A stretch of DNA of 64,000 nucleotides, taken from the IMG/VR virus record IMGVR_UViG_3300046777_002520, positions 32,001 through 96,000 of that record, one strand, 5' to 3'. The position numbers and the translations under genes are program-made. The notes beneath the pieces are model-generated. The model saw only the letters and a program-made list of their open reading frames with translations, did no database searches and was not told the DNA's origin. Of the stretch, positions 1 to 64,000 are shown in pieces (position 1 is the first letter of the stretch; each line of letters starts with the position of its first letter). This stretch comes from a virus.

Positions 1-140
1 CGCGTCAAGATGCCATGCGTGGCGGGTCTGTTCCTCGTCCTGCTGCTAACTAACGTTTAGCATTCGGTTTTTTGAGCACACGCAGAAAGCAATTTCTGCG
101 TGTGCTTTGTGTCTGCTCGTTTACAAGGAGTCTCGATAGT

Positions 141-1367
141 ATGGCTAAGCGTAAGGCAGAGGCTGTTCAGCCGATCAGGAATGACGATTTCTTTTCAAGT
201 CAGTTGGCTCAGCGCGACAGGGAAAACCACGACAAGATTGTCATCGGTCTTCCGTTGCAGGCAATCAGTCTGCGCTACCTGTTTAGCAACGATGTCTTCC
301 CCTACAGCCGAATGACCGAGCTGGTCGGCGTGTCTGAGAGCTGCAAGACGGCATTTCTCTTTGAGATCTACCGCTGGCATATCTTCAACACCACCGAGCT
401 GGTCCAGTACGATCCCGACGAGCTGCACGGCGGTTACGTCCACAACCTCGTCGAGCCTCGCGACAGTCCCGACCTGCGCGAGTCGATTCTGCAGCTTGGG
501 CCGTACAGCCCGTATCCGGTCATTCGCAGCGACTCTGTCGAGGACTGGCAGAAGAACTGTGCGGACTGGATCAAGAAGGCAGAAGAGCGCTTTGAGCTGG
601 GGGCAATGCCTTATCCCGTGGCTCTCGGCCTCGACTCGCTGACGGCTGTGACCACCAAGGACGAGATGGACAAGACCTGGTCACAGGGCTATGCCGATCC
701 TGGCTTCTCCCAGATCGCAAAGTCCATCAACCTGTGGGCTAAGGTGTTCTTCAACAAGATGGCTCCTTGGCCTGTGTCCTTCATCGGTGTGAACCACCTG
801 AAGGAGCACAGGGCGCACAACGGCGCTGTGGACCGCAAGGTTCCTGGCGGCACGGCCATCAAGTTTGCGTCAACCTTCATGTTCCGTCTTGCCCGAAAGG
901 GTGACGACATCGAGACGCTCAACGAGAGCGGCCGTAACATCGAGATCGTGACGGAGAAGAACTCTCTGTCGCCTGCCAACCACGAGAAGCTCAAGGTCCG
1001 CATGACCTGGCGCTTCGACGAGAACGGCGAGCAGCAGACCATCTGGGATTGGCATGATTCCAGCATCGAGCTGCTCACGTCTTTCGACGCCACCAGGAAG
1101 AAGCGCATCGCTGAGATTGTCAACATCGAGAATGTTGACAAGTCACGACGCACGGCTGACTGCGCGGCTCTGGGTCTGAAGAAGACCTCTTGGCACGAGA
1201 TCGGCAAGGCCATCATGGAGGAGCCCGAGATCGTCCACGGTCTTGACCGCTTCTTCGGTATTCGGCACCGTCACAAGTTCCAGATGGGCGTGCCCTACTG
1301 CGAACAGGTTGCCATGGCCAAGGAAGCGGACGCTTTCTCGCCACCTGTTGACGACCAGGAAGCCTGA
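141..1367 (+). CDS. Divergent RecA/UvsX-family recombinase
   Basis: Walker A-like GVSESCKT, Walker B LDSL, VNHLK, VPGGTAIKFAS (cf. RecA PGGxALKFYS) and KNSLSP (cf. KNKVAPP). Start moved to ATG 141 behind AAGGAG. Confidence 0.75.
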   Translation: MAKRKAEAVQPIRNDDFFSSQLAQRDRENHDKIVIGLPLQAISLRYLFSNDVFPYSRMTELVGVSESCKTAFLFEIYRWHIFNTTELVQYDPDELHGGYVHNLVEPRDSPDLRESILQLGPYSPYPVIRSDSVEDWQKNCADWIKKAEERFELGAMPYPVALGLDSLTAVTTKDEMDKTWSQGYADPGFSQIAKSINLWAKVFFNKMAPWPVSFIGVNHLKEHRAHNGAVDRKVPGGTAIKFASTFMFRLARKGDDIETLNESGRNIEIVTEKNSLSPANHEKLKVRMTWRFDENGEQQTIWDWHDSSIELLTSFDATRKKRIAEIVNIENVDKSRRTADCAALGLKKTSWHEIGKAIMEEPEIVHGLDRFFGIRHRHKFQMGVPYCEQVAMAKEADAFSPPVDDQEA

Positions 1368-1384
1368 TTCTGTTCGGAAATAAA

Positions 1385-1418
1385 AGCAGGGTTGCGCCTT
1401 AACAAACGCAACCCTGCT
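1385..1418 (+). terminator. 12-bp hairpin downstream of the recombinase
   Basis: AGCAGGGTTGCG (1385-1396) pairs with CGCAACCCTGCT (1407-1418); 10-nt loop; no clear U-tract. Confidence 0.45.
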
Positions 1419-1464
1419 CCGAGCGGGTTCCCCACTCCAGCCGACATTTTAAAGTTTTGCTTTT

Positions 1465-1517
1465 AAAGAAGCAAGTTGTTTACCTGAAACGGTTTAGGGC
1501 GACAGCTTGCTTCTTTT
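1465..1517 (+). terminator. Long imperfect hairpin, probable terminator (possibly bidirectional)
   Basis: AAAGAAGCAAG pairs with CTTGCTTCTTT; the stem extends inward with G-U pairs; T/A tracts on both sides. Confidence 0.55.
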
Positions 1518-1552
1518 ATAGAATGCGTTAAACCAAATTACCGGAGCACTGC

Positions 1553-1861
1553 ATGAGTGGTGAGTGGGTAACCTGGCATTGTTTAGAGTGTAACATTACC
1601 TTGCCAGGCAGCAGAGTTTCTGACGAGTGTGTTGGCTGCAGGCTAAAGGCTGAAAACGCCAAACTGAAAGAGCAACTCCGTTGGCACAAGTGGCCAGAGG
1701 AAAAGCCAGAAACCAGCGGACGTTATCTAGTCCTGACCGACGGCTCGACTGATATTAACGAACATGTCTCATACTTCAGCTTAAGCCTCGGATGGTCTAC
1801 ATCTGACGCAGGTATAACTTACTGGAGACAAATAGGCCCGCTGCCGGGAGGGGAGTTATGA
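1553..1861 (+). CDS. DUF551-like phage protein
   Basis: C-terminal WHKWPEEKP...YLV...W...ITYWRQIGPLP pattern; N-terminal CxxC pair. Confidence 0.6.
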   Translation: MSGEWVTWHCLECNITLPGSRVSDECVGCRLKAENAKLKEQLRWHKWPEEKPETSGRYLVLTDGSTDINEHVSYFSLSLGWSTSDAGITYWRQIGPLPGGEL

Positions 1862-1986
1862 AAGAGCAAACCTTGAGTGATGTCATGCAGTTGATTTCAG
1901 CGTGGACTAAAACAGACAACGCTGACGAGATTGCGGTGATTAAGTCTTGCATCTTTGAAGTATTGCAAGAGGAGAGTGAGCGATGA
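1858..1986 (+). CDS. Small hypothetical protein (42 aa)
   Basis: Not in the ORF track. MKEQTLSDVMQLISAW...EESER; ATGA overlaps at both ends; GGGAG RBS. Confidence 0.6.
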   Translation: MKEQTLSDVMQLISAWTKTDNADEIAVIKSCIFEVLQEESER

Positions 1987-2129
1987 CTGGTGACGACCTC
2001 GGCAGAGAAATGGCAAAAGTGTTTTTTATAGTCGCTACTGTAATCTTTTTGTCTGGTGTTTTTACAGTAATAGCGGCTCAGACAGTGTGGCCGTTTATTA
2101 AAACTTGGATTCACTGGGCCACAGGCTGA
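1983..2129 (+). CDS. Small single-pass membrane protein (48 aa)
   Basis: MTGDDLGREMAKVFFIVATVIFLSGVFTVIAAQTVWPF...; ATGA coupling; GAGGAG upstream. Confidence 0.6.
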   Translation: MTGDDLGREMAKVFFIVATVIFLSGVFTVIAAQTVWPFIKTWIHWATG

Positions 2130-2145
2130 CTTTTGGAGGCCTCAG

Positions 2146-2400
2146 TTGGTAAACCTAAAAAAGCTGTTCCAAAGAAAATGGGACAAGCTGTACTTCTTGA
2201 ACAAAAAAGACATAGGAGTCAAAACACACAAATGCTCTGAGCCAGGCTGCAGGCGATACTGCCTTCCAAAGTCTTACGGCTGTATCGAGCATTGCGGTAA
2301 GAGCTACAAACGCGTGGTGAGTAAGACAAAAGCATGTTTGTCTCTTTCCAAACATAGGAGTAAGCGACGTGACAAACGGAGAGCTGCAAAAGCTGTTTAG
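2146..2400 (+). CDS. Hypothetical basic Cys-containing protein
   Basis: TTG start after GGAGG; CSEPGC...C...C cluster. Confidence 0.5.
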   Translation: MVNLKKLFQRKWDKLYFLNKKDIGVKTHKCSEPGCRRYCLPKSYGCIEHCGKSYKRVVSKTKACLSLSKHRSKRRDKRRAAKAV

Positions 2401-2680
2401 TGCCTGCAATGACAGCTGGTTGCATTTGAAAGAGAAGAAAGACGAGATTGAGAGTAAGTGCGAGAAGCAGGCATCTGACGCTGTTACTCTTCAGGAAGAG
2501 AACAGCAAACTCAAGCTGGAGGTTCTGCGACTGCAGTACCTTCTGCGCTACCATTCCGCAGCTTGCACAAGCTGTGACGGCACTGGGATCATCCCTCCTG
2601 TTTATGCCGACTCGTTCCAACTGCACGCTTGCACGTGCCCCTGTCACAAAGAAAGTGGTGTGAAGTATGTCCAAGGTTAA
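2369..2680 (+). CDS. Coiled-coil protein with CxxCxGxG zinc finger
   Basis: CTSCDGTG and CTCPC motifs; AGGAG RBS. Confidence 0.6.
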   Translation: MTNGELQKLFSACNDSWLHLKEKKDEIESKCEKQASDAVTLQEENSKLKLEVLRLQYLLRYHSAACTSCDGTGIIPPVYADSFQLHACTCPCHKESGVKYVQG

Positions 2681-3011
2681 TTACTCTGACCGTCGCCGCA
2701 ACAAAGTCCTGCCAGTCACCAATCCGACTGAGTCGATTACTCATATTCGATATGTGCTGTGGTTCTCGTACGGCGATGACGGCGCTCGTGGCTACAATCT
2801 GTCGGTCATGCCTGTCCAGCACTCCAACGGCTTTGAGATCACCATGGCTTTCTCTGGCTATAGAATGATTCTGGAAAGGACTACTGGCAAGTTTAGCCAG
2901 AAGAAACTAAACGCGCACTGGGAAGAGCTGCACAGCAACCCAGCTATCTTGGACGAGCTGATCGCCAAGATCTGCGAAAAAACCCAGACTGGGGGCGTGA
3001 TCAAGGAATGA
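2667..3011 (+). CDS. Hypothetical phage protein
   Basis: ORF coupled to both neighbours. Confidence 0.6.
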   Translation: MSKVNYSDRRRNKVLPVTNPTESITHIRYVLWFSYGDDGARGYNLSVMPVQHSNGFEITMAFSGYRMILERTTGKFSQKKLNAHWEELHSNPAILDELIAKICEKTQTGGVIKE

Positions 3012-3526
3012 GCACTGACGATTTCTTCTTCAGACCAGAGTCAGACGATAGTCACTCGTTTACCAGCGAGGAGAAGATCGTCAAAGCCATCCTCAAGGCT
3101 GCAGACGCTTCTCAGTACTTCAAGACACTTCTGGCAGAGTGTCGCGAGGAGACTGGGGTCAACGCTGTGAATCTTGGCTGGTTCGTTACCAAGTATCCCA
3201 GCTTTCCTATCTGGCTGGGTACGCGCAAGGTGGAGTGGCAGCGCGATGTCTTCGGGCATCTGCTTAAACGCTTCACCAACACGCCATGCTTCAAGGCCTG
3301 GGAAGAAGTGGACGAGGCAAAGCCTGAGGATGACAGCAGAAGCGCAGGTTGTGTTTTTACCTGGCCTTCCTTTGGCATCTGCTGCATTCACCAGTACAGC
3401 CCGTCCTACCTGGCCAATGCCGACGGCATCTGGATAACCAGGAAGCTGCCCAGCTTTGAGGAGAGGTTTGTGATTGAGCCGTTATCTCAACTGCTCAAAA
3501 CCCTGGCTTGGCAATTCCCAGGGTGA
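3008..3526 (+). CDS. Hypothetical protein
   Basis: ATGA overlap; 172 aa. Confidence 0.65.
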   Translation: MSTDDFFFRPESDDSHSFTSEEKIVKAILKAADASQYFKTLLAECREETGVNAVNLGWFVTKYPSFPIWLGTRKVEWQRDVFGHLLKRFTNTPCFKAWEEVDEAKPEDDSRSAGCVFTWPSFGICCIHQYSPSYLANADGIWITRKLPSFEERFVIEPLSQLLKTLAWQFPG

Positions 3527-3529
3527 CGC

Positions 3530-4669
3530 ATGAACAAGCAGCTTGCCTTAGACGCCACCCATGTCTTTTTCGACCAGAACAGGCTGTCGAGTTTGAGAGA
3601 CGCCGTCTTTGACCTGGAAAAGAACACAGCCACGTTTGTTCTTGACGGTACTCAGCAAGTGGCGCTCACTCAAAACTTTACGACAGTCGGAGGCATGTCG
3701 AAGCTGACTTGGGTGGCTCTAAGGCAACTCTGCAACTCTTTGTCCCCAGGGTTCTACAAACTGATAACCGACCTGTGCGGACGCAGCTTCAGCAAAAAAT
3801 CGGACAAGGTGACCTATTCCAACCAGGACGCCTTGTCTGTTTACAACACGGTATTGAACCGACGCTTTAGCCAGGCTGTTGAACGTAAGTTGATTCTCAA
3901 AAACATAAAGACGAATGTTATAGATGCGGTCCTTACCCAACAGAACAACCGTATTCCTCTGGCTGACTTCTACAAGGCCGTGAACCCTAGACAAAAGCCA
4001 GAAAACGGTACGTGCTACAGTAAAGACTTTATTTTCAAGTCTGCTGATCTGTCAGACAGGAAGCTGTCTATTAAGTTGGTACCAGACAGCAAGAACAAAG
4101 AGTATTCTTTCAAGGACCTTACGTTCAAAACTGGTATAGTGTTTACGCACAGCGAGTATTCAGACAACCACACTTCGGTTGGAGTCTTTGTTTGTTTTGA
4201 TGATAATAAGTTTGCTATAGACAAAGCTATAAAGGCAGACAAGGGTACAGACATAGAAGCAAAAGTGCAAAAGCTTACCGAGACTGTAGCTAAAAGGGTA
4301 AAAGCCTTTGAGGGCTACAGGCTTATCTCTATGCTGGAAAGGCTCGAAGAAACCAAGCTTGGGTTTACTGCAGAGTTCAATGACAACAAAACTCACAAAG
4401 ATACTGTTGTGAAAATACTTTGCAAGGCTAAACTAAGACCGAAGATCGCTGAACGTGTCGTCACGGCGACACTTGTTTCAGGATTAGCCAACCAATCCTT
4501 TTCAGCTCTGGCCACTAGCAGCAGCGAGACTTGGCCTGGCAAATCCGCTTTTGACCTTTTCAAGGCCTTGCTGGCAGAAAGCGTCAAACCTATTTACGAT
4601 AAGCCTGCCCGAGACAACATAGAGCAGGTTTTATTCAGGTTGTTGTTAGGAAAGTTGAAGTTCACATGA
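3530..4669 (+). CDS. Hypothetical protein (weak DUF932-like resemblance)
   Basis: 379-aa ORF; LTWVALRQLCNSL resembles DUF932-type N-termini (recollection only). Confidence 0.55.
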   Translation: MNKQLALDATHVFFDQNRLSSLRDAVFDLEKNTATFVLDGTQQVALTQNFTTVGGMSKLTWVALRQLCNSLSPGFYKLITDLCGRSFSKKSDKVTYSNQDALSVYNTVLNRRFSQAVERKLILKNIKTNVIDAVLTQQNNRIPLADFYKAVNPRQKPENGTCYSKDFIFKSADLSDRKLSIKLVPDSKNKEYSFKDLTFKTGIVFTHSEYSDNHTSVGVFVCFDDNKFAIDKAIKADKGTDIEAKVQKLTETVAKRVKAFEGYRLISMLERLEETKLGFTAEFNDNKTHKDTVVKILCKAKLRPKIAERVVTATLVSGLANQSFSALATSSSETWPGKSAFDLFKALLAESVKPIYDKPARDNIEQVLFRLLLGKLKFT

Positions 4670-5583
4670 GCGATAACGCAGTTGTTAGCAAAAGCAACAC
4701 AAAACTTACGACCATGAACGAGAACCTTTTCAAGATCTATGAGCAGGAGCTGGCCGAGCGCAGCATCATGCTGAGGCGCAACCTGCGCTTCCACAGGGAT
4801 CGCGGCAAGGTCATCCATCGGGTCAAGAGCGGTCGGAGTCTTGACGGTAAGACAACCGTGGACTACGGCCAGAACCCTGTCGAGGTGTTGGCAGACAGCC
4901 TGGGTGTCAGCCGTTCTTACGCCTACAAGCTCTCCACTTTTTACGAGATCTACCAGGACAACGAGAAGTTCCAGGACCTGCTGGACAGCTTCGACAGCAA
5001 GAGCTTTGACCTGTCCTGGTCCCACTTCAATTGCCTTGTCCACGTCAAGGACGAGGCTGTGCGTGAGGAGCTGATCGAGCAGGCGCTGGAAAACAAGATG
5101 TCTGTGCGCGCTCTGCACGAGCTTCTCAAGAGCAAGCGCATCGTCGTCGATGACGATGAGGTCCTCTCTGACGACTCTGGTGACGCGGCTCTGGAGGCGG
5201 CTCCAGCTGCGACAGGTCCTGTCGAGATGACCCAGCCAGAGCACGTCTCTGACGAGGAGACCGAGGAGGAAGAGGCTGAAGGTCTGCCAGAGGCCCAGGC
5301 TGTCCCCTCCGCTTCCGACTGGACTTCCTCTGACAACCCCAAGATTGTTTTGCGCAAGCTCGTCACGGCAGCCGCCAAGTTTGGTGACAAGCTTGTCGAG
5401 CTGGTTGGCGACCTGACGATCTCGACCAACGAGATCCACGGTTCCAGCTGCGACAAGGACACTCTCAAGGGGCTGGAGTCTTCTGTAGAGGTTCTGGAAT
5501 CTCTCAAGCTGCAGGTTGGCGAGTATCTTGAGCAGGTCCAGATCATTCAAAACAGGCTGACTACCGAGAAGCGCAGCAAGTAG
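4666..5583 (+). CDS. DUF1016_N (YhcG N-terminal)-like DNA-binding protein with acidic linker
   Basis: LSWSHFNCLVHVKDEAVREELIEQALENKMSVRAL matches the LSWSHY...D..AR..Y...A....WSVREL pattern; followed by an acidic region and a coiled coil. Confidence 0.55.
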   Translation: MSDNAVVSKSNTKLTTMNENLFKIYEQELAERSIMLRRNLRFHRDRGKVIHRVKSGRSLDGKTTVDYGQNPVEVLADSLGVSRSYAYKLSTFYEIYQDNEKFQDLLDSFDSKSFDLSWSHFNCLVHVKDEAVREELIEQALENKMSVRALHELLKSKRIVVDDDEVLSDDSGDAALEAAPAATGPVEMTQPEHVSDEETEEEEAEGLPEAQAVPSASDWTSSDNPKIVLRKLVTAAAKFGDKLVELVGDLTISTNEIHGSSCDKDTLKGLESSVEVLESLKLQVGEYLEQVQIIQNRLTTEKRSK

Positions 5584-5591
5584 GAGTAGAT

Positions 5592-6290
5592 ATGTCAGAC
5601 AGAAAGTTTACTGTCTGCGCTCTTCTCTACGGCAACTACCCAGACCTGGCTCGCAGATGTCTCGAACCACTCTTCGAGCTCTGCGGGTCAGGCAGGGTAG
5701 ATCTGCGCGTAGGTATGAACGAGGCGTGCCAGGAGACTAGGGACTACGTCGCAGGCAGCGCTTCTGAGAACGTTGAGGTTATCTCAGCAGATCCGCAGAT
5801 TCTCAAGTACCCCATGATGCGGCGTCTGTTTTACGACAAGCCGATCACTTCTGACTATGTTATGTGGTTTGACGATGACTCTTACGTCAAAGCCGACAAC
5901 CTGGAAGATTGGTTAGACGACATAGAAAAAGCTATGTTGTCGTGCGATATGCTAGGTTCTGTTTACACCATAGGTTACACGCCTTCGCAGAAAAAATGGT
6001 GTTCAGAACAACCGTGGTATTCTGGTAAAGTCATTCCAGACAGACCACAATTCGCAACTGGCGGTTGGTGGTGCTTAAAGACTCAAGTTGTCAAGACTTT
6101 CAACTGGCCCATACCTGAACTGCAGCATTGTGGCGGTGATGTCGCCCTGGGTGTTTTGCTTCACCAGCAAGGTTTGAAGCTAAAGCATTTCAGGGAAGGC
6201 GTAGCTATCAATGCCAATGCAGAAGGCAAAGAGTCAGCAGCTGAACGTCGTGGCGCTAGCAAAACCGCCAAACCCATAGGCAGGCTGTGA
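5592..6290 (+). CDS. GT-A fold (GT2-like) glycosyltransferase
   Basis: VMWFDDDSYV DxD motif; GGWW and GGDVALG motifs. Confidence 0.65.
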   Translation: MSDRKFTVCALLYGNYPDLARRCLEPLFELCGSGRVDLRVGMNEACQETRDYVAGSASENVEVISADPQILKYPMMRRLFYDKPITSDYVMWFDDDSYVKADNLEDWLDDIEKAMLSCDMLGSVYTIGYTPSQKKWCSEQPWYSGKVIPDRPQFATGGWWCLKTQVVKTFNWPIPELQHCGGDVALGVLLHQQGLKLKHFREGVAINANAEGKESAAERRGASKTAKPIGRL

Positions 6291-7243
6291 CCATGGAAGA
6301 ACAGGCAACAGAGCTGAAGAAGTACTTTGACATATCAGAAACCAAGACGAGGGTTACAAAGCTAAAGCAGACTTTTAAGGACTACGTTGGTTTGACTCTC
6401 GACAAGGAGCAGCTGAAGTCGCTGCTGAAGAAGGCTCTGGAGGTGCTTCCTCAAGATCTGTCGATGATCAAGATCCAGGACTCCATGGCGCATCTGTACG
6501 GTCGTCCCTTGACCGAGCAGGTGCTGAATGAGACAGCCTGGCGCTTGGCTGGCAATACTGAGATGCTGCGTCGCGGTGAGACAATCACCCAGGATGTGTC
6601 TGTCAGGAAAGCAGGTTGGTGCGCTGTTCAGGTCACTTACTGCCGACCCTATCTGCGTAATCCCAAGTCTAAGGATAAGAAGCAGCGTGGCTGCATTCTT
6701 ACCTGCTTTATCCTGTGCGGACACGCTGCTGGGCTTACCATAGACAAGTTCATGTCCCTGAAGCACTTGCGCTACCTGGCCACGGACCTGGGGTTCACGC
6801 CTCCGTTCAAGAACATGCCGTTTCGCGACGAGCGTGAGCTGTTCGGTATGCGTTTTGGCGTTCTATGCGCTCCAGACCTGGCCAGGGACAACAAGCCCAG
6901 CTTCAAGGAAGTATGCGTCACCAGCGCCATGCAGAAGTGGAACAAGGACATTATCAAGAGGCGGTTCAGGGACAACTTCAACTGCCCTCTCGGAAAAACT
7001 TCAGAGCAGTTACCATGCTTTCGATGCTGGCGCGGTACGGAGTCCTGTCTGGCCTCTGTACACGTCAAGGACTTTGAAAGCGGTTTCTGCGAGTATTGCG
7101 GCAAGGAGTCAGTGTTTGACCCCTTGTCCGTAGGTCATGCTGTTGACAAGTGCGTCAATTGCCAGCGGCATGAAGACACAACTGGCGCTTATCTTTTCAG
7201 GAGTTTTACCGAGAATGTTGACGGAAATGGACCCACTGAATGA
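6287..7243 (+). CDS. Hypothetical protein with C-terminal zinc ribbons
   Basis: CFRC, CEYC and CVNC pairs. Confidence 0.65.
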   Translation: MTMEEQATELKKYFDISETKTRVTKLKQTFKDYVGLTLDKEQLKSLLKKALEVLPQDLSMIKIQDSMAHLYGRPLTEQVLNETAWRLAGNTEMLRRGETITQDVSVRKAGWCAVQVTYCRPYLRNPKSKDKKQRGCILTCFILCGHAAGLTIDKFMSLKHLRYLATDLGFTPPFKNMPFRDERELFGMRFGVLCAPDLARDNKPSFKEVCVTSAMQKWNKDIIKRRFRDNFNCPLGKTSEQLPCFRCWRGTESCLASVHVKDFESGFCEYCGKESVFDPLSVGHAVDKCVNCQRHEDTTGAYLFRSFTENVDGNGPTE

Positions 7244-7919
7244 CGAGCGCTCCCTGGTTCGTCTTGAGCGGGTGTCTGGCGCAGACATAGATGTCGTCAA
7301 CTCCGCTAGGGTTAGTCACGCCAAGAAGATCGAGGCGATGACTCCCAAGGATGAGAAGCTGATGCGCTTTCTCATCGAGCACAAGCACGAGACTCCGTTT
7401 GAGCACAACCAGCTTGTGTTTGAGGTCAAGGCTCCGTTGTTTGTATTCAGGGAGTGGCACCGACATCGGGTGGGTTGGTCTTACAACGAATGGAGTATGA
7501 GATACCTGGAAGGAGGCAAGGACATCGAGCTTGAGTTCTATCTGCCTGTCCAACTCAGAAAGCAGTCCACGTCGAACAGGCAGGCGTCTGGCGAGACGTT
7601 TACGGACAACTCCCTTACTCTGGCTATGCTTGCTACTTACTCTGCTTCAGCTTCGGCTTATCGAAAGCTTATAGAGAACGGAGTAGCCAAAGAACTAGCG
7701 CGAGTCGTTCTGCCTGTTGGCCTGTACAGCTCCATGTGGGCTACCTGCAACCTGCGTTCTCTGATGCATTTCTTGGCGCTAAGACTTAACTCTGACGCTC
7801 AGTTTGAGATTAGGCAGTACGCCAAAGCTATGCTAAAGCTTGCAGAGCAGCACTTTCCTGTTACTATGTCTTTGTGGCGAGAGCTACATGGATACAATAG
7901 TGACGGAGAGAAAGGCTAG
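7227..7919 (+). CDS. thyX: FAD-dependent thymidylate synthase
   Basis: HETPFEH, REWHRHR..SYNEWSMRY, ELARVVLP, NLRSLMHFLALR..AQFEIR. Start moved to ATG 7227 (7215 also possible). Confidence 0.95.
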   Translation: MDPLNDERSLVRLERVSGADIDVVNSARVSHAKKIEAMTPKDEKLMRFLIEHKHETPFEHNQLVFEVKAPLFVFREWHRHRVGWSYNEWSMRYLEGGKDIELEFYLPVQLRKQSTSNRQASGETFTDNSLTLAMLATYSASASAYRKLIENGVAKELARVVLPVGLYSSMWATCNLRSLMHFLALRLNSDAQFEIRQYAKAMLKLAEQHFPVTMSLWRELHGYNSDGEKG

Positions 7920-8430
7920 GTTTACCGTGGTAATGAACATCAAGGGACACGTTGATACTAGAAGGTACAACCCCAGCAGAGACATAGCTTACGCTTGGCC
8001 TAATCTGATGCAGGCCGCTCTGGTGGCTTTTGAGAAGGAAAAGAAAGAGCCTATCACTGCTTTCCTTATTCAAGACTTCAATATCAGCGACCGCGACCTT
8101 GGTGAGCTCATTCAACGCTACGCCAACTACTTCAAGGAGTGCCTTTCCCAAGGCGACAAGAACTACAAGACTCCTGAAGACGCTTTAGCAGCCTGTGGCT
8201 TTTTTGACCTGCCTGTCAGTCACCAAGCGGTGATCCTGACGCGGCTGGGTCAGGTTGCCACAGGCGCTTTCTTTTACGCTGTTCGAGATGTCTACATCGA
8301 CTCGAACGACCCACCCTACAACGACGCCAAGATCGTCGAGATAGGGCGACTTGCTAAAGAAGCCTTTATCAAAAGGTCCAAGACTAGGTGGTATCACTAC
8401 CTGCTCAAGCCTTGGAAACTTTTTGAATAG
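7888..8430 (+). CDS. Hypothetical protein
   Basis: ATG 7888; overlaps the thyX end by 32 nt. Confidence 0.6.
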   Translation: MDTIVTERKARFTVVMNIKGHVDTRRYNPSRDIAYAWPNLMQAALVAFEKEKKEPITAFLIQDFNISDRDLGELIQRYANYFKECLSQGDKNYKTPEDALAACGFFDLPVSHQAVILTRLGQVATGAFFYAVRDVYIDSNDPPYNDAKIVEIGRLAKEAFIKRSKTRWYHYLLKPWKLFE

Positions 8431-8441
8431 AGGTAATCGGA

Positions 8442-9197
8442 ATGACACCTGGAGAATGGCTCAGGTACGCCCAAACACGACTTGGGCCGTTACCTGACAG
8501 TTATCTCGTATTTGACATTGAGACCACTGGTCTGGATGTCAACGTGGACCTACCAGCGCAGATAGGCTGGGCTGTTGTTGAAAACAACAAGCTTGTGGAC
8601 ACAGGCGCTAGGTTCATGAACTGGACAGCAAACAGTTCAAAAGAGAACTATGACTGGCTGGTCCACAGGGTAGCCACCACCAAAAGACAGTTCGAGTTCA
8701 AGCACGGCTATGCGACTGGTAGCGTTTACAGCGTTTCCATAGAGCGCATGGCTGCTGGGGAAAACCCTGAGCAGGTGCTGTCTGAGTTCTATCGCCTCTT
8801 CTCAGAGTGCCGAAAGAACGGGTTTGGGTTCATAGCCCACAACGGTTTACGCCACGACCAGCCCATACTGGATAGGGTTATATCTGGTATGTCTGGTGGT
8901 GAGATGCGTTTCAGGTTTAAGCCGAACGACTACTTTGACACTTTGTCTCTGGAGAAAAGCGTTCAGATTTTTCCAGACATTGATCAGAACGAGTCTTGGC
9001 TTGATTTCGCCCGTCGCGCTTACCATCTTGGCGGGCATAAGGTGAAGGGGTCGCTTGACCGACACTGCGCGGTCAAGTACGACTTATCTAACAAACACGG
9101 GCTGAGCATGGACAAGGCCCACGAGGCCGACTTTGACTGTGTTCTGACCCATCATCTGCTTCAGGAATACAAGCAGCTGTCGGCGCTAGAAAGATAG
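8442..9197 (+). CDS. DEDDh 3'-5' exonuclease (DnaQ-like)
   Basis: ExoI VFDIETTG, ExoII AHNGLRHD, ExoIII HEADFD. Confidence 0.85.
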   Translation: MTPGEWLRYAQTRLGPLPDSYLVFDIETTGLDVNVDLPAQIGWAVVENNKLVDTGARFMNWTANSSKENYDWLVHRVATTKRQFEFKHGYATGSVYSVSIERMAAGENPEQVLSEFYRLFSECRKNGFGFIAHNGLRHDQPILDRVISGMSGGEMRFRFKPNDYFDTLSLEKSVQIFPDIDQNESWLDFARRAYHLGGHKVKGSLDRHCAVKYDLSNKHGLSMDKAHEADFDCVLTHHLLQEYKQLSALER

Positions 9198-9204
9198 GTA
9201 ATCT

Positions 9205-9864
9205 GTGCCCAAGTACAACATATCCAGCGACCCCTGGGTCTTCAGGGAAGGGCTCAAGCCTTTAGAGGAAAAAGCCAATCTTGTTCTGGGTTTGGACCTG
9301 GGCACAAACTGCGGCTACAGCTACTGCTACGTCCGACACGGCGAACTGCTGGTTCCAGAAAAGCTGGACATACACATAGGCCAGTGGGACCTCTCTGCTG
9401 GCCCGTACGACAGCGGAGCCATTCGTTTTGCCAGGCTTAGGCAGTTTCTCCATGCGTTGCGACCCGACCTCATCGCCTTTGAGGACGTGCGCTACACACC
9501 TTCCGAGAAGCTGACCAAGTTTAATATGCACGCCATTCTCGCCAGGGCGGCTACGTCCTGTGAGTTTTTTGGCGCGCTCAAAGCCACTGTTTGTACCTGG
9601 GCTGAAGAGAACGGTATACCTTGCGGCAGCTTTCCCATCGGAACCATCAAACGCCGAGCTACTGGGAAAGGTAATGCCAACAAGTCTGACATGATCAAGG
9701 CTTGCAACCAGATGTTCCGCACAGAGTTCGATTCAGAGAACTACGAGACTGCTGGATTCGATAACGCTGCGGACAGCGCCTTTGTGTGTCTTTTGGCGCT
9801 GGAGAACTACGCCAAAGGGCTTACGTTTGAAAACGATCCACAGGAAGTGAAAGATGTCGATTGA
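9205..9864 (+). CDS. RuvC-like Holliday junction resolvase
   Basis: GLDLG, AFED, IKRRATGKGNANKSDM, DNAADS. Confidence 0.85.
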   Translation: MPKYNISSDPWVFREGLKPLEEKANLVLGLDLGTNCGYSYCYVRHGELLVPEKLDIHIGQWDLSAGPYDSGAIRFARLRQFLHALRPDLIAFEDVRYTPSEKLTKFNMHAILARAATSCEFFGALKATVCTWAEENGIPCGSFPIGTIKRRATGKGNANKSDMIKACNQMFRTEFDSENYETAGFDNAADSAFVCLLALENYAKGLTFENDPQEVKDVD

Positions 9865-10093
9865 TTCAAGGATGCTTAAATGCTTGTGCAAAGTTTGCGA
9901 CCTTCCAGAAAGCGACCAGTATCTGACAACTTCTTTCGCTGACTTGGGCCTGGACAGTTTGGAGATACTAGAGCTTATCTACGAGATCGAGAAAGAGTTC
10001 GACGTTCGTAACCTGTCCAGCGGTAACATGCTTACCACCAAGGTTTTAAGCTTAGCTGACATCAAAAGACAACTGATTCAACACATCAACTGA
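9854..10093 (+). CDS. acpP: Acyl carrier protein
   Basis: DLGLDSLEILELIYEIEKEFDV phosphopantetheine-attachment helix; 79 aa, acidic. Confidence 0.8.
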   Translation: MSIDSRMLKCLCKVCDLPESDQYLTTSFADLGLDSLEILELIYEIEKEFDVRNLSSGNMLTTKVLSLADIKRQLIQHIN

Positions 10094-10110
10094 CACGAGA
10101 AAGGGTAACA

Positions 10111-10734
10111 ATGATTTATTTCATCGGCCACACCACGTCTACCACCGAGAACGCCAAGGACTATCTGGCTGAGGTCAAAGCCCCCAAGAACTACAAGGAC
10201 CAGGCCAAGATTGACGAGTATGTCGAGAAGGCCGTGGCTGAGCAGTTGGCTACGGCCTCTTCCAAGCCTTTCACTGCCAAGGTGAAAGAAGTCTACGTCA
10301 TGCAGGTTGACGACTCTGGCAATATTGTTGATTCGCGTTGGTGGAACGGTCCCACCGTGATTACCGACTTCATGGCTTTCGCCAACGAGCACTTTAACGG
10401 TAATGCCAAAGTGTTCCTAATGAACAGCAGCGGCTTCATGCGTGTTGCCTGCTTTGAGTCTCTGAAGGTGAAGCCAAACAACTTTGCGCATTTCTGGCTG
10501 TTCCACGACAGCTCTGTGCGCAAGTGCTTCTATGATCTTCCCAAGCTGTTCCTTAACACTCTCGAGGAGCAGTCTAGGATTGGCTTGTTTGGCCTGTTTA
10601 AGTACTATGGCGTCAGCCTGACCATCGATGATTTGGCTAACGTCAAGACGCAGGCTGAAAAGCTGCATGAGCTCTACAAGGCTATTGGGCTGTCTGAAGA
10701 AGTCGTGAACATGTTGGGATACAACGGCGAGTGA
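10111..10734 (+). CDS. Degenerate PolB-related 3'-5' exonuclease-like protein
   Basis: KAPKNYKDQAKIDEY motif typical of phage PolB-exonuclease-like proteins, but ExoI DIET is replaced by GHTT. Confidence 0.45.
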   Translation: MIYFIGHTTSTTENAKDYLAEVKAPKNYKDQAKIDEYVEKAVAEQLATASSKPFTAKVKEVYVMQVDDSGNIVDSRWWNGPTVITDFMAFANEHFNGNAKVFLMNSSGFMRVACFESLKVKPNNFAHFWLFHDSSVRKCFYDLPKLFLNTLEEQSRIGLFGLFKYYGVSLTIDDLANVKTQAEKLHELYKAIGLSEEVVNMLGYNGE

Positions 10735-10737
10735 CGT

Positions 10738-11427
10738 ATGGACGAAAAGCTTCCTGAGCTGGAAGGAGTCTATAAAACCGACTGCTTGTCGGCTCAGGAG
10801 CTTTCTCGTCTTCCAGGCATAGAGCGCGCCAGCGTCTCTATGCGTTTGTCAGACATGTCTTCTGACTTTGTTTTCTTCAACCACGGAATCCTGTTTACTG
10901 AGATCAGACTGGACGCAGACCCCGTTAAGGAGTTTGCGTTGCAGTCTGGTGACAGTGATTCCGTGTTTTTTCTTAGCTATGACAAGCCTCTTTTCCGAAA
11001 CTTTTCTTCCGAGTTCTGGAACAACGTCATATTCGGCTGCAAAAAAGAACTGTGGCCAAAGTTAAAGATGATACTAAACAACATTATTTTTAAAGCTTTA
11101 GATAACAAAGTTTACTCTTGCTTTGTCCAGAGTGTTTACATGCCTGACCCTTATTTGTGGAAAGGCGACATAGAGAACTTGAAGGTGCCTGTATCCGAGT
11201 GGGGTGAGCTGTGTGAAAAAGCTGACAGGGGTATTCACGGCGACGCCAGATACGCCAACGTGCCTTTTCCCTCTTACCCCACAGCAGCCAAGATCCACGT
11301 CATGGGTGTCTCTGGGCCAGACAGGCTGGCTTACATGAAGTCTGGCATCAAACCCTTTATTGTTTATGATGACCCAGAACCAGAAACCTTGGCTTTGCAG
11401 GAGGTTATAAACAAGCATGTACAATAA
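10738..11427 (+). CDS. Hypothetical protein
   Basis: 229-aa ORF within the operon. Confidence 0.65.
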   Translation: MDEKLPELEGVYKTDCLSAQELSRLPGIERASVSMRLSDMSSDFVFFNHGILFTEIRLDADPVKEFALQSGDSDSVFFLSYDKPLFRNFSSEFWNNVIFGCKKELWPKLKMILNNIIFKALDNKVYSCFVQSVYMPDPYLWKGDIENLKVPVSEWGELCEKADRGIHGDARYANVPFPSYPTAAKIHVMGVSGPDRLAYMKSGIKPFIVYDDPEPETLALQEVINKHVQ

Positions 11428-11743
11428 GACTAAGACATTCTCGTCTCAGTTTGTTTTGGAGAGGGCTCAAGGTCAGGACTTCTGGAGCCTTCTGAACAAA
11501 ACGGATGACATCGACAAGCAGGTAAGCGACTGGGTTGATGAAACTCACAGCCGTATAGTCAATGTCTCGGCCCCAGCAATGCACGCTGAATGGCTTGACA
11601 ACACGTATACGCGCAAAGTTATTATCCTGTCTATCGTTGTGATATACATGCCTGTTGAGGATACGGCTGATGGAACCTACCCAGAATACAGAGAACTCGG
11701 AGCAGACTTTACAGCCGATACAGGAGGCGCAACCACCGTATGA
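11417..11743 (+). CDS. Hypothetical protein
   Basis: Coupled to the upstream gene; tail overlaps the next ORF. Confidence 0.55.
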   Translation: MYNKTKTFSSQFVLERAQGQDFWSLLNKTDDIDKQVSDWVDETHSRIVNVSAPAMHAEWLDNTYTRKVIILSIVVIYMPVEDTADGTYPEYRELGADFTADTGGATTV

Positions 11744-12002
11744 CGATTTGTTTCTAGTTCTGATAACTGAATTTGACGCTCCTCAGTTGTTTATTTTCAA
11801 CACACCAGAAGAAGTAGCTGCCTGCATAAGGCAGCACAAAGAGTCTTACAAGAAGTTCAACGCTTACATTTTTGAAGGTAAGCGTTGGAACGTTACCGCT
11901 GGCAGAAGCCCTTACTTGATTTCACAAGAGCGCAATATGCGTATTCCTCTGTTTGAAGAGGACCCACCAGACGAGATAAGCGAGTCAGGTTTGATCAGCT
12001 AA
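11670..12002 (+). CDS. Hypothetical protein
   Basis: ATG 11670 after GAGGA; ends at the promoter/terminator region. Confidence 0.6.
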   Translation: MEPTQNTENSEQTLQPIQEAQPPYDDLFLVLITEFDAPQLFIFNTPEEVAACIRQHKESYKKFNAYIFEGKRWNVTAGRSPYLISQERNMRIPLFEEDPPDEISESGLIS

Positions 12003-12015
12003 ATAACCGGCTCAA

Positions 12016-12029
12016 AACACGTCATAATC
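12016..12029 (+). promoter_or_regulatory. AACACGTCATAATC motif, copy 1 (candidate phage promoter)
   Basis: Identical 14-mer at 63191-63204; contains the -10-like CATAAT; both copies are intergenic. Confidence 0.55.
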
Positions 12030-12030
12030 A

Positions 12031-12067
12031 AATGCCCAGCAGCTATCGCTTCTGGGCATTGTTTTTT
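12031..12067 (+). terminator. Intrinsic terminator
   Basis: AATGCCCAG-C-AGC/GCT-T-CTGGGCATT stem followed by a T6 tract. Confidence 0.7.
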
Positions 12068-12081
12068 AGGAGGAAAACAAT

Positions 12082-12180
12082 ATGACCGAGGAAACAGTAG
12101 AGGGTAGGATCGTAGTCCCCATGTGGGGGCTAGTCCTCTTTCTGGTTATTTTTATGCTAATCCGTAGTTTTGGAGGCTAA
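12082..12180 (+). CDS. Small membrane protein (32 aa)
   Basis: Not in the track. AGGAGG RBS; MTEETVEGRIVVPMWGLVLFLVIFMLIRSFGG. Confidence 0.7.
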   Translation: MTEETVEGRIVVPMWGLVLFLVIFMLIRSFGG

Positions 12181-12182
12181 AC

Positions 12183-13034
12183 ATGAGTTGCCCCAAAGTT
12201 ATGGCCTGGAGCCCCTCGCCCGGCAGGCCGTTTGATAACGGCCTGTTTTCCCTCAACGAGGGGACGATGCTAACCCTCGACCAAACCGGCACGGTTGAGG
12301 GTTATAGGATCACCCACTCCAAACGGAGTGGGCAGCTATGGACGGAGCGCGTTCTGCGCTGTCCGTCCAGCGCGTGGAAAAGGCCTGGCCGCTTGGGCGG
12401 TCGGGCCGAGGACGGGCGTGGAGCTCGTCTTATCGCCCTCATGGGCGAGGTGGGCAGAGAGGGCGGCGGCCTCTGCCCCGTGCCGATGCCGCAGCTTCTG
12501 GCGAGGGTCACGCCAGAAGCTCACTTTGAGTTAGATGACCCAACGGTCCAGAATTTTATTCTGGACCGAGTCAATTTCGGGGTGCCAGCCCCATCCTCCA
12601 AAGCTCCCATTACGGGAGAAATAGAGGAGATCGTAGCCGATCAGCACGATGTGTTGATCGGTTTCAAGGAAGGGCCAGTGATGACCCTTCCCCCGACAGC
12701 CAGGCTTAAGCCTTGGCTGAAGGTGGGCGTAATCGTCCAGGTAGGCACGGTGGTAGCAGACATGCTACCTAAAGTGCGCTACAACTGGGATCAGCTGATG
12801 GCCTCGTCCCAGGCCGAGCGGCTGGTCGAAGACTACCTGGACGGTTTGATGGCCATGGGCCAGGTTCCTCTGGAGATCATTCCAGAAGACTTCAGGATGT
12901 CCCCCAACCACGGCGGCTACGTCCTAGAGGTTTTGGCCGAGGCCAAAGCCAGCCGCCGTCCCGTCCTGACAGCTGGGTTGGACGCCCACACCCCGTACGG
13001 AGTCTTCAGCTTTGGAGATTCTGTTGCTGTCTAA
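12183..13034 (+). CDS. Hypothetical protein, GC-rich, with possible sandwich-barrel hybrid motif
   Basis: 283 aa; GGAGG RBS; APITGEIEEI...LKVGVIVQVGTVVAD segment. Confidence 0.6.
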   Translation: MSCPKVMAWSPSPGRPFDNGLFSLNEGTMLTLDQTGTVEGYRITHSKRSGQLWTERVLRCPSSAWKRPGRLGGRAEDGRGARLIALMGEVGREGGGLCPVPMPQLLARVTPEAHFELDDPTVQNFILDRVNFGVPAPSSKAPITGEIEEIVADQHDVLIGFKEGPVMTLPPTARLKPWLKVGVIVQVGTVVADMLPKVRYNWDQLMASSQAERLVEDYLDGLMAMGQVPLEIIPEDFRMSPNHGGYVLEVLAEAKASRRPVLTAGLDAHTPYGVFSFGDSVAV

Positions 13035-13040
13035 CAGCAG

Positions 13041-13080
13041 ACCCGTAGATAGGCTAACGCCTACTCTGCGGGTTTTTTTT
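13041..13080 (+). terminator. Intrinsic terminator
   Basis: ACCCGTAGA-TAGGC/GCCTA-C-TCTGCGGGT stem followed by a T-tract. Confidence 0.8.
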
Positions 13081-13159
13081 AGCTATCAGAGAAACAGAGG
13101 TTTTCATTTACAGTAAACTGGCTATATTACTTCAGTGTATGCCCTAGAAAGGACTAAAG

Positions 13160-13963
13160 ATGAGCGCTGACTTTGAACACGTCTCGTCGCGGACGCAGCC
13201 AACAACTCTTGCAGACAAGAAAATTTACGAGATAGTAGTAGATCCAGACAGGGCTCACTTGGGTGAGTCGTTTGTGATTGATATGCGTAAGATGGGTTCG
13301 TCGTTAGGTCCGAAGGAGAAAGCTGTGGACGACACTCAGAAGGCAGCTGTTGTCGAGAACTTGCTGCGATTCTCAGCTTCTGGTCCGGTTATGGCCAACA
13401 GCCCTAAGAAGGTTGGTCGCGCTATTCCCAACATTCAGGATGTTGACCACAGTCACCCAGCCAACCCTGTTCCCGCTTCGGTTAACCCACCACAGGTCAA
13501 AGTGTTTTTTGACATGCCTGGTCTTGGGTCTATCTCGTTCAAGTACCACAAAGTCTTAACGCTAAGAGACCAGATCATTTTCGTCACAGACAAGAGATTT
13601 GGTGGATCAGCTGAGTTTTATCCTTATTGCAACATGCGATCAGGCGAGCAGAAGAAACCAGTAGGTGTTTACATTGAGGGTGAGAACAACCTGTACCTGC
13701 TCGATCCGTCGATCAAAGGCTTTCCAATCAAGTTTGATTGCGAGCCGTATGAACTTTGTATAGTTCCGATAGCTGGAGCTAAGTCGTTAGATTCAGCTAT
13801 GATGAAGGAACTTGGTATAGTAAACTCAGCTAAAGGGGAAAGTAGCGATGGAGAAGAGAGCGGTAATACAAGAGGGCCTGACGCCTACGAGCCCAGTCCC
13901 TCAGACGGAAAAGCCGACGACACCTATGAAAGCCTCGAAGGTGGCTTCGGTGGCGTGCTCTAA
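13160..13963 (+). CDS. Hypothetical protein
   Basis: AAGGA RBS; 267 aa; acidic tail overlaps the next ORF. Confidence 0.7.
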   Translation: MSADFEHVSSRTQPTTLADKKIYEIVVDPDRAHLGESFVIDMRKMGSSLGPKEKAVDDTQKAAVVENLLRFSASGPVMANSPKKVGRAIPNIQDVDHSHPANPVPASVNPPQVKVFFDMPGLGSISFKYHKVLTLRDQIIFVTDKRFGGSAEFYPYCNMRSGEQKKPVGVYIEGENNLYLLDPSIKGFPIKFDCEPYELCIVPIAGAKSLDSAMMKELGIVNSAKGESSDGEESGNTRGPDAYEPSPSDGKADDTYESLEGGFGGVL

Positions 13964-14036
13964 TCTTGAATCGCATCTAACTAAGACGCTATCTGACGTA
14001 GTGTCGGTGAAACTATTAAACGCCGAGGCTGAGTAG
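13848..14036 (+). CDS. Small hypothetical protein immediately upstream of the portal
   Basis: AAGGGG RBS; stop lies 1 nt before the portal start. Confidence 0.45.
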   Translation: MEKRAVIQEGLTPTSPVPQTEKPTTPMKASKVASVACSNLESHLTKTLSDVVSVKLLNAEAE

Positions 14037-14037
14037 C

Positions 14038-15963
14038 ATGGCTGCTGGCGATTTGTTTGACAGCACTATTGGTAAGAACTGGTCCCTGAACAGGGGTGAG
14101 GAACCGTTTCCTGACCCCTTCATGGATTACGCGTCTACGGTGATGCCTGAAAACATCCGTGACGCACTACGCTTCTGCGAGTTTACTTTCCACACCAACT
14201 CGATGATTCGGGAAGCTGCCCGTAGGGTCGTCTCTTACTTCATCACGGATATCGAGATACAGGGCGTCAACGGCGATAACCTTGGCGACGACGAGCGGCA
14301 GAAGTACTACACGTTTTTGAACGATATTCTAAAAGTTAAGCACATTCTGCACTCAGTAGGTTTGGACTTTCTCTGCTACGGCAACAGTTTTACCAGCCTG
14401 GTTCTTCCTTTCAGGCGCTACCTCTCCTGCCCCAAATGCTTCTTTGATGTGCCTCTGACTGAGGTCATGCGCAACCCTGTCTTTGGCTTTCAGTGGAAGA
14501 TACCGGAGTTCATAGCCAGGTGCCCCAACCCCAACTGCCACTATAGCGGTAAGTGGAACAGGGTTGACCGCAGGCTGACTGACGAGAATCAAGTCACCAT
14601 CAAGCGCTGGTCTCCCTACGAGATGGAGATCCGTTACGACCTTATCACGGACCACAGGGACTACATCTGGCGCATTCCAGAAGATTACAGGCTGCAGATT
14701 CGCAGAGGCGATCCGCAGGTTCTTCCAGCCGTACCTTGGGAAGTGGTGGAGGCCGTAAATTCAAATGGGTATCTGTTATTCGATAAAGATGTTATTTTCC
14801 ATATGCATGAGCCTACGCTTTCAGGTGTGCGTTCACGCGGTTGGGGCATATCTAGGACTCTGGTGAATTTCAGGCAAGCTTGGTATTGCCAAGTATTGCA
14901 CAGATACAATGAAGCTATCGCGCTGGACTATGTCGTTCCGTTCAGGGTGATCCACCCAGCTCCCAGCGCCTCGTCCAATCCAGAAGCTGGCGATCCGTTG
15001 ATGAACCTGGACATGGGCGGTTTTGCCGCCGAGGTTCGCGGAATGCTGCGCAAGCGCCGCCGTGACCCTGCGGCTTGGAACTTCCTGAGTCATCCGATTC
15101 AGTACCAGATGCTGGGTGGTGAGGCCAACCAGCTAGCCCCTACCGAGCTTCTGCAGCAGGGTATCACCACGCTGCTTAACGGCTTTGGTATGCCTGCCGA
15201 GTTGTACAACGGCACGCTCAGCCTTCAAGCTATGTTGCCCGCCATTCGGTTGTTCCAGTCCAGCTGGACCTACCTGACGCACTTCATGAACGATTTCCTG
15301 ACGTTTGTGGTCAAGAGAACAGCTGACGGCATGGGCTGGGAACCGGCTACAGCCAAGCTGCTGCCGCCAACTTTGACCGACGACATGAACAACATCATGG
15401 CCAAGCTGCAGCTGATGCAGGGCCAGCAGATCAGCCAGACCACGGCTCTGCGTGGTATGGGTCTGGACTTCAAGCAGGAAACCCGTCAGCTCATGGACGA
15501 GGAGCGTTTCAAGCAGGAAGAGCAGGCGAAGATTCAGGAGGAGATGGAAACAGCTGCCGTCATGGACCAGCTCGCCGCCCCTCCGCAACCACCGCCTGGG
15601 GCTGCTCCTGGTGGCGCACCCGCTCCAGGAGGTGCTCCCGCACCCGCAGCTGGAGGCGGTGCCACTCCTCCCAACCAGCCTCCAGCCGGTCCCATGGACG
15701 CGGCGGCTCAGATGGCGTCGCTCACGGCTCCGACCTCGCCCAACCAGAAGATCACGCCGCAGGAGTTGCAGGCCAAGGCCGAGGCCATCGCTTCCCAGCT
15801 GCTCGGTATGCCTGAGTCGCAAAGGCAGTCCGAGATGACCAAGTTGAAGAGCCAGGACCCGACTCTGCACGCTGCCGTCAAGCAAACCATCGAGAACATA
15901 CGTCAGCAGGCGCAGACGGCTGGCGGCAACATGGTGTTACAGCAGCAGTATGGCGGTGGCTGA
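14038..15963 (+). CDS. Probable phage portal protein with zinc-ribbon insert
   Basis: 641 aa. Portal-like order of motifs: helical N-terminus, GNSFTSL, VIFHM, GWGIS, FGMPAEL. CPKC/CPNPNC insert; Pro/Ala-rich C-terminal linker. Confidence 0.55.
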   Translation: MAAGDLFDSTIGKNWSLNRGEEPFPDPFMDYASTVMPENIRDALRFCEFTFHTNSMIREAARRVVSYFITDIEIQGVNGDNLGDDERQKYYTFLNDILKVKHILHSVGLDFLCYGNSFTSLVLPFRRYLSCPKCFFDVPLTEVMRNPVFGFQWKIPEFIARCPNPNCHYSGKWNRVDRRLTDENQVTIKRWSPYEMEIRYDLITDHRDYIWRIPEDYRLQIRRGDPQVLPAVPWEVVEAVNSNGYLLFDKDVIFHMHEPTLSGVRSRGWGISRTLVNFRQAWYCQVLHRYNEAIALDYVVPFRVIHPAPSASSNPEAGDPLMNLDMGGFAAEVRGMLRKRRRDPAAWNFLSHPIQYQMLGGEANQLAPTELLQQGITTLLNGFGMPAELYNGTLSLQAMLPAIRLFQSSWTYLTHFMNDFLTFVVKRTADGMGWEPATAKLLPPTLTDDMNNIMAKLQLMQGQQISQTTALRGMGLDFKQETRQLMDEERFKQEEQAKIQEEMETAAVMDQLAAPPQPPPGAAPGGAPAPGGAPAPAAGGGATPPNQPPAGPMDAAAQMASLTAPTSPNQKITPQELQAKAEAIASQLLGMPESQRQSEMTKLKSQDPTLHAAVKQTIENIRQQAQTAGGNMVLQQQYGGG

Positions 15964-16619
15964 TGCCTTCCGTTCCAGGGTTTATAGCCAGCGTTACTGC
16001 CAAGGCTAAAACAAAGCCCTGGCTGGTCATTGGTAAAGGCCCGTCGTTTGCCAAGCTGGCGTCTCTGGACCTCAGCAAGTACCACTCAATCGCGCTGAAC
16101 CACGCTGTGACTAAAGTGCCTGGCGTTGACTACGTGCATGTGGCTGATCTGGATGTGTTCGACAAGATATCGGATTGTTTGATGTCTTGTACGACAAGTT
16201 TGGTATCACCTTATTTTCTGCACGACAAAAATACTCCAGACCCAGCCTTTTCTGTGGATAAGCTTGCAGAGATAGCAACCAAACCCCACCACGACCTATT
16301 CAAGCATCTCGTAAAAACTAAAAGAATCACAGCATATGTATCCAGCCGCTCCAAGCATCTAGGCCGAAAGCCTGAGCTTGGTCGCTCCATATACGTGCGA
16401 TATTTTTCCAGTGTTGCTGTTGTCAATCTTCTGTGCGCTTGCGGTGTTAAAGACATAACTCTGATAGGCATAGACGGTGGCTCTTCTTACGACAGTCAGT
16501 TCTCTGACTTGACAGCTTTGACCAACGGTCGTAAAAGTTTTGATGTGCAGTTTAAAGAGATAGATAAAACTGTTCGTCGTCAGGGTGTCAGATTAACAAG
16601 GATACGTTGTGATGCTTGA
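15963..16619 (+). CDS. Maf/MptE-like (DUF115-type) putative glycosyltransferase
   Basis: WLVIGKGPSF, IALNHA, CGVKDITLIGIDG. Confidence 0.55.
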   Translation: MPSVPGFIASVTAKAKTKPWLVIGKGPSFAKLASLDLSKYHSIALNHAVTKVPGVDYVHVADLDVFDKISDCLMSCTTSLVSPYFLHDKNTPDPAFSVDKLAEIATKPHHDLFKHLVKTKRITAYVSSRSKHLGRKPELGRSIYVRYFSSVAVVNLLCACGVKDITLIGIDGGSSYDSQFSDLTALTNGRKSFDVQFKEIDKTVRRQGVRLTRIRCDA

Positions 16620-17370
16620 TACGATTAATTTCTACATAGGTACCGAAGAGAAAACCAAGGTTCCTGAAAAGGTCCTAGCTTACTCTATTCGACGTAGAGC
16701 CACTTGCAATGTAAGCATTACCTCAATGATTGGCGAAGGTTGGACTGTTCCTTCAGGGCTGCACCAGGGCACAGGCTTCAGCCTTCGCAGGTTCATGATC
16801 CCTTCCAAGCAGGACTATCAGGGACTTGGCGTTTACCTCGACGCGGACATGCTCGTGTTCAAGGACGTTGCCGAGCTTCTGTCTTACGGCCGTCAGCTGC
16901 TCAGCTCAGACAGGGAAGCAGCTTGCACCTACCAGCCAGACAAGTTCAGTAAGAAACCGTGGCCGCAGTCTTCTGTGATGCTTATAAACTGCGGTGCCTG
17001 CGCTGACTGGCAGCCTGAGCGCTTATGGACAATGCTGCGCAAAGGCCACGACTACACCAAGTTCATGCATCTCGACTGGTTGAGGCAGCCTCCTTTGCAA
17101 CTGCCAACGCACTGGAACAACCTCAATGTTTACAGCCTGGAGACCAGGCTTCTGCATTACACCAAGGAACCAGAACAGCCTTGGTACAAGCCGAATCACC
17201 CGCTTGCATACCTGTGGGAGAGGGAGCTGAAAGAAGCCTTGGTTGACGGAGCCGTCACAAAGGCAGACCTGGAAGAAGCTCTGGCAAGGTGGGGCAAACC
17301 CACTGGCGACAAGCGCATTTCAAACGGACTGCACCCACATTACAAGAAGTATTTGGAGTTTGCGAAATGA
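16609..17370 (+). CDS. GT8-like glycosyltransferase
   Basis: FSLRRF.IP, YLDADMLV, HWNNL, LLHYT...QPW. Confidence 0.75.
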   Translation: MMLDTINFYIGTEEKTKVPEKVLAYSIRRRATCNVSITSMIGEGWTVPSGLHQGTGFSLRRFMIPSKQDYQGLGVYLDADMLVFKDVAELLSYGRQLLSSDREAACTYQPDKFSKKPWPQSSVMLINCGACADWQPERLWTMLRKGHDYTKFMHLDWLRQPPLQLPTHWNNLNVYSLETRLLHYTKEPEQPWYKPNHPLAYLWERELKEALVDGAVTKADLEEALARWGKPTGDKRISNGLHPHYKKYLEFAK

Positions 17371-18164
17371 GTGTAGCTTGGATCACATCGTTCTCAGACG
17401 ACCTGTACCAGGCTACTGGTAAATCTCTGGTAGAGACTTACGAGAGCACAGACTCCTGTGGCAAACTGTTCGTCGCGGGAGAGAGGCTTTCTGGTTTTAA
17501 GTCGTCCAAGCCTGAAGCCGTCGTAATGCTGCCAGACCCTTCTGACAGTCCTGACCTGCACAGCTTTATCAGTAAAAACAAGGACATAATACACAAGGAG
17601 TTTGGAGGAGCCTGGACCGGACCATGCTCATGCCCCAAGCCTGACGATCCAAAAGACAAGCGACACAAGCCAGGCTGCCCAGGCTCTTGGTTCTGCAAGC
17701 ACGCCATCAGATGGTTTAGGAAGTTCCTGGCTATAAGAAGTTTTATGCAGGCCAGCTATCTCGGCTACACTCATGTTATCTGGCTAGATTCAGACGTCAT
17801 CTTCAAGAAAAAAGTCTCCGACTCTGATGCGGCTAGTTGGTTCAATAAAAACGATGTCTTTTTTCTTAAAGGACCAAAGCGCAAAGTCTGGGAAACAGGC
17901 ATTATCGGATTCACAGCCAAGCGTGGTTTGACGCTGGTGCAAAATACCTACGACTCCCTCCAGAACGGCACATTCAGAAAGCTTCCCCGTTGGGACGACG
18001 GCTACATTCTGCAGGTTACTGGAGAATCGATGCCTAATCTTAAAGCTATAGACTTAGCTACTGACGCTAGCGGTCATGCTGATGTTGTTCCTCATAGCCC
18101 TCTTCATCCCTTTTTTGAGCACAACAAGGGAACGCATGGACGCAAGCTGGGGATTATGAAATGA
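17367..18164 (+). CDS. GT-A nucleotide-sugar transferase
   Basis: VIWLDSDV DxD motif, ETGIIGF, WDDGY. Start moved to ATG 17367 (ATGA coupling). Confidence 0.65.
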   Translation: MSVAWITSFSDDLYQATGKSLVETYESTDSCGKLFVAGERLSGFKSSKPEAVVMLPDPSDSPDLHSFISKNKDIIHKEFGGAWTGPCSCPKPDDPKDKRHKPGCPGSWFCKHAIRWFRKFLAIRSFMQASYLGYTHVIWLDSDVIFKKKVSDSDAASWFNKNDVFFLKGPKRKVWETGIIGFTAKRGLTLVQNTYDSLQNGTFRKLPRWDDGYILQVTGESMPNLKAIDLATDASGHADVVPHSPLHPFFEHNKGTHGRKLGIMK

Positions 18165-18376
18165 TAAAAGTTGAATTGACTATCGAATCCGTTGATGACT
18201 TGCAAAAGGTTGTTGATCTTCTATCCAGAGGCATAGACCTAGTACAATCAAGCTACATGGCAGAAGACTGTCAGGCTGACATAGAGCTTATTGAAGACAC
18301 AGGAAGATTGTCTGTCAAACTTTTGTCGGACAGACGGGAGACCTTCAATGCCATCAAAATTAACTGCTGCGGATAG
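18161..18376 (+). CDS. Small hypothetical protein
   Basis: ATGA coupling. Confidence 0.55.
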   Translation: MIKVELTIESVDDLQKVVDLLSRGIDLVQSSYMAEDCQADIELIEDTGRLSVKLLSDRRETFNAIKINCCG

Positions 18377-18560
18377 CGCCTCTTTCTGCACAGCTGTGCA
18401 GCGTTGCGAGTTTAAAGGGTGCAGGAAAAACGGCACTCACCACCTCCGTATAAACGCGTCATTCTCCAGCGAGACGGGAGAAGACTGCCAGGAAGTGGTA
18501 CACAAGTGGTATTGTGACAAACATTTCAATATGCTTGTTCCTTCTCAAGAATCGGTGTGA
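18348..18560 (+). CDS. Small Cys/His protein
   Basis: GGGAG RBS before ATG 18348; CEFKGC...WYCDKH. Confidence 0.5.
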   Translation: MPSKLTAADSASFCTAVQRCEFKGCRKNGTHHLRINASFSSETGEDCQEVVHKWYCDKHFNMLVPSQESV

Positions 18561-18561
18561 C

Positions 18562-19179
18562 ATGCAGAATCCAGAAAGCAAAAAACTTCTAGAAAAGCTT
18601 CCTGACTGGAATAGAAAACTTCACCAGGTTAACGCTTTTGGTAACGATACCTTTAAAAGTTACCTTAAATACTTTGACTGGCTTCTAGGCGTAGACAAGG
18701 AAAAAGTAATAACTCTAGACTTCGGGTGCGGCAGCAACGGCGGCATAGCCAATTACGGTTTCAATGCCATACCTTATGATCCCTATGTTGAAGCTTTCGC
18801 GGCTGATCCGTGGAATCAAAATTTCCAGGCTGTGTTCAGCGCTGACGTTCTTGAGCACATGACGGTCAACCAGTGCGTTCAGTTCTTGAGAAAAGTTTCA
18901 AGCAAAGCACCAGACTACGTTTTCCTAGCCATAGCGACAAGGTCGGCAAAAAGGACCCTGGAGAACGGAATCAACGCGCATCTAACAGTAGAGGCAGGAG
19001 ATTGGTGGCTAGGGCTGTGCCAATCTGTGCTGATTGAAAAAATGGACTGTGTGCTGGCTATAGACGACATGCTTTCTGACAGCGTTATTCTTGGCTTTGT
19101 CAGCAAGTCCAAGCGCAAGACACGGCCATTCGATACTGAAAACAGCTTCCTGGGCGGCGTTGAGTCCGATGCGCATTAA
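18562..19179 (+). CDS. Class I SAM-dependent methyltransferase
   Basis: LDFGCGS motif I; SADVLEH. Confidence 0.8.
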   Translation: MQNPESKKLLEKLPDWNRKLHQVNAFGNDTFKSYLKYFDWLLGVDKEKVITLDFGCGSNGGIANYGFNAIPYDPYVEAFAADPWNQNFQAVFSADVLEHMTVNQCVQFLRKVSSKAPDYVFLAIATRSAKRTLENGINAHLTVEAGDWWLGLCQSVLIEKMDCVLAIDDMLSDSVILGFVSKSKRKTRPFDTENSFLGGVESDAH

Positions 19180-19867
19180 CCTTCTTTCTGGAAGGCACAA
19201 AGGCGAAGACATCTACATAGTCGGAACTGGTCCGAGCCTAAGAGTCTTTGATAAAAATTATCTAAGCAACAAAGTCACCATAGGCTTGAACCAGGCGTGG
19301 AAACACCTGCCTACGGTTTACTCCATATCTGTTCATCCAGAGCTGGTCGTCGAATACGAGCAGACCAAAACAAAAAACAAAACCTGCTGGATAGTCAAAC
19401 AGAAGGGTGAGTTCGTAAACAAGTCCTTAGATGACCCCGAGTATTACATATTCAAAACTGTCGATAGGGACTTCTCCATATTCACAAAGCCCAAAGAGGA
19501 CCACCTCTTTATCGGCAGAGGCGTCCAGCAGACCGCCATGAACATGGCTGCTGTAATGGGGGCTAAGAACATAATTTTGGTAGGCGTGGACATGACCGAC
19601 GTGGGTGGCGATCACCACGGCCACGACCAACACGTGAAGTTCCACGGTCTGGCACCTAAAGACGTTTACTCTGAGTACAGGGATTACACAGCGTCTGCCA
19701 GACAGGAGCTGCGCAAACTGGGCATCACCGTAATGACCCTCTCTCCTTTCCTGGGATCATGCGACGCCTCTGAGGATTACCTGCGTATCTGCTCAGAGCT
19801 TAAATTACCCAAACTACCAGCGCCTAAAGATACTAGCACTTACGTACGCAAGTCTGTAGATAGATAA
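19169..19867 (+). CDS. Maf/MptE-like (DUF115-type) putative glycosyltransferase
   Basis: IYIVGTGPSL, TIGLNQAW, MGAKNIILVGVDM. Start ATG 19169. Confidence 0.65.
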   Translation: MRINLLSGRHKGEDIYIVGTGPSLRVFDKNYLSNKVTIGLNQAWKHLPTVYSISVHPELVVEYEQTKTKNKTCWIVKQKGEFVNKSLDDPEYYIFKTVDRDFSIFTKPKEDHLFIGRGVQQTAMNMAAVMGAKNIILVGVDMTDVGGDHHGHDQHVKFHGLAPKDVYSEYRDYTASARQELRKLGITVMTLSPFLGSCDASEDYLRICSELKLPKLPAPKDTSTYVRKSVDR

Positions 19868-19871
19868 AGAC

Positions 19872-19900
19872 TTGCGCGTATAGAGGAGCAGTAGTAAATT
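19872..19900 (+). promoter_or_regulatory. Sigma70-like promoter
   Basis: TTGCGC-N17-TAAATT upstream of GGAGGT RBS and ATG 19926. Confidence 0.5.
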
Positions 19901-19925
19901 ACTTTATCTTCAATCGGAGGTCGTT

Positions 19926-21104
19926 ATGACTCTTAGGTATCAGCATCTTATTCAAGCCGTTGACGTAGCTTCTGGAAACTCAAAGAAGCATAAGCCTTTT
20001 CGTATTCTCGAAATTGGCGTGTTCGACGCAGCTCACGGAAGGCAGATGATTGAGCGAGCCGCCAGAAACGGCCGCATCTTCGTCGAGTACTACGGCTTCG
20101 ACATGTTCGAGCAGATGACTCCAGAAGTAAACACTGCTGAGATAGGCAAGAAGACTATGGCCAAGTCGCAAGACGAGGTCATGAAGTACCTGAGAGCCAA
20201 GACCAAGGCTCGCATCGTCAAGTTGTTCAAGGGTGACAGCAAGAAGACGCTGCCAGCACAGGTTCCCAGCCTTCCCAAGATGGACATCATCTTCGTGGAC
20301 GGCGGTCACTCGCTGGGCACAGTGCAGTCAGACTTCGAGCACGCGCTCAAGTTGGCTCACAGCAAAACCATCATCCTTCTCGATGATTACTATCCTGGCG
20401 ACTTCACCAAGGGTTGCGCTTTCCTGGTCGAGAATGACCTGAAGTCCAGGGGCAATCTCAAGGTTGAAGTTCTGGAGCCTGCGGACAGCTACGCCGAAAG
20501 CGGTCTTTCTGTCCAGTTTGTCAAAGTGTCGCTCTCAGAGAATCCAGTCGAGCCTGAGCCCGTGCCTGAGGTTGTCGTTCCTCAGTCCACGCCTGCTCCA
20601 GAGCTGCCTCCTGAGCCTGTTGTAGAGACAACGCCAGCGCCTCAGCCTGTGGAGGTGCCAGCCGAGCCGCAAAACTTTCGTGCCGAAGATAGCCATAGTG
20701 ATACCCACGTACAACCACCTGGGGTATGCGCTGAAGGCTGTGGAGACAGCGCTTGCGAATACACCGGACAGCCTTGTGATGGTGGTAGACGATGCCAGCC
20801 CCGAGTGGAGGGAGGAGATCTGGCAGAAGTTTCCATCGAACAGGCTGATCCTGCACCGGTTCCCGAAGAACGACAGGAACCTGACCAGAAGCTGGAACTG
20901 GGGGTTGTCGAAAGCCCGACAGCTGAACATACCGATAACGGTGGCGACGAACAGCGACGTGATGTTCCCACAGGGTTGGAGCAGACCGCTGACGAAGGCT
21001 CTGCTAGAGGGTCGCGCCGATCTCGTCGGTCCCGCAACAAACGCTCCAGGTCACAAACCGAGACAACAGATAGCCAGGATAATGAAGGGTTACAAGATAA
21101 CTGA
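19926..21104 (+). CDS. Methyltransf_24-like SAM methyltransferase with Pro/Glu linker and overprinted tail
   Basis: LEIGVFD, FKGDS, IFVDGGHS..VQSDF, LLDDY. Confidence 0.8.
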   Translation: MTLRYQHLIQAVDVASGNSKKHKPFRILEIGVFDAAHGRQMIERAARNGRIFVEYYGFDMFEQMTPEVNTAEIGKKTMAKSQDEVMKYLRAKTKARIVKLFKGDSKKTLPAQVPSLPKMDIIFVDGGHSLGTVQSDFEHALKLAHSKTIILLDDYYPGDFTKGCAFLVENDLKSRGNLKVEVLEPADSYAESGLSVQFVKVSLSENPVEPEPVPEVVVPQSTPAPELPPEPVVETTPAPQPVEVPAEPQNFRAEDSHSDTHVQPPGVCAEGCGDSACEYTGQPCDGGRRCQPRVEGGDLAEVSIEQADPAPVPEERQEPDQKLELGVVESPTAEHTDNGGDEQRRDVPTGLEQTADEGSARGSRRSRRSRNKRSRSQTETTDSQDNEGLQDN

Positions 21105-21420
21105 TGACCTCGGTTACCTGGATTCTGTTCAGAAGTTTGTAGAGAGTAAGCACGGGCAGGAGCTTTGGTTCACTACGGTGAACGGCTTCTGCCTGGCCGC
21201 TAAAACCGACACATGGTTTAGCGGCGCTTACAACTCTGAGTGTGTCTTTAATCCAAAGCACAAAATGACAAAAAACGAAGATGAGCTGCAGGGCAGATGG
21301 TTGAAGATGGGTAGGACCATCGCCATCTGTCCTTCGTCTTTCGTATGGCACTACAGAAGTGTCACAAGAAACCCGAACGGTAAAGACAGAGGCTCTTACC
21401 GACTCAAGAAGGATAAGTGA
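20680..21420 (+). CDS. GT2 glycosyltransferase (nested in the +1 frame of the preceding ORF)
   Basis: KIAIVIPTYNH, VVDDAS, SWNWGL, NSDV, VNGFC, NEDE, FVWHY. Confidence 0.85.
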   Translation: MPKIAIVIPTYNHLGYALKAVETALANTPDSLVMVVDDASPEWREEIWQKFPSNRLILHRFPKNDRNLTRSWNWGLSKARQLNIPITVATNSDVMFPQGWSRPLTKALLEGRADLVGPATNAPGHKPRQQIARIMKGYKITDDLGYLDSVQKFVESKHGQELWFTTVNGFCLAAKTDTWFSGAYNSECVFNPKHKMTKNEDELQGRWLKMGRTIAICPSSFVWHYRSVTRNPNGKDRGSYRLKKDK

Positions 21421-22040
21421 TGCGTTATTGGAAGCTTAAAAGCCTTGCTAACAATCACAAAGTTGGAATGGTAGTAGCGACATACAATCAGACAGATTGT
21501 TTGCAGGCTTTGTTGTGTTCTCTAAAAACGCAGACTTGGAAAAACTTCCTCATCCTCGTATCCCATGACGGACCAGCCAGCAATGAAGTCAGGCAGGCTT
21601 TCAAGGCTGTAGTCGGTTCAGACGCTAGGTTTATTTTCCAGGAAACGCCATCGCGTCAAAACAAGTTTGGACATGAAAGGCGTTACACAGGCTTTCAGTT
21701 TCTTATAGACAACGGCTGCGACATGCTGTGTACGACCAACGGCGACTGCTGGTACACACCAAACTACTTTGAAAGCATGTTATATCAAATGCAGAAAGAC
21801 AACACAGAATTTGTTTACTGCAATATGGTACACAGCCATAAATTATGGCAGCCTATGAAAACAGAAATGCGTCGTGGTAAAATTGACGTTGGTTGTTGGA
21901 TGGCTTCAAAAGCACTCATCAGTGCGGTACAGTGGACTGACTTTACTTTTGCTGGCGATTGGAGTTTCATTCACAAGTTACATAAGACGGCAGAAGGGAG
22001 GCACGCTAAGGTAGACAGTTACCTTTATGTGCATAACTGA
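21417..22040 (+). CDS. GT2 glycosyltransferase
   Basis: VVATYNQ, VSHDGP, TNGDCWY, FAGDW. Confidence 0.8.
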   Translation: MMRYWKLKSLANNHKVGMVVATYNQTDCLQALLCSLKTQTWKNFLILVSHDGPASNEVRQAFKAVVGSDARFIFQETPSRQNKFGHERRYTGFQFLIDNGCDMLCTTNGDCWYTPNYFESMLYQMQKDNTEFVYCNMVHSHKLWQPMKTEMRRGKIDVGCWMASKALISAVQWTDFTFAGDWSFIHKLHKTAEGRHAKVDSYLYVHN

Positions 22041-22051
22041 CGAGGTGCCCC

Positions 22052-23134
22052 ATGCGAGTAGGCATAGTACTTAACTACACTCGTCACGACTCCACATACG
22101 CTGCCTTAAAAACAGCAGAAGTGATAAGAGACTTAGGTTACGGCGTTCTGTTCTTCGACAAAGCAACCAAAACAAACAGAGCAAACCTGCACGCTTACTG
22201 GGACGACTTTGTCCAGGCGTCTAACGACGTTGACTTTGCTTCTTGGCTGGACGAGTGCCAGGTTGTTCTTTTCTTTAGCTATCCGACGTCTAAGGAAATA
22301 AAGCTGGTAAAGAAGAGGGGCATATCGTGCGCCTCGTCGATAACCTGGGACAGCATAGATTCTGAAACAGTTGCTGCCGTAAAGCCGTGTGACTTTCTGG
22401 TATGCCCCTCGAAGGTGCAGTTAGAGTATTTCAACACCTATTGGAACCTGACAAACATCAACTACGTTTACTACGATTCAAACTGGTCGATAACCAACAA
22501 CGAGCGTATCAACTCTGAAAAGCTGCGAATTATCACGGCCTGCCCTGGATACCAGATCAAACGCGTTGACTACAACAAGCTTTTTGATGCCCTGAACGAA
22601 GCCCTTGAAGCCTGCCCAAACATCGACCTTGATTTCCTTTACTCGTCGAAGGTGGCGAGCCAGGTCAAGGTAAACCTCAAAAAGCATGAGAAGACGTTTT
22701 CAGGCGGTAACGCTTTATCGCTTATCGACGATACGACTGGCTGGTCCGAGGGTCCGTTGGCTTACTCTCTGTGCGACGCCGTCTTCTGGCCGTCACAGCT
22801 TGAAAGCTTTGGGTATGTCGGACTGGAGGCTATGACTGTAGGCACGCCAGTGATTACTTATAATCACTGCCCCATGAATGAGTTTATATCTGACAGGGTA
22901 AATGGTATCTTGATTCCATGTGACACCAAGCAAACCGAGCTTGGTGTGACTTATGTAGAGCACAACCACAGGAAAATTGTTGAGACCTTTAAGCTGATCA
23001 ACAACGATCCAGGCGTTATTCACTCAATGAAAAATGCTAGCCACAAGTTAGTAGCCAAGCACAAAGAAGACTTTCCAAAGTTCTGGGAAGACACAATAGA
23101 TCAACTTATATTGCTTAGGAAAGAAAAGCGATGA
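22052..23134 (+). CDS. GT4-like (GT-B) glycosyltransferase
   Basis: PSQLESFGYVGLEAMTVGTPVIT...NG. Confidence 0.8.
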   Translation: MRVGIVLNYTRHDSTYAALKTAEVIRDLGYGVLFFDKATKTNRANLHAYWDDFVQASNDVDFASWLDECQVVLFFSYPTSKEIKLVKKRGISCASSITWDSIDSETVAAVKPCDFLVCPSKVQLEYFNTYWNLTNINYVYYDSNWSITNNERINSEKLRIITACPGYQIKRVDYNKLFDALNEALEACPNIDLDFLYSSKVASQVKVNLKKHEKTFSGGNALSLIDDTTGWSEGPLAYSLCDAVFWPSQLESFGYVGLEAMTVGTPVITYNHCPMNEFISDRVNGILIPCDTKQTELGVTYVEHNHRKIVETFKLINNDPGVIHSMKNASHKLVAKHKEDFPKFWEDTIDQLILLRKEKR

Positions 23135-23859
23135 ACGGCGAAAACGTCATCATCATTCCAGCTCGCTTGGATTCAACCAGGCTGCCAGGTAAGGTGCTGC
23201 TCAAGGAAAGCGGCAAGTATTTGCTGCAGCACGTTTACGAACAAGCGGTTAAGAGCAAAGAAAAGGACATGGTTGTCGTCGCCACGGACTCCCAGGAGGT
23301 CGTGGACGCCTGCAAGGAGTTCGAAGCCAACTGTGTCTTAACGTCAAGACAGCACAACAGCGGCACGGACAGGGCTTGCGAGGTGGTCAAGGGTCTGAAC
23401 GTCAAAAGGGTCGTAAACGTCCAGGCTGACGAGCCGTTTATTGACCCTGTTGATATAGATAACCTTTTCTCGTTTTTGGAGAACCACGATTGCAAACTTG
23501 TTACTTTGTGTGTCGAGCTTGACAAAGAAGACGAGGATAACGAAAACGTAGTCAAGGTTTACATAGACTCTTGCGGAAAGTACGCTGTTACTTTCAGCAG
23601 ACATATTTTGAAGGAAGGAGTTTCTGACCTGTTTTTGGAGCGTCACGTCGGCGTTTACGGCTACACCAAGGATGGACTCCTCACCTTTGCCAGTATGCCT
23701 CAATCAGAAAGAGAGAAAAGCCAGAGGCTGGAACAGCTCAGGTGGCTGGACGACGGCCTGGACATCGCGGTTATAAGTTCTGTGGGGCGGTCTCTTGGGA
23801 TCGACACGCGAGAGGATTACGACAACTTTCTAGCCCAGCTAGAGAAAGGACAGCAATGA
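23131..23859 (+). CDS. kdsB: CMP-Kdo synthetase (3-deoxy-manno-octulosonate cytidylyltransferase)
   Basis: IPARLDSTRLPGK, SGTDR, NVQADEP, HVGVYGY, LEQLRWL, GIDT.ED. Confidence 0.9.
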   Translation: MNGENVIIIPARLDSTRLPGKVLLKESGKYLLQHVYEQAVKSKEKDMVVVATDSQEVVDACKEFEANCVLTSRQHNSGTDRACEVVKGLNVKRVVNVQADEPFIDPVDIDNLFSFLENHDCKLVTLCVELDKEDEDNENVVKVYIDSCGKYAVTFSRHILKEGVSDLFLERHVGVYGYTKDGLLTFASMPQSEREKSQRLEQLRWLDDGLDIAVISSVGRSLGIDTREDYDNFLAQLEKGQQ

Positions 23860-24233
23860 CTCCTGAAGAAATGCAAGCCCTCAAGTCTCAGGGCTTCGGC
23901 ATCACGACTAACGAAGACCTTGATCTTTTCGACTCGATGATGACCAAGTATCTGGCTGGCATGAAGGAGACAGTGAAGAAGCAGAAAGCCAAACCTATTC
24001 AAGAGTTTGTTGCCTTCTGCAAGCAGCAGCTGCTCAGCAACCCCCCAGTAACCATGACTTTTCTGGACAACGGCTTAGCTCTGCAAATGGCCGACTACAG
24101 CCGAGTTGTTCTGGTTAATGCTGTAGATAATAGCAATAATAAAACAGGCTCCGTGGTTATAACTGACGCTGAGAAAAAAGGTGGTCCAGTTGTATACCGT
24201 CAAGTTGATACCTCAGTACCTATCACGAGGTAG
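23856..24233 (+). CDS. Hypothetical protein
   Basis: ATGA coupling at 23856. Confidence 0.6.
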   Translation: MTPEEMQALKSQGFGITTNEDLDLFDSMMTKYLAGMKETVKKQKAKPIQEFVAFCKQQLLSNPPVTMTFLDNGLALQMADYSRVVLVNAVDNSNNKTGSVVITDAEKKGGPVVYRQVDTSVPITR

Positions 24234-24235
24234 TC

Positions 24236-24529
24236 ATGATGACAGAAAATCAAAAAGAGAAGATCGTCGAAAGAGCCGTCATGGTTGCTGCAGACAGAGT
24301 TGATGCTTTGGTCAGTAGACCAAGCTTTCATCAGCTTGAAGCTCCGCAGGCCATGAAGTGCTTAAAGCAGTGTCTAAAAGCTGCGCTCATGGAAACAGAG
24401 CACGAGCATTACGACGTGATATCAAGAACGAGCAAAAAGCAAATTCTTATTAATCTCAAGTTGTTTAAGGACTCTGAACCCGACTATGATATACAGCTGA
24501 AGTATTCCATACAGGATAACATGCGCTGA
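24236..24529 (+). CDS. Hypothetical protein
   Basis: GAGG RBS. Confidence 0.6.
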   Translation: MMTENQKEKIVERAVMVAADRVDALVSRPSFHQLEAPQAMKCLKQCLKAALMETEHEHYDVISRTSKKQILINLKLFKDSEPDYDIQLKYSIQDNMR

Positions 24530-24533
24530 GGGT

Positions 24534-24941
24534 TTGCGCGTGATCAGCACAGATGTAATAAAGGCTATGGAAAAAGCCTGGGGTACTAACTTCCCAGTTT
24601 TTCATAATGCCAATTTCGAACTGCATCACGCTTTCATAGAGCCAGGCGGCTACTCGTCTTGTCATTGCCACCAGAATAAGTTTAACTTGTTCTACGCAGT
24701 GCGAGGCGAGTTGTACGTCCATTTCTACAGCTCTGAACCAAGTAAGAACAATTTTACAGACATAGTTCACACAGTCATAATTGAGACAGGTGAACGGCTT
24801 GTAGTTCCCCCTAAGGTGTGGCACAGGTTTTACGCTCCTGAAGGCGGTACTGGTGTTGACCTCATAGAGGTTTACTGGAACGCAGACGTGGATCCAGACG
24901 ATATTGTCAGAAAGGATGTAGGTGGCGTATACCCAGTTTGA
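24534..24941 (+). CDS. Cupin-domain protein
   Basis: SSCHCHQNKFNLFYAVRGEL and VPPKVWHRF cupin motifs 1 and 2. Confidence 0.8.
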   Translation: MRVISTDVIKAMEKAWGTNFPVFHNANFELHHAFIEPGGYSSCHCHQNKFNLFYAVRGELYVHFYSSEPSKNNFTDIVHTVIIETGERLVVPPKVWHRFYAPEGGTGVDLIEVYWNADVDPDDIVRKDVGGVYPV

Positions 24942-24957
24942 CAGGTGAGGTCACATC

Positions 24958-25323
24958 ATGTTTGAAAAGCTCACCTGCTGGGTAAAGTCTCTATTCGTTA
25001 AACCTGCTGAGTTTCAAGTACAGGGCGGTAAGCGCAGCTCAGCCTGGTATCCCCTGAGAAACTCATTTCTAGCCAACAAGCGCTGTGCCGTGTGTAACAC
25101 GGACAAAGACCTGGAAGCGCACCACAAAAAACCATTCCACGAATACCCAGAGCTGGAGCTAGACGAGAGCAATCTTGTAGCTCTGTGTTCCAGATGTCAC
25201 TTTGTTATAGGTCATTTATTTAATTACTCTATGTATAACCATGACATAGATAACACTATAACTTACTTTCAATTAATAATAAAGAAAGCGAAAGCCCACC
25301 TCAAAAAACATTCTTCTTTTTGA
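24958..25323 (+). CDS. HNH endonuclease
   Basis: CAVC...EAHHKKP...NLVALCSRCH. Confidence 0.85.
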   Translation: MFEKLTCWVKSLFVKPAEFQVQGGKRSSAWYPLRNSFLANKRCAVCNTDKDLEAHHKKPFHEYPELELDESNLVALCSRCHFVIGHLFNYSMYNHDIDNTITYFQLIIKKAKAHLKKHSSF

Positions 25324-25333
25324 GGCTTATCTT

Positions 25334-25975
25334 GTGCCTTCAACCAAGTGCTTGTTCTGTAAAAGGCCTGCAAAGGTCATAAAGAACAAAGACGGAAGCG
25401 TTAGGGTGGTTCGCAAAACCTGCGGCAACAGTCGTTGCTTGACCAAGGCTTTGTCTATGAACGGCACCAAAGGCAACAGGACCAAGAAGAAACAAAAGCG
25501 CTGTCAGCACTGCTCCAAGCTCTTCGACCCAGCGTCTGTGCGACAGCTGTGGTGCAAAGAGTGCGTACCTGATCTGACTCAAAGGCGCAGGATGCAGAAG
25601 TATAAGCTATCGCAACAAGACTTCGATTCGATGTACAATAAACAGCGCGGAAAGTGTAAGCTTTGCCCCAAGCCAATACAGGTTGTTGATCATTGCCATA
25701 AGACAGGCGCAGTTAGAGGCTTACTCTGTAACGGCTGCAACGTTCTTATAGGCTTGTTAGACCGCGATATGTTGTTCCTGGCACGAGCACTTGTTTATAC
25801 GGGTAAAAACAATGCCTTTCAAATCAAAGAAACAGATGCGTTGGATGTTTGCAAACGACCCAGAGATGGCGAAGAGGTGGGCTGCGCACACCAAAGACAT
25901 GAAGAACCTTCCAGAAGAAAAGGAAGAAAAGAAGGAAGCCTCTGTGGGTCAAGAGGCAGGCGCAGAGCTTCTTGA
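25334..25975 (+). CDS. Endonuclease VII-family nuclease with N-terminal zinc fingers
   Basis: CKLC..VDHCHKTGAVRGLLCNGCN..IG. Confidence 0.85.
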   Translation: MPSTKCLFCKRPAKVIKNKDGSVRVVRKTCGNSRCLTKALSMNGTKGNRTKKKQKRCQHCSKLFDPASVRQLWCKECVPDLTQRRRMQKYKLSQQDFDSMYNKQRGKCKLCPKPIQVVDHCHKTGAVRGLLCNGCNVLIGLLDRDMLFLARALVYTGKNNAFQIKETDALDVCKRPRDGEEVGCAHQRHEEPSRRKGRKEGSLCGSRGRRRAS

Positions 25976-28886
25976 CAAGGCTGCCAATCTCCTGGCCAAC
26001 CGCATCAACAAACCCAAGGTTCCGTTGCCTTCTGCCATAAATCCCAACCGACCAACTGCAAACATCAAGCCTGTTCAGCAGAACCCCCTGATTCCTGCTT
26101 CGCAGCAGTACGGGGCTAATTCCCAGCAAGCTGTGCAGCAGAAAGCCCAGCAACTGGGCCAGCAGCAGCCAGCCCCGAAGATGGCGTTCCTGAGAAAGCT
26201 GGCTGAAGGGCCGTCGCCAGATCTGAAGAATATGATGGACGCGTTTGCGCCCAAGAAGCCAGACACCACGCCGACCGTTCCTACCCCCATGCCTGCTCAA
26301 CCCAAAGGACTGGCTGGTCAGGTAGGCAACCCAATGGCTGGGCGTATCGACACAAACACTGGTAATGCTCTAGGCCAAAAGCCTCAAGTAGCCGCTCCAG
26401 ACTTTTCTGCTCTTCCTGGCTTTGTCAATATGAAGGACAGCCTGCGTCAGCAGGTAATGAGCCAAGACAACCTGGCGATGCACGGCATCAACTCTCGCCT
26501 GGTTAATCCTCAAGACGCCTCCGTAGACCAGATAGCCAGGTTTAACGCGATAGCGCCTGTGGCAGATCTATCCGACAGAAACACTCTTAAGAACCCAAAC
26601 AACCCCTTGTCTGCTGAGATGATTCAGGACGTCATAAACAGAGACGCCCAAAGGTTTAACCAGTTCGCCCAGGAACAGGCTTATGAAGGCGCACCCTTCA
26701 GCTGGGTTGACGCTATAAAGGGCAACACCAGCGCTGCTGATCCTCAGCAAAAGCAGTTAGCAGAGGCTTATTTGCAGAACCGTATTCAGACTACTGCTGA
26801 CGTAGACTCCAGACAGAGACAAGTACAATCTATAACTCAACAGCAGTTAGATGCAGAACAGAAATCTAGAGACATAAACGCCTTTGCAAAAAGGTGGACA
26901 GGCCTGGACGAAGCCACCCTCAACAGGTTGGCTGGCACCGTTCCAGAGGAGCTGAAGCTGCGTGCTCGCTCTGGTGACGCCAATGCGCTTAAGGAGATAC
27001 AGAAGCTAGAGGAGCATTACGCCAATCGCGGTGCCCTCGGCTACGCTGGCGACATAGCTGGCACCGGTTGGGACATGATCAACTCAAACGCAGGTATGCT
27101 GGCAGGCGGTCTGGCTGGGGCTGGCTTGAGAACAGTTGGCAGGGCTGGCACAGCCGCATTGACAAGAAATATGGCCACTAGGGCCAACCTGCTCAACAAC
27201 CCAGCTACCAGAACGTGGTCCAACCTCGCCCCCCGAGCCGTGGCAGCTACGGCCCAAGGCGCGGCCAAGGCTCCAGCGGCTATTGGCGAAATGGCGGGTG
27301 GCTTGGCCCAGGGTATAGGTACTTTCAATACGCAGGTTGGTTTGGGTAGAGAGGCGCTGACACCGATTGTTGGCGAGGATTCAGCCAATACCATTGCCAA
27401 CCTAGCGGCCACTTCGTATTACGGCGGCAAGGGCCTTGTTTACGATCCAGCCAAAGCCCTGCTGACCAAGGGTTTGCCAGGTCTGGCTGCTGCGGCTCCA
27501 GGCATGATTCCTTCTGGCATCATGGCGTACATGGGCGGTAAGGACATCTACAAAAACCGCGACACCATCGCCAACGACTTGAATCCCTATGCCACCGACA
27601 AGGATGTGAACCTCACCAACTTTGACAGGCTCAAAGAAAACAACGTAGGTCCAATTCAGGACGCCGTTGTTGGGGCTGACGCCATATCCCCCAACGCCGT
27701 ACTGAACGCTAACCAGCCTTTGTCGGTCGAGAGCTTCAATAAGTTGCCTCAAGGCTTCCCATCCCACATGGCGGCTATAAACTCCGACGCCATACTGAGG
27801 GAGAACCCTCAAATGGCTGAGCTGTCTGCGCAGGCTGCCCAGCTCAACTCTATCGCTGACCCAGTAGCCAGAGACGCTGCACGCATCAAGTTGAACGGCC
27901 AGGTCCGTGAGCAGTTTGGTAGCAGCCTGGATGAGTTCGAGGCTTTCAACAGCAGCTCGAACAATCTGGTGTCAGCCAATAAGGCGCTTTCTGATTCTTT
28001 CCAAGCCATGCAGGCTTCGGCCAAGGAAACTGATCCGTCAAAGATCAAGGCAGTAAACAAGAGCTACACGGACGCGCTTACCAACTACGAGGCAGTATCA
28101 AGGCAGGCGACTGAGAAAGCTATACCCTTCCTGACCAAGTACCAGGACACCCAGTACAAGAAGGTAATCGCTCCGATGGAGCAAGAGCTTCCTTCCGTGG
28201 CTCAGTCCGCTCAGAAAGCCATGTCTGACCGACTGAAAGGTATAGTCACACCTGAAGGTGAGCAGGCTATAGCCAGAGCAGCTCAGATGCAAGAGACGGC
28301 TAACAGACATAGCTACAGCAACGCCATGCTGTCGCTTATGAAGTCTGGAAAGATTACCAAGGCAGACCTGGACCTCAAGATGGGGGCTGACCCCACAGCG
28401 GCCAAGAAAATGATCGACGGTTTGTTCCAAGGCAAAGCTGTAGAGACCACCAACGCCACGGAAGGATACAAGATTGATCCAAACACGCTGCAGCCTGTGC
28501 CTACCAGCCAGTACAAGGACAACTCTGCTGCCGACGTTCTTGCCGCCGACAGCAAGCGCAACATCGCCACGTCTTTGAACCAGCAGTCCAACGGTGGTCT
28601 TGAGCAAAACCCAGGACTGTGGTCAAAGCTTACTAATGAAGTATGGGGCAAGATGCAGCCTTGGGAGAAGACTCTGACCCTAGGTGGTTTAAGCCTTGGG
28701 GCTATCGGTTTGTTTAGTAGCCTTGCAGGTGGAGACGAAGATGAGGAAGATGATGAGGACAGCGGCGGCAGCTTTATGCCGTTGTTAGCTATCGCTGGCG
28801 GTGCAGCCGCTTTAGCGTCACCGATGGCTAGGTATTTTGGTGCAGGCAACACTCAAGCCCCTCAACAAGGGCAGCAAGGAGTTTGA
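25812..28886 (+). CDS. Large Ala/Gly/Gln-rich probable virion (internal/ejection) protein
   Basis: Start MPFKSKKQMRWMFAND at ATG 25812; Gly/Ala amphipathic segments; two C-terminal hydrophobic stretches flanking an acidic loop. Confidence 0.6.
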   Translation: MPFKSKKQMRWMFANDPEMAKRWAAHTKDMKNLPEEKEEKKEASVGQEAGAELLDKAANLLANRINKPKVPLPSAINPNRPTANIKPVQQNPLIPASQQYGANSQQAVQQKAQQLGQQQPAPKMAFLRKLAEGPSPDLKNMMDAFAPKKPDTTPTVPTPMPAQPKGLAGQVGNPMAGRIDTNTGNALGQKPQVAAPDFSALPGFVNMKDSLRQQVMSQDNLAMHGINSRLVNPQDASVDQIARFNAIAPVADLSDRNTLKNPNNPLSAEMIQDVINRDAQRFNQFAQEQAYEGAPFSWVDAIKGNTSAADPQQKQLAEAYLQNRIQTTADVDSRQRQVQSITQQQLDAEQKSRDINAFAKRWTGLDEATLNRLAGTVPEELKLRARSGDANALKEIQKLEEHYANRGALGYAGDIAGTGWDMINSNAGMLAGGLAGAGLRTVGRAGTAALTRNMATRANLLNNPATRTWSNLAPRAVAATAQGAAKAPAAIGEMAGGLAQGIGTFNTQVGLGREALTPIVGEDSANTIANLAATSYYGGKGLVYDPAKALLTKGLPGLAAAAPGMIPSGIMAYMGGKDIYKNRDTIANDLNPYATDKDVNLTNFDRLKENNVGPIQDAVVGADAISPNAVLNANQPLSVESFNKLPQGFPSHMAAINSDAILRENPQMAELSAQAAQLNSIADPVARDAARIKLNGQVREQFGSSLDEFEAFNSSSNNLVSANKALSDSFQAMQASAKETDPSKIKAVNKSYTDALTNYEAVSRQATEKAIPFLTKYQDTQYKKVIAPMEQELPSVAQSAQKAMSDRLKGIVTPEGEQAIARAAQMQETANRHSYSNAMLSLMKSGKITKADLDLKMGADPTAAKKMIDGLFQGKAVETTNATEGYKIDPNTLQPVPTSQYKDNSAADVLAADSKRNIATSLNQQSNGGLEQNPGLWSKLTNEVWGKMQPWEKTLTLGGLSLGAIGLFSSLAGGDEDEEDDEDSGGSFMPLLAIAGGAAALASPMARYFGAGNTQAPQQGQQGV

Positions 28887-28887
28887 C

Positions 28888-29004
28888 ATGTCGGAAGAAG
28901 TGAGTCTTAACGTTGAGACTTTACAACCGTTTGTGGCGATAGCTCATCCTTTTGTGGTTTATCCGATAGAGGTAGAGCATACACTTGCCCTACCTTCGGA
29001 GTGA
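28888..29004 (+). CDS. Small hypothetical protein (38 aa)
   Basis: Not in the track. AAGGAG RBS; MSEEVSLNVETLQPF... Confidence 0.45.
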   Translation: MSEEVSLNVETLQPFVAIAHPFVVYPIEVEHTLALPSE

Positions 29005-29044
29005 TTTCTCAGGTATATTCAAATAGAGGTATAAGGAGCTAGCC

Positions 29045-29353
29045 ATGCCAGATATTGAAGCGACAGCACCTGTAGAAATTCCAGCCGTACCAGCCAAAGT
29101 CTACGACAAGTGGGTGGTTGAGCGCCTTGTATTCGAGGGCGACGGCATCACTCGACCTCTGGCTGCTGAAGCCTTCATGCTGCCAGCCCGTAAAGACGCT
29201 GACGGCAACTGGGAAGTTTACCCAGGTGGTCGCAAGAACATCTTCATTCCCGACCTGTGGGCTTTGGTCCCGTCCAGGCCTGACTTTGCCCAGGCGCTGG
29301 TTCAGGTGCAGACCGCCCTTGAGTCTTACGGGAAAGAACAAGGAATTCTCTAA
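29045..29353 (+). CDS. Small protein preceding the fibre genes (possible fibre-associated protein)
   Basis: AAGGAG RBS; position in the cluster. Confidence 0.65.
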   Translation: MPDIEATAPVEIPAVPAKVYDKWVVERLVFEGDGITRPLAAEAFMLPARKDADGNWEVYPGGRKNIFIPDLWALVPSRPDFAQALVQVQTALESYGKEQGIL

Positions 29354-29373
29354 CAAACTCGTTGTTCCCGAGG

Positions 29374-29404
29374 CAACACGGGACTAGCTATCCCGTGTTG
29401 TTTT
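29374..29404 (+). terminator. Hairpin/terminator
   Basis: CAACACGGGA pairs with TCCCGTGTTG (10 bp), followed by TTTT. Confidence 0.6.
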
Positions 29405-29420
29405 CATAGAGGACGCGTAG

Positions 29421-33547
<4,127 letters not shown>

Positions 33548-33559
33548 GCTAGCTTTTAG

Positions 33560-40340
<6,781 letters not shown>

Positions 40341-40352
40341 GAGGACGCTGCA

Positions 40353-41729
40353 ATGGGACTTGGACATTCACCCGCTATCGACACAAACAGCCTTCAGCTT
40401 TGCTTGGACGCTGCCAACGTCAAAAGCTATGCAGGTTCTGGTACAACCTGGACTGATCTAAGCGGTAACGGTCGTAACTTCACGCTAGTCAGCGGCCCTT
40501 ACGAAAGTCCGGGTTATCTTGGCAGCATGTACTTTGACGGCGTGGACGACTACGCCACTAGCAGTTACGCCCCAGTCTTTACTGGCGACTTCACTATTTC
40601 GTTTTGGGTGAACTTTAAGACTTACAAAGCCTATCAAAACGTAGTTAGCTCTACCAACACTGGCGGTGCCGCGTATGGCTTTTGGCTCGAGTTTGGGTCT
40701 ACTAGGGGTTTTACTCTTTACACAGGTTTGACAGGTTCAGCCACTTTGGTCTTAGAAGACAATGTTCAAAGTTTAACTAGCCTAGCCACTAATACTTGGC
40801 ACCACGTCTGCGTAACAAGAAGCGGATCAAGCACCAACAACATCAAGTTGTATGTCAATAACACGCTTTACGGTCAAAACACATACACAGGAAACATAGG
40901 CGTAGCCACTCAAAACTTGATGTTGGCCAAGTATTCTTACGACGCAGTCGGAAGTGAATGGCTTTTCAACGGGTACCTTTCCAACCTGGTGATCCAGCAC
41001 GCAGCTGTATCGTCCGATACAGTAGCTAAAAATTACGCAGCAGGTAGAGGTAGGTTTGATAACTTTTACACGCCTCCTTTGGTTACTAGCGGTCTAGTTC
41101 TTAGTTTAGACGCAGGCAATCCGTCCAGTTACTCTGGTACTGGGTCTACGTTTACCGATCTAAGCGGAAACTCGAATACTGGTACTTTGATAAGTTCTCC
41201 AACTTTTTCCTCAGCTAACGGAGGAAGCTTAACTTTTAACGGAAGCACCAACTGGGTGGACTGTGGAAACGCTGCTAGCTTGCAGCTCTACACAGGTACA
41301 GTGTCGGCTTGGATAAAGGCTTCTTCTTCAGGAAACACTGGTTATAGAGGAATAGTGGTAAAGCAAAACGCCTGGGCCATGTTTGTTTACGATAATCAAC
41401 TAAACGTATATAGCTGGAATACTTACGGCAATCAAGGAACAGGTAAAACTGTAGGGGACAACACTTGGCACCAGGTTGCTATGACATTCTCTGCTACCGA
41501 CGTTGGAGCCGCTGGTAACACAAGTATTTATCTTGATGGCGCTTTGGTAGGTACTGCTCGTATATACCACGCATCTCACGTCATACCTGTCACTTTAGCC
41601 TCTGGTACTAACGGCGCGCAGCAGATTTTAAATGGAAGCATAGCTCAAGCTTTGGTTTACAACAGAGTTTTGACACAGACAGAATTGCTTCAAAACTTCA
41701 ACGCGCTTCGTGGGAGGTTCGGCCTATGA
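40353..41729 (+). CDS. Tandem double LamG-like protein
   Basis: Two copies of the LDAxN..SY.G.G.T.TDLSGN module; WHHV and WHQV motifs. Confidence 0.85.
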   Translation: MGLGHSPAIDTNSLQLCLDAANVKSYAGSGTTWTDLSGNGRNFTLVSGPYESPGYLGSMYFDGVDDYATSSYAPVFTGDFTISFWVNFKTYKAYQNVVSSTNTGGAAYGFWLEFGSTRGFTLYTGLTGSATLVLEDNVQSLTSLATNTWHHVCVTRSGSSTNNIKLYVNNTLYGQNTYTGNIGVATQNLMLAKYSYDAVGSEWLFNGYLSNLVIQHAAVSSDTVAKNYAAGRGRFDNFYTPPLVTSGLVLSLDAGNPSSYSGTGSTFTDLSGNSNTGTLISSPTFSSANGGSLTFNGSTNWVDCGNAASLQLYTGTVSAWIKASSSGNTGYRGIVVKQNAWAMFVYDNQLNVYSWNTYGNQGTGKTVGDNTWHQVAMTFSATDVGAAGNTSIYLDGALVGTARIYHASHVIPVTLASGTNGAQQILNGSIAQALVYNRVLTQTELLQNFNALRGRFGL

Positions 41730-42424
41730 GCGGTGAGTTTAAAGCTCTTGGCTCGTACGCTGGGCCTAACATTCCCACTAGTGGTTTGGTTCTGTATCTG
41801 GATGCTGGCAATACAAAAAGCTATCCAGGTTCTGGGTCAACTTGGACTGACCTCAGCGGAAACTCAAACAACTTGACGTTAGTAAACAGCCCTACTTTTT
41901 CTTCGTCTTACGGAGGTTGTTTAACTTTTAACGGCTCTACCCAAAGAGCATACATATCCAATGCGTCATGCAGCGCCAACTTTAAAACCATGACAGCTTA
42001 TTCCAGCGTAGCTGCCATAAAAAGTTTAAACTCCGATACGGCCTGGCACACGCTTTACAGCTTCGGTGACTCGTCTAATTTTATAGACATGTGGCAAAGG
42101 TCTGGTACTAGAGTGTTTGGCAGTGACGGTACTCAACTATACAGCTCTACCGATATGTACACGTCTGGAATGTCTGTATGGGCGCACACTAGTAGCGTAG
42201 CGGCAGGTGGCGTTCTTTATAGAAATGGTGAGTCCATAGGGTCTGCTTCTGTGGTTTCTCAAACTTCTACTTCGACTTATGACTTTGGAATAGCTTATGA
42301 CTCTAACACTTCATCGTATTTTGCTAACGTAGAGTTTCCCGTTTTACTCATATACAACCGTGTACTTACTTCTGCTGAGATACAGCAAATCTACTCTGCG
42401 TACAGAGGCAGATTTGGGCTATAA
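41726..42424 (+). CDS. LamG-like protein
   Basis: Same N- and C-terminal motifs as its paralogues. Confidence 0.85.
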   Translation: MSGEFKALGSYAGPNIPTSGLVLYLDAGNTKSYPGSGSTWTDLSGNSNNLTLVNSPTFSSSYGGCLTFNGSTQRAYISNASCSANFKTMTAYSSVAAIKSLNSDTAWHTLYSFGDSSNFIDMWQRSGTRVFGSDGTQLYSSTDMYTSGMSVWAHTSSVAAGGVLYRNGESIGSASVVSQTSTSTYDFGIAYDSNTSSYFANVEFPVLLIYNRVLTSAEIQQIYSAYRGRFGL

Positions 42425-42443
42425 TCACAGCTATGGCTTTTAG

Positions 42444-45490
<3,047 letters not shown>

Positions 45491-45491
<1 letters not shown>

Positions 45492-45757
45492 TGGCTGGAA
45501 TCAGCAGACGATGCAAACGCAGACCTAACTCTGGTGTGGGTGGTTGCACAAACGGAGGAGCAGGTTCTCCCCCAGCAACCTATCCAAGTAGCACTACTGT
45601 TATAAAAGCTAGCGCTACTAATCCATACGCGCCACCGCCTAGAGTTCCTCCTACCAAGGTAAAGGCAGCTGGTAACAAGGTTGTTCTGTCTTTCAATCAA
45701 CCTGTGACCGGTACTACTACGGGTATAACTGTAAAGGTAACGAAGGGGACAGGATGA
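45491..45757 (+). CDS. Small hypothetical protein
   Basis: TAATG coupling at 45491; ATGA coupling to the next gene. Confidence 0.55.
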
Positions 45758-46176
45758 CTGACTCATCAGAGCCTTGGTACAAAGACGGTCTTCAGTTTGA
45801 ATGCACTAAGTGCGGCGACTGCTGCAACGTGTGGGAAGGCTCTGTTTGGCTTGTCGAAGGCGACGTACCAAGGCTTGCTGATTATTTGAACATGTCTGAA
45901 GAAGACGTGATAAAAAAGTATACAAACAAAAACAAAGATGACTTGGTGATCCAAAGACTGGCCAATGGAGCCTGCCCTCTATTTAAACCAGGAGAGGGCT
46001 GCACGGTTCATGAGGCCAAGCCTAACCAGTGCAGCACTTATCCCTTTATGCGCTTGATGCAAGATTCAAGAGAAGGCTGGGATAACCTTACTGCCAAGTG
46101 TCCAGGTGCCAAACAAGGACCGCTCATACCAGCAGACGAAATAACTAGAAGAATAAAGCTTTCCGTAAAGTTCTAA
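45754..46176 (+). CDS. YkgJ-family CxxCxxCC Zn/Fe-chelating protein
   Basis: FECTKCGDCC, CPLF, CTVHEAKPNQCSTYPF, CPG. Confidence 0.85.
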   Translation: MTDSSEPWYKDGLQFECTKCGDCCNVWEGSVWLVEGDVPRLADYLNMSEEDVIKKYTNKNKDDLVIQRLANGACPLFKPGEGCTVHEAKPNQCSTYPFMRLMQDSREGWDNLTAKCPGAKQGPLIPADEITRRIKLSVKF

Positions 46177-46187
46177 GGAGCCTTTAG

Positions 46188-47156
46188 ATGGCTACTATTT
46201 CAACATCGCCTCCAGGCAGCTCAACATCGTCTTCATCTTCGTCGTCATCGTCGTCAACAACGACAACTACAACAACGACGACCACGACAACTACCACAAC
46301 TACCACAACTACAACTACTGCTGGACCTATAACAGCAGGCATAGCCTTAAACACAACAGACGCTGACGCCAAAGATCAGACTATTGTCTTAGACATATCT
46401 GGCGTAACTATTGAAGCCACAGACAGCGTTGAGATCATCATCGCAGCAAACTCAATACAGTCAGCTTTGGATGGAAGCTACGTAGCTGCTACTACTCTGG
46501 CCAACGCCGACATAGAAAACGAGTACGGGCTTAAGCTTCATCTTGATGCTTTGAATTACAAAAGCTACCCAGGCACAGGCTCTACTTGGTTTGATTTGAG
46601 CGAGAGCGGTAATAACGCTACTCTTGTAAACTGCGGCTTCACTACCACAAATTACGGAGGCATAACTTTCGATGGTTCTACTTCGTACGCTGATTTGAGC
46701 ATAGCCAACCTGCTAACTGGCACTACACCGTTTACTATCATAGTGGCTGTTACAACTGACGTTTCTCCAGGCGCAAATAACGCCATCATAGGTAATTATG
46801 GGTCTACCACTAGTAACACTCTGTGGTTTTCTGCGTCTTACGGTTTATACATTAACACTTCTTCGCCTTATTTTTCAGGTTATCCCATAGCAGCTGGTAC
46901 TTACATTTTGGCTGTCACTAGAAACGCTTCTGGCTTATGCACTCTATACAAGAACGGGGTATCAAACGGTACGGCTACTAACACAGCTAGCATTGCTACG
47001 GCTGCACAGAACTGGAGAATAGGCGCTGACGCTGGTACAGCTGGGGAAAAACTAGACGGTACCATTTACATGCTTCGCGTTTACGACAAAGCTTTCTCTT
47101 CCACTAGAATCTCTTCTTTCTATAATGCGTTCAAAGGCAGATACGGGCTAACCTAA
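46188..47156 (+). CDS. LamG-like protein with Ser/Thr-rich (mucin-like) N-terminus
   Basis: Poly-Ser plus 21 Thr (46257-46319); LHLDALNYKSYPGTGSTWFDLS. Confidence 0.8.
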   Translation: MATISTSPPGSSTSSSSSSSSSSTTTTTTTTTTTTTTTTTTTTTAGPITAGIALNTTDADAKDQTIVLDISGVTIEATDSVEIIIAANSIQSALDGSYVAATTLANADIENEYGLKLHLDALNYKSYPGTGSTWFDLSESGNNATLVNCGFTTTNYGGITFDGSTSYADLSIANLLTGTTPFTIIVAVTTDVSPGANNAIIGNYGSTTSNTLWFSASYGLYINTSSPYFSGYPIAAGTYILAVTRNASGLCTLYKNGVSNGTATNTASIATAAQNWRIGADAGTAGEKLDGTIYMLRVYDKAFSSTRISSFYNAFKGRYGLT

Positions 47157-47167
47157 GAAAGGCTATC

Positions 47168-48040
47168 ATGTCTCCCAAGCTCACGATTGGAATGGCCAAC
47201 TGGGACGACCCAGAAGGCGCGTTCTGGACGCTTACAGCCATACGCCAATATCACGTCAAAGAAGACAACAAGGAAGTCGAGCTTCTTGTTGTTGACGATA
47301 TGCCAGAGAAGCAGCAAGACCTTGAGAACGTTTGCAGCAACTCTGGGACAAGATACGTTCACCACTCCAAGAACAAAGGTCCAGCTCACGCCAAAGACTC
47401 TGTATGGGAGCACGCCCAAGGCGACTACGTTCTTCTGGTTGATAGCCATGTCTTACTAGCGCCGTGCTCAGTCAACTACATCCTTGACGCCATCGACAGC
47501 GATCTAATAGGCAAAGACCTGTGGACAGGACCACTTCTGAACGAGCGTGGGCACATGATTGCTTCTGAGCTTTTACCAGAATGGCGTGGTCAGTTCTTTG
47601 GTGTCTGGCATACCGACCAGGACCTGCTGAAGACAAAGATCAAAGAGATTGAAGGACACGGTTCTGCTTATACGCTTATGAAGCGTGAACACTACCCATA
47701 CTTCAGCAAACACTTCAAAGGTTTCGCAGGCGAGGAGCTGTACATTCACCAGAAGGTACGCAACAACGGAGGTAAGTGCTACACGCACCTTGACCTCGGC
47801 TGGATTCACAGGTTTATGCGATCAAAGCCGATAAGCTACTCCTTGACACTCAATGATAAATTGCATAATTATCTCGTAGCTTCTTACGAGATGGGCTGGA
47901 ACATCAAGCAGTGCTGCGACTACTTCAAGAAGAGCCTGCCTGAGGACCAGTTCAACGGTGTACTTAATGGTGTTAAAGAAATATATCCGAATATAAATTT
48001 TTCGGATGATTCTGGCAAAAGGCACAAGGAACATGACTAA
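47168..48040 (+). CDS. GT2 glycosyltransferase
   Basis: LVVDD, VLLVDSHV, GFAGEE. Confidence 0.8.
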   Translation: MSPKLTIGMANWDDPEGAFWTLTAIRQYHVKEDNKEVELLVVDDMPEKQQDLENVCSNSGTRYVHHSKNKGPAHAKDSVWEHAQGDYVLLVDSHVLLAPCSVNYILDAIDSDLIGKDLWTGPLLNERGHMIASELLPEWRGQFFGVWHTDQDLLKTKIKEIEGHGSAYTLMKREHYPYFSKHFKGFAGEELYIHQKVRNNGGKCYTHLDLGWIHRFMRSKPISYSLTLNDKLHNYLVASYEMGWNIKQCCDYFKKSLPEDQFNGVLNGVKEIYPNINFSDDSGKRHKEHD

Positions 48041-48137
48041 CGCTGAGATGCTTTACACGGCTTTTACTATTGTTTTCTGCGTGGTAAGCTTCACAGCTAT
48101 CTACTTCGCTTATGACAGGTCAGACAAAGACGAATAG
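48033..48137 (+). CDS. Small membrane protein (34 aa)
   Basis: Not in the track. MTNAEMLYTAFTIVFCVVSFTAIYFAYDRSDKDE. Confidence 0.55.
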   Translation: MTNAEMLYTAFTIVFCVVSFTAIYFAYDRSDKDE

Positions 48138-48169
48138 CTTTACGAATATCTTTTTAAAGGAGTGCGGTC

Positions 48170-48340
48170 ATGGGTTACTACAAAAATTTGATCATTAAAA
48201 CAGGTGAACTAGAAGATAAGCTAAAGCACCTGAAGCTTTCGGCAAAAAAGATGAAACGTAAACTTTTTAGTTTACGTTCTGAGATTCTTGAAACACAAGA
48301 AGAGCTGGTAAAGCTAAAAAAAGCTGCAGAACAAAAATGA
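48170..48340 (+). CDS. Small coiled-coil protein (56 aa)
   Basis: Not in the track. AAGGAG RBS; heptad pattern. Confidence 0.6.
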   Translation: MGYYKNLIIKTGELEDKLKHLKLSAKKMKRKLFSLRSEILETQEELVKLKKAAEQK

Positions 48341-48465
48341 ATAATATCTTGCGCTACTTGATGTACTCAGAGCCGTTCATGTACTTTTGCTTTATCTCTG
48401 CTGCCTTGCTAGCTGGATCGCTTTTGCTAGGCTACGTTCTTAACGATAAGACTGAAGGGAAGTGA
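48337..48465 (+). CDS. Small membrane protein (42 aa)
   Basis: ATGA coupling; FMYFCFISAALLAGSLLLGYVL. Confidence 0.55.
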   Translation: MNNILRYLMYSEPFMYFCFISAALLAGSLLLGYVLNDKTEGK

Positions 48466-48468
48466 TTT

Positions 48469-50934
48469 GTGCCTACTCGTTCTGGTCCTCGCAAAGTATT
48501 CCACGTCGTAGCCTTCCCCCACACGGACACAACTTACAAGCACGTAGCTTGCGCGTACACAGAGAAGTACCGCAAGTTCTGCAACATGATGGTCTCGCTT
48601 GGCCATGTTGTTTACTTGTACGGTGCAGAGGAAACACAAGCCTCTTGCTCCGAGTTCATTCCTTGCTTCTCTGCTGAAGACAAGAAGAAGTACCTGAAGC
48701 CAGACACAATCTGGATCGGGCAGCACGAAGCGTTCAAGGTAATGAACGACCGCGTGATCCACGAGATCAAAAACAGGCAGCACGACAAGAAAGACTTTAT
48801 CTGCACCATGGCTGGCACTCTGCACAAGCCTATTGCAGACGCCTTACCCCACCTGACTACCGTAGAGATCGGCATCGGCTACAGCGGTGTGTTCTCCAGG
48901 TTCAAGATTTTTGAGTCGTACGCTTGGATGCACACCATCTACGGAGCAGCTACAGGTGGTGACGCCTCCAAAACTGACGGTAACTACTTTGACTGCGTCA
49001 TTCCCAACTTCTACGAGATTGAAGACTTCCCGTTCTCGAATGAGAAGGAGGACTACTACCTGTACATGGGTAGGCTTACTTCCCGTAAAGGTATCCAGAT
49101 ACCTGCTGACGTTTGTAAGCATCTGAACAAGAGACTGATTATCGCTGGGGGCGAAGGCACACCTATGACCTACGGCGAATACGTCGGTTTGGTAGACGCC
49201 AAGACGCGTGGCGAGCTGATGAAAAAAGCCAAGGCTATCTTTACGCCTACACAGTACATTGGGCCGTTTGAAGGCACGCACGCTGAAGCCATGTTCTGCG
49301 GAACGCCAGTCATTTCCAGCGATTGGGGTGTGTTCTCAGAGACTAACGTTCACGGTGTTACAGGCTTCAGGTGTCGTACGTACGGAGAGTACATTCAAGC
49401 TGCTCAGAATGCGCATACCTTGTGCCCTACGGAGATCAGGCACTACGCAGCCGATAACTTCTCTACCGTAAACGTCCGTTGGAAGTACGAAGCTTATTTC
49501 GATCAGTTGTTGGACCTGTGGGAAGATGGCTTCTATTCCAAGCGTCAGCACTCATACAACAGGTACGGTCAAAACTATGCTAATGTAATACCTCCTGAAG
49601 AAGCTGTGTTTGCCAGACACGACTTACCAAAAGTTAGCTGCTACTGCCCCACCTACGGGCGTACGCACTGCCTTGAAGAAGCTATCGAGTGCTTCCTCAA
49701 ACAAGACTACAAGGGACCTAAAGAGCTTGTCATCCTCAATGACTACGAAGGCCAAGAGCTTGTGTTTGACCACCCAGAAGTGAAGGTCATCAACGTCAAG
49801 GAGCGCATCAAGCCTCTGGGCAAGAAGTTCAACGAGACTATCAAGCACTGCACGGGCGAAGTGCTATTCTGCTGGGACGATGACGACATCTTCCTACCCA
49901 ACAGAATCTCCTACAGCCTGCAGAAGATGGAACGCGGAGTGTTCTACACTCGCGACGGTTTCTCTGAAGACGCTGAAGGCCAGTACAGCTTGTTCCACCC
50001 CACAGCCGTAGCGCACTCAACCCACGCTTTCAGGCGTGAGGTGTTTGATGCTGTGGGAGGTTACCCAGAGACAGACCATGTAGCCGTGGATCAGTTCTTT
50101 ATCCAGAAGGTAAGGGACTACCTGGGTGGCGACTACTTCCAGAAAATTCCAAATGACAGAATCTTCTACGTCTACAGGTGGGGCAGCATCGGTGCTTACC
50201 ACACCTCGGATTGCGCCAGCAACACGCACAACGTCAGCGACCAGGTAGAAGCCAAGCTGGCCAGGCAGGTATCTGAAGGAACTATTCCCACAGGCAAGAT
50301 CGTTCTGAAGCCAAGGTGGAAGTACAACTACGACCATGTTGCCAAAGCATTCTGGAAACCCAAGATGGAACACATCTGGATGAATCCATGTTTTGGCGAA
50401 CCTTGGTTTAGTTACCCCAATCTCTACACGCAGTTCGTGAATGAGACTCCTCACAATGGGCGTATTATTGAAGTCGGTTCTTGGAAAGGAAAATCTACGG
50501 CTTATCTAGGCGTTGAGGTCATAAATTCCGGTAAAGACATTCATGTAATCGCCGTAGATACGTGGATGGGTTCTCCCAACGAAGACGTTCACCAGAACGA
50601 TCCAGCCGTAAAGGCTGGTACTCTGTATGACCTGTTCATCAAAAACATGGAGCCTATCAACAAGAGCAAGATGGTTGTAACTCCTCTCAGAGCTGACTCT
50701 GTCGAGGCTTCCAAGACAGTAGCTGACGGGTCTGTTGACTGTCTGTTTATTGACGCAGCGCATGACTACGAGAACGTGAAAAAAGACATTACAGCCTGGC
50801 TTCCCAAGGTGAAGAAAGGCGGTATACTGGCTGGGCATGACTGGAGCTGGCACGGAGTAAGGACGGCAGTGCAAGAACTGCTTCCTAACGCTGTGCCTAC
50901 AAATGAGGACTGCTGGGTTTACAGAGTCAACTGA
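48469..50934 (+). CDS. Tri-domain GT4 + GT2 + SAM methyltransferase fusion
   Basis: EAMFCGTPVIS (GT-B); VSCYCPTYGR and WDDDD (GT2); IEVGSWKGKS and FIDAAHDY (Methyltransf_24). Confidence 0.85.
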   Translation: MPTRSGPRKVFHVVAFPHTDTTYKHVACAYTEKYRKFCNMMVSLGHVVYLYGAEETQASCSEFIPCFSAEDKKKYLKPDTIWIGQHEAFKVMNDRVIHEIKNRQHDKKDFICTMAGTLHKPIADALPHLTTVEIGIGYSGVFSRFKIFESYAWMHTIYGAATGGDASKTDGNYFDCVIPNFYEIEDFPFSNEKEDYYLYMGRLTSRKGIQIPADVCKHLNKRLIIAGGEGTPMTYGEYVGLVDAKTRGELMKKAKAIFTPTQYIGPFEGTHAEAMFCGTPVISSDWGVFSETNVHGVTGFRCRTYGEYIQAAQNAHTLCPTEIRHYAADNFSTVNVRWKYEAYFDQLLDLWEDGFYSKRQHSYNRYGQNYANVIPPEEAVFARHDLPKVSCYCPTYGRTHCLEEAIECFLKQDYKGPKELVILNDYEGQELVFDHPEVKVINVKERIKPLGKKFNETIKHCTGEVLFCWDDDDIFLPNRISYSLQKMERGVFYTRDGFSEDAEGQYSLFHPTAVAHSTHAFRREVFDAVGGYPETDHVAVDQFFIQKVRDYLGGDYFQKIPNDRIFYVYRWGSIGAYHTSDCASNTHNVSDQVEAKLARQVSEGTIPTGKIVLKPRWKYNYDHVAKAFWKPKMEHIWMNPCFGEPWFSYPNLYTQFVNETPHNGRIIEVGSWKGKSTAYLGVEVINSGKDIHVIAVDTWMGSPNEDVHQNDPAVKAGTLYDLFIKNMEPINKSKMVVTPLRADSVEASKTVADGSVDCLFIDAAHDYENVKKDITAWLPKVKKGGILAGHDWSWHGVRTAVQELLPNAVPTNEDCWVYRVN

Positions 50935-50948
50935 AAGAAAGGCTAGAC

Positions 50949-52064
50949 GTGGCCAATATAGCCCTGGCGATGATCGTCAAGAATGAAGAGCCGATCATCC
51001 TACGTTGTCTTGAGTCTGTTAAGCCTCTTGTTGACTATGTCTATATCGCGGACACAGGCTCCACAGACAACACAGTCAAGGTCATAGCTGACTGGCTGGC
51101 TGCAAACGGCATAAAAGGCCAGGTCGTACACCATAGCTGGAAAGACTTTGCCTCAAACAGAACCAGAGTGCTGGACGAACTCAGGGACATGCCTGAGATC
51201 GACTACGTACTCACCATAGACGCTGACGAGATACTCACTTACGAAGTCACACCTGCTCAAATAGCAGACTTCAAGAAAGGTATGCACCACGACTTGTACC
51301 GTATCTGTTGCAGATATGGCAGCGTTGAGTACATGCGCGACAACGTCCTGAAGAACTCGTTGCCTTACTACTACAAAGGCATCATCCATGAGTTCCTGGA
51401 GTGCAAAGTACCAGCCAAGAACCAGGCCATACTCAAGGGCGTCTTCAACGTGCCCATCCAGGACTCAGCCAGGAATGCTGACCCTGAAAAGATACGCAAG
51501 GACGCTGAACGGCTTGAAGAGATAATCAAAACAGAAACTGATCCTTACATGTTGGCCAGGTACACGTTTTACCTAGGCCAGTCCTACCGCGACTGTAAAG
51601 AGCCGCATAAGGCCATAGAGGCTTACGCCAAGAGAATGTACCTGCAAGGCTGGGACCAGGAAAGGTACGTATCTCTGATACAGTCAGCGATGCTCAAGGA
51701 AGACCTGCACTTCCCAGCTGCTGAGATTCTCAACCAGTATCTGCTAGCCAGGGAGATATGCCCTCACAGGGCTGAGGACCTGTATAGAGCTGCCAAGTAC
51801 TGCTACTCAAACGGCAGGCCTCACCTGGCTCTGGCGTTCATCAAACAAGCCATGACGATTCCGCATCCTGTAGAGGGATTGTTTCTTGAGGACTGGATCT
51901 GGCAGTACGGTATGCTGGATGCTTTGATGGTGTGCAAGCATCAACTCGGTCATAACGACGAGAGTCTTGCTATAGCCAAAGAACTGCTGACAATAGCTCC
52001 TGAAAAGGAACTGGACAGGCTTAGGAAAAATGTAGAATATCTTGAAAGCCTGTCTAAGCAGTGA
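50949..52064 (+). CDS. GT2 glycosyltransferase with TPR repeats
   Basis: MIVKNEE, DTGSTDNT, DADE, IHE, RYTFYLGQSY. Confidence 0.85.
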   Translation: MANIALAMIVKNEEPIILRCLESVKPLVDYVYIADTGSTDNTVKVIADWLAANGIKGQVVHHSWKDFASNRTRVLDELRDMPEIDYVLTIDADEILTYEVTPAQIADFKKGMHHDLYRICCRYGSVEYMRDNVLKNSLPYYYKGIIHEFLECKVPAKNQAILKGVFNVPIQDSARNADPEKIRKDAERLEEIIKTETDPYMLARYTFYLGQSYRDCKEPHKAIEAYAKRMYLQGWDQERYVSLIQSAMLKEDLHFPAAEILNQYLLAREICPHRAEDLYRAAKYCYSNGRPHLALAFIKQAMTIPHPVEGLFLEDWIWQYGMLDALMVCKHQLGHNDESLAIAKELLTIAPEKELDRLRKNVEYLESLSKQ

Positions 52065-52070
52065 GGGCAA

Positions 52071-52937
52071 GTGATGGAAGTCCTCTTCGTAAACGACTTC
52101 AAAAAGCCCGACTACCTCAACGACATGATTTACCACGGACTCAAGAGTCTGTGGAATCTGTCCGTAAGCGAGACCAGCTACCCAAGCTACATGAGTCGTG
52201 ACTACCCCAGCAAAGCAAAGCTGTATGGTAGAGGGTTTACGCTGTACGCCAGCATGAAGACTGACACGCATCTGGAGATAGAGGAAACAATACTGCAAAA
52301 GATAAGCGACAAGTTTTACGATTTGGTCATATACGGCAGCATAAAGCGCTGCAGCTATTTTGTAGACTTTGTCACCAGTGTTTACGACAAAAGCAAAGTT
52401 GTGTTCCTGGACGGTGAGGACGAATGGTTCATCAGCAGACCAGACCTTGTCGGCAAAGGGCATTACTTCAAACGCGAGCTGCTGGAACCTGTAGAAAACG
52501 TTCATCCCATAGGCTTCAGCATTCCCAGCAGGCATCTTGTCTCAGTGATTCCAGAGAAGGAAAAGCTGATGGCAGACGTTAACGTGCAGGCTTACAGAAA
52601 CTACGAGTACGCCTCTGAGACTGAGTACCACGCGGAATACAGACGGTCTTACTTCGGTCGCACGACCAAGAAAGTGGGTTGGGACTGCCTACGCCACTAC
52701 GAGATCATGGCCAACGGCTGCGTGCCTCTGTTTGAGGATATCGAGCTTTGTCCTCCCACAGTCCTGACAGACTTTCCTAAAGAGCTGCTGGCGAAGGCCA
52801 GGAGCGTGTTCCATCCCCAGATGGTTCCAGACCAGAAGCAATACGCTGACACCGTTTACGCTTTGTTGCAGCACATGGACAAGCATTGCACCACTGTCGC
52901 CGCAGCCAGGAAACTGATTGAAAGGGTCACCCAGTGA
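52071..52937 (+). CDS. GT-B-type glycosyltransferase
   Basis: FLDGED, YFKRE, GWDCLRHYEIMANGCVP. Confidence 0.7.
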   Translation: MMEVLFVNDFKKPDYLNDMIYHGLKSLWNLSVSETSYPSYMSRDYPSKAKLYGRGFTLYASMKTDTHLEIEETILQKISDKFYDLVIYGSIKRCSYFVDFVTSVYDKSKVVFLDGEDEWFISRPDLVGKGHYFKRELLEPVENVHPIGFSIPSRHLVSVIPEKEKLMADVNVQAYRNYEYASETEYHAEYRRSYFGRTTKKVGWDCLRHYEIMANGCVPLFEDIELCPPTVLTDFPKELLAKARSVFHPQMVPDQKQYADTVYALLQHMDKHCTTVAAARKLIERVTQ

Positions 52938-53806
52938 TCAAAGACATAGCCATCTCTGTTGTCCGACCCAAGAACTACGTACACTCTGATTGCTTCAACC
53001 CTGTCATATCCTGCCTGTGTCACGCCTTGAAGATAAAGGGATACAACCCAGAAGTTCTCTTTAACGTTTACACGTCAGACAAGCCAAGCATCATTATCGG
53101 TGCTCACCTTCTTGACAAGCCCAGCGAGCTGGCTGACCTGAAGAAGTCAGTGATTTACAACTTCGAGCAGATTTCTCCAGAGTCGCACTGGATAAGCAAA
53201 GACTACTTCCAAGCGCTTCTGGCTAGGCCCTACATTGATTACAGTATTGCAAATATAAATAGCGCATTTGCTATAAACAGAAATATAGTTGCAAGGCATC
53301 TGCCCTTTGCTTACGAGTCGCCTATGGACTACTCGTACGTGACCAGGGATGCCTTCAGGGTGAAGCCCAAGGACATAGATGTCCTGTTCTTTGGCAGCAT
53401 GAACGACAGACGCGCCAAGGTTATAGACCAACTGAAGAACATGGGTTTGAACGTGCAGGCTGTGTTTGGGGTTTACGGTCCTGAGCTGAGCGTGCTGATT
53501 CACAGATCCAAGGTGGTGCTGAACATGCACTACTACGAGTCATCGATATTTGAGGCTGTTAGGGTTCTGCCTTTGCTAGCATCAAGAATACCTGTAATAT
53601 CAGAGCAGTCTGTAGACGACTCGGACTACAGCTACCTGAACCCACCATTTGGAATACAGTGCGCAACTTACGAAAGCCTGGCTTCTACCTGCAAAGTGTT
53701 CGTTGAAGACAGCGACGTTAGAGCACTGCTTGCCGACACGGGTTACTCTAATGTGAAGCTTAAGACTATGTCACAGTCAATTGAAAATATAGCGAGCCTA
53801 CTATGA
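52934..53806 (+). CDS. GT-B (Glyco_trans_1_2-like) glycosyltransferase
   Basis: DIDVLFFGSMNDRR, SKVVLNMH, FEAVRV, VISE. Confidence 0.8.
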   Translation: MIKDIAISVVRPKNYVHSDCFNPVISCLCHALKIKGYNPEVLFNVYTSDKPSIIIGAHLLDKPSELADLKKSVIYNFEQISPESHWISKDYFQALLARPYIDYSIANINSAFAINRNIVARHLPFAYESPMDYSYVTRDAFRVKPKDIDVLFFGSMNDRRAKVIDQLKNMGLNVQAVFGVYGPELSVLIHRSKVVLNMHYYESSIFEAVRVLPLLASRIPVISEQSVDDSDYSYLNPPFGIQCATYESLASTCKVFVEDSDVRALLADTGYSNVKLKTMSQSIENIASLL

Positions 53807-54525
53807 CACCTAATCTGGTCAGTTGCTACTGCCCTACTTACGGCAGAGTACACTGCCTGGAAGAGGCTGTAGAGTGCTTTCTTCGTCAGGACTACAAAGG
53901 CCCCAAGGAGCTTGTAATCCTGAACGACTACGCAGATCAGAACATTTCCTTTGATCACCCAGAAGTGAAGGTGTTCAATCTGCCCTACAGGATAAAACCT
54001 CTGGGTGCGAAGTTTAACGCCACCGTATCCCTATGCTCTGGAGATGTTCTAGTTTGCTGGGAAGACGATGACATCTATCTCCCCAACAGAATATCGCTCA
54101 GTTTGGAACTCATGCAGGACGGTGTGTTCCACACCAACACTGGTTTCTTTGAAGTGTCTCCCAAGCAGACAAGGCTTGAGTCAAACCTGTTCCACGCCAC
54201 GCATACGATCACCAAGGAGCTGTTCGACTCAGTAGGCGGCTATCCAGAAAAAGACCAATGCAGCATAGACCTGGAGTTCATGAACAGAGTGCGCGATAAG
54301 CTTGGAAAGGTATACTCTGTTCAGCTGACTAAGGAGCAGGCTTTTTACATCTATCGCTGGAGCACTGTTGCGTCCTATCACGGTTCTGGCTGGGGTCCAG
54401 AAAAGCTGGATGTCAGCGAAGCCGTAGAGAGCGTCGTTGAGAATCAGGTCAAGCGGGGACTAGCGCCTACAGGCAACGTGACGCTCAAGCCGCGTTGGAG
54501 CTACGAGTACGGCGACTTTGTGTAG
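53803..54525 (+). CDS. GT2 glycosyltransferase, paralogue of the middle domain of 48469..50934
   Basis: VSCYCPTYGR.HCLEEA.ECFL.QDYKGPKELVILNDY. Confidence 0.85.
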   Translation: MTPNLVSCYCPTYGRVHCLEEAVECFLRQDYKGPKELVILNDYADQNISFDHPEVKVFNLPYRIKPLGAKFNATVSLCSGDVLVCWEDDDIYLPNRISLSLELMQDGVFHTNTGFFEVSPKQTRLESNLFHATHTITKELFDSVGGYPEKDQCSIDLEFMNRVRDKLGKVYSVQLTKEQAFYIYRWSTVASYHGSGWGPEKLDVSEAVESVVENQVKRGLAPTGNVTLKPRWSYEYGDFV

Positions 54526-54536
54526 AGGACTGGGCC

Positions 54537-55160
54537 ATGGCTTTCGTGGACGACATGTACGAGCAAGCGCTTACAGCTGAATACAGCGTGGACATCCGTG
54601 AGCATCTTTCCACGCTCAGGGAGTACGCGGCCAAGTGCGACACGGTTACCGAGCTTGGCGTGCGTTGGGTTGTCAGCACCTGGGCTTTTCTGGCAGGCAG
54701 GCCCAAATCACTTAGAAGCTTCGACATCACGCACATCTCTAACTACGGCAAGTCAGAGGAAGAAATAAAAAAAGCTGCAAGTGATATAAACGTATCGTTC
54801 AGCTTCTATAACGAGAATGTGTTAACCACAGAGAACATAATTGAGACGGATTTGTTATTTATCGACACTTTGCACAGCTACAAGCAATTGAAGATGGAGC
54901 TCAAGCTGCACGTCAGCAAGGTGAGGAAGTACCTCATATTCCATGACGTTGTGACATTTGGAGAGTCAGACGAGGCTGTTGTTGTTGAGAGCCCTGACTG
55001 GCCTGAGGATCTGAAAGACTACTTCAGGTCTCTGCCTGAAGGATACGGCATCAACAAAGCCATCGTTGAGCTGCTCACGGAAGACAGGGCGTGGCGCGCT
55101 GAAAGGCTGTTCTCCAACAACAACGGCTTGCTCATACTTTCGAGGTTGTCTGATGCCTAA
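54537..55160 (+). CDS. Methyltransf_24-like SAM methyltransferase
   Basis: TELGVRW, LLFIDTLHSY, FHDV. Start ATG 54537. Confidence 0.8.
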   Translation: MAFVDDMYEQALTAEYSVDIREHLSTLREYAAKCDTVTELGVRWVVSTWAFLAGRPKSLRSFDITHISNYGKSEEEIKKAASDINVSFSFYNENVLTTENIIETDLLFIDTLHSYKQLKMELKLHVSKVRKYLIFHDVVTFGESDEAVVVESPDWPEDLKDYFRSLPEGYGINKAIVELLTEDRAWRAERLFSNNNGLLILSRLSDA

Positions 55161-55407
55161 CATCGACGGAAAGACAGTAACCAAGTTTGCCCTGCTGTTT
55201 ACCTTGGTAGCGCTACTGGCTTACGACTTGTTCGCGGTTTACAGGTACGGATTCGACGGAACAATCAGTGTAGTGGTATTTACGCTGGCGAAGAGTGCGC
55301 CTATCATTCCCTTTTTGGCTGGTGTCGTAGTAGGGCACCTGTTCTGGCCTATAGAGGGTAACTATGCTGACTCAGGAAGAGATTCAGGTAAGAATAACCA
55401 AAAATGA
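55153..55407 (+). CDS. Two-TM membrane protein (holin-like size)
   Basis: Start ATG 55153; two hydrophobic segments. Confidence 0.6.
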   Translation: MPNIDGKTVTKFALLFTLVALLAYDLFAVYRYGFDGTISVVVFTLAKSAPIIPFLAGVVVGHLFWPIEGNYADSGRDSGKNNQK

Positions 55408-55861
55408 AGAGGTCTCTACTTTCTACTACAGGCTGCATGTCCCAGAGAGCCTAGCCTGTGCTTACGACTTCGACGGCATCTTCTGTGAAGAGTGTCCCTC
55501 TGAGTACAAGGGCAACGACGAAGCGTATTACAAGTTTCTCTGCACAGCCAATCCTCTGTACTACCCAGACAAGGGGTATGTGCCTTTTATCATCACAGGC
55601 AGGCATATGCGCTACAGGGAGATCACCGAGAGGTGGCTCAAGCAGAACAAGATAACTTACGGCTACATGATAATGCGTGACTTCAACGTCACAGTCGAGA
55701 ACTCAACAGAGCTGATAGGTAATTACAAAGCAGAGTGCTACAAAAAGTACGGCTACGACCTTTTCATTGAAAGCAGAATGAAGCAAGCCAAGATCATCCA
55801 CGAGGCTACAGGCAAACCTGTGTTCTGCCCTGTAGGTCCTGTCATGTTGACCAAGAACTAA
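55364..55861 (+). CDS. HAD-superfamily phosphatase
   Basis: YDFDG motif I, IITGR motif II, LFIES. Confidence 0.7.
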   Translation: MLTQEEIQVRITKNEEVSTFYYRLHVPESLACAYDFDGIFCEECPSEYKGNDEAYYKFLCTANPLYYPDKGYVPFIITGRHMRYREITERWLKQNKITYGYMIMRDFNVTVENSTELIGNYKAECYKKYGYDLFIESRMKQAKIIHEATGKPVFCPVGPVMLTKN

Positions 55862-55880
55862 GATAACGATATGCTAATAA

Positions 55881-56432
55881 ATGAACCCAAGGAGCAACAC
55901 TATGAATTCGTTTCAAGTGTGGTGTTGCACAGAACGGGCTCTAAAGCTGAAACTGGGTTCTCTGCGCAACATCGAAATCCTGGCGCTCTTCCACGGCCCT
56001 TGGTGGTGGATATGCCGATACGGAGCAGAAGTCCGTTACAAACCTGGCAAGCTTAAATTCGCTTACGGTCCTGTAGCCGATTCAAATAGAGCAGTAGAGG
56101 AGGAAAACCCCATGTTGATTCTTACCGATAGCCAGAAAGTTACCCTGTCCATCAAGCCTGTCAGCAAGGCTGGCAATCCCGCTCCCATCGACGGGCTGCC
56201 CGTGTGGAGCCTTAGCTGCGAAGACCACCTCAAGCTGGAGCTGTCTGAGGACGGCATGAGCGTCACAGCCACAGCTCTCGGCAAGCTTGGTGTCTGCCAA
56301 GTGAATGTCAAAGTTGACGCAGACCTTGGCGATGGTGTCGAAGAGATCTTCGGGTCTGTTGACATTGAGGTGAAGGCTGGCAAGGCCGTCAACCTCGGTA
56401 TCGACGCTGGCGCTCCTGAAGAAGTTGGCTAA
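55881..56432 (+). CDS. Ig-like beta-sandwich protein (strong internal start at 56112)
   Basis: GAGGAGG RBS before ATG 56112 (MLILTDSQKVTLSIKP...); upstream frame stays open for 77 codons. Confidence 0.6.
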   Translation: MNPRSNTMNSFQVWCCTERALKLKLGSLRNIEILALFHGPWWWICRYGAEVRYKPGKLKFAYGPVADSNRAVEEENPMLILTDSQKVTLSIKPVSKAGNPAPIDGLPVWSLSCEDHLKLELSEDGMSVTATALGKLGVCQVNVKVDADLGDGVEEIFGSVDIEVKAGKAVNLGIDAGAPEEVG

Positions 56433-56457
56433 TATTACTTAGCCCTATAAACCACAG

Positions 56458-56488
56458 AGCCAGACAGGGTGTACCTGTCTGGCTTTTT
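56458..56488 (+). terminator. Intrinsic terminator
   Basis: AGCCAGACAGG pairs with CCTGTCTGGCT (11 bp), followed by a T tract. Confidence 0.85.
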
Positions 56489-56525
56489 CTTTTAAAATAA
56501 AGCTAAACCTTGAAAGGAGTTAAAA

Positions 56526-57293
56526 ATGATAACAGTAAACTATCGCGGCCTGAGTTTCAAACTGCCAAAGCAAGACACGCTGTTTAGAACGAAGATCCAC
56601 AGATTTGTGGACGAAGTTCCTGATACCGTGAAGTTGGCCAACATTCAGCCAGGAGGCGTTTTCTTTGAGATAGGTTTGTGTTTTGGCGTAAGCAGCATAA
56701 CTGCAGTCAAGACTGGGCTGTTCAGAAAAGCACTAGCCATGGAAGCAGACAGAGGCAACTGCACTCTAGCTGCGATAAACAAAGAGCTCAACAAAGCAGA
56801 TGTTACCATTTATCCTTATGCAGCTAGCGACGTAAGTGGTAAAGGCAGCATCAAGCTTAACTCAAAAGCTAACATAGGCGGCAGCGTGGTTCTTCACAAA
56901 GACACAGGTGCAAACGTCATAGACCTGATAACCATAGACGACCTTATAGAGAAAGAAAAAATAGATGTTAATGAGATCACCTTCGTGTGGTGCGACGCAC
57001 AAGGCAGTGAAGGTAGACTTATCAAAGGAGCTTCAAAGCTCTTAGCGAGGAAAATACCTTGGACTATAGAAGTAGCTCCAGAGCTTCTAGAGAATTTAGG
57101 CACCAGCAAGGAAGAGCTACTTTCTCTGGTAGCGCCTCATTTCAAATCTGTCATAGACCTTAAGGACACTACAGCCGCTGTAAGGCCTGTATCAGATATC
57201 GTGGACATTTTCTCTTATTACAAAGAACTACGCAAACCGATAGGCGATGGAAAAACTAAGGCGTCTCACACCAACGTACTGCTTGTTCCTTAA
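56526..57293 (+). CDS. FkbM-family methyltransferase
   Basis: FEIGLCFG, MEAD..N, WCDAQGSE. Confidence 0.8.
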   Translation: MITVNYRGLSFKLPKQDTLFRTKIHRFVDEVPDTVKLANIQPGGVFFEIGLCFGVSSITAVKTGLFRKALAMEADRGNCTLAAINKELNKADVTIYPYAASDVSGKGSIKLNSKANIGGSVVLHKDTGANVIDLITIDDLIEKEKIDVNEITFVWCDAQGSEGRLIKGASKLLARKIPWTIEVAPELLENLGTSKEELLSLVAPHFKSVIDLKDTTAAVRPVSDIVDIFSYYKELRKPIGDGKTKASHTNVLLVP

Positions 57294-57315
57294 TTGTTTA
57301 AACAAGTGCTAAGAA

Positions 57316-57456
57316 AAACTCGTCGAATTTTATGTGAATTTTCGACGAGTTTTGCCTCAGCCTGAGCATCCAATAAGCTTTTTGCTTATAATTTACTAAA
57401 GTCTAGTTTATAACAGCAGAAACTCGTCGCAAAATCGACGTTTTTACGACGAGTTT
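57316..57456. repeat. Twin 37-bp palindromes AAACTCGTCG-N17-CGACGAGTTT
   Basis: Copies at 57316-57352 and 57420-57456 in an AT-rich intergenic region. Confidence 0.85.
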
Positions 57457-57503
57457 GACCCCCACCGCGTACTGCAGATAATAACCCAGAGGTTTACACT
57501 GAG

Positions 57504-57698
57504 ATGTTAGAGGCTCTGATCACCCAAGCTATTAACTTAGTTGATGGTCAAACCAGCAGTCGTATAGTTTTGGGACTCAACTGGCTGGCTCAGCACTACA
57601 ACGAGCTGCTGACCATGGTCAGGTGGACGGTACCTTGCGTAATAACATCTGGTGTATTATTCTGTTTGTTGGTGCCAACAGTTGAATTAAGGGAGTAA
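57504..57698 (+). CDS. Small membrane protein
   Basis: Hydrophobic C-terminal segment. Confidence 0.5.
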   Translation: MLEALITQAINLVDGQTSSRIVLGLNWLAQHYNELLTMVRWTVPCVITSGVLFCLLVPTVELRE

Positions 57699-57702
57699 CG
57701 CG

Positions 57703-58485
57703 ATGCTGTCTCTGTTTCTGGCGCTTGTTCTCAACCAAGCGCCTGTTCCCAAGGTAGAAGTAGACGCCGTAATTACTGGCGAACCCAACAACTTCATTAC
57801 AGTGCTGCCCAAGACTAACGGTAAAACTGTAAAGTACGCCTATATCGATAAAGGCCTGAACATTTTCCCTTCGGCGCTTCTGTCCAATCCACTCGCCACC
57901 GTTGTCACGGCTCCCAAAGGCAAGTACCGCCTGCTGGCTTACACAGCCTTGGGTGATGTGCCTTCTGACCCTGCCATCATCGTTATCAATATTGGTAATG
58001 TTCCAGACAGCGCCCCGTTCGGCCCGTACAACCCTGCTCCCCTGCCTCCAGCTCCCGTACCTCCGACTCCTCCCACGCCTCCTGGCCCCATGCCTCCTGA
58101 GCCCGTACCGCCTCAGCCTGAGGACGCTCTGGAGAACTCTTTGAGAGCTATCTACGGAGGATTGCAGGAGCAGGGTATGTCTCTTAAAGTGGCCAAGCTT
58201 GCTGCTATCTACAGGGAAGCAGCCAGAGCAGCGTTGAACACCGACACAGACCCCAGCACAGGAAAGCCCTACTACCGTACTGTCGGTGACGTTTACACCA
58301 AGGTGAACTCGCTGGGTGTGGGGGCGCTTACCAACAACGACATCTTTGACATTCGTGATCGTATTCGCGTTGAGTTCAATTCCACACTTCCCAGAAACGG
58401 CACCATCGTTCTTGACGACAACATTCGCAAGAACCTGGCTGGGCAGTTTTCTCGCGTAGCCGCCATCCTGGAGCAACTGAAATGA
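57703..58485 (+). CDS. Secreted/periplasmic protein with signal peptide and Pro-rich linker
   Basis: MLSLFLALVLNQA signal; PAPVPPTPPTPPGP linker; GGGAG RBS. Confidence 0.7.
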   Translation: MLSLFLALVLNQAPVPKVEVDAVITGEPNNFITVLPKTNGKTVKYAYIDKGLNIFPSALLSNPLATVVTAPKGKYRLLAYTALGDVPSDPAIIVINIGNVPDSAPFGPYNPAPLPPAPVPPTPPTPPGPMPPEPVPPQPEDALENSLRAIYGGLQEQGMSLKVAKLAAIYREAARAALNTDTDPSTGKPYYRTVGDVYTKVNSLGVGALTNNDIFDIRDRIRVEFNSTLPRNGTIVLDDNIRKNLAGQFSRVAAILEQLK

Positions 58486-58709
58486 ACGACTGCTGCAAAA
58501 AGACTCTTGAAGAAGTTGCAGAAAAGATCAGCAAGATAAGTGAGAAGGATTTAGACTTTCCTGAAGACGCTGATCTGTCCAACGGGCCTCCTCCGATGAC
58601 TGAGGCTCAGTTTGGCATGATGAAAGCTTACATGAACGTGTTTCAAGTTCTTGAAGAAGCTGGCTTAGAGCCCGAAGCCAAAATTAAGAGGTACAGCAGC
58701 AATGGCTGA
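58482..58709 (+). CDS. Small hypothetical protein
   Basis: ATGA coupling. Confidence 0.55.
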   Translation: MNDCCKKTLEEVAEKISKISEKDLDFPEDADLSNGPPPMTEAQFGMMKAYMNVFQVLEEAGLEPEAKIKRYSSNG

Positions 58710-59619
58710 TCTAGACGCACCAGAGTTTGCACAGGGCTGGGTAAACGATCCTCCTGAAGTAGAGGCTATCGTAGCCCTGCAGCCCTACAAGACTTTCTCT
58801 GATACAGAAGCAGGCAAGTTCATGCCTGCCTCTGATCTGCCCAAAAGCGTTTACCTCTGGGACGCTGCCAGAAAGGTTTTGGGTAAACTGCTACCCCCAA
58901 GAAGCCAGGGAAAAGTGGGCAGCTGCGTGGCTTTCGGCTGCTGTAGGGCCGTCGAATACACGATGTTGGCCGAGATCGCAGCAGGCGAAAACGAAGAATT
59001 TCGTGACCTCTGCACCGAGGTTAACTATGGCGGCGGGCGTATTGAAGTAGGTAGAGGGCGTCTCGGTAGAGGCGATGGCTCTATCGGCGCGTGGAGCGCA
59101 GAGTTCGTCAAGCGCTGGGGCTCCATCGATAGAGCTGTATATGGTAAGTACGACTTGACCAAATACAGTGAAGAACGATGTAGGGCTTGGGGAGCGACTG
59201 GAGTTCCAGATGATCTTGAGCCTGAGGTCAAGAAGTATCCAGTAAGCACCATCACGCTTGTCACAACCATTGAAGAAGCTAAGAAAGCACTTGCAGCTGG
59301 CTACGGTATCTCTGTAGCTAGCGGTCAAGGCTTTACTTATACAAGAGATAGCAATGGTATATGCGCTCCCAAGGGTTCTTGGGCGCACCAGATGTGCATC
59401 TGCGGCTACACGGAGATCAACGGAAAGCTGTATTTCCGTATCGACAACAGCTGGGGCGCAGATACTCACACAGGGCCTACAGGCCCAGGTAATCCTGGTC
59501 CAGAAGGTTTCTACGCCAATGGTGACACAGTAGCCAGAATGCTTGCGCAGAAGGACTCGTTCGCTTACGCTGGCGTGAAAGGTTTCGTACCACGCAACAT
59601 TATCGACTGGTTCGTATGA
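58702..59619 (+). CDS. Papain-like (C1) cysteine peptidase
   Basis: QGKVGSCVAF (oxyanion Gln and catalytic Cys), WAHQMC (His), DNSWG (Asn). Confidence 0.85.
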   Translation: MADLDAPEFAQGWVNDPPEVEAIVALQPYKTFSDTEAGKFMPASDLPKSVYLWDAARKVLGKLLPPRSQGKVGSCVAFGCCRAVEYTMLAEIAAGENEEFRDLCTEVNYGGGRIEVGRGRLGRGDGSIGAWSAEFVKRWGSIDRAVYGKYDLTKYSEERCRAWGATGVPDDLEPEVKKYPVSTITLVTTIEEAKKALAAGYGISVASGQGFTYTRDSNGICAPKGSWAHQMCICGYTEINGKLYFRIDNSWGADTHTGPTGPGNPGPEGFYANGDTVARMLAQKDSFAYAGVKGFVPRNIIDWFV

Positions 59620-59972
59620 TGTACCCCTATCCAAAGCAGTACCCTTCAGATGCCGTCAAACTGCTCATTGACTATGTGAGCCACGGAGACGAGTTTCTGG
59701 AAAAGAAAGACGCCATCCACGCTGGCTGGGTCATATCTGGGTATGCTTTGGGCAGGATATTCGGCGGCGGTCCAGAGATCATCGGTAAGAAGTTTAGAGC
59801 AACCAAGGTTCCTGTAGCCAAGTTAAAGCGCAAGGAGTTTCTCGAAAAGCTTTCCCAGTCTGTCGCTTACGGCAGCGTGAACAAGTTCGAGCAAACCAAC
59901 CCAAGCTGCTGGTTGCACCTAAACCAATTAGCGAAAGAAATGTTAAATGTTTACAAAGAATCAGCTGGGTAA
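59616..59972 (+). CDS. Hypothetical protein
   Basis: ATGA coupling. Confidence 0.6.
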   Translation: MMYPYPKQYPSDAVKLLIDYVSHGDEFLEKKDAIHAGWVISGYALGRIFGGGPEIIGKKFRATKVPVAKLKRKEFLEKLSQSVAYGSVNKFEQTNPSCWLHLNQLAKEMLNVYKESAG

Positions 59973-60162
59973 TCATCTGATTATAGACGGTGTAGATACA
60001 CCTATAGATCACAATATTGCCCTCAGGTGGCACATGTCGCCTGAGGGCAAGTCTATTCCCACGCTGTACAAAAACGGTAAAAGAGTCACCAAAGCCTGGA
60101 CTATGGTTTACGCATATCTATCGCTAGAAGATCCGAACGGTAGCAACGCTAATACAAACTAG
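59947..60162 (+). CDS. Small hypothetical protein
   Basis: 71-aa ORF overlapping the upstream gene by 26 nt. Confidence 0.5.
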   Translation: MFTKNQLGNHLIIDGVDTPIDHNIALRWHMSPEGKSIPTLYKNGKRVTKAWTMVYAYLSLEDPNGSNANTN

Positions 60163-60167
60163 GCGTA

Positions 60168-60196
60168 TTGCTGCGACTGTCTCAATGACTTATAAT
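60168..60196 (+). promoter_or_regulatory. Sigma70-type promoter
   Basis: TTGCTG (60168-60173)-N17-TATAAT (60191-60196). Confidence 0.75.
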
Positions 60197-60202
60197 TCAA
60201 GC

Positions 60203-60446
60203 ATGTTGTGCGAAGGCACACCCAATATCCAAGCGTCGGTGGTGTCTGTTCGTTCTGCTTAGTCGAAGGTGCCGATTGGTTAGGTTTGGCTAAGTTTAGC
60301 CTTACAGGTGGACTTCTTGGACCGCAAGCCAGTAGTCAACGGTGGAGTGACACGGAGCACCTAAAACCTGTCACTGTTCCGCTTTAGCGGACACGGACTT
60401 CAGCCAGGGGATCTGAAGGGGTAGTTACAGAACAGACACCACTCGA
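60203..60446 (+). ncRNA. Candidate structured RNA (multi-branched, kissing loop), class unknown
   Basis: 13-bp perfect long-range helix 60239-60251/60430-60442 encloses five or more hairpins; loop-loop complement AGGTGC/GCACCT; no ORF of note. Confidence 0.65.
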
Positions 60447-60462
60447 AGAAAGGAACTGGGCT

Positions 60463-60801
60463 ATGGCGCACAATCACGACGAAGAGATGGCAGAGCTTAC
60501 AGACAAGCTTGTTGACGGCCTGCTCAACAACGAGGAGTTGGCCAGCATAGAAGACCAGATACAAGACGACGGAGACGTTTGTGAAAGCGATCTCAAGTCT
60601 CTTTTCCAAGACCTTATCAGTCTTCGCTACAACTACACGATGGAGATGGTGTCTAAGAACATAGCCAGCTATCTTCTCAGACCCAAGAAGACGCCAGAAC
60701 AAGCTCTTAGGGATTACAAGAAAGTTGTCTTTCTCTCAAAGTTCCTGCTAGCGGAAACGCAGAAGGCCCTCGATGACGAAAAAGAAAACTTCGAAGATTG
60801 A
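60463..60801 (+). CDS. Acidic hypothetical protein
   Basis: AAGGA RBS directly after the RNA closing stem. Confidence 0.65.
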   Translation: MAHNHDEEMAELTDKLVDGLLNNEELASIEDQIQDDGDVCESDLKSLFQDLISLRYNYTMEMVSKNIASYLLRPKKTPEQALRDYKKVVFLSKFLLAETQKALDDEKENFED

Positions 60802-60970
60802 TAGACTAGCCGCCCTTGAGAAGGAAAACGCCAGGCTGCGTAAGGCTCTGTCCAAGCTGATAAGCACCTGGCGCGATCATGATCATGTTTACGGCGAAGC
60901 TTGTTTCGACGCCTGCCAGGCTGCTAAAGCTGTTTTGGAAGGAACGAGCAACAAGCTCACAGGTCGCTGA
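60773..60970 (+). CDS. Small coiled-coil protein
   Basis: RLAALEKENARLRKAL heptads. Confidence 0.55.
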   Translation: MTKKKTSKIDRLAALEKENARLRKALSKLISTWRDHDHVYGEACFDACQAAKAVLEGTSNKLTGR

Positions 60971-60977
60971 GGTTGAG

Positions 60978-62003
60978 ATGTTTAACCCAATTCTTAGCGA
61001 TAAGACAATCGTCAAGCTGAGCCAGGCTTACGACAGCATGGCTTACAACCTGGGCGAGGCCGCCGCGCTGCTGAAAGAGGCAGCCGTTAAGACACACGCC
61101 CTGTCTGGCGAGCTGTACGGCTCCTCCAAGGGAGCCTTGCTTCTCAGCGTGCCCAACTCTCTGGTGCGAGGAGCCTTCTCAGCCCTCGATGAGAACGGCC
61201 TGGTGCTGCCCAACCAGGGCAAGTTCAACGCTCACATTATCGTCATGACGCCTGAAGAGGTGTCCAAGATCGGCGGCTTGACCAAGGTCACCGAGCGCGG
61301 CAAGCACTTCCACTATAATCTGGGACCCTTGCACGAAGGACCAGTCACCAACTCCTTTGACTTCAGCAAGGTCTGGTTTCTGTCCGTGACGAGCCCAGAG
61401 CTGGCCCAGCTCAGAAAGACGTACGGGCTGGACAGCGGACCTGGCAAGCACGGCTTCAACATCGTGGTGGCGTTGCGCAAGCTGGGCGTGCTGGGAAGAA
61501 ACGAGATCAGCAAGCTGGCTGGTGCGGATGTCCTGCCAGGCGGCAAGGCTGACGACCTGCCTGACTCCAAGTTCGACAAGAAGAAGCTGGAGCACGCGCA
61601 GAAGCATGAGATGGAACACACCAACAATCCTGCCATAGCCAAGGAAGTCGCCAAAGACCATATGGTCGAGGACCAGGATTATTACCCAAAGGTGGAAGTC
61701 ATGGAAAAGAACAAGGCAGCGGACAAGCTAATGGGCTTGCTCGCCAAGAAAGCATATGTCGGGAACGGTACGAGGCAGGAGTCAGATGCCGAAGTCGTCA
61801 CGCCTGCTGCGGAAGATATTGCTTTCCTTGGCAGTAAGCCTTCAAAGCCCGAGCCAAAGCCAGTCGATAACAACAAGAACAAAGCCAGTATTCGTAAAGC
61901 GTTTATTGAAGCGACGAAGGATACTGTTGGAGTGGACCCGTCTTTGAAGTCAGCTTCGTGGAACGAAGTTCTGCAAAAGCTGAAGGAGCTTGGCAAAAGC
62001 TGA
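60978..62003 (+). CDS. Degenerate 2H-phosphoesterase-like domain fused to a DUF5661-like module
   Basis: NAHIIVM and GFNIVVA at the two HxT positions; GGKADD...EMEHTNNPAIAKEVAKDHMVEDQDYY module. Start ATG 60978 after GAGGT. Confidence 0.5.
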   Translation: MFNPILSDKTIVKLSQAYDSMAYNLGEAAALLKEAAVKTHALSGELYGSSKGALLLSVPNSLVRGAFSALDENGLVLPNQGKFNAHIIVMTPEEVSKIGGLTKVTERGKHFHYNLGPLHEGPVTNSFDFSKVWFLSVTSPELAQLRKTYGLDSGPGKHGFNIVVALRKLGVLGRNEISKLAGADVLPGGKADDLPDSKFDKKKLEHAQKHEMEHTNNPAIAKEVAKDHMVEDQDYYPKVEVMEKNKAADKLMGLLAKKAYVGNGTRQESDAEVVTPAAEDIAFLGSKPSKPEPKPVDNNKNKASIRKAFIEATKDTVGVDPSLKSASWNEVLQKLKELGKS

Positions 62004-62028
62004 TTGAACTCTTTAAGAGGTAGACACC

Positions 62029-62469
62029 ATGATCACTCTTTCAGACGTTCGACAGAAATCTCAATACGACTGCGGTATTGTTGCCGTCAAGGTTCTGCTC
62101 AGAGCCTTGGGTAAGCGCTTGACTCCAGAGAACACCAAAGCTCTAGCTACCACGCCCATAGACGGCACGGACCCACGTGCCATCGAGGCTCTGCTAAGGA
62201 AACTGGGTTTACACGTACTCTCTGGAGAGATGACGTGGAACGACCTTGTTTACTTCACGCAGACAAGGCCTGTTATCTGTTTAATAACATATGCTGGCGT
62301 AGGGCATTGGGTTGTAGCTTCTGGTATAAAAGATGGAAAGATGCACTATCAGGACCCAAGTGAGGGTCCACTGTATGTGGGGAAAAAGAAATGGCATGAA
62401 ATGTGGCGCGACATAGACCGATTAGGTGCCGTCTATAGGCAATGGGGAATAACAGCTTGGCGCAACTAA
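62029..62469 (+). CDS. Stand-alone C39-family cysteine peptidase
   Basis: QKSQYDCG, GHWVV, QDP. Confidence 0.85.
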   Translation: MITLSDVRQKSQYDCGIVAVKVLLRALGKRLTPENTKALATTPIDGTDPRAIEALLRKLGLHVLSGEMTWNDLVYFTQTRPVICLITYAGVGHWVVASGIKDGKMHYQDPSEGPLYVGKKKWHEMWRDIDRLGAVYRQWGITAWRN

Positions 62470-62483
62470 TGGAGGTGCCAGCG

Positions 62484-63179
62484 ATGTCAAGAAAGAAAAA
62501 CCAGAAGATAGAGTTAAGCCCACCAGTCAACAATCAGCAGATAGATAAGACTGTAAACAAGTTTAACTTCACGTTCTTCAACGAGTATCAGAAGCAGGCT
62601 TGGGAGGCTATCGAGAACAACGACATCACGTTTCTTATAGGCCCAGCAGGCTGCGGAAAAACTCAAATCGCCTCTGCCTACGCAGCCAGCAGCATTCTCA
62701 AGAAGCAGCAGAGAAAGATAATACTGACCAGGCCGTGCGTGGCCACGGAGAGTCTGGGCTTTCTGCCTGGGACTGCCGACGAGAAGATAGCCCCCTACCT
62801 GGCACCTATCCTTGACTGCATCGAGATGTGTACGGGCAAGGACGGCGTGGACAGGAAGCGCATCACGGAAGCAATCGAGTTCTCGCCCATTGCTTACCTG
62901 AGAGGCAGAACCTTCTCGCACTCTGTCACCATCTGTGACGAGTTCCAGAACTGCACCTGGGAGCAGATCAAGCTGGTCCTGACCCGTATTGGGCGCAGAA
63001 CAAAGATGATCATCACAGGAGATCCTTACCAGTCGGACATCGGCAATGACTCCGGTTTGATGCCGATGGTCAACAGATTGGAAGGCATCGAGGGCTTGGC
63101 TGTTATCCATCTTCCTCCAGCCAGCATCGTGCGACACCCCATCATCACCAAGATGCTGGAGCGCATTGAACAGCCTTAA
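62484..63179 (+). CDS. phoH: PhoH-family ATPase
   Basis: GPAGCGKT, LTRP, LGFLPG...K..PY, LRGRT, DEFQN, GDPYQSD, IVRHP. Start ATG 62484 after GGAGGT. Confidence 0.95.
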   Translation: MSRKKNQKIELSPPVNNQQIDKTVNKFNFTFFNEYQKQAWEAIENNDITFLIGPAGCGKTQIASAYAASSILKKQQRKIILTRPCVATESLGFLPGTADEKIAPYLAPILDCIEMCTGKDGVDRKRITEAIEFSPIAYLRGRTFSHSVTICDEFQNCTWEQIKLVLTRIGRRTKMIITGDPYQSDIGNDSGLMPMVNRLEGIEGLAVIHLPPASIVRHPIITKMLERIEQP

Positions 63180-63190
63180 TCGGCCTGTCT

Positions 63191-63204
63191 AACACGTCAT
63201 AATC
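63191..63204 (+). promoter_or_regulatory. AACACGTCATAATC motif, copy 2
   Basis: Identical to 12016-12029. Confidence 0.55.
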
Positions 63205-63240
63205 TATTGCTACGCATATATCCATCTGCGTAGTCTGACC

Positions 63241-63290
63241 GCCAGCAAGCGGATACCTCCCAAAAGGAGTTATCCGCTTGCTGGCTTTTT
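63241..63290 (+). terminator. Strong intrinsic terminator
   Basis: 15-bp GCCAGCAAGCGGATA/TATCCGCTTGCTGGC stem, inner CTCC/GGAG pair, T5 tract. Confidence 0.85.
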
Positions 63291-63316
63291 ATTTCTTTAG
63301 CCCTTAGGAGATGCTC

Positions 63317-63442
63317 ATGTGGTTAACAGCTTTTGTGGTGGTGGTTCACTGCGCCATCGGCATGTGGCTGTACTACAGCCAGCAGCAGGACGAGATCCGA
63401 AAGGAAAAGAAATGGCGCGAGCGTTACGAGTGGCGGGACTAG
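63317..63442 (+). CDS. Small single-pass membrane protein (41 aa)
   Basis: Not in the track. AGGAG RBS; MWLTAFVVVVHCAIGMWLYYSQQQDEIRKEKKWRERYEWRD. Confidence 0.65.
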   Translation: MWLTAFVVVVHCAIGMWLYYSQQQDEIRKEKKWRERYEWRD

Positions 63443-63603
63443 TCGTAATTCTCATTTTGACGGGGTGTCGCACCTGCGCGCCCCGTCATTGTTTCAAGCC
63501 CTCCCCTCTCAAGGTGGAGGTTGAGGCCTCGTACAAGTACGAGGACGGAACCGTTACTGTCCGTATGGGAAGGGAGTTTACACGTGAGTTTCAGACGAGA
63601 TAG
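63412..63603 (+). CDS. Small lipoprotein
   Basis: AAGGA RBS; MARALRVAGLVVILILTG-C lipobox. Confidence 0.6.
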   Translation: MARALRVAGLVVILILTGCRTCAPRHCFKPSPLKVEVEASYKYEDGTVTVRMGREFTREFQTR

Positions 63604-63931
63604 AGATGACAGGAACTGGGTCACGAGTTTTAAGAAAGAAGAGCTGGAGAAAATAGCGCAGCTGGCTCTTCATCGAGCCAAGATAGGCGAAATGAGCGAT
63701 TCAGCGCTTATAAAGTTCGTGGCTGAGATTGCCGTAGGGAAGGTTAAAAACTTCTGCTACAACCTTACAGTCCTCGGTAGAGGTGCCAAAACCGATGATG
63801 ACGAACTTATTCTCCATCTAACAGAAGGAGAAGAAGATCTTGGGTTCTTGCAGGACATGTGCAACGACATACTCGTCAAAAGGAAAGTGTGGCGAAAGGC
63901 GCTAACCGACGCTATCAACGCTAAGGAATAA
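63584..63931 (+). CDS. Hypothetical helical protein
   Basis: GTG 63584 after GGGAG; ends TAA 63931. Confidence 0.55.
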   Translation: MSFRRDRDDRNWVTSFKKEELEKIAQLALHRAKIGEMSDSALIKFVAEIAVGKVKNFCYNLTVLGRGAKTDDDELILHLTEGEEDLGFLQDMCNDILVKRKVWRKALTDAINAKE

Positions 63932-64000
63932 TTATGCGCGATAACTGGCTGATTCATTTCTGTTGGACGTGGGCTATCTTTATTTGGGCAACTTTTTTTA

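Follow-up and report, generated by a model that had tools for sequence, protein, structure and literature searches.

Riboswitches usually control genes that act on related small molecules, and the lysine and cobalamin riboswitches are among the known RNAs closest to the phage RNA described here. Common to both are a length of about 170–220 nt, a multi-helix junction closed by a P1 helix, a kissing loop between two hairpins, conserved bases in the junctions and a place in the 5' leader of an operon that encodes an enzyme for small phosphorylated molecules. The phage RNA differs from them in showing no sequence or model similarity (Rfam), in having no recognisable expression platform and in its longer P1. 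With Y RNA and YrlA and their partner Ro (Rsr) it shares a long stem that joins the two ends (P1, 14 bp and covarying, a feature not specific to Y RNAs), a structured upper domain and RNA-end-processing enzymes encoded nearby (2H phosphoesterase, PhoH), whereas it has neither a tRNA-like module (ARAGORN) nor an Rfam match. Identity as a Y RNA was rejected, as PF05731 (TROVE/Ro) was unmatched in the 192-kb genome while control genomes scored, and RtcB was absent too. The put RNA of HK022 and EAR are likewise folded RNAs that lie at the start of a long operon or close to it and need no expression platform; the phage RNA is several times larger, lacks sequence or model similarity to them and gives no sign of polymerase contact.

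Complementary loops are also known from other phage-associated RNAs. The loops of phi29 pRNA pair between molecules. For GOLLD and ROOL, a preprint describes assembly into rings or cages through intermolecular pairing of complementary loops (bioRxiv 10.1101/2024.12.08.627333). The present RNA is phage-associated and has complementary loops as well, their pairing being known here from covariation. It is much smaller than GOLLD and ROOL, is neither located at the end of a genome nor adjacent to a packaging motor or to tRNA clusters, and has no match to a model of any of the three.

The window analysed is a stretch of 64,000 nucleotides, positions 32001–96000 of a 191,966-bp IMG/VR phage record (genome ~192 kb). 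The structured RNA, of about 210 bases, is encoded on its + strand at 60238–60443. It folds into eight helices (P1–P8) and a loop-loop pseudoknot, with the closing helix P1 stacked on P2 and leading to a junction that bears hairpins P3 to P8; about 30 unpaired bases are conserved, in the linkers GGUUAGG, GG[U/A]GG and YCGGA and in the P8 loop AGGGGAU. Covariance model R1, described below, finds exactly one copy in the phage's own genome and one per phage in its relatives. That this is a real, conserved and previously undescribed family of structured RNAs we regard as practically certain. Judged from strong comparative support, the family is a new one of a known general kind, the structured leader or non-coding RNA. 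An earlier note, made from the letters of the window, had proposed here either an unclassified non-coding RNA or a leader of the operon starting at 60463; the RNA is indeed real and conserved, and lies between a footprinted promoter and the 60463 RBS. On rereading of the sequence, every helix listed in that note was found in its place, and the RBS that it put just past the closing stem is the AAGGAA 7 nt after P1. The features of the locus are as follows.

60168–60196, + strand: promoter-like site, TTGCTG (60168–73), 17-nt spacer and TATAAT (60191–96); read in the sequence
60207–60220, + strand: small 5' hairpin TGTGC-GAAG-GCACA, about 4 nt past the expected transcription start; read in the sequence
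60238–60251, + strand: 5' strand of the closing helix P1, partner 60430–60443 (in the earlier reading 60238/9–60251 with 60430–60442/3); covariation
60255–60260, + strand: 5' strand of P2, CUGCUU, partner GGGUAG at 60419–60424, with two conserved U-G pairs; 99.4% paired
60261–60277, + strand: P3 hairpin, 5-bp stem AGUCG/CGAUU, 7-nt loop L3 AAGGUGC (60266–72), a kissing partner; 100% paired
60278–60284, + strand: unpaired conserved linker GGUUAGG; alignments A8 and A10
60288–60301, + strand: P4, variable hairpin GGCUA/UAGCC; read in the sequence
60311–60337, + strand: P5 hairpin, loop A-N-C-N-CAA-N; covariation
60338–60345, + strand: conserved linker AACGGUGG, family-wide GG[U/A]GG; alignments
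60346–60375, + strand: P6 hairpin AGTGACA/TGTCACT, loop L6 (60356–66) with GCACCU (60357–62), the second kissing partner; covariation
60378–60391, + strand: P7 hairpin UCCGC/GCGGA; double changes at 5 of 5 pairs, 91% paired
60392–60397, + strand: conserved linker CACGGA, family-wide [U/A][C/U]CGGA; alignments
60398–60418, + strand: P8 hairpin CUUCAG/CUGAAG, conserved loop CC-AGGGGAU; 99.7% paired
60419–60443, + strand: 3' strands of P2 (60419–24) and P1 (60430–43); as for the 5' strands
60450–60465, + strand: Shine-Dalgarno AAGGAA, 7 nt past P1, and start codon of the next gene (ATG, 60463); read in the sequence
60463–60801, + strand: conserved acidic helical protein of 112 aa, first gene 3' of the RNA in the window's clade only; alignment A6
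60978–62003, + strand: 2H-SAK + DUF5661 protein, its gene family always downstream of the RNA; PF22547, PF18905

Homologues and covariation of the fold

The 2H-SAK/DUF5661 protein encoded downstream has metagenome homologues on syntenic contigs, and these provided the route to homologues of the RNA. The shared gene order is papain-like protease, two small ORFs, the gap, an ORF of ~100 aa, an ORF of 65 aa, 2H-SAK/DUF5661, a C39-like peptidase and PhoH. RNAalifold predicted 58 pairs from six sequences, and 21 of these showed double changes; R1 (229 positions, 54 pairs) was built from those six. The model matched the RNA in all syntenic relatives, one copy each, and in a 12-sequence set 95.6% of cells were paired, with double changes at 34 of the 54 pairs. 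Among 59 distinct sequences, aligned by fitting to the model so that pairing is somewhat inflated, 96.0% of cells were paired, compared with 35–45% when the partners were slid, and compensatory double changes were seen at 49 of the 54 pairs; none of 500 shuffles reached any of these measures. The earlier note had named covariation in homologues as the check on its fold, and the compensatory changes at these 49 pairs bear the fold out. When 28 distant members were aligned with MAFFT, the same helices appeared.

An alignment of diverse 2H-SAK proteins (A7) yielded 80 IMG/VR loci, mostly on contigs of 150–235 kb. R1 matched 69 of them, always on the strand of the gene and 0.45–1.3 kb upstream. 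A second model, R2, was built from the 28 distant members only, with the window's clade left out; it recovered the window RNA at 60238–60452 (32.2 bits, E 5.7e-9) and added three further loci. With both models the RNA was detected at 72 of the 80 loci and at 8 it was not, an association measured in one direction only, as the loci were chosen by their 2H-SAK gene. The carriers are more than 70 uncultured jumbo phages of ~170–235 kb.

Other searches returned little. Blastn with the region as query matched none of 50,697 phage records, and no cultured phage in the phage collection had a close homologue of the neighbouring genes. Searches for close relatives in IMG/VR with the 374-aa and 112-aa proteins and with the 2H-SAK protein of one distant locus (L148) gave nothing. 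The pattern GTCGANNNNGCCGAYTGGTYAG produced mostly chance matches (one true match of nine in IMG/VR, and four among the 80 metagenome loci listed, 110 stretches having matched), and CWGNNAGGGGATCWGNNGGGGTA a single chance match. Three loci picked by a ~50% identical C39 peptidase (L142–L144) were discarded as carriers, being different phages; no RNA was detected in L142 with filters off, nor in any of the three with R2. RNAduplex was tried for locating the ends of P1 and set aside, as it over-extended the duplex into the A/U-rich flanks, and its counts of −10 boxes and U-tracts were left unused.

In the 59-sequence alignment, P1 carries compensatory changes at all 14 pairs, with 95.6% of cells paired; in one relative (L137) its sequence is entirely unlike that in the window and yet fully complementary. 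The two wobbles at the top of P2 (alignment columns 31/427 and 32/426) are U-G in 52 and 44 of the 59 sequences, respectively. Double changes were also found at 4 of 5 pairs in P3, whose loop covaries with L6, at 9 of 9 in P6, where the partner of L3 is always at the 5' edge of the loop, and at 5 of 6 in P8, the sequence GGGGAUC being present in nearly all members. P5 showed them at 8 of 9 pairs among the 17 sequences with the window form; distant members have a different hairpin there. The length and sequence of P4 vary, and in distant members it is larger, with the loop CAGGGAUG. The linker after P3 matched GGU[UCA]AG in every member examined and GGUUAG in nearly all. Ahead of the RNA, the 60207–20 hairpin keeps its stem while its loop varies (GAAG, GGAT, TGTT), and this only among the four closest relatives. 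A switch between alternative partners, which the earlier note had suggested, found no support in the family: the segments concerned, ACAGGT and AGGTTT, occur in the closest relatives only (A4).

The pseudoknot joins the 7-nt loop of P3 to the 5' edge of the P6 loop by 5–7 bp. In the window the pair is AGGUGC (60267–72) with GCACCU (60357–62), a kissing loop already noticed as complementary in the earlier reading; the contact covaries and was kept in 58 of the 59 sequences, by way of more than 15 different complementary loop sequences. Examples are AGGAUGC/GCAUCCU, AGAACGC/GCGUUCU, GAGUGC/GCACUC, AGGUGU/ACACCU, GUGGC/GCCAC, GCGGU/ACCGC, GGCGC/GCGCC, GACAC/GUGUC and UGGCGU/ACGCCG. The mean number of Watson–Crick pairs between L3 and L6 was 4.9, versus 3.4 for shuffled loops. 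A kissing-loop pseudoknot is thus strongly supported by the comparison of loops, which fits pairing within a molecule and between molecules alike.

Known families, strand and coding potential

The 4227 models of Rfam 15 gave no match at gathering thresholds over the whole window, and none even at E ≤ 10 over 60000–60600; ARAGORN called no tRNA or tmRNA gene in the window. The description of the RNA as unclassified in the earlier note therefore stands. The RNA in nine related loci, distant members included, fell into no Rfam family, the best sub-threshold score being 21.7 bits for engA in one locus (L175) against a cut-off of 46. The genome has four tRNAs only, all at its ends. A retron was considered too, and no reverse transcriptase was found in Pfam scans of the eight flanking ORFs, which comprise a papain-like protease, 2H-SAK/DUF5661, a C39 peptidase, PhoH and others without a family. 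In the literature we found no mention of DUF5661, 2H-SAK or such an RNA in jumbo phages.

The + strand of 60200–60462 has a minimum free energy of −98.5 kcal/mol (z = −3.35), and its reverse complement folds equally well (z = −3.56). Since the minus strand folds as well, thermodynamics alone decides nothing, and covariation in homologues is decisive. Wobble pairs are conserved among the 59 sequences, U-G at the top of P2 and G-U in P3 and P1; they are compatible with the + strand only, as they would be A-C mismatches on the other, and the RNA was assigned to the + strand accordingly. The gap that holds it is more conserved than the flanking genes in the relatives compared, and its differences are compensatory.

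The statement in the earlier note that no ORF exceeds 19 codons is true for ATG starts; with a GTG start there is a frame of 59 codons at 60208–60387, which is not conserved. Core lengths range from 198 to 227 nt, with differences that are not multiples of three, and most lineages have stops in every frame. Gene callers place ORFs over the RNA region in four relatives (L007, L008, L137, L150), and as no frame is conserved these calls are taken to be artefacts. Recoding of the in-frame TAG at 60385 was dismissed, there being no suppressor tRNA, no conservation of the frame and 1-nt indels. The folding of the minus strand, the GTG frame and the ORF calls are what could be cited for a chance fold, a small coding gene or something that acts at the DNA level (an origin, for example, or a protein-binding palindrome). 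These readings are extremely improbable: double changes at 49 of 54 pairs together with a covarying pseudoknot exclude them, the G-U pairs are strand-specific, no frame is conserved and the region is more conserved than its flanks.

Promoter, leader and downstream operon

Upstream of the RNA, the earlier note had seen a near-consensus promoter. Both hexamers and the 17-nt spacer are present, although TTGCTG matches TTGACA at only three of six positions and the site was not called by a consensus promoter scan; nor is the motif overrepresented in the genome (3 found, 2.2 expected). Both hexamers are, however, invariant in the four closest relatives (L003, L007 and L051 are cited), where the spacer is variable. 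In L013, L041, L010, L136, L139 and L137 the pattern TATTGC[TGC]G-N17-TA[TCA]AAT comes directly after the stop codon that ends the upstream 71-aa ORF. The window RNA has this phylogenetically footprinted promoter on one side and, on the other, the RBS for the gene at 60463, so that physically it is the 5' leader of the operon in the window phage.

From promoter to RNA the window has 41 nt, with the small hairpin. Elsewhere this stretch is 146–260 nt, or it contains one extra ORF (L136, L139, L146) or three genes including a SNF2 helicase (L150). Six independent insertions, from 100–220 nt extra up to one to three ORFs, all lie in the promoter–RNA interval, and none was seen between the RNA and the next gene in the window's clade. 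In that clade the ORF starts 16–33 nt past P1 in 13 of 13 members, and the RBS lies 3–12 nt past P1 in 13 lineages; in distant members the next ORF starts 25–75 nt past P1. A search of 59500–61000 found no intrinsic terminator, and inspection by eye of the window's clade and the distant members found no conserved segment that would sequester the RBS or compete with P1.

Of 46 distant members, 33 have an A/T-rich hexamer (TATAAT, TAAAAT or TAAACT, often after TGn) that ends 0–3 nt before P1, and in eight more TGATAAATT precedes a 5' hairpin that in some is comparable to that of the window. In many, a U-rich run directly follows P1. Transcription cannot start at the usual 7 nt past the box, as the outermost pairs of P1 still covary; either a phage polymerase starts right at the box or the box belongs to the RNA.

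The RNA is on the same strand as the 2H-SAK operon, and upstream of it, in every case. The protein at 60978–62003 matched PF22547 at 1.7e-6 and PF18905 at 5.9e-6 (Pfam), and its gene probably starts at 60978, as homologues are 341–353 aa long. This 2H-SAK ("Swiss-army-knife") protein is a mosaic of 2H and DUF5661, to which some phages add NUDIX, acylphosphatase or pyrophosphatase. The enzyme is poorly understood and is a candidate for RNA repair or anti-defence. It follows the RNA in all members, whereas the first ORF differs. The 112-aa protein (60463–60801) matched no Pfam or PHROG family; the first ORF of L148 encodes 226 aa unrelated to it (hhalign), and in distant members it encodes a hydrophobic protein of ~125 aa (A9 consensus, judged by inspection). 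The 112-aa protein was accordingly dropped as a universal partner of the RNA, the hhalign probability against the L148 ORF being 0.4% and the distant members carrying the hydrophobic ORF in its place.

Possible roles of the RNA

Of the roles considered, we rate highest, though tentatively and with somewhat less than even confidence, that of a cis-acting sensor or regulatory leader of the 2H-SAK operon. The folded RNA would act in cis, its conserved core binding a factor whose occupancy would set the expression level of the downstream operon, by way of access to the RBS 7 nt past P1, of transcript elongation or of transcript stability. Either a protein or a small molecule could be the factor, the latter derived from a nucleotide and related to what the phosphoesterase acts on. 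The rating is based on the invariable orientation, on the RBS that adjoins the RNA in the window's clade, on the insertions being confined to one side and on the chemistry of the enzyme: its domains hydrolyse nucleotide-derived molecules, and riboswitches commonly stand in such a relation to the genes they regulate. Features of a riboswitch found here are the covarying aptamer-like fold and the same-strand position upstream of related genes (72 of 80 loci). Several observations count against a cis leader: a conserved expression platform was looked for and not seen, be it a terminator or a sequence able to pair with the RBS or compete with P1; the long stable P1 (14 bp, plus 6 bp of P2) is unusual for a switching helix; the first ORF is non-homologous across the family; and free stable RNAs, too, typically have their two ends joined by a helix. 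As the next ORF of distant members is 25–75 nt past P1, direct occlusion of the RBS cannot be general.

Nearly as likely as the cis leader, and a real possibility, is a discrete, stable RNA that acts in trans or as part of an RNP. It would be released from the operon transcript, having a promoter of its own and being terminated or processed at the foot of P1. It could serve the phosphoesterase, PhoH or a host nuclease as a partner or scaffold, or act on one of them as a decoy or a mimic of its substrate; as a variant, it might form a multimer joined through the L3–L6 loops, with which the covariation is equally compatible. The terminal helix that joins the ends, the compact, ornate fold with its conserved tertiary contact, the unconserved first ORF and, in distant members, the promoter-like hexamer or TGATAAATT with its hairpin before P1 and the U-rich run after it all speak for a free RNA, and the position between ORFs in L136, L139, L146 and L150 would be tolerable for a processed one. 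However, no terminator was found in 59500–61000 of the window or in its clade, the strict same-strand site before an RBS and the lack of insertions between RNA and gene suggest coupling, and the genome encodes no TROVE/Ro or RtcB partner. An element of the put/EAR kind, binding the transcribing host or phage polymerase so that it reads through terminators along the operon, would account for a place at the head of or inside an operon at whatever distance from the next start codon, and would need no expression platform, of which none was found. We consider it improbable, given that the scan of 59500–61000 identified no terminators to override, that the conserved bases have no link to polymerase and that known elements of this type are much smaller than the window RNA. 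Exposed GGA motifs could also make the RNA a target or sponge of a CsrA/RsmA-type global translational repressor. GGA is present in three conserved unpaired elements, namely the P8 loop AGGGGAU and the linkers GGUGGAG and CGGAC, as well as in the Shine-Dalgarno AAGGAA; the P4 loop of distant members, ACAGGGAUGU, has it too and equals the SELEX consensus ACARGGAUGU (A10). This role is nevertheless very unlikely, since the P4 motif is confined to distant members and missing from the window's clade, and a rigid, conserved multi-helix fold with a pseudoknot is unlike Csr-type sRNAs, which are loosely structured arrays of GGA hairpins.

Returning to the cis leader, a narrower and distinctly doubtful version would make the RNA a phage riboswitch for a nucleotide-derived signal of infection, turning on an operon whose multi-headed phosphoesterase destroys that signal. 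Candidate signals are 2',3'-cyclic nucleotides or RNA ends, the cyclic oligonucleotides of CBASS or type III CRISPR, the ADP-ribose-derived signals of Thoeris and (p)ppGpp. On an equal footing with this version, the loops may pair between molecules and the RNA may be a homo-oligomer. A leader that senses a nucleotide signal would mean that the phage reads the state of its host through RNA, and in the narrower version the virus would sense host immune signalling directly in this way; a free RNA would add a viral RNP. New RNA folds of this size with a proven tertiary contact are rare, and among orphan motifs of the past some were later recognised as ribozymes, RNP components or new classes of riboswitch. 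The range of this RNA is limited to one large group of jumbo phages, none of them cultured, in which it is tied to the 2H-SAK phosphoesterase. The covariance models also serve as annotation that strips false ORF calls of the kind seen in four relatives.

Gene calls and insertions around the RNA

In public gene calls for four loci related to the window, ORFs of 139-197 aa span the structured RNA and are fused in frame with the next gene; the corresponding frame in the window is broken by a single TAG (60385-87). These calls are artefacts.

Called ORFs over the RNA
L007:2146-2739
L008:4563-4982
L137:5338-5829
L150:4239-4775

The interval from the conserved promoter to the RNA is a hot spot for insertions. 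Unrelated ORFs of 121-228 aa occupy it in L136, L139 and L146; in L150 it contains DUF6321, an ORF of 167 aa and an SNF2 helicase.

Insertions in the promoter-RNA interval
L136:4796-5215
L139:5039-5404
L146:3545-4231
L150:1444-4167

An intein lies within the papain-like protease gene of L137 (2638-4635), and several relatives have inteins or LAGLIDADG domains in the downstream ribonucleotide reductase gene (downstream ends of L008, L135, L137 and L139).

The downstream 2H-SAK protein

In the 2H domain of the window's 2H-SAK ("Swiss-army-knife" 2H phosphoesterase) protein (60978-62003), the sites of the two catalytic H-x-T/S motifs read H-I-I-V and N-I-V-V. H-x-S/T is retained at both sites in the distant homologues P0026-P0036 and in the L148 protein, as judged from an alignment of diverse 2H-SAK proteins (A7). 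From these residues, the enzyme of the window phage may be inactive or repurposed; the RNA is conserved despite the altered motifs. The longest 2H-SAK ORF (374 aa, window 60879-62003) overlaps a conserved 65-aa ORF (60773-60970). Because homologues are only 341-353 aa long, the true start is probably 60978. In L195, a tRNA gene (3345-3416; Rfam tRNA, 71 bits) separates the 65-aa ORF from the 2H-SAK gene.

Sequence elements of distant loci

A CTCTTTGACAA box is conserved in L175 (2560-2640), L185, L227 and other distant loci, where it is followed by a palindrome or hairpin and precedes the A/T hexamer adjoining the RNA by 40-50 nt. This box could be a second promoter or an operator. In L172, L175 and other distant loci, the P4 loop reads (A/G)CAGGGAUG(U/C), matching the CsrA SELEX consensus ACARGGAUGU; this loop is not present in the window's clade. 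Two genes upstream of the RNA, distant phages encode an actin-like protein (L214:992-2029; Pfam Volactin, 2.6e-60).

tRNA genes and genome ends

The tRNA genes of the window phage genome (G000:C1) number only four: Arg-TCT, Ile-TAT, Met and Thr-TGT. All are located at the record ends (1845-5771 and 191859-191930), which suggests that the genome is circular or permuted, with these ends joined.
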